Source of the DNA: Eledone cirrhosa
Lineage: Eukaryota
Direction of reading: 5' to 3'
DNA: 64,000 nt
Assembly: GCA_964016885.1 (NCBI GenBank)
Contig: OZ024760.1
Coordinates: forward strand, 5,580,001-5,644,000
In this document: piece after piece, positions 1-64,000 of the stretch
Layout: the number at the start of each line of letters is the position of its first letter
How positions within the stretch are numbered: position 1 is the stretch's first letter
Translations under genes and position numbers: made by a program
Notes under the pieces: model-generated
Database searches by the model: none
Told to the model about the DNA's origin: nothing
The model's input: the letters and a program-made list of their open reading frames with translations, nothing else

Positions 1-385
1 CATGGTAGTGTAGTTCAGAGATGAGGGAGTTTCTCCAAGTAGAGCTGTTACTTCTCCTTCCTGAAGGGTCTTTGGAGTAATGTTACATGGTAGTGTAGTT
101 CAGAGATGAGGGAGTTTCTCCAGGTAGAGCTGTTACTTCTCCCGGAGATCTTTGGAGTATTGTTACATGATAGTGTAGTTCAGAGATGAGGGAGTTTATC
201 CAGGTAGAGCTGTTACTTCTCCAAATTGAGAGATCACAGCTCTGATACTACAGACATGTGGTTATAATGTTTCAGGAAAGAATCACTTGACCGATTTTAT
301 GGGCAAAACCCAACTGGCAGGAGACCCGGGCGAAGGAACCCCGCTCTCCTGAGCAAGACGATTGGAAAATATTCATGAGCTTAGC
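1..385 (+). mobile_element. RTE/Rex3-like LINE 3' relic with a 3x internal tandem duplication (~80 bp)
   Basis: Homologous to 32345-32865 and 48890-49600 (caggtagagctgttacttctcc, gagagatcacagctc, gcaaaaccaactggc). Confidence 0.7.
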
Positions 386-789
386 TTTTTCTCTTCTTTC
401 TTTCTGCTCATTTCTTTACTTTCCTTCCTTTTTACCTTCTCCTTCTTCCCCTATCATCTCCGTTCTCCATCTTCTATCATCTCCCCTATGTCTATCTTCT
501 CAGTCCTCTATCATCTCCTCTCGTCAACTGCCAATCAATATTTAATTAACATTGTTATAGACCCACCAGACTTAATGTAATGTCCATTAGCTAATTACAG
601 GAGAAAAACTAAATAAAATTAAATCAGCCACCCCCTACTACATTCCCCCACCACTACACTACTCCCTAGATTACACCCCACACACACATAACAGTACCCG
701 CACCACCACACTACACCACTATACTACACCACCCACACTACATTACCTCATCACTATACCATACTACACCAGTACATTACACTATATTA

Positions 790-1921
790 CCCACACTACA
801 CCACCACCACACTACACCACCACCTCCACACTACACCACCACCACCACACTACACCACCACCACCACACTACACCACCACCTCCACACTACACCACCACC
901 ACCACCACCACACTACACCACCACCACCACCACACTACACCACCACCACCACACTACACCACCACCACCACACTACACCACCACCACCACACTACACCAC
1001 CACCTCCACACTACACCACCACCACTACACCACCACCACCACCACCACCACACTACACCACCACCTCCACACTACACCACCACCACCACCACCACACTAC
1101 ACCACCACCACCACACTACACCACCACCACCACACTACACCACCACACTACACCACCACCACCACACTACACCACCACCTCCACACTACACCTACACCAC
1201 CACCACCACCACACTACACCACCACACTACTACACCACCACCACCACACTACTACACCACCACCACCACCACACCACACTACACCACCACCTCCTCCACA
1301 CTACACCACCACCACCACCACACTACACTACACCACCACCACCACACTACACCACCACACTACACTACACTACACCACACCACCACCACTAGTAGTGGTG
1401 GTGGTGGTTTTAGTGGTGTGGTGGTTGTTGTGGTTGTTGTGGTGGTGGTTTTAGTGGTGTGGTCGTTGTTGTGGTGGTGGTGTAGTGTAGTGTAGTGTGG
1501 TGGTGTAATGGTGGTGTAGTGTGGTGGTGGTTGTAGTGTGGTGTGGTGTGGTGTAGTGTAGTGTAGTGTGGTGTAGTGTAGTGGTGGTGTAGTGTAGTGT
1601 GGTGGTGGTGTAGTGTAGTGTGGTGGTGGTGTAATGTAGTGAGGTGCTGGTGTAGTGTAGTGTGGTGATGTAGTGTAGTGTGGTGATGTAGTGTAGTGTG
1701 GTGTGGTGCTGGTGTAGTGTAGTGTGGTGTGGTGCTGGTGGTGGTGTAATGTAGTGAGGTGCTGGTGTAGTGTAGTGTGGTGGTGTAGTGTAGTGAAGTG
1801 GTGGTGTAATGTAGTGAGGTGCTGGTGTAGTGTAGTGTGGTGATGTAGTGTAGTGTGGTGCTGGTGTAGTGTGGTGCTGGTGTAGTGTAGTGTAGTGAAG
1901 TGGTGGTGTAGTGTGGTGGTG
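790..1921. repeat. (ACC/ACTAC)n microsatellite abutting its reverse complement (GTAGT/GGT)n
   Basis: Strand switch at ACTAGT near 1388-1393. Confidence 0.9.
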
Positions 1922-3992
1922 GATAAACATTACCATTTCCTTTACATGAGATATACAACAACAACAACAACAACAACAATCAATGACTTATAGAAAGAAG
2001 AAAAAGAAGAGAGTAAAGAAGAAGTAGTGAAGTAGCCAGCCATAAGTGGGGAGGGACAAGCCCTTGTCCCTTCATTGTCCTCCAACAATTCTGACAAACT
2101 TAGATAAAGTAAACTTTCACCTTTAAATCTTTCTGCTGTGATTTCATTGGAGAATCTCATCATTTCTGGATGAGCAAGTTCTTCAACTTCTCTAATCCCT
2201 GCCATGTTATCATCATCATCATCATCATCATTGTCTTCATCGCTGACATCATCATCATCGTCATCGTCATCAACATTGTCATTGTCATCATCGCTGACAT
2301 CATCATCGTTGTCATCATTTATCGTCATCTTCGTCATCTTCATCATCGTCTTCGTCATGATTGTCTCTGTCATCATCATCATCATCGTCGTCGTCTTCAT
2401 TATGTTCATCACTGGCATCATTGCCACTATCACCATCACCATTTTCATCATCATCACTGGCATCATCATTGTCATCATTACCATTGTCGTCGTCATCATC
2501 ATCATCATCATCATCACCGGCTTCATCATCCTTATCATCATCACTAGCATCATCATTGTCATCCTCCTCCTCATCACCACCACCATCACCACCACCATCA
2601 CCACCATCACCACCACCATCACCACCACCATCACCACCACCATCACCATCATCACCACCACCACCATCATCACCATCATCACCATCATCATCATTAGAAC
2701 TTCTTTAGCCATGCCAAAGACATGACAACCTCCCAGGTGTTGGTGCCATGGTAAAATAGCCTCAGTAGAGTGTGGTAATGTATGTAAGAAAGATGTAGGC
2801 CCCTCGTTGACCTTTCTGAGAGGTCAGTACCTTCATTTAGTCCTCTAGCACTTACATTACTCTGTATTTACTGTTGTATTTTCACAGAAAATGCTTTACC
2901 TCACATAATTATCTCACATAGTATTGAATCTATGAGATAACAAAATGCTTTGCAGCTTAAAGTTACAGCCCTTTACATTCTGAGTTCAAATCCCACTGAG
3001 GTTAACTTTGCCTTTCATCCTTACGGGGTCGATAAAATAAAGTACCAGTGATGCACTGGGGTTGATTTCGTCGATTTTCCCCTCCCCCCAAAATTGCCGG
3101 CTTTGTGCCCAAAGTAGAAACAATTATTTATTTTGAGAACAATACCTTAACGTCAGTATGAGTGGCCAGCTACAGCCGGTTTGAATAGAAAGATGTGAAC
3201 GAATTCTGGTTGGATATAGCTGGTGTAAATGCTAAAGGGTTAACTACAGACTTGGTCTGTGATGACCTGTCCAACCCTTGCTAGCAGGGAACACGTTAAA
3301 TGATGATGATGATGATGATGATGCTGATGATGATATGGAAATGATATAATGTTGGTGATGATGATTAAGTGGTGATGGAGGTGATAGAGGTGATGGTGGT
3401 GGTGGTGAAGACAATATTGTGATGGAGGTTGTGGTGGTGATGATGATATGGTGATAGAGGTGGTGGTGATGATGGAGCTGATGATGAAATAACTACTGGC
3501 TTGCTTCACTTGTTGTTGATGATGATGATGATGATGAAATAATTGTAGTACTGAGTAATATTTCTTCACTGGATAGTAATGATGATGATGATGATGAGTT
3601 AAAGTATGATTTAGGCTGACTTTCCTCTACACACATATAATGATGGCTGCAACTCTGATAAAAGTATAGCAATCACTTGTCAGATTATAGAGTTTGGTGC
3701 AGTTTTAGGCTATGGCCAGCCACACGAACCTGTAAACATATCCTGAACAAACAATGTCTGTGCTTTGAAGTTTTTTTATGTGGGGAAAGGCCTTCCACTC
3801 GACCAATCCCACTCTCTGAGCATTGAAAACACTACCCAAAAAGGAGAACTGGTCAACATCTTTGGATGCTTCTGAAGCTGCAGGTTTTTTGGGGGGTTTT
3901 TTTTCAGAGTATCCCTCTCCTAGAAAGGTGATGAGACAACAACTAGGGGCCTTTCACTCTCAGGGCACATAGATATCCACACATATGTGTGT

Positions 3993-4038
<46 letters not shown>

Positions 4039-5096
4039 ACACATACATACGTACATACACACACACATATGTGTGTGTGTATGTGTGTGTATGTGATGAT
4101 GAGGAGTTAAAGTATGATTTAAGTCCTGGCTGACTCTCCTACACATACATATATACACATATATACACACACACACACATACACACATACCTACACACAC
4201 ACACATACACACATGTCTAATCTGTGAGATTAGATAAATGACAAACAAGCACATTTGTTGAAATAAACCTGATCAATAGTCATTGTCTTATCTGACTAAC
4301 ATTACCACCACTACTACTGCTACCACCACCACCACTACCACTACTACTGTTACCACCACCACCACTACTACTACTGCTACCACTACTACTGTTACCACCA
4401 CCACTACTACTACTGCTACCACCACCACCACTATTACTACTAATGATGATGCTACTATTACTGGTACCAACACCACCACTACTACTACTGATGATGCTAC
4501 TACCACTACAGATATCACTACCACTACTGGTACCACTACCACCACCACTACTACTACCACTGTTTAAAACATTACTGTGGTCTTATGTAAACATTGTGTG
4601 GGTGGGAGAAGGGGGGGGGGTGTTTATTTAAACAGCTGAGCAATAACTCATTGGTCAGCTAACACTACCTATTACTAATTAATACACATCATCATCATCA
4701 TCATCACCATCATAGAAAATGGGTATTAAATGATTATATATATATATATCTTTAAGTTTTTATATATCTTTTATTATTCCACAATGCTTCAAGCAAACTT
4801 CAATACTCTCATATATATATATATATATATCATCATCATAATTCTACGTCCGCTTTTCCTTGCTTGCAAGGGTGGGACGGGTCCTATTTTTTGGGGGACA
4901 CCTTGTGTGTGTGTATGTATGTATGTATATATATATATATATAATGTAGGAGGTGAGTTTTATTGTAGTACAATAAAGCAATGCAGATATCGGATAAGAA
5001 GCACTCTACAGTTTGTAGGACTGGAGTATACATAATATGTTGATTTAAAACTGCACTATCCACAAGTGTTTTTTAGCCTTCATATCATGTTCTCCT

Positions 5097-5165
5097 GTTT
5101 TATCTGATGAAAACACAAATATTATTGCATGATGATGTTTGTTTTTGAAATGCGCATAATAAAAT
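5097..5165 (+). ncRNA. Type I hammerhead ribozyme motif (Penelope/retrozyme-like)
   Basis: ttttat-CTGATGA(5104-5110)-stem II acaaatattat/atgatgtttgt-GAAA(5147-5150)-palindromic stem III ATGCGCAT-A-ataaaa. Confidence 0.75.
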
Positions 5166-5197
5166 ACATGGAACTCCTTTAACTATCTTTTGATCTT

Positions 5198-5234
<37 letters not shown>

Positions 5235-5831
5235 TCACACTCACACTCACACACACACATGCACAGCATCATCATCATTTAACATCAGCATAAAAAACAG
5301 ATGTTAAAGGATTATATACTCATGCACAGATACACGACTGCACTCATATATATATATATATATACATACATACACACACATATACGCACATACAAATACG
5401 CATATATTCATATACATAAACACACACACATATACATAGATATTTATAGAGAGATTTATATATACACATACACATATACATGTGTATATAGTAGAGAGGT
5501 AACGAGTTGTTGGTGTGGTGGGAGATGGGAATTAGTCAATCACTTGTGGATCATTTGATTGATCTGATTGGTTGGTCCATTTGTTTTTCCTCTCTAAATA
5601 ATAACCATCACCACCTCACCACCATCACCACCACCATCACCATTGACTGTTATTATTGCTGTAAATTTTATCAGAGTAACTTGCTGCCTGCCTTACTGTT
5701 GGTATCTCATCACTCTCACACATACCTTTAGTTATTATATACTGCAGAGAGTTAGTTACAGTAGATCTACAATTCTATCTATTGATCTATCTGTCTATCT
5801 GTCTATACAGCTAGCTATTTTATTCATACAC

Positions 5832-5910
<79 letters not shown>

Positions 5911-6021
5911 AAATTTAGTAGAAATAGCTTTCATTTTTTTTTTTTTTTTTTTACTTAAGAAATTTTAGCCTGATTGTGGGGTTTAAAAACTAACTTACTT
6001 GTCATATATATATCTATCTAT

Positions 6022-6168
6022 CTAAGGCGGGTAAAATTCCCGAGATCCATGGACGAGTTCTCTCCAGCGGTCTCTGTCCCTCATTATCGCTGCCATATCC
6101 TGCATCTCCAACAGACCAGTGTCTGTCCTTAGGGCATCAACATACGTTAACCTTGGTCTACCTCTTCT
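6022..6168 (-). mobile_element. LINE (RTE-like) 3' terminal fragment
   Basis: Minus frame RRGRPRLTYVDALRTDTGLLEMQDMAAIMRDRDRWRELVHGSREFYPP* followed by a (TAGA)n tail. Confidence 0.75.
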
Positions 6169-6493
6169 ATATATATAAACACACAAATATACATACACAT
6201 ATATATATATATTAAGATAATTGTAACAAGTAATGTGTTATTTACTGACCTATATCACTGCCAGGTCGAGATTTGACACTCAACATGTTGGCCTAAAAAT
6301 GTAATTAATTTCTCTTGTTTTTCACAATCACCCTTGCCCTATTGGTGAGGTCTGCTATGTAACGAAAAGGGCCAGTATTGAAGGAGTTAAGTAGTGTTTA
6401 TATATATGTTAACATTGGTATAATGACCCTTACCTTATAGTAAGGTTCGCTTATACAGTAGAAAGGGCCATTAGTATTCAAGAAGTTAAGTAG

Positions 6494-6895
6494 TATATAT
6501 ATTGTTTATATGTAGCCGATCTCTTGGACTTTTACGAAACGCTGAGAGGATAAAGTTATGTATATATATATTGTTTATATATAGCCGATCTCTTGGACTT
6601 TTACGAAACGCTGAGAGGATAAAGTTATGTATATATATATTGTTTATATGTAGCCGATCTCTTGGACTTTTACGAAGCGCTGAGAGGATAAAGTTATGTA
6701 TATATATTGTTTATATGTAGCCGATCTCTTGGACTTTTACGAAGCGCTGAGAGGATAAAGTTATGTATATATATTGTTTATATGTAGCCGATCTCTTGGA
6801 CTTTTACGAAGCGCTGAGAGGATAAAGTTATGTATATATATTGTTTATATGTAGCCGATCTCTTGGACTTTTACGAAGCGCTGAGAGGATAAGTT
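6494..6895. repeat. Tandem repeat, ~67-bp unit x6
   Basis: gccgatctcttggacttttacgaagcgctgagaggataaagtt at 6514, 6584, 6653, 6720, 6787, 6854; single related copy at ~45090. Confidence 0.92.
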
Positions 6896-6953
6896 AATAT
6901 AAATTGTGGTGTGCTCATGTGCTTAGATGCGATAAAATAGCTTATAAAATAGG

Positions 6954-6988
<35 letters not shown>

Positions 6989-7749
6989 GAGGGTGTTTTA
7001 CATATAGGGTGTTATACATTGGTATAGTGAGAATGATGAGTGCCACGGATCTCCTCTGTGGGACGTTGTGCCACGGGTGGCTATGTCATGGAGAATTACG
7101 TAACCAGCAACAAGATTGGGGAAATATGAAATGTGGACGTTTTCATTGGTAAGACTATATAAATACCACCATTGTCATCGTCAACACCACCACCACTATC
7201 AACACCACCACCACAACTATCATCAACACCACCATCATCACCACCACAACTATCATCACCACCACCACCACCACCACCATAACTATCACCACCACCACTG
7301 TCATCACCACCACCACCACCACCACCATAACTATCATCAACACGACCATCATCATCGTCAACACCACCACCACAACTATCATCATCACCACCATCACCAC
7401 CATAACTATCATCAACATCACCACCATCACCACCATAACTATCATCATCACCACCATCACCACCATAACTATCATCATCACCACCATAACTATCATCACC
7501 ACCACCATCACCACCATAACTATCATCATCACCACCACAACTATCATCATCAACACCACCACCATAACTATCAACACCACCATCATAACTATCATCACCA
7601 CCACCATCACCACCACAACTATCATCATCATCATCACCACCAACATCACCACCACAACTATCATCAACACCACCATCATCATGTTTTCCTCACTCAGCTT
7701 CTACCACTGAAGATATATTACATTGTCAGCAGTTGACAAGACAGTAAAT

Positions 7750-7872
7750 ATCTGACAATACCTTTCTCAGGCCATGTGAGGTGCCAGTCAGCACTATTTT
7801 CTGTATCTCTTGCACAGATTGCTTTGCCCGTATCTGGTCCAAATATTTTTCAGTTCCCTTTTTTATCATTCG
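7750..7872 (-). mobile_element. Dong/R4-like LINE C-terminal relic
   Basis: MIKKGTEKYLDQIRAKQSVQEIQKIVLTGTSHGLRKVL resembles the end of an REL-endonuclease LINE ORF. Confidence 0.7.
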
Positions 7873-8827
7873 ACTCTTCCCTCCCCCTAAAATTACTGGC
7901 CTTGTGCCTATACTAGAAATCATTATTTCCATTATTATTAAAGTACCAGGGTAATTGGGGTAATTGCTGGCCTTGTGCCTAAAGTAGAGACAATTATTTT
8001 GAGTTCAAATCCCGCCGAGGTTGACTTTGCCTTTCATCCTTACGGGGTCGTTAAAATGAAAGTACCAGTAATGCACTGGGTAATTTGCTGGCCTTGTGCC
8101 TAAAGTAGAAACATTTGAAAAGGAAAATCAGGGTAGAGAGGGAAGTGCTCTCTTCCCAGCATTTTGTTGAAAGATGGGTGAGAGAAGCAAGTATGGCCCG
8201 AGTGAATGGGCCTACTCTGAGTACGTATCTGTAAATTAAAGGTGGAAAACTGGGAGAGGGCACTTGCCTTGGTGGTCAGGGTCACTGTGGCCTTTTACTG
8301 GGATTTCTCCACAAATGTGCCTCCAAAGTCTCCCCCCTATTGGGGAATTTTTCATTGTTATTTTTTTGTTACATCCTCTGTTTTTGTTTTTTACACGCAG
8401 AAATGCCCATTTGTACCGTCCTGTATTGTCCTGCACTGTCCTTAATGTCTACTTTATGTAAACCCTTGTGGTTAATAAAGAAATCATTATTATTTTTATT
8501 GGAGGGCGTCGGACGCCATGCTTTGCAGCATAGGGTTACGGCCCTTTATGATCTGAGTTCAAATCCCGCCTAGGTTAACTTTGCCTTTACATCCTTACAG
8601 GGTCGATAAAATAAAGTACCAGTCACGCACTGGGGTCGATTTAATCAACTTTCCCCTCCTGCAAAATTGCTGGCCTTGTGCCTCTGCAAGAAACTATTAT
8701 TATTTTTATTGTGCATTATTACTGCTTTACCAAGCACGGTTGTGTGCACCTTCGGTATGAGCAGTGCAGTGTTTGCTGTTGTTGTTTTTATTGCATTGAT
8801 AGTACTTTGCATAATGTGCGCAGTGCC

Positions 8828-8879
<52 letters not shown>

Positions 8880-8883
8880 TCAG

Positions 8884-34688
<25,805 letters not shown>

Positions 34689-35800
34689 CTATATTGAGCG
34701 AAGGAGAGGAGGGGTTAGACACTTTGAAGAACTCAATGCATGCACATCAGGCAGTCAGTCAGTTCCATATTCCATCTACTTAAATAACCATACAACTATA
34801 TATATAATATATTATATTATATATAATATATTATATTATATATATATGATATATATTATATATATATATAATATATATATTATATATAATATATTATATT
34901 ATATATAATATATTATATTATATATATATAATATATATTATATATATATATATATGATATATATATAATATATTATATATATATATGATATATATTATAT
35001 ATATATAATATATATTATATATACATACATACATATATAATTTTTTTTTTTTAAATACAAACAAACAACAAAAGAACAATACAACAAGACAACAGAATGA
35101 AATCCAACCAACTGGAACCATTACTGATGTATGACCGACAGACCGGAACATGCTGTTGTCATTTTGTTGTTGTTGTGCTTGTTGTTGTTGTTTTTTTTTT
35201 TCTCTTATCAATCCAAAGAAAAAGGATAAAAGAAAGAAATCTTGTTTTTGACTGATTTAACAGAAACAAGGATGACACTTTGATGAGGAAGAGGAAGAGA
35301 AGGAAGATAATAATAATAATAACAATAATAATAATGGTTATTTCTTCATTGGCCACAAGGGCCAACATATGGGGGGGGCTGGGCAATACAACAACAATAA
35401 CAACAACAACAATAATAATAATACCAGTTTTTTTTTTTCTGTGCATTTGATGTTTGGGAGAAAGTATGGAAGGAAGGAAAGAAGAAAGGAATTTTAAAAG
35501 GAAAGAAAAGAAAGTAACCACCAATAACAACAACAACAACACTTTCATAACTTATTTTCCTTCCTTTTTTCTTTTTATTCCAGTCAATATTTTTTATCTT
35601 TTTTGGAAGGAGGGGGTGTCTCAAAAAAAAAAGAAAGAAACTAAACCCTTTTGACAAATTTCCTGTGGTCAATTTTGGCAAAATGGTCAAAGGAAGTTTC
35701 TCTCTTTCTCTCTCTCACACACTTAATATTTTTTTCTCTCTCATTCTCTCTCCCCCTTCCAACAGTTATTTTTTTCTCTCTTCATTTTAAAAAACAACAC

Positions 35801-35864
<64 letters not shown>

Positions 35865-35929
35865 ACTGCTATCATTGCATGAGTTTTCCTTTGTTTTTTT
35901 TTATATATATATTGGATATTTTTTTTTTA

Positions 35930-35975
<46 letters not shown>

Positions 35976-36260
35976 TTCTTACCTGTCCCCTTTTCTTTGC
36001 GGCTGAGAATATAGAAGGGAGATGCTGATGTTAATGTTGATGATGATGATGATAATGATGATAATGAGTGTTGTTGGTGATGATGATGAATAATGGTGGT
36101 GGAGATGTTAGTGATGATAGTGATGATGTGTGGACTGACTTGGGTCGAATTTGACAAATGAAGGAAAACAACAAAAAAGAAAATCAATCAAAATTTAAAG
36201 ATGTATTTATTTTTTTTTTTTTATATTATATTTGAAGAGAAACCGGAGTATTTTGACATT

Positions 36261-36303
<43 letters not shown>

Positions 36304-36459
36304 GCTATTATTATTATTATTTACTGTTTTCATCTTTTACTGTATCTACACATTGATTCCATATATGTATAAGGACTTACATACAATTACATGCATGCAA
36401 GCATATTATACTTATACACATACATACAGACATATATAAATATACAAGTTTATATATAT

Positions 36460-36511
<52 letters not shown>

Positions 36512-37044
36512 CCCTGGTACCCCAATGACTGTTGAATTATATTCAAATCAAGATTTGTCTGTAGTGGTGGTCACTAAAAATTACACTGACCAATTGACAA
36601 AATGACACAGACTGATATGTTAAAAAGACAAAATGAAAATTATTTTAGAATTTGCCACCATGGCGGGGTGTAATGGGTGGGGGGAGGTCACTAAAAATAT
36701 AAAATGTGTGTTTAGATTAGAAACTAAAATAAGTTGTGGTCTTGTTTCTGGTTCTGAAAGTGAAGTATGATCTTGATGAGGGTTTAGTAGAGGCTCTGTA
36801 GAGGTAGTCACTATGATGGGATGATCCACTCTTCTGAAGTGACAGTAGGGGTGGTAACATAATGATGGTATGTCTACCTTTCTAAAGTGACAGTAGGGTT
36901 GGTAACATAATAATGGTATGTTCGCTCTTCTGAAGTGACAATGGTTGTTGTGGTTGACTGAAGAAACAAAATCTTCAAACTATTTCCTTTAATCTTCTTC
37001 AAATTCTTTGGTATATTTTTGGTGCTAATTTTATATTGTTCCAG

Positions 37045-37079
<35 letters not shown>

Positions 37080-40000
37080 TTGCCCCAATATCACTTCTTT
37101 GAAGAATCTAACAGAAAACCAAATTTCCAATTACCCCAACTGAAGGTTTCGTCCTATTTTGGACAGTGCAAGATTTTAATTTTTTTGCAGTTCCTTTTTT
37201 ACATTAATTAGTGAACTCTGTAATTTGGTAGGCATTGTGAAGTGAAGAGCATCCAGCCATAGAAAACCAAGCCAAAAATAAAACCTGTGAGCAAGACACA
37301 GTTACCTGATGTGTCTGGCCTTGCTTGTTTAACCCACGCAAGCGTGGAAAACAGACGTTTAACTTTGGTTTTTAATTATTACACATTAGTAGCTTGAAAA
37401 ATAGATGTTGTTTGAATCATATCTGCCAAAATTTAACATTCCAAATCAAAAACATTTTAATGTGAGTGGGAGAAACTCTTCAACTGTATCAAAGACATGT
37501 CTGTCTCTCCCTAGAACTAGTGCTGGTGTCATGATAAACTCAATAAAATGCACCTGGTGTACTCTGTAAAGTGTAGGAATGAATATATATATAAAGATAT
37601 AAAGAAAGGCAAAAAAACACAACTGCAACACCTAGTGGTAGGGTATACCTTCCTCTATACCCACTCTGCTTCTTCCCATGCTTTCTGTACTACCCTTATT
37701 TGCGGTATCCCTGGTGCCGGCACCAAGATGTACTCTACATTCAAATCCTGCTGGAGTCAGCATTGCCTTTCAGAGGTCAGTAAAATAAAGTCCCAACCAA
37801 AGAGTGGTGGACTGGAGTAGTTATTAGACCAATATACCAGTACTTAGCATTCGCTGACTAAATTCTGGCCAGGGATTAAAGTCCCACTGATGGTCAGTGG
37901 AGTTATATGGCTCAGTGGTTAGCATGTTAAGCTCATGATTGTAAAGGTCATAAGTTCGATTCCCAGACCAGGTGGCATGTGTTCATAAGCAAGACACTTT
38001 ATCTTATGTTGCCCCAGTCCACTCAGCTGGCAAAAAATGAGAGTTGTACCTGTAATTGAAGGGGGTAGCCAGCCAGACTTGTCTTCCTCCTCCTTCCTTG
38101 TTGACGGAATAACCAAAATATTGTCTTCTGTCTTCAAGAACTGCCATTAATTTGATTTGGACCATTTGGAATCACATTTCTAATGAAATTTACTGCCTAT
38201 CATCCATACTTACATCTGCTTTTCCATGCTTCCATATGTTGGGTGAATCTTTTCCAGCACGGCTTTCCTCCACTTCTGCCCAAGTCTTCCTCTTTCTGCA
38301 GCTCCCTTCCACTTGGAACACCTAGCACTTTTTTCACTCAAATAAACTGTGTCACCACCATAAGATATGTCGATGGTTTATTAAACTAAATTATATTACA
38401 ACCATCTCAGTGGTTTGCTGAAACTAAACAGTACCACCACCACCACAGTGGTTTGGTAAACTAAACAGTACCACCACCACAGTGGTTTGGTAAACTAAAC
38501 AGTACCACCACCACAGTGGTTTGGTAAACTAAATTATATCACCATAATCTCAGTGGTTTGCTAAACTATACCATCACCATGTCATTGGTTTGGTAAACTA
38601 AACTATACCACCACCACCACAGTGGTTTGGCAAACTAAATTGTACCACCATCACAATGGTTTGGTAAACTAAATGTAATTAGTTAAATCACCATTTCTTA
38701 GGTTTGCTTCAGGGAGAGAACACAGCCAAGAAATGAGGTGAAGAAATAAGTAAAAAAAAGAGAAAACCATCAAGATTATACCCCTAACTGTGTCCATTCA
38801 TGTCCAGTCAGACCCCAATCTATTAAGATTTCTGGGGAACAGTCTATCATATTGTTCTTGGATATCTCACCAAGGGAAAGAAGTCTACCCCATCCCTCAT
38901 TCTTTTGTTCTCTTACTGGTTTCAGTTGCTAGACTGCGACCATGCTGGAACACCACCTTGGCATTTTTGGGGGGTTGTTTTAATTTAACTTTTTCGATTC
39001 GATGATTTGCTGCAAAGTTTTTCATCAAACAATAGATTCCAGTTTTCGTCTCCCAAATTTCAAAAATTGAAAGTTTAAATTAAAATTTTTATTTTTCTGT
39101 ATGTTCTGGAATTAAGTTGTTAATTTTATTTGCCATCTCTAGACTTCTTCTCATCAACCAAATGACGTTATTTTAGGGATTAGAGGGGAGGTGATGGTGG
39201 TGGTGGTGCTGCTGGGGTGTGGCTTTCATTTCTTTCTTTTTTATTTTATTTTTATCTTCCTGTACACATTCTCTCTTCACCCCTTTCACCATGCACCTAT
39301 CCCGCCTGCTACAATTTTTTTTTTATTACCCTTTTACCTTTAAGTCTTTTAAACCACATCTTTGATATTTCAGCACCTTATTCTACTGCTTCCTGGACAA
39401 AATATAAAGTTGATCATCATTTCATCACTATTTTGGCAAGTTCTTTTCATGTTTTATCATCTCCTCTCTGAAGAGATCAGAATAAGACTAAAACATGTTC
39501 AGATAGAGTTGTCTCCATCAGTCGACAGAAAAAAAGGGAAAGTTGTTTAGTCATTATTCTGTTTTTGTTGGGGTTTATTTTATTTTATTTTATTTTTTTT
39601 TGCTTTAAATTTTCGTGGCACCACCTATGACCTTCACATTTGACAAACTTCATATATATATATGACAAACTTTATAGATATCTTTACATATATATATATA
39701 TATATACACACACACAAACGGACAAGACACTCCCAAAAAATTTTTTTTTTCTTTCTTTTCTTTCTTTTGAAATATTCTTTCAAGATGGTTTATAAACTAG
39801 TCAGGAAGAGTGGATTATCAGATTATCAGAATATAGTCATAATATCTTTGGAATATTGCTGCTGTTTATTATGTGTGGAAGGAAGGGGTGGATGGATGGG
39901 TGTATGGACAGATGATTGGAAGGAAGGATGGATGGTCAGAGAGACAGATGGATGAATGGATAAATAATATTAATAATAATAATAATAGTACACGTGAATT

Positions 40001-40565
40001 TGTTTTCATTTTCTGCATTATCTCCCCTTTTTGTACATTGTTTTTTTTTTTTCCCTTTTTTTTTTATTTCATGCAAAATGTATTAGCAATTTTTATATTT
40101 TAATTTTGAAATTTTGTGTAAATATGTCTGTATATATAGATATGAGTATATATGTATATACATGTATCTATATACTTGCATGTATATGCATATATACGCA
40201 TATATGTGTATATATAATATATATATATGTATATATATAATATATATATATATGTATATATATAATATATATATATATGTATATATATAATATATATATA
40301 TATGTATATATATAATATATATATACATACACATGTATATATGTATATGCTTATATACACACACACATAAATGTATATAAATTAGTAAGGAATATGTATT
40401 TTACTATTTCAACTTTGAGAATCTATAGAACTTTCCGGGGTTTTTATTGCTTTCTGTTAAATTTTCCAAAACCCAAATGTTGAGTGCTGGCCGCCACCAT
40501 TGAAAAGTCCTAATTTAAACTTTGTATGATAATTTAGGTTATATATATAATGTGTGCGTGCACAC

Positions 40566-40597
<32 letters not shown>

Positions 40598-40609
40598 TTG
40601 TATATATAT

Positions 40610-40641
<32 letters not shown>

Positions 40642-41551
40642 TTGTATATATATATATATATATATATTTATACACATAAATATATATATATATATATTTA
40701 TACACGTGTGTATGCACATATGCATGCCTATATATATATAATATATATAATTATATATATTTTAAATAATTTTTTACAGGGAAATTAACTGGTAGATTTA
40801 AGTAGTGATTAAATTTCTAAGTGGATCGGGTGGTTGTGGACAATTGACGTTAAACGATGATGATGATGCTACTAAGAGGTTCTTTGGGGTGTGTCTTAAT
40901 CTGCTGCCATTGTTTTGTTTCTGATGCAGCGGGGGAACAATTTACACCTGTGACTAACGAGCGTTCTGTCCAGCGGTGCAGGTGTGTTCTCTGTCTACCT
41001 GAGCCGTGTGGACCAAACGACAGCCTTGTTTGCTTCATGGAGTGACAGGAATTCAAATTCTGCCACAGTCAACTTTGCCTTTCATGGGGGTTGATGAAAT
41101 AAAATACCAGTCAAATACTGGGGTTTGAAGCTTGTGTGTGCGGGTGGGATGGGAAGGGGGTGAGAAGAAGAAAATACATTATTTGGTGATTAACGAAGGG
41201 ATGTATGTAACAAACACCATTTTGTTTTCTTTTCTCTGTAAATATATATGTCTATGTCTGTGTGTGTATATATGTTTGTATGTAATATATTTATGTATAT
41301 GTATATACATATATATCTGTGTAATGTATGTCTATCCACCCCTATTCATGATATCGTCAATACAACTTACATAACCACTTGCTAAGCCACTGAATATATG
41401 TATACACACATCTATACACACACATATATATATATATATATATGCGTGTGTGTGTGCGTGTGTGTTTGTGTATTTACAATATCTTTGTTGTAGATGGATG
41501 ACGGAGAAATTGACCAAATCTCCGTCAGAAAGCAATAACATGGAAAGATGA

Positions 41552-41597
41552 AATAAAGTAATCCATTTAATAGAACATTTGTTGTTTTTGTTGTCAT
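41552..41597 (+). terminator. Candidate polyadenylation signal of cytohesin (would imply a ~6.9 kb 3' UTR)
   Basis: AATAAA at 41552 followed about 20 nt later by a GT/T-rich element (tttgttgtttttgttgtc); LINE relics start immediately after. Inferred only. Confidence 0.35.
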
Positions 41598-41599
41598 CT

Positions 41600-41890
41600 G
41601 TTGCATGTCACACACGATGGATCGAGTTTGGCGCTCATATCTTTCCATCCACACCAAAATCAGACTCGTCCAAGTAACAATTCAACCAATCTTCCTATAT
41701 GAAAGTGAAACATGGACACTTTCATCCAAACAACAAAAGCACCTTGATGGCACCTACACTCGCCTGCTTCAACACATTCAGAAGATAAGCTGGTGACATC
41801 TGACTTTGAAAGTAATATATGCCGGCCTCCCCACACATATCTGTCGTTGTACGTAAAAGGAGAGTAGGATTTGCTGGCCACTGCCAAAGC
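41600..41890 (+). mobile_element. RTE-like LINE RT C-terminal relic
   Basis: TKIRLVQVTIQPIFLYESETWTL...LDGTYTRLL. Confidence 0.75.
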
Positions 41891-41971
41891 TCTCCTATCC
41901 CGATGTCATCTCCAGAGATACTGGTATTGAAATCCAGCATTTGGCAGCGACAATGAACGACAGACCCACGT

Positions 41972-42152
41972 GGAGATCAAGGTAGATGACATCAGTGTTG
42001 GAGCCCTCTCCCAAAACTCTCAAAATATTATCAAAGTGATGCAGGAGTTGTATTAGGCAGACCCTTCCATTACGGAACCCATGTTGGTTGGAGTTCAGCA
42101 GCCTGTTGCTTTCAAGAAAGCCATAACTGTCTAGGATTAGCTGCTCCCTCAC
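41972..42152 (-). mobile_element. CR1/L2-like LINE RT relic
   Basis: FLESNRLLNSNQHGFRNGRVCLIQLL...DVIYLD. Confidence 0.8.
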
Positions 42153-42415
42153 TTTATTTTATTATTTTCTATTGTAAAAATTATATAATTAAATAGAAAT
42201 GTGTTTAATAGTCTTTATTCCATATCAATCATATTAAATAAAAATTTCCACAGCGAAAATACGAAAACGTGACTGAGTAAGTGTGGCTAACTTTGAAAGG
42301 TAGTACGTGTTGAGAAGAAGGCCGGTAAATTTGACACTCACGTAATTATTTCAAAACTAAATTATATTATGTTAACAACGCTATAAGTAATTTATCTAAC
42401 CAATATGATTTGCGT

Positions 42416-42592
42416 CACTGGTTTGTTTTTGTCTGTCAAAAGTGAAGGTTTGCGTCTCAGCAAGCGGTGAACCCTGCCTATAGTTCCTCCCATCGTTTAT
42501 ATCCGTAAAGTGAAATCACAATATTTTTCTTCTCTCACTTTACGGATATAAACGATGGGAGGAACTGGCTGACAGACAAAAACAAACCAGTG
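42416..42592. repeat. Nested perfect inverted repeats (23-bp outer, 32-bp inner arms); probable MITE/DNA-transposon relic
   Basis: cactggtttgtttttgtctgtca / tgacagacaaaaacaaaccagtg and agttcctcccatcgtttatatccgtaaagtga / tcactttacggatataaacgatgggaggaact. Confidence 0.8.
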
Positions 42593-42849
42593 CCAAAATT
42601 TATTGTAGAGAAGGCTTAGTTTCCATACGCAAATATGCGTTCCTTACATGAATGCAATGTCCAAAATGAATTCCATAAAAGGGAAGTAACTCTAAATGAA
42701 GGGAGATAATTCTAATCAAATTTACAGTAAATAGGGGAAAATAGTCTCGGCTGCCAAATAGCCACGTACCCCTGCAACTATTCGATCTTCAGGTAACTTT
42801 ATGCTTCTCTTTTTGGTAGAAGAATGTATTTCAAATTACTAGGTTAAGT

Positions 42850-43315
42850 TCCAAACAGAGCTCAAACAGCTTCAAACCATTGGCATAATACATCCTATGT
42901 CTCATGGTCTCTGCCAACTTGTGCATTGAAATCACCAAGAATTATCTTTTTTTTCTTCGACTGGAGTAGAGATGCAATAGAATGTCATAATACTTCCTTC
43001 ACTGGCCTGGAGAGTTGGAGCATAAACTGACAATTGTTGCACATTGTTCACATACAAGTGGAATGCGCAACTTCATTATACAGTCACTGATTCTAAATGT
43101 GCTAGAGTTTCTCGCACTGCAAACGTTACACCATCACGTCTCCTTTTGGTTTCCCTATCCAGAAAAGTGAAACCTAATGATGCTTCAGTCAGCTGATCAC
43201 ACCCTGAGGGACGTGTTTCTGACAAGGCTGCAATATTTAATCTATGGAGTTCCTTTGTTACCAGTCGGTTCTTCTTTCTGGTTGGTTTGATGAGATTTGG
43301 TTCTGACATTCCCAC
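42850..43315 (-). mobile_element. RTE LINE APE endonuclease relic
   Basis: LVTKELHRLNIAALSETR...GVTFAV. Confidence 0.7.
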
Positions 43316-43549
43316 AGCAAATATTGAATTTCATACACACCCAACTCTCTCCATCGTAGAGCTTCATCCATAAATAACATCAAAATCTCGTAGATTTGAC
43401 ATTATGTGAGATAAAGACTTCACCACAAAAATACAATAGTAAATGTATAAAGAGTAATGTAAATGCTAAAGGTTTAAACATTGTAAGGCTTCCGAAACAC
43501 CCACACATATATGATGATGATGGTTACAACTGGATTTGCCATTGCTTAA

Positions 43550-43767
43550 CCCTTTAGCATTTAAACTGACTGTATCCGGCCAGAATTCTCTCACCTCTTT
43601 CTGTTCAAACCATCTATAACTGGCTGCTCCTACTGACGTTAAGGTATTGTTCTCAAAATAAATAACATCAAAATCTCAGATTCAATATTATATCAGATAA
43701 TTATGTAAGATAAAGCCCTCACCACAAAATACAATAGTATATATAGAGTAATGTAAACGCTAAAGGG
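43550..43767. mobile_element. piggyBac-type MITE (~210 bp); other copies at ~2845-3239, 16205-16513, 22229-22445, 43897-44099, 45193-45390, 46085-46282, 51222-51426
   Basis: TTAA|CCCTTTAGCATTTA...TAAACGCTAAAGGG|TTAA: TTAA duplication and CCC/GGG termini. Confidence 0.85.
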
Positions 43768-43896
43768 TTAAGCATCACAGTCCTGCTTGGTACCGCACAA
43801 TATAAATAACATCTCAATGATAAGACATTGGTAAGAAAAAGGAGAAACAAAAGCACAGTAGGGATAAAAAAAATTTTCTGTATGTTCTGGAATTAA

Positions 43897-44099
43897 CCCC
43901 TTAATGTTCAAACCGCCCAAAACCGGCCAGAATTTTCTCACCTCTTTCTGTTGAAACTGGCTGTAACTGGTCGCTCAAACTGATATTAAGGTATTGTTCT
44001 CAAAATAAATACTTTCAAAATCTCAAGGTAATTATGTGAGGTAAAGCCTTTACCATGAAAATATAATAGTATATATAAAAAAATGTGAATGCTAAAGGG
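43897..44099. mobile_element. piggyBac-type MITE copy with an empty-site paralog at 39093-39160
   Basis: Flanks ttttctgtatgttctggaa-TTAA-gttgttaattttattt occur uninterrupted at 39093. Confidence 0.85.
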
Positions 44100-44962
44100 T
44101 TAAGTTGTTAATTTTATTTTGTCATCCCTAGACTTCTTTTCATCAACCAACGCTCTACTGATTCAGCACCTGTTTCTCAGATTAGAAACAAAGAAAAAAA
44201 ACACCAAAATATGAAACAAAAAAAAAAAAAAAAACTGCAACAACAATAAACACTGTTATAAGAAATATAGTTTTATTTTATGGGAGATTAAAAGTAAACC
44301 AGTTGATAATTTACAGTGTCTCTCTCCACAACCATCATCACAATCCTTGATAATACACAGAATGAGAAGGGGAGAGAGAGAAAAACAGGGGTGTAGAGAA
44401 GGGGGGAAGAAAGGAGAAGACAGGATTGTATTATACACATATGTATGTATATATATATACATGTGTGTGTATGTATATACATATGTATATATATATATAT
44501 ACATATATATATGTGTATATATATAAATACATATATATATGTGTGTATATATATAAATACATATATATGTGTGTGTATGTATATACACACACATATATAT
44601 ATGTGTATATATATAAATACATATATATATGTGTGTGTATGTATATACAAATATATATATATTTATATATACATCATCGTTTGGAACTTAGACGTTAAAC
44701 AATGATGATGTATATATAAATATATACAGTATATATACACACACACACACACACAGAGCATCAACTCTCAATACAGTATAAAGCGTATAGTTGATGATTA
44801 TTCTGGAGAATTCTTAGATTGTGGTCGTGGGGGAGAGACGGGGGAAACAAAAACCCAACAGTTTTTGATTTATATACACATAGATCCATGGTTCATTTAG
44901 ATTTCAAAGCAGGTCACTCCAGGTAAAACGATGCTCCAAAGGTAACACAAAAAAACCAGTCA

Positions 44963-45030
44963 TCACTTATCTTTGCTGTCTTCATCGAAGGTGCCATGTT
45001 TTCCATAACCTTCAACAAATTTCTTGGCAC
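44963..45030 (-). CDS. Hydratase last coding exon AKKFVEGYGKHGTFDEDSKDK*
   Basis: ttcaaag|GTGCCAAG...AAGTGA; AAG-type acceptor after a pyrimidine tract. Confidence 0.9.
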
Positions 45031-48000
45031 CTTTGAACAAAGAAAAGAAATAAAGAAAATTTATAAAATTTAAAAAAGAAGCATTGTGTATATGTAGCTG
45101 ATCTCTCGGACTTTTACAAAGTGCTGAGAGGATAAAGTGGATATAAAGAATGATGTGCTCATGTGTGGAGATGTTATAAAATAGGGTGAAGACCCTTTAG
45201 CATTTAAACTGGCTTTATCTGGCCAGAATTCTCACACTTCTTCCTGGTGATAATGGGTTGCTTATACTTATGTTAAGGTATTGTTCTCAAAATAAATAAT
45301 ATAAAAATCTTGCAGTTTCGATATTATGTGAGATAATCATGTAAGATAAAGCTTTTACGACAAAAATACAATAGTATATATAGAGTAATAAAAAGAATTT
45401 TCCATAAGAAATTCAAAAATATTTGTTTTAAATTCTAAAATTTTCATTTAAGAACTTCTCTAAAAAAAAAAGAAAAAAACAATCCTTGCAAAACAAACAC
45501 AAAAAAATCCCCCTAACTCCAAATTCTTCTTCACCCCCTTATGAGAGGGTCAGTTAGGGCAATGTTCTCAAACACTCCTTCCAGTGGGTCTTGTCAGAAG
45601 CAACCATCCCCAAGCAATACCAGCCAAGCTCATGGATGTTATCCAATCATCTTGCTCGGGGTCTACCTTTAGATATCCCACCGGTTGGGTTTGCCCATAA
45701 GATCTGTCCATCTATTATTTTCTGAGACATTCTAACCACATCTGGGTTATCAGAACTGTAATCTCTCAATTCGGGGACTTAACGGTTCTACACTCTATTG
45801 AGCAATGTTGTTCCAAAGACCCAAAGTCTACCACTGGGTTTCCTGCCGGTTGGTTTTGCCCATAAATTCTGTCTAGGGATTCTTTCCTAAGACATTCTAA
45901 TCACATACCCATAATATCAGTGCAGTGATCTCTCAATTTGCTCTACTGGAAGCGACTCTCCTGTCTCCGAGCAACATGCTTTATCAAGAAACGTTACTCC
46001 AAAGACCCTTTGGAGGAACCCCATTTCAGTCACTTGTATTCTAAAATTTAATTACTAAAATTTTCATTTGAGAATTTCCTTTAACCCTTTAGCCTTTACA
46101 TTACTTTATATTTACTATTGTATTTTAGCAGTAAAGATTTTACCTCCCATCAGTATCTCACATAATATCGAATCTATGAGATTTTGATATTTATTTTGAG
46201 AACAATACGTTGGTATGAGTGGTCGGTTACGGCTGGTATAAACAGAGAGGTGAGAGAATGCTGGCCGGTTTAAATGTTAAAAGATTTTTTTTAAATGATC
46301 CAGGCAAAACAAATACAAAAATCTTGCTCCACACACACAAATACTAAAAAAATCTGAAAATCTAAAATTTAAAATTAACCTTTGATAGATTCCACTGTTA
46401 AAACATCTCTTCCATTGAGGTATTCAAACTGCAAAGCTTCTTGTTGTGACGATGCATCATAGCATGAATAATAGGTTGATTTACGATCAGTATTAAGACA
46501 TAACTGTGGGTATCTTGATATAGACATGGCTAACTGCGTGGCTTGACCAATAGCTGGAGGAGAGGAGGTGGTGGGGAGAGGGTGTAGTGGGATGAGAGAG
46601 GGAGAAAAATAAAAGAGATAAAGAACAGATTATTAACTGATTTGAATTTCGAAATGTCAAAGATCAAAAGAAAAGAAAACAAAGGAAAAACACACATGGT
46701 TGTGTAGTTAAGGAGTTTGGTCTCCAACCACATGGATTCAGGTTAAACTCCATAGTATGGCATTGCCTTTCATTAGAAATATGGTAATGAAAGGGTTAAT
46801 GACATAGACAATGTCTTTCACTAGAAATATGGTAATGAAAGGGTTAATGACATAAACAATGTCTTTCATTAGAAATATGGTAATGAAAGGGTTATGAGGG
46901 TAATAGAGATAAATAACAAGAACTACCTGTGCCATTGGGAACAACTCTGTTAGCCAGACCAAACTGAAGAGCTTCTTTACTGTCAACGGGACGTCCGGTT
47001 AAGATTAAATCCATGGCACGAGACAAACCAATGAGTTTTGGTAATCTTACTGTACAGCCATCAATAAGAGGTACTCCTGGAAATATTTAGAGAGGAATAA
47101 AGAGCAATTATATAAACCATATCATTACATGGTTTTACATGTGGTGTTACTAGATGGTATTACACAAACCATATTACTACATGACATATGAACCATACCA
47201 CTACATGACATATATGTGGCATCATTACATGGTATAATATAAACCATACAACTACATGGTATTATATGAATAATACCACCACATAGCATTACATGTAATA
47301 TCACTACATGGTATTTATATGAGTGGATTGGCAGTATCGGTAGAGGGTCGGACGCCATGCCTTGACACAAAGAGTTACGGCCCTTGCCAGTCTGAGTTCA
47401 AATCCCGCCGAGGTTAACTTTGCCTTTCATCCTTACGGGGTCGATAAAATAAAGTACCAGTAATGTACTGGGTAATTGCTGGCCTTGTGCCAAAAGTAGA
47501 AACAATTATATGAGTAATACCACCACATAGTATTACATGTAATATCACTACATGGTATTATATAAATCATACCGCATGGTATATGTGGCATCACTACATG
47601 GTATATATGTATCATTACATATTATACAAGTTACATTGCTACATGTTATGTATGTCTCACTACATGATATGAACCAGACCACTACATGTTATATAAGTTG
47701 TATCACCACACAGTATTGCTACATGATATTGTATAAGCTATATCACTATATAATGATATATATATATACCATATCACTACATGTTACACAACATGTAGCA
47801 ACATTGAGATATATAAACCATATCGTATATGTTTTTACACAATATGTAGCATTATGTTATATAAAGGGGGGTGGATTGGCAGTATCGGTAGAGGGTCGGA
47901 CGCCATGCTTTCCAGCATAGTTACGTCCCTTTACGATCTAAGTTCAAATCCTGCCGAGGTTGACTTTGCCTTTCATCCTTACGGGGTCGATAAAATAAAG

Positions 48001-51000
48001 TACCAGTAATGCACTGGGTAATTGCTGGCCTTGTGCCTAAAGTAGAAACAATTATGTTATATAAACATGGCTACATGTTAGAACACATGTAGTAACATTG
48101 TTATATATAAACATCACTACATGTTATTAGAAAACAATATATAGTAACATTGTGTTATATATAAACTATAGCACTACATGTAACAACATGTAGTGACATT
48201 GTGTTACATAAAGCACATTACTACACGTTATTCGAAAATAATGTATAGTAATATTGTTTTATATAAACTGCATTACTACATGTAACAACACCATGTAGTA
48301 ACATTGTGACATATATATAAACCACCCATTAGTACATGTAGTAACATTGTGAAATATATAAACCATATCACTACATGTAACACAACATTTTGTAGTAACA
48401 TTGTGTTATATAAATAAACCATGTTACTAAATATAGAAAAAGAACTGAAGCAAGCATGAAAAAACAGACATAAAACAGTTATTATGACGATGATGAAGAA
48501 AAAAGAGCAAAAAAAGATGAAAGCACTTTACCTAATCGTCTACAGAAGACACCCATGATGGCGGATTCTTCAACAATTCTGAGATCACACATTAGGGCCA
48601 ATTCCAAACCACCTGCAACAGCATAACCACTTACAGCAGCAATGACAGGCTTTGAAAATGACATTCTCGTTGGACCCTAAAATATATTTACAAAACACAA
48701 AAACAAAATGGTGTAGGACAGAACAAAGGAAGAGACACAAAATAAAAACCTAGTCATTGAGGAGGTCACAGAATGTGTGTGACAAAAGAGCTTTGACAAT
48801 ATATAAACAACCATCTGGTTATCGAACCAACCAGCTAACTGGAAATTTATAATAAACTGATGTGAAAACCAACAGGTGCATGTGTTTTTATTGGCAGACG
48901 ACATGGAGATCATCTTCTGTTGAGTTAAATAACACCAACTTGCACTTGATAGGTTTGATGCTGAGTGCTGCATGGCTAGAATGAAAATCAGTGCTGCGAA
49001 AACTGAGATACTCATCCTTTCAAGGAAGCCTGCGCAGTGCACTCTACATGTGAATAGAGTTCCACTGAAGCAGGTAGAGAAGTGAAAGTATCTCGAGTGA
49101 TGGAAAGCAGGAGGCTGAATTAAGTCCAACAATTGCAAAAGCTGGTGCAGTAATGCGCCAGATTCAGCATTTAGTAATCAGAAAATTCAATAAAAACCAA
49201 AAGAATATGATCACGAATACAAGCAGCTGAAATGGGATTCCTCCGAAGGTTCTTTGGAGTAACGTTACTCAATAAAGTGCGTAGCTCGGAGATCAGAGAG
49301 TCACTCCAGGTATAGCTGCTACTTCTCCGAGTTGAGAGATCACTGCTCCGATACTATGAGCATGTGGTTAAAATGTCTCAAGAAAGAATTGCTGGACAGA
49401 TTTCAGAGACAAAATCAACCGGCAAGAGACCCAGGGTAGACCCCCCAAGCAAGATGATTAGATAACATCCATGAGCTTGGATGGTCATGTTTGGGGATCC
49501 AGCAGGATCAGTTGGGGACGGTTGCTTTTGACAAGACCCGCTAGAAGGAGTGTTTGGGGACTGCCCCCACGATCCTCTCGGGAATAAGTGAGCGAAGAAG
49601 ATATATATACATATACACAGAGAGAAAAGCTAAATCCAATTTGTCCCAAAAGTGGGATAACTCTAATTTCAATGGTTATTAGAGCTCATTTTTTTTTTAC
49701 TGATTTTAGGCAATAAACAACACCTCACATTAAACCATGAACAAAAAAAGTGACAATGGTTTTATATGTACAGGAACATGGTACATTTTTCAGCCTGTGG
49801 CATTCAAAACATTTGGAGGAGCTTGACCACGCTATCTCTTGGTCATACTGAATTATGAACTGATGCTAGTGGTGGGTCTTGGCTGTTCCAGCTCCTTAGT
49901 CCCACTATAACCCTGTCTTACTGAAGTATGAAATGATACTCGTGGGAGTACCTGGCTCTTTACATATTTATTAATAAAAAGGCTCTAAAAACATTAATGA
50001 GAAACCAAAATACCATAGGAGACCGTTCTGTACGACCTGGGGAGTCAGGTAGGGTAGATTCTGTATGTCGAAATTCATCAGCAAGCTCCTTGAGATCAAA
50101 GCCAGCACAAAAATTGCCACCTGGAGGAAAAGAAAATATAAAATGGCAGCATAAGAATTACAGAAGATATTCTGCTCTGAATTAGTTTCCACAATTCTTC
50201 ATTTGATAACAGAATTTTATCCCCGAAATATTAAGGGATTTTAAACACTAGTGGTTACATTCTGAGACTAAATAGGTCAGGTGGTTACATTCTGAGACTA
50301 AATAGGTCAGGTGACCAGTTGTGGATTAGACTGGTGGTTACATTCTGAGACTAGGTAGGTCAAGTGACAGTCTTGGTTACAGGTTCCATTTTTGGCATCG
50401 GTTCTATAATTCCTAATAGGGTGTGTATTTTCTTGGCATTACCACTGTAGAGAGTACTGGGTATTTTCTTGGCATTACCACTTTACAAAGAGTACTGGGT
50501 ATTTTCTTGGCATTACCACTGTAGAGAGTACTGGGTATTTTCTTGGCATTACCACTTTACAAAGAGTACTGGGTATTTTCTTGGCATTACCACTGTACAG
50601 AGGCCTGGGTGCGTTTTATCATAGCACTACCACTATCCTTTACAGAGAGTACTGAGTATCGGTGCCTCTGACACAACCACTTTACGGAGTGTACAGGGTG
50701 CACTTTTTGGTGGCACTGACACTACCACTTTATAGGGAGTCCTGGATGTGTTTTTTTACAGCATCACAACTACCACTTTACAGAGTGTACTGGGTGCATT
50801 GTTTTGTTTCTCTTGTGGCACAAACACTGACTTAAAACAACAAAGATCTCCCGTCTTACCTTTACCATATAACACAGCTACGGACAAGTCATCCTTGTGT
50901 TCAAAGTCCTGAAATGCTCTATAGAGAGTGTTGGCAGCCAGAGAAGAAAGAGCATTTTTTTTTTCAGGATTGTTTATACCAATTAAACATATTTTACCGA

Positions 51001-53096
51001 TCATTTCAACTGTAATGACATCTGTAAAAATAACAAGAGAGGAAGATCATTTCAACTGTTAAGTCATGTGTAGAAATAACAGAGGAAAAGATCATTTCAA
51101 CTGTTAAGTCATGTGTAGAAATAACAGAGGAAAAGATCATTTCAACTGTTAAGTCATCTGTTCAAATAACAAGAAAGGAAGGGAGAGGAAGACCATCTCA
51201 ATATAACAGTTTCTGATTTAACCCTTTAGCATTTATATTACTCTATATATACTATTGTATCTTCGTGGTAAAGGCTTTACCTCACATAATTATCTCACAA
51301 TATCAAATCTACGAGATTTTGAGAACAATACCTTAACGTCAGTATGAGCAGCCAGTTATAGCTGGTTTGAACAGAACGAGGTGAGAGAATTCTGGCAGGT
51401 TTCTGGCCGATTTAAATGTTAAAGGGTTAAGCATAGGGCCAACGATTGTGGGGGAGGGGAAAGATTAAATCAACCCAAGTGCATTACTGGAACTTTATTT
51501 TATTGACTCCACAAGGAAGAATGGCAAAACTAATGTCAGTGGAATTTGAACTCTGTATGTAAAGGGGCGTAACTCTACGCTGCAAAGCATATTGTCCAAT
51601 GCTCTACCGATTCTGCCAATCCACTGCCCTTATCAACTGTAATGACATCTGTAGAAATAACAAGAGGGTGGGAGGGAAAGATCATTTCAACTGTAATGAT
51701 ATCTGTAGAAATAACAAGAGGGTGGGAGGGAAAGATCATTTCAACTGTAATGACATCTGTAGAAATAACAAGAGGGTGGGAGGGAAAGATCATTTCAACT
51801 GTAATGACATCTGTAGAAATAACAAGAGGGTGGGAGGGAAAGATCATTTCAACTGTAATGATATCTAGAAATAACAAGAGGGTGGGAGGGAAAGATCATT
51901 TCAACTGTAATGATATCTGTAGAAATAACAAGAGGGTGGGAGGGAAAGATCATTTCAACTGTAATGACATCTGTAGAAATAACAAGAGGGTGGGAGGGAA
52001 AGATCATTTCAACTGTAATGACATCTGTAGAAATAACAAGAGGGTGGGAGGGAAAGATCATTTCAACTGTAATGACATCTGTAGAAATAACAAGAGGGTG
52101 GGAGGGAAAGATCATTTCAACTGTAATGATATCTAGAAATAACAAGAGGGTGGGAGGGAAAGATCATTTCAACTGTAATGATATCTGTAGAAATAACAAG
52201 AGGGTGGGAGGGAAAGATCATTTCAACTGTAATGACATCTGTAGAAATAACAAGAGGGTGGGAGGGAAAGATCATTTCAACTGTAATGACATCTGTAGAA
52301 ATAACAAGAGGGTGGGAGGGAAAGATCATTTCAACTGTAATGACATCTGTAGAAATAACAAGAGGGTGGGAGGGAAAGATCATTTCAACTGTAATGACAT
52401 CTGTAGAAATAACGAGGGTGGGAGGGAAAGATCATTTCAACTGTAATGATATCTGTAGAAATAACAAGAGGGTGGGAGGGAAAGATCATTTCAACTGTAA
52501 TGATATCTGTAGAAATAACAGAGGGAGGGGAAAGATCTTTTTTAACTGTAAAGACATCTGTAGAAAAAAATATAGAATCACACTGGTGGTCATGTATGTG
52601 TCAAGACAAAAGTGCCCAGTCCACACAGTTAAGTGGTCGTGTAGGAGTCACGACAAAAAGTGCCCAGTCCACACAGTAAAATGGTCGTGTAGGAGTCACG
52701 ACAAAAAGTGCCCAGTCCACACAGTTAAGTGGTCGTGTAGGAGTCACGACAAAATGCGCCCAGTCCACACTGACGTGGTCGTGTCAGCGACATAAAAAGT
52801 ACCCAGTCTACGCTGTAAATTGGTCGTGTAGGTGACACGACAAAAAGCTCCCAGCACACACTGTAAATGTGGTTGGCGTTAGGAAGGGCATCCAGCTGTA
52901 GAAACCAAGCCAAAAATCAGCCACGGATGAGCGAAACACTGTCTTCTGACCCGATTCTCTCCCAAAGGGTCAGTCCGTCCTACTCATGCGTGAAAAATGA
53001 ACGCTAAACGATGATGACTATGAATCACAAAAATATGACTAAATGCTAACCTAAAATAGTGAAACTAGGGGATTTAATCCGTGGGGCGGGACGCAT
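44963..53096 (-). CDS. Enoyl-CoA hydratase/isomerase (crotonase superfamily) protein, ~283 aa, 7 exons: 53096-53051, 51021-50860, 50120-50014, 48676-48532, 47076-46927, 46553-46380, 45030-44963
   Basis: Spliced minus-strand translation MRPAPRIKSPSFTIL DVITVEMIGKICLIGINNPEKKNALSS...VAVLYGKGGNFCAGFDLKEL...SKPVIAAVSGYAVAGGLELALMCDLRIVEESAIMGVFCRRLGVPLIDGCTVRLPKLIGLSRAMDLILTGRPVDSKEALQFGLANRVV...GAKKFVEGYGKHGTFDEDSKDK*. Crotonase oxyanion motifs FCAGxDL and AGGLE are present. Exon lengths 46+162+107+145+150+174+68=852 nt, phases consistent. Confidence 0.93.
45550..46040 (-). mobile_element. RTE/Rex3-like LINE 3' relic (two overlapping pieces)
   Basis: Reverse complement of the 32345-32865 family. 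Confidence 0.7.
46380..46553 (-). CDS. Hydratase exon 6 (174 nt) IGQATQLAMSISRYPQLCLNTDRKS...ESIK(G)
   Basis: cctccag|CTATTGGT...ATCAAAG|gttaat. Confidence 0.93.
46927..47076 (-). CDS. Hydratase exon 5 (150 nt) VPLIDGCTVRLPKLIGLSRAMDLILTGR...NRVVPNGT
   Basis: tttccag|GAGTACCT...GGCACAG|gtagtt. Confidence 0.95.
47868..48055 (+). mobile_element. CORE-type SINE copy
   Basis: Near-identical to 11203-11393. Confidence 0.85.
48532..48676 (-). CDS. Hydratase exon 4 (145 nt) GPTRMSFSKPVIAAVSGYAVAGGLELALMCDLR...CRRL(G)
   Basis: attttag|GGTCCA...CGATTAG|gtaaag. Confidence 0.95.
48890..49600 (+). mobile_element. RTE/Rex3-like LINE RT + 3' relic in hydratase intron
   Basis: Degenerate LADDM, MKISAAKTE, KYL motifs, then the same 3' end as the 32345 family. 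Confidence 0.8.
50014..50120 (-). CDS. Hydratase exon 3 (107 nt) GNFCAGFDLKELADEF...SPM
   Basis: cctccag|GTGGCAAT...CCTATG|gtattt. Confidence 0.93.
50860..51021 (-). CDS. Hydratase exon 2 (162 nt)
   Basis: tttttacag|ATGTCATT...GGTAAAG|gtaaga; INNPEKKNAL motif. Confidence 0.92.
51222..51426. mobile_element. piggyBac-type MITE copy in hydratase intron 1
   Basis: TTAA CCCTTTAGCATTTA...TAAATGTTAAAGGG TTAA. Confidence 0.85.
51633..52565. repeat. 54-bp tandem repeat, ~17-18 copies, derived from the hydratase intron1/exon2 junction; 268-bp higher-order period
   Basis: Unit aactgtaatgacatctgtagaaataacaagagggtgggagggaaagatcatttc vs real junction at 51001-51050; 52-bp variants at ~51851, 52119, 52387. 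Confidence 0.95.
53051..53096 (-). CDS. Hydratase putative first coding exon MRPAPRIKSPSFTIL(D)
   Basis: CAAAATG start context; donor TTAG|gttagc in phase 1 matches exon 2; locally CpG-richer unique sequence. No homology support for this exon. Confidence 0.6.
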
Positions 53097-53427
53097 TTTG
53101 TTCGGTGGGAATTTTGTGTCTGTCTGTCACCCAAAACACCCTCCTCCCCTCGATATTACTGCGTGTGAAAGCAGCAAAGTTAGTTCGCAGAATGAAGAGA
53201 TTAAATAGTAGAAAGTATGAAATGTTTATTACTTCTACAGATAAATATGGTTTATTTCCAGTTGAGACGTTAAGATAATAAAACACAATACAACAGAAAG
53301 ACGTAGGTGTAAAGTAGAAAGTTTGTATTAGAGATGCTTAACATCTAGCTTGCACGAGTTAAAGTATTTTTAACTTACTTAACCAAGTTTACAAGGAGAT
53401 ACGGTTACCACGAAAAAAAAACAAAAA

Positions 53428-53462
<35 letters not shown>

Positions 53463-53877
53463 AATACAAATACAAACAGCTTAAAATAATCACTTCGTAG
53501 TCGCTCGACCTGCTAAAAATAGCAGCCAAGACAAATATGGAGCTAAACCCAAACTTAAAGTGATCACTGCGTAGTCGCTCGACCTGCTAAAAATAGCAGC
53601 CAATTGTCCAACAAATCATATTGTCTTACCTACTATTGTATTAGAAAATAATCATATGTGGTATAATATGTGAAGTTGGGAAGAGTTGGACATTATGCCT
53701 AGGTAGATTGCGACGGCATGGTTGCGGCCTGAAACATATTTGATTATAGGGTCCAAGCTAATTAAGGCTGACCTGGGGCTAAACGATCACAACTACAAGA
53801 ACAACATCAGCAATAGCCGCAATAATAAGCCTACAGATCTTATATTTTAGAAATCAGCTGATATTTTGAAATTAATG

Positions 53878-53918
<41 letters not shown>

Positions 53919-53962
53919 TGAAAAAGAACAAAGGAACTATTATGACATTATAACAAGTTTAT

Positions 53963-54009
53963 TGCCGACAGCCGTTTCGTCCGACCCCATGGTGGGACTT
54001 ATCAAGGCA
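53963..54009 (-). ncRNA. Type I hammerhead motif with U3:A8 variant core
   Basis: Minus strand TGCC-TTGATAA-GTCC...GGAC-GAAA-CGGCTG-TC-GGCA; all three stems pair; GUC triplet. Confidence 0.7.
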
Positions 54010-54605
54010 TATAACATGTGATTGCAAGATCATTGTTTACATCAACGTATCACTCAAGGCTAGCAGTTTGAAATTGTTGTATACATCAGCAACTCCGCTT
54101 GTATAGTTGGGGGTCTATATTCTAAGGGGGGGGGGGGGGGGGGCTCTTTTATATTAGTTGTCGGGGTCAGGGATTGAAGTTTAAAAATTAGACAAAAATA
54201 TATAATTTACGCATCAACATTAAACTAAAAGACTTAGGGTCCCGTAGAAGCACCTTAGAAAATCCCTCAATGAGTGCATAAAGCTTAGGGCTCCAATAAA
54301 CCTACTAGACTAGAAGGTAAGTCAGACGTGATCATCGCGATTCACATACGACCTACCATACATCTTACTTATATATATATATATATGCAAAAGTTCTATT
54401 TAAAGTTGTTGGGATACAAGTAAATATTTTTATAACTTATATAAAGCACTCGACAAATTTTTGGAGTAGATATACGATATTAATAAATGGAAACTATATT
54501 TATAAAACCATATTTATAAAACCATATCTATCCAGACAGCCTCCAAAAGTAATGGTTGTATTTTAAAGGGTACGTCAAACCTATTTGTAAAACTGTTATA
54601 TATTG

Positions 54606-54670
54606 TATTTTGTCTGATGAAGGCATACCATAATTTAATGTGGTATCCCTGAAATATATATAATGAAATA
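54606..54670 (+). ncRNA. Type I hammerhead motif
   Basis: tattttgt-CTGATGA(54614-54620)-AGGcATACCA/TGGTATcCCT-GAAA(54651-54654)-TATATA-TA-atgaaata. Confidence 0.75.
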
Positions 54671-54708
54671 AATATGGTTTTATAAATATAGTTTCCATTT
54701 ATTAATAT

Positions 54709-54760
<52 letters not shown>

Positions 54761-55174
54761 TATTGAAGTTTCCGTTGAAAATTGAAAAAGTCATAGGAGT
54801 GAAGAGTGCTCTGTGTAAGTTACAGAGCTAAATTTAATGTATAATAAACAATATATAATTACTTCATTACCAGAGGTTTCCCGAATAAGACGAATAGAAC
54901 GAACGAATGCGGACGTTTCTTGTATTCGTCTTATTCGGGAAACCTCTGGTAATGAGGTAAATTATATTGTATTGTTTATTATATATATAAATGAAAGGTA
55001 TAGAAATTGTTTTAGCGAGAAGCTAACAGTATTCCATAACATATATATATATATACACGGGTGTGTACGATTATGTATAGAAGATTATATTAATAAAAGG
55101 AATTCCAACTTTGTCTGATTTACTCGTTTTATTTACAATCCTTTAAAATTATAATATTATAATAAAAGACAATA

Positions 55175-55213
55175 TGAACCTGAAGATTGCGAAAGCATGA
55201 AAGTACTTGTTCA
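55175..55213 (+). ncRNA. Minimal type I hammerhead motif (39 nt)
   Basis: TGAAC-CTGAAGA-tTGC GAAA GCAt-GAAA-GTAC-TT-GTTCA; palindromic AAGTACTT stem III. Confidence 0.75.
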
Positions 55214-55307
55214 ATTAACACTTAACATTTAATATTCTACCATACTATTTCATTATAATTTTAAAAGATTGTAAATAAAACGAGTAAATCAGACAAAGTT
55301 GGAATTC

Positions 55308-55342
<35 letters not shown>

Positions 55343-55993
55343 TTATTTATTTGCCACAAGGGCGTACAAAAATGGGACATTACAAGACGTGACGGCGAAA
55401 GAATATATTGTAATGTTATTTATGTATATATTTAAAACATATTTGTTATGTTATTCTACCGTAAATTTATTCACATGCTCTGTTTATATTTTCACTGTCA
55501 AAGAATTGCAAACAATTTGTAATGTTATTTATACAACTGTGAATAATAAACTATATATAAAATAAAATAACAATCGAAATCCCCAATAGGGAGGAACAGT
55601 ACACCACGTAGATAGAACCCTCAACACCAGGAGCACGTTTTGTAGGTGTTCCTGTCTTCCTCAACCTACAGGTTTATATACAGAGAAGGACCATTCACTC
55701 GGGCCATTTCCGTCACGTTCATCCACCTTTCAGCGAATTTACAGAGGTGTACCACCTCTCTCTCTCCACTCTCACCTTCCTTCTGAAGTGGCATTTAAAG
55801 AAGATAGTGAGTTGTTGTCTATATATATATATAACGTGGTGTCCTTGAAATATGTATAATAAAATAAATATGGTTTTATAAATATAGTTTCCATTTGTTA
55901 ATATCGTATGTTTACTCCAAATACTTGTTGAGTGCTTTATATCAGTTATAAAAATATTTGCTTGTTGTATCTCAACAATTTAAATAGAACTTT

Positions 55994-56058
<65 letters not shown>

Positions 56059-56726
56059 CGAAGGAAATGTGGTAAGGAACCAGGCGGACCATAACGCACC
56101 AAAGTACTCAATACTTAGGGTAGTAGAGTGGGTAATAGGAACGAGTAGGACCCCGACGGCTGAGCTCAAGCCATTTCGACGGCTAATTCTGGACTGAACG
56201 GCTAATTCTGGACTCAGTCCAGAATTAGCCCTCGAAACGGCTTGAGCTCTGCCGTCGGGGTCCTACTCGTTCCTATATATATAGAGAGAGAGAGACAGAG
56301 AGAGAAAGAGTAAAATATTTTTCACAGATAGACGAACGAAGAGGAAGTGGATTAAAAGTAAACAAGAAAAACGAAAATGTTCAAATATCCCAGATGAAAT
56401 TAGCCGGAATGCCTTTATATATAAAGGCACCGTTGAATAGGTGACGATCGTTTACCGACAGCAGTTTCTAATCGGCCCGATTGTTTACAAACGTATCGAA
56501 CGTTACTATTAATGTTCGATATAACCCATATGTATATATATATGTGTATGTATATATATATATATATATATATATAACGAGGAACCAGATGGATCATAAC
56601 GCACCAAAGTACTCAATACTTAGGGTAGTAGAGTGGGTAATAGGAACAAGTATGACCCCGACGGTGTGTGTACGTGTGCATACTTACATTTATATATCAG
56701 CTGTGCTAGGGCGAGAAACAAAATTC

Positions 56727-56779
<53 letters not shown>

Positions 56780-57085
56780 GACATTTGTTTATTTTTAATG
56801 GACTAATATCGATTGATTTTCGATATAACATCAATGTCCACTCTTACTGTGCAATATCTGAAACTTGTTAGCCATTAAATATATACATGTATTCATAAAT
56901 CTTCGTTGTTCTCTCCAGCATTTTAAATATATATATATATATGTGTGTGTGCGTTGGATGCCAAAATTTCTATAAATTTGGTGGCCTACTGATGAGTTCG
57001 GTTAGGGGTGTGTTTATATTTACTATATATATATATATATTATTCAGAATATTAATAAATGAAAACATTCACATAATCAAAATAT

Positions 57086-57153
57086 ATGTTTTATTATATA
57101 TATTTCGAAGGTACTGTGCTGTTTTTTCAGTACGTCCTCGTCAGATAAAATAT
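57086..57153 (-). ncRNA. Type I hammerhead motif
   Basis: Minus strand tattttat-CTGACGA-GGAcGTACTG/CAGTACcTTC-GAAA-TATATA-TA-ataaaaca. Confidence 0.75.
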
Positions 57154-57461
57154 ATGATTTGATGTATGACATACCTCAACGGTCTTGATGGTTTAATTCC
57201 AGTATTGGCAGTACTGAAAAAACAGCACAGTACCTTCGAAATGTATATAATAAAACATATATTTTGATTATGTGAATGTCTTCATTTATTAATATTCTGA
57301 ATAATATTAATAACTCCAGAAAACTTTCACTGCGGAGTGCTTTTAATCTATTGTAAAGCTATATTCATTGAGTAATCAATTAACCATATTAATCTTTGGT
57401 TATATATATATATATATATACAATATTAAATAAATGGAAACTATATTTATAAAACCATATT

Positions 57462-57527
57462 TATTTCATTATATATATTTCGGGGATATCATATTAACAA
57501 TATGCTATGCCTTCCTCAGACAAAATA
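57462..57527 (-). ncRNA. Type I hammerhead motif
   Basis: Minus strand tattttgt-CTGAGGA-aggcatagcatatt/aatatgatatcccc-GAAA-TATATA-TA-atgaaata; same family as 54606-54670. Confidence 0.7.
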
Positions 57528-57971
57528 CAATATTGTTAATATGATATCCCCGAAATATATATAATGAAATAAATATGGTTTTATAAATATAGTTTCCATT
57601 TATTTAATATTGTAAATATACTCCAAATATTTGTCGAGTGCTTTTATATCAGTTATAAATATTTACTAGTTGTAACCCAACAATTTTAAATATAACTTTC
57701 CATATATATAAATATATATATATATAGAAATTATATTTGTTTGGCAGGTGATCTGAGACGGGGGGGGGGGGGGTCAAAACAATTATATTGTGAAAGATTC
57801 GTGTTCGTCATTTAACATACAAACAAACAAACAAACTGTTAAATTCACTTTATATTTGTAAACAATTTGTAATATTCATTTATACAACTGTGAATAAAGT
57901 ACATTATCATAAAGGTGTTGCAGTGGACGAAAATATTGACAGCTACAAAATAACTTATTACGTGAAGTTTT

Positions 57972-58118
57972 AATCACAATTAATACTTAAGTTTAAATCA
58001 CAATTAATACTTAAGTTTCAATCACAATTAATACTTAAGTTTAAATCACAATTAATACTTAAGTTTAAATCACAATTAATACTTAAGTTTCAATCACAAT
58101 TAATACTTAAATTTTAAT
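57972..58118. repeat. 23-bp tandem repeat x6 (aatcacaattaatacttaagttt)
   Basis: Direct reading. Confidence 0.9.
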
Positions 58119-58499
58119 CGTATTTGTAATAAGTCACGTAATGTGAAGTTAGCAAGTTCCATTTTTTTTAAAAATATTTTTCTGGTATTTTTTCAAAGGT
58201 TAAAAAATAATTCTTCCACGGTGAAATTGTTTACTGCTTAAAACAAAACAAACAAAAATAATGATGATTATATCATCTAAAATTCAAAAACAAAGGTATT
58301 CAAACCTTTTTTGGTGGTGTCATGTAAATACCGTCCAGTTTGTTGTGAGAAAATTGTCTTTAAATTTCGTCCACGTTGGACGAGAGAACAATTTAAACAT
58401 CTTAAACCGAGAAGACCAAATGGCTGGGCCATTTCAATTAAAGGGGTTACTGCTTGTTCTCTCTTTCTCTTTCTCACTCTAATTAACACTAACTTATTG

Positions 58500-59345
58500 C
58501 TCTGTGTTTCTATATCTATCTTTCTCTCTCTCTTCCGTTTCCCTCTCTGTATTTCTATATCTATCTTTCTCTCTCTCTCTTCCGTTTCGCCCTCTCTAGT
58601 TCTATATCTATCTTTCTCTCTCTCTTCCGTTTCCCCCTCTCTAGTTCTATATCTATCTTTCTCTCTCTCTTCCGTTTCCCCCTCTCTAGTTCTATATCTA
58701 TCTTTCTCTCTCTCTTCCGTTTCCCCCTCTCTAGTTCTATATCTATCTTTCTCTCTCTCTTCCGTTTCCCCCTCTGTGTTTCTATATCTATCTTTCTCTC
58801 TCTCTTCCGTTTCCCCCTCTGTATTTCTATATCTATCTTTCTCTCTCTCTTCCGTTTCCCCCTCTCTTGTTCTATATCTATCTTTCTCTCTCTCTTCCGT
58901 TTCCTTCTCTGTATTTCTATATCTATCTTTCTCTCTCTCTTCCGTTTCCTTCTCTGTATTTCTATATCTATCTTTCTCTCTCTCTTCCGTTTCCCCCTCT
59001 GTGTTTATATATCTATCTTTCTCTCTCTCTTCCGTTTCCCCCTCTGTGTTTATATATCTATCTTTCTCTCTCTCTTCCGTTTCCCTCTCTGTGTTTATAT
59101 ATCTATCTTTCTCTCTCTCTTCCGTTTCCCTCTCTGTATTTCTATATCTATCTTTCTCTCTCTCTCTTCCGTTTCCCCCTCTCTAGTTTTATATCTATCT
59201 TTCTCTCTCTCTTCCGTTTCCCTCTTTGTATTTCTATATCTATCTTTCTCTCTCTCTTCCGTTTCCCTCTCTGTATTTCTATATCTATCTTTCTCTCTCT
59301 CTTCCGTTTCCCTCTCTGTATTTCTATATCTATCTTTATTTCTCT
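58500..59345. repeat. ~45-bp pyrimidine-rich tandem repeat, ~18 copies
   Basis: tctatatctatctttctctctctcttccgtttcccc unit. Confidence 0.92.
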
Positions 59346-59634
59346 CTCGCTATATATTATTGTATGTGTGTGTATGCGTGTGTCACTCTCGCTCTATCAC
59401 TATATTTCTCTCTCTCTCTTTTTACTCAGTCTATCGTCATGCCTGTCTCTCTTGGTCTTTGCTTTTACTCTTTCTATGTGCTTCACACTCGTCTTTTACC
59501 CCTCCCCCTCCTACATTTTTTCTTTCCTTTCTTATCTAGCGTTCACTCTTTCTTAACGGAAGTTACCGAACCAATTTCCGTCGATTCTCGTCAGTTATTC
59601 AGAGTCTGCTCACAAAACTCAACATACTGTTTCT

Positions 59635-60255
59635 TACTCTTTTACTCTGTGGCCATGCTGGGGCACTGGTTTCTTGTATTCTTTTACTGGTTTCAGACAT
59701 TAGACTATGGCCATGCTGGGGCACCACATTATCTTACTCTTTTACTGGGTTCAGTCATTAGACTGGTCATGCTGGGGCACTACATCTTAGTCTTTTACTG
59801 GTTGTTTTGGTTCCCCGATAAAAAGCACCCACTCCACACTTTAAAGTGGTTGTTTTGGTGTTACGATAAAAAGCGCCCAGTTAGACTATGGCCATGCTGA
59901 GGCACCACCTTATTTTACTATTTTACTGGTTTCAGACATTAGACTATGGCCATGCTGGGGCATTGCCTTCTTTTACTATTTTACTGGTTTCATACATTAG
60001 ACTGTGGCCATGCTGGGGCAACACCTTCTTTTACTATTTTACTGGTTTCATACATTAGACTGTGGCCATGTTGGGGCACCACCTTCTTTTACTATTTTAC
60101 TGGTTTCAGACATTAGACTGGCCATGCTGGGGCACCACGACCTTTTACTATTTTACTGGACTGGTTTCAGACTGTGGCCATGCTGGGGCACCATCTTTTA
60201 TTTTTTATTACTGTTTTCAGTCATTAGACTGTGGCCATGCTGGGGCACCGCCTTT
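59635..60255. repeat. ~58-bp tandem repeat (ttttactggtttcagacattagactgtggccatgctggggcacc), probably an amplified SINE end
   Basis: About 9 copies; single related copies at ~16615-16660 and ~38910-38960. Confidence 0.85.
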
Positions 60256-60807
60256 TATTTTATTTTATTATTTTTCATCGCTTCATGCCACAGAAACCTG
60301 TATAAGCACCAGCCTGATGAGCCTCCGGGCTTGATACAAACTTTAGACTTGTGATGGACTGGTGTCCTTTTCAGGAGGGATTCTTCTACTCTCAGTCGCT
60401 TCACGTCACTGAAACCGGGATAATAAGCCTCCGGACTCGAGACAGACGTTAGACGCCAATAGAGGTGAAAGGTAACGATATCAATAGAGGCGGGATTTGA
60501 ACTCGGAATGTAAAGGGAGATAACTACATACCATGATATATCTATAATTGACGTTCTGAACATTCCTGCTGGGAACTTGACCTCAAAGAAAAACTACCAA
60601 GAGAGGTTCTACATAGTCACTAAAGCAGCTAGAAATAACAGCTAAATCTCCTTGAAATCACATTGTACTGTGTTGGAAAAGGAGGAGAGAGAGAGAGAGG
60701 GGGGGGAGACTGTAGACACTAGATGTATGGTTGAAAAGACTAAGGGGACATGGCTAGTTAGATTTTTTGTTTGTGGTACTGTCAATTTACCACCACCACT
60801 ACCACCA

Positions 60808-61075
60808 GTCTTCTTTTTCTTCGCCCACTTATTCCTGAGATGGTCGTGGAGGCAGAGTCCTCAAACACTCGGTCCAGTAGGTCCTGTCAGAAGCAACCGT
60901 CTCTAACTGATCCGGCTGGATCCCCAAGCGTGACCTATCATGCTCTGGGGGTCTCCTACCTGTTGGACATTCTAACCACATGCCCATCGTATCGGAGCTG
61001 TGATCTCTCAATTCGGAGAAGCAGCGACTCAACCTAGAGTGACACTCTGATCTCCGAACTATGCTTTGCTGTATT
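60808..61075 (-). mobile_element. RTE/Rex3-like LINE 3' relic
   Basis: Reverse complement of the 32540-32865 sequence. Confidence 0.7.
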
Positions 61076-61326
61076 CCTTGTTCAACCATCACAACCATTT
61101 GAACAATATAATATACTATATGAGTACAGGCGGTGAATTGACAGAGGTTAGGACGTCAGATAGAATGCTGTGTTCAAACTTGGAGAGGTAATGGGCTCCG
61201 ACAAGCTTAAATTACCGTACTCACACTCCAAAACACGCTGTGTATCGCTACGATACCCTAACAACATCATCAGGAGATTTGAGTCCATATAACCATCCAT
61301 CCATACATACTATATAGCTAACAAGA

Positions 61327-61358
<32 letters not shown>

Positions 61359-61528
61359 CGGCAACACTCATCTTTTTCCATTTCTCCGAGGGTTATAAAC
61401 CCCACTATCAGGCTAGAATTTCTTTAGTCTAAAATACGGTGAAAGCTTATAATTTCTAATTTCTAATTTCAAACTCGCGCACCGTTTCAAAAACATACTT
61501 ACATGTTTACGTTTATAATTTGCTTGTT

Positions 61529-61560
<32 letters not shown>

Positions 61561-61869
61561 CACACAAGTGGAAGCTTAGTAAAATTAAAGCTTTGGCTGT
61601 GGCCAAGCAAAGTCGACCTACAAAAGGAATGAGTTAAGAAAGCACTCAATAAGGGTAGAGTAATAACATACGTTTAAATAGCTTGACAAATTGAACATTG
61701 CGGTAGGCAAAACCCAACCACACAATACCAAAGTAACGAACGAACTAGTCAGGTTAAATATATATATCTTTATCTGGCAGGGGAGATAACTCATATTTGA
61801 CTAAATAAAGCCCAACTGTCAAACCTGTCATTTGGTGGTCTTTGTGCGACGATAAAAAAAAAAAAAAAC

Positions 61870-62400
61870 ACCCACTCCGCGCTTTAAAGTGGTTGTTTTT
61901 GGTGCCTCGATAAAAAGCACCCAGTTCACACTGTAAAGTGGTTGCTTTGGTTCCACGATAAAGAGCACCCACTCCACGCTTTAAAGTGGTTGTTTTGGTG
62001 CCTCGATAAAAAGCACCCAGTTCACACTGTAAAGTGGTTGCTTTGGTTCCACGATAAAGGGCACCCACTCCACGCTTTAAAGTGGTTGTTTTTGGTGCCT
62101 CGATAAAAAGCACCCAGTTCACACTGTAAAGTGGTTGCTTTGGTTCCACGATAAAGAGCACCCACTCCACGCTTTAAAGTGGTTGTTTTTGGTGCCTCGA
62201 TAAAAAGCACCCAGTTCACACTGTAAAGTGGTTGCTTTGGTTCCACGATAAAGAGCACCCACTCCACGCTTTAAAGTGGTTGTTTTGGTGCCTCGATAAA
62301 AAGCGCCCAGTTCACACTGTAAAATGGTTGCTTTGGTTCCACGATAAAGAGCACCCACTCCACGCTTTAAAGTGGTTGTTTTGGTGTTACGATAAAAAGC
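61870..62400. repeat. ~91-bp dimeric tandem repeat derived from the RTE 3' UTR 45-bp unit
   Basis: Alternating cacccactccacgctttaaagtggttg and cacccagttcacactgtaaagtggttg units. Confidence 0.88.
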
Positions 62401-62957
62401 TGTATCGGCTTTTGCCTTTCCCTTCTACAACATCGGTGGCGTGGAGAGGGGAGCCTGGTCTGCAGGGGCGATTGCTGGTCTTCCGCAAACAACTTTGCCC
62501 GGAGTTGTGCCTCGGAGGGGAACTTTCTGGGTGCAAATCCCATGGTCATTTGTGACCGAAGGAGGTCTTTACCCTGATTTATAAATGGGGGGAATACAAC
62601 CATTTTTTAAGTACTTAAGAACTCAAAAGGACTGGTACTGGTCCTTTCCTACCTGACTAAGCTACACAAACATATATTAACTTTCACGATGAGGATATTA
62701 ACCCAGACATAACTAAACGTTAAACTATGCAGCCATATCTCTCTCTTCTTCAGTATTAACTTTGAACTTGCTTCCCCTCTTTATCTATCTATCTATATAT
62801 ATATATACGTACACACACATATATATATATATATATATACGTTTGTGTATATATACATGTTTGTGTATATATATATACAGACACACACGCACATACATAT
62901 GTATACATGTGTGTGTATGTATATATATACACACACACACGTATACATGTGTGTGTG

Positions 62958-62994
<37 letters not shown>

Positions 62995-63129
62995 TCATAC
63001 ATATGTATACATGTGTGTGTGTATATATATATATAAACATACACAAACATGTATATGTATGTGTACATGTTACTTTGAACTTTCCAGATGATCTTTCAAA
63101 GGAAAGGAAGAACATGGCCGGCCTCTGTG

Positions 63130-64000
63130 TTTGTGGTGTGTATGTATGTATGTATGTGGTGTGTATGTGGTGTGTGTGTGTATGTATGTGGTGTGTATGT
63201 GTGTATGTGGTGTGTGTGTATGTATGATATAGTGGTGTGGTATGATTTTAGTATCCATGTGTGATGTGATGTAGTGTGTATGATGTGGAGTAGTATGTGA
63301 ATATGGTGTAGTGGTGTGGTATGTATATGTGTGTGTGTGTAGTGTATATATGGTGTAGTGGTGTGGTATGTATGTGTGTAGTGTAGTATGTGAATATGGT
63401 GTAGTGGTGTGGTATGTATATGTGTGTGTGTGTAGTGTATATATGGTGTAGTGGTGTGGTATGTATGTGTGTAGTGTAGTATGTGAATATGGTGTAGTGG
63501 TGTGGTATGTATGTGTGTGTGTGTGTAGTGTATATATGGTGTAGTGGTGTGGTATGTATATGTGTGTGTTTTGTGTATATATGTTGTAGTGGTGTGGTAT
63601 GTATGTGTAGTGTAGTATAGTATGTGAATATGGTGTAGTGGTGTGGTATGTATGTGTGTGTAGTGTAGTATGTATATATGGTGTAGTGGTGTGGTGTGTA
63701 GTGTAGTATGTATATATGGTGTAGTGGTGTGGTATGTATGTGTGTGTAGTGTAGTATGTGAATATGGTGTAGTGGTGTGGTATGTATATGTGTGTATGTT
63801 TTGTGTATATATGGTGTAGTGGTGTGGTATGTATGTGTGTGTAGTGTAGTATGTGAATATGGTGTAGTGGTGTGGTATGTGTGTGTGTAGTGTGGTATGT
63901 ATGTGTGTGTAGTGTAGTATGTGAATATGGTGTAGTGGTGTATGTATATGTGTGTGTGTTTTGTGTATATATGGTGTAGTGGTGTGGTATGTATGTGTGT
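63130..64000. repeat. Compound GT-rich minisatellite (atggtgtagtggtgtggtatgt)
   Basis: Direct reading. Confidence 0.9.

What the first reader, a model, noticed from the sequence alone, without database searches (positions are those of the whole stretch)
53880..57710. Hotspot of ~10 ribozyme/palindrome elements immediately upstream of the hydratase gene
Seen: within 3.8 kb, islands separated by (TA)n tracts at about 53915-54360, 54387-54710, 54760-54990, 55090-55313, 55830-55995, 56057-56276, 56420-56520, 56575-56663, 57040-57400 and 57421-57700. Five carry complete hammerhead cores and most are inverted repeats. They begin ~0.8 kb from the putative start codon. Inference: repeated insertion into TA tracts, each insertion leaving new TA targets, in open promoter-proximal chromatin. 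They could terminate or process divergent transcripts or generate dsRNA.
Basis: partly seen in the sequence, partly recalled or inferred. Interest (0 to 1): 0.7.

Follow-up and report, generated by a model that had tools for sequence, protein, structure and literature searches.

The report
Penelope-like retrotransposon pile-up in an intron
This is a dense pile of short, broken copies of a known kind of jumping gene that inserts into TA repeats, lying inside the first intron of an octopus-type hydratase gene rather than in front of it; the one fresh point is a small RNA hairpin shared by the ends of these copies and of related elements in coral and sea cucumber.

Summary
The cluster is real: five hammerhead cores (one U3-A8 variant), three half-hammerheads and six fold-back elements, each bounded by (TA)n. 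The location is wrong. Octopus orthologues and a spliced contig place coding exon 1 at 58432-58306, so the cluster lies in intron 1, not upstream.

Nine of the ten islands are 5'-truncated 3' ends of high-copy Penelope-like retroelements (PLEs). All six fold-backs have one arm flush with TA and the other extended by a 40-96 nt tail: the known inverted-pLTR-plus-tail signature. Hammerhead form, TA targeting and tail sequence resemble the Hydra clade (by eye; no ORF found, so membership is unproven).

Density is about 18 times the rest of the window and about 2.5 times the TA-tract expectation. A host function is unlikely: two of the three sense-strand ribozymes are buried in 83-94 bp hairpins.

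Not found in my paper searches: an RCUC...GAGY-RCU tail hairpin shared by four families here and by coral and sea-cucumber Hydra consensus ends, a candidate recognition signal for the element's protein. The scan noted TA-targeted PLE-pattern repeats in another genome before.

The parts
58306..58432 (-). True coding exon 1 of the enoyl-CoA hydratase (42 codons + 1 nt; reads like a mitochondrial transit peptide, by my inference); GT donor at 58305
   Evidence: tblastn with P0002/P0003; X4 contig 16 ends at 58306 with 0 differences; junction letters
51022..58305 (-). Intron 1 (7,284 nt, phase 1) that holds the whole cluster; exon 2 starts at 51021
53915..54369 (-). I1, family F: solo 5'-truncated PLE-like 3' end; minimal hammerhead with U3-A8 core at 54005, predicted cut after 53967; no inverted arm; upstream frames recall an endonuclease C-terminus (recalled, unproven)
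   Evidence: a contig of organism D is identical over 53957-54057; protein searches negative
54386..54710 (+). I2, family A fold-back: tail 54386-54475 (90 nt), arms 54476-54517 / 54668-54709 (42 of 42), complete hammerhead core at 54614, predicted cut after 54662
54759..54979 (+). I3, family E fold-back: tail 85 nt, arms 54844-54905 / 54914-54979 (58 of 66), 3' half of a hammerhead only (site after 54959)
   Evidence: relative at 11409-11644
54990..55041 (.). I3b: high-copy 52-nt piece; either the distal part of the I4 tail or a separate element end (unresolved)
   Evidence: depth 159,108 at 55012 in X1
55056..55311 (+). I4, family C fold-back: tail 40 nt (106 if I3b belongs to it), arms 55096-55155 / 55252-55311 (59 of 60), complete hammerhead core at 55180 in the loop, predicted cut after 55208; Hydra-type U.U extension of helix II
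   Evidence: compared by eye
55338..55819 (.). I4b: high-copy repeat sequence not assigned to a family
   Evidence: summed depth 67,811-108,017; no Pfam hit for two frames; no fold-back
55834..55995 (+). I5, family A solo copy: truncated in helix II (3' half-hammerhead), carries the tail
56058..56273 (+). I6, family D fold-back: tail 80 nt, arms 56138-56197 / 56214-56273 (57 of 60), 3' half-hammerhead with 5-bp helix III (site after 56256)
   Evidence: relatives at 25589-25797 and 26977-27027
56419..56532 (.). I7: low-copy sequence, not one of the elements
56577..56664 (-). I8, family D solo tail-bearing end (94% identical to I6 over 85 nt)
57040..57400 (-). I9, family B fold-back (related to A): arms 57040-57133 / 57211-57304 (92 of 94), tail 57305-57400 (96 nt), complete core at 57144, predicted cut after 57095
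57421..57702 (-). I10, family A fold-back: arms 57421-57503 / 57530-57612 (83 of 83), tail 90 nt, complete core at 57519 with first helix-II pair broken, predicted cut after 57470

Best explanation
The islands are independent insertions of six high-copy families of Penelope-like retroelements, five of them Hydra-like, reduced to their last 90-450 nt.

Mechanism. The element's GIY-YIG endonuclease nicks a (TA)n tract (established preference of Hydra, Naiad and Neptune PLEs; inferred here). Reverse transcription is primed twice, once from each target strand, at two start sites in the element RNA: one at the tail-less end, where the RNA continues with UA/UAU and can pair with the TA primer, and one 40-96 nt further 3', at the end of the tail (inferred from the anatomy and from in vitro work on another PLE). 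Both cDNAs stop early and are joined head to head. This gives a fold-back with one arm flush against TA and one arm carrying the tail (shown as anatomy in 6 of 6). A single priming leaves a solo end (I1, I5, I8). Each insertion splits one TA tract into two new targets, so insertions pile up (inferred).

The hammerheads are passengers from the pLTR. In 4 of 6 fold-backs both arms run through the cleavage site, so uncleaved RNA was the template. For the host this is neutral intronic clutter that is spliced out and may be edited by ADAR as a by-product (inferred).
For: [quoted passage not shown] Hammerheads: type I with palindromic helix III and a U3-A8 variant, as described for PLEs (PMC4209133, parts 1-2 of 4). 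High copy: 36,966 X1 contigs laid on 5.5 kb; summed depth 6e3-1.2e6 over the islands against 9-14 on unique flanks (not a copy number). Arms within an element are 88-100% alike while family-A copies are 85-93% alike. Five of 6 tails in the region begin with TA, four with TAT; TAT frequency in tails is 0.048. Both-strand cleavage and extension, two RT starts that define the tail, and no need for HHR cleavage are shown in vitro for the anole PLE (PMC11167929, parts 1-2 of 4). Hydra PLEs target (TA)n, carry canonical HHRs and occur in Octopus bimaculoides. Their HHR table and 3' ends resemble families B-E by eye.
Against: No RT or endonuclease ORF was tied to any family: no genome held, metagenome scans blank or a chance hit, protein searches with I1 frames negative. 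Five exact 14-16-mers of the window families and one peptide term are absent from the Craig supplement (0 of 6). Of four window-derived 10-mers, only one hit Hydra ends; one hit two unrelated places and two hit nothing. Tails of 65-96 nt are longer than the 30-40 bp in print. The UA microhomology differs from the 'not homologous' start reported for the anole PLE, and the I2 tail starts with G. Double priming cannot be told from snap-back synthesis on eight elements. Genome-wide background could not be measured.
Confidence: 0.85

Rival explanations
1. Co-opted regulatory array: the ribozymes and hairpins in intron 1 cut or fold the pre-mRNA (or an antisense RNA) and tune hydratase expression.
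For: Density exceeds both the length-based and the TA-based expectation. The intron is transcribed, since a spliced contig exists. Three hammerheads lie on the pre-mRNA strand. The antisense I4 hammerhead is foldable in context (ddG 0, P 0.57). Young repeats are the main A-to-I targets in animals (PMC9989829, passages).
Against: I9 and I10 ribozymes are locked in 94- and 83-bp duplexes (ddG 54 and 65 kcal/mol); I1 has P(helix I) 0.002 in context. I10 has a broken first helix-II pair. Minimal PLE hammerheads are inactive as monomers and weak as dimers in vitro. Orientation is mixed and the parts are generic high-copy repeats.
Confidence: 0.07
2. TA-inserting MITEs or foldback DNA transposons (Tc1/mariner type), with hammerheads carried by chance.
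For: Short inverted-repeat elements flanked by TA. Tc1-mariner elements and MITEs are active in Octopus vulgaris (PMC13282606, parts 1-2 of 3).
Against: The repeats are not terminal at both ends: one end always carries an unpaired tail. Arm lengths and inner junctions vary between copies of one family. Solo one-ended copies exist. Hammerheads sit at a fixed distance from the flush end with covarying helix II.
Confidence: 0.03
3. Same PLE origin, but the fold-backs come from one priming event followed by snap-back or template-switch synthesis on the nascent cDNA, not from two primings.
For: Arms share private variants (I10 83 of 83). I6 has a duplicated 16-nt piece at the junction and I2 a short duplication, as template jumping would leave.
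Against: The second end falls at a family-fixed position 40-96 nt from the first in every fold-back with both ends intact, which matches the two fixed RT starts seen in vitro. Both target strands are extended in vitro.
Confidence: 0.2

Closest known systems
Hydra-clade Penelope-like elements (Craig et al. 2021, PMC8557442; e.g. Hydra-1_Obim, Hydra-2_Ajap, Hydra-2_Amil, Hydra-1_Crog)
   Same: (TA)n targets; type-I hammerhead within about 200 nt of the 3' end; I4 shows the same extra U.U at the base of helix II as most rows of their HHR table; tail hairpin GCTC...GAGC-ACT exact in 3 of 6 published new consensus sequences, variant in 2, not clear in 1 (by eye); clade present in Octopus.
   Different: No ORF here; none of the window families matches Hydra-1_Obim by exact word; copies are 90-450 nt remnants; the paper's main text (passages and section 11 seen) gives tails as 30-40 bp and, in what I read, does not mention a tail hairpin.
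Minimal hammerheads of metazoan PLEs (Cervera and de la Pena 2014, PMC4209133)
   Same: Type I, short palindromic helix III, U3-A8 core variant, mostly single motifs in truncated PLEs, pairs 100-700 bp apart on opposite strands.
   Different: Families A, B and F have a C.C mismatch at pair 4-5 of helix II (5 of 6 copies); family A uses A-U at 10.1-11.1; families D and E have a 5-bp helix III.
Poseidon PLE of Anolis (PAc; Frangieh et al. 2024, PMC11167929)
   Same: Cuts AT-rich DNA on both strands, two RT start sites define the tail, HHR cleavage not needed for insertion.
   Different: Other clade; shorter tail; its start site is reported as not homologous to the target, whereas tails here mostly begin with TA/TAT.
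Non-LTR retrozymes (PMC7229834, search listing only; preprint 10.64898/2026.07.22.740005, part 1 of 5 read)
   Same: Non-coding, type-I hammerhead, proposed to derive from PLE pLTRs.
   Different: Retrozymes are head-to-tail tandem units each with a complete HHR; these copies are solo or inverted and often hold half a hammerhead.

Membership tests
Penelope-like elements (EN+) | ORF with telomerase-related RT and GIY-YIG endonuclease | tested here: inconclusive
   Copies are too short to hold it; I1 frames gave no hit; no genome to extend copies
Penelope-like elements (EN+) | 5'-truncated copies with an inverted 5'-truncated copy attached | tested here: met
   6 of 10 islands
Penelope-like elements (EN+) | Tail extension at one end only | tested here: met
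   6 of 6 fold-backs in the region; length 40-96 nt, longer than the 30-40 bp quoted in print
Penelope-like elements (EN+) | Type-I hammerhead in the pLTR | tested here: met
   5 complete and 3 half motifs; activity not tested
Penelope-like elements (EN+) | Dispersed, multicopy | tested here: met
Hydra clade | RT with DKT/RWK motifs, C-terminal EN lacking CCHH, CxCX5C linker; placement in the RT tree | not testable with these tools
   No coding sequence linked to families A-E
Hydra clade | Insertion into (TA)n | tested here: met
   shared with Naiad and Neptune, so not diagnostic alone
Hydra clade | Canonical HHR near the 3' end, of the form in File S2 | tested here: met
   By-eye comparison only; closest for I4, looser for A/B and D/E; not for I1
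Naiad clade | Lack of canonical HHR | tested here: not met
   HHRs present; Naiads lack them
Non-LTR retrozymes | Head-to-tail tandem units each with a complete HHR | tested here: not met
   No tandem units in the region; definition
MITE / foldback DNA transposon | Inverted repeats terminal at both ends | tested here: not met
   One end unpaired by 40-96 nt in 6 of 6

The most novel reading that the evidence does not exclude
The tail of TA-targeting, Hydra-like PLEs holds a conserved RNA hairpin (RCUC-N12-18-GAGY followed by RCU, with an A-U/G-C compensatory swap at its base), kept from corals and sea cucumbers to octopods. It is the cis signal that the RT-endonuclease binds to set its two start sites: one just upstream, primed by UA pairing with the nicked (TA)n, and one at the tail end. 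Octopod genomes would then hold thousands of double-primed fold-back insertions that record the PLE integration reaction in vivo and supply 40-95 bp intronic dsRNA to ADAR.
Probability: 0.45. Interest if true: 0.55.

Novelty: new member of a known kind. Interest (0 to 1): 0.3.

Why it matters
As a locus it matters little: it is intronic transposon debris, and the claimed promoter position is a gene-model error. As a sample it bears on an open question. [quoted passage not shown] One 64-kb window shows a strict one-tail/one-flush rule, read-through of the ribozyme site, and a tail hairpin shared across phyla. That hairpin is a concrete target for mutation in an in vitro assay and a short motif for finding Hydra-like PLE ends that repeat pipelines may file as SINEs, MITEs or unknown (inference).

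Tried and rejected
Whole-genome background: no genome is held, so density against TSSs and presence/absence in relatives were not measured.

ATG at 53096 as start codon: it has a phase-compatible donor but no homology support, and run X4 has no cover at 53000-53367 (weak on its own). It is not excluded as a minor alternative exon.

No RNA holder was listed. X4 is not on record as RNA; I infer it from the spliced contig. Change spectra mix paralogues and cannot show editing.

Rfam: no hammerhead at gathering score; the miRNA-family hits are far below gathering and reflect generic hairpins.

I1 as an endonuclease remnant: the motif likeness is recalled. Pfam 0 of 2 frames. The only representative hit, P0004, is a repetitive junk translation. 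Homolog search 0 of 4 candidates; Atlas no usable hit.

Metagenome scans: family-A word 0 hits; I1 word 1 hit, a chance 20-mer in a bacterial contig.

An automated count of fold-backs between TA tracts undercounted because the hammerhead's own (TA)4 splits islands: 4 in versus 3 out, Fisher p 0.05 against TA-flanked islands. I replaced it with the tail-motif count. The first tail-motif script had a greedy-match bug, corrected. The motif was defined from these same sequences, so its shuffle values are post hoc. Two of the six terms were taken from the Hydra consensus sequences themselves and hit by construction.

Core at 56989(+) has no GAAA partner and is not counted. Supplements of the other papers were not read; they may describe tail structures.
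Full report
Setting. The window is repeat-rich animal DNA. One exon of the neighbouring gene finds two proteins, enoyl-CoA hydratases of Octopus bimaculoides and O. vulgaris, at 86% and 83% identity (2 of 8 candidates; Pfam ECH_1). The source is therefore an octopod. No whole genome is held.

The gene model. tblastn of both orthologues maps residues 1-44 to 58432-58307 (E 3.7e-10 and 1.3e-8) and residue 45 onward to 51022, then five more exons down to 44966; nothing listed falls near 53096. The exon ends in a phase-1 GT donor at 58305 that fits the phase-1 acceptor at 51022. In run X4 a 1,249-nt contig matches 58306-58500 without a difference and carries 1,032 further letters that do not lie on the stretch laid, as a spliced transcript would; X4 is not on record as RNA. 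The cluster therefore lies in the 7,284-nt first intron, 0.6-4.4 kb downstream of the donor.

Hammerheads. A strict type-I descriptor finds cores at 54614(+), 57144(-) and 57519(-): 3 against a shuffle mean of 0.007. A descriptor allowing U3-A8 adds 54005(-) but loses 57519, whose first helix-II pair is broken. The fifth, 55180(+), was read by hand and folds well. I3, I5 and I6 keep only GAAA, helix III and the cleavage triplet. Helix III is a short palindrome in families A, B, C and F, the form described for PLE minimal hammerheads, which also include U3-A8 variants and are nearly inactive as monomers (PMC4209133, parts 1-2 of 4). A contig of another organism is identical across the I1 core, so U3-A8 is probably a family trait, not decay. 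Rfam does not call these at gathering score.

Anatomy. Six islands fold back. In all six, one arm ends 0-1 nt from a TA tract and the other continues as an unpaired tail of 90, 85, 40, 80, 96 and 90 nt before its TA tract; 11409-11644 and 25589-25797 do the same (65 and 76 nt). Two further outside candidates are less clean: 23364-23682 has a deleted left arm and a right arm ending at the hammerhead, and 27577-27700 lacks a right TA flank. Arms within an element are 88-100% identical; family-A copies are 89-93% identical to each other in the cluster and 85-88% to the copy at 23.4 kb. So each element is one event and the cluster is several. In I3, I6, I9 and I10 both arms run 33-45 nt past the predicted cleavage site; in I2 and I4 the tailed arm stops short of it. 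Five of the six tails begin with TA, four with TAT.

Copy number and density. Run X1 lays 36,966 contigs on 5.5 kb. Summed depth is 9-14 on unique flanks, 6e3-1.2e6 over the element bins, and 106 over I7. The tool warns that this is no copy number; I read it only as high-copy, genome-wide families, with I7 excluded. A tail motif found across families gives 13 hits in the window (shuffle mean 0.65, maximum 4 in 60) and 7 in the region (mean 0.008 in 500). That is about 18-fold the density of the rest of the window (7 in 3.8 kb against 6 in 60 kb). Fifteen of 69 merged TA clusters lie in the region, predicting 2.8 of 13; binomial p 0.011, scan statistic 0.006. The cluster is real but much of it follows TA density, which insertions themselves raise. 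The motif was defined here, so these values are post hoc.

Comparison with known elements. Craig et al. (PMC8557442; passages, section 11, supplement parts 2, 52 and 53, and supplement searches) describe PLE insertions as 5'-truncated, often with an inverted copy and a 30-40 bp tail at one end, and the Hydra clade as (TA)n-targeting with canonical hammerheads, with one family in O. bimaculoides. By eye, I4 has the extra U.U at the base of helix II seen in most rows of their Hydra table. The tail motif RCTC-N12-18-GAGY-RCT occurs in 9 of 10 tails examined, in families A, B, D and E but not C, with ACTC/GAGT in A, B, D and GCTC/GAGC in E. It is exact at the 3' ends of Hydra-2_Amil and Hydra-2_Ajap and twice at the 5' end of Hydra-1_Ajap, variant in Hydra-1_Crog and Hydra-1_Amil, and not clear in Hydra-1_Obim. 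The family-E 10-mer occurs twice in the 584-kb supplement, both at Hydra termini; three other window 10-mers did not hit Hydra. No window family matches a published consensus by exact word. Membership of the clade is defined on the protein and could not be tested. Paper searches (terms pLTR/tail/stem-loop and Hydra clade/hairpin/tail) returned no listing that describes this hairpin; searches returned none on octopod fold-back hammerhead elements. The library lacks most subscription journals, and Repbase was not available.

Mechanism. Shown: anatomy, TA flanks, dispersal, intronic position. From the literature: a PLE protein cuts and extends both strands of AT-rich DNA, starts RT at two sites that bound the tail, and does not need ribozyme cleavage (PMC11167929, parts 1-2 of 4). 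Inferred: two primings, one per strand and one per start site, joined head to head; UA pairing at the tail-less start; the tail hairpin as the protein's binding signal; pile-up because each insertion leaves two TA targets. Snap-back synthesis remains a rival for the second arm.

Effect on the host. I1, I9 and I10 are on the pre-mRNA strand. Folding the ribozyme costs 54 and 65 kcal/mol in I9 and I10 and 5.6 in I1 (monomer folds only, dimers not modelled). Only the antisense I4 is freely foldable. Cleavage of the pre-mRNA is thus unlikely, and a spliced contig exists. The hairpins are likely ADAR substrates by analogy with other young repeats (PMC9989829, passages); this was not tested.

Verdict. 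Observation partly confirmed, position refuted, interpretation partly supported. New members of a known kind. Interest 0.3, carried by the tail hairpin and the strict end asymmetry rather than by this locus.

Noticed in passing
window 51630-52560 (-): Tandem array of about 54-nt units in intron 1, each a copy of the exon-2 splice acceptor and first codons: 15 exact-word copies besides the real one at 51024, with further degenerate copies just upstream of exon 2. Possible decoy acceptors.
   Followed up: partly
window 23364-23682: Family-A relative whose right arm ends at the (TA)4 of hammerhead helix III, i.e. at the predicted cleavage site. It may have been primed on ribozyme-cut RNA ending in (UA)4, or simply been deleted between TA runs. 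One case only.
   Followed up: partly
window 54614, 57519, 57144, 23638, 54005: A C.C mismatch at pair 4-5 of helix II is kept in 5 of 6 hammerheads compared, across families A, B and F, with covarying neighbours; perhaps a tertiary contact.
   Followed up: partly
window 26937-27027 (+): Possible complete family-D hammerhead with a long helix II and a 5-bp helix III, which could be active as a monomer.
   Followed up: no
window 54288-54655: In run X4 (probably RNA) family-A sequence has summed depth 13,557-16,654 against 187 for exon 1; some family-A copy may be strongly transcribed, but contigs cannot rank expression.
   Followed up: no
window 5027, 30453, 61661: Further tail-hairpin hits outside the cluster; 4944-5201 also holds a hammerhead at 5104 but no detectable fold-back.
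   Followed up: partly
window 11039-11390: Inverted pair of a SINE-like repeat that also appears twice in the hydratase intron at about 47370-47500 and 47880-48050.
   Followed up: no
window 29151-29221 (+): tRNA-like sequence at Rfam gathering score, probably a SINE head.
   Followed up: no
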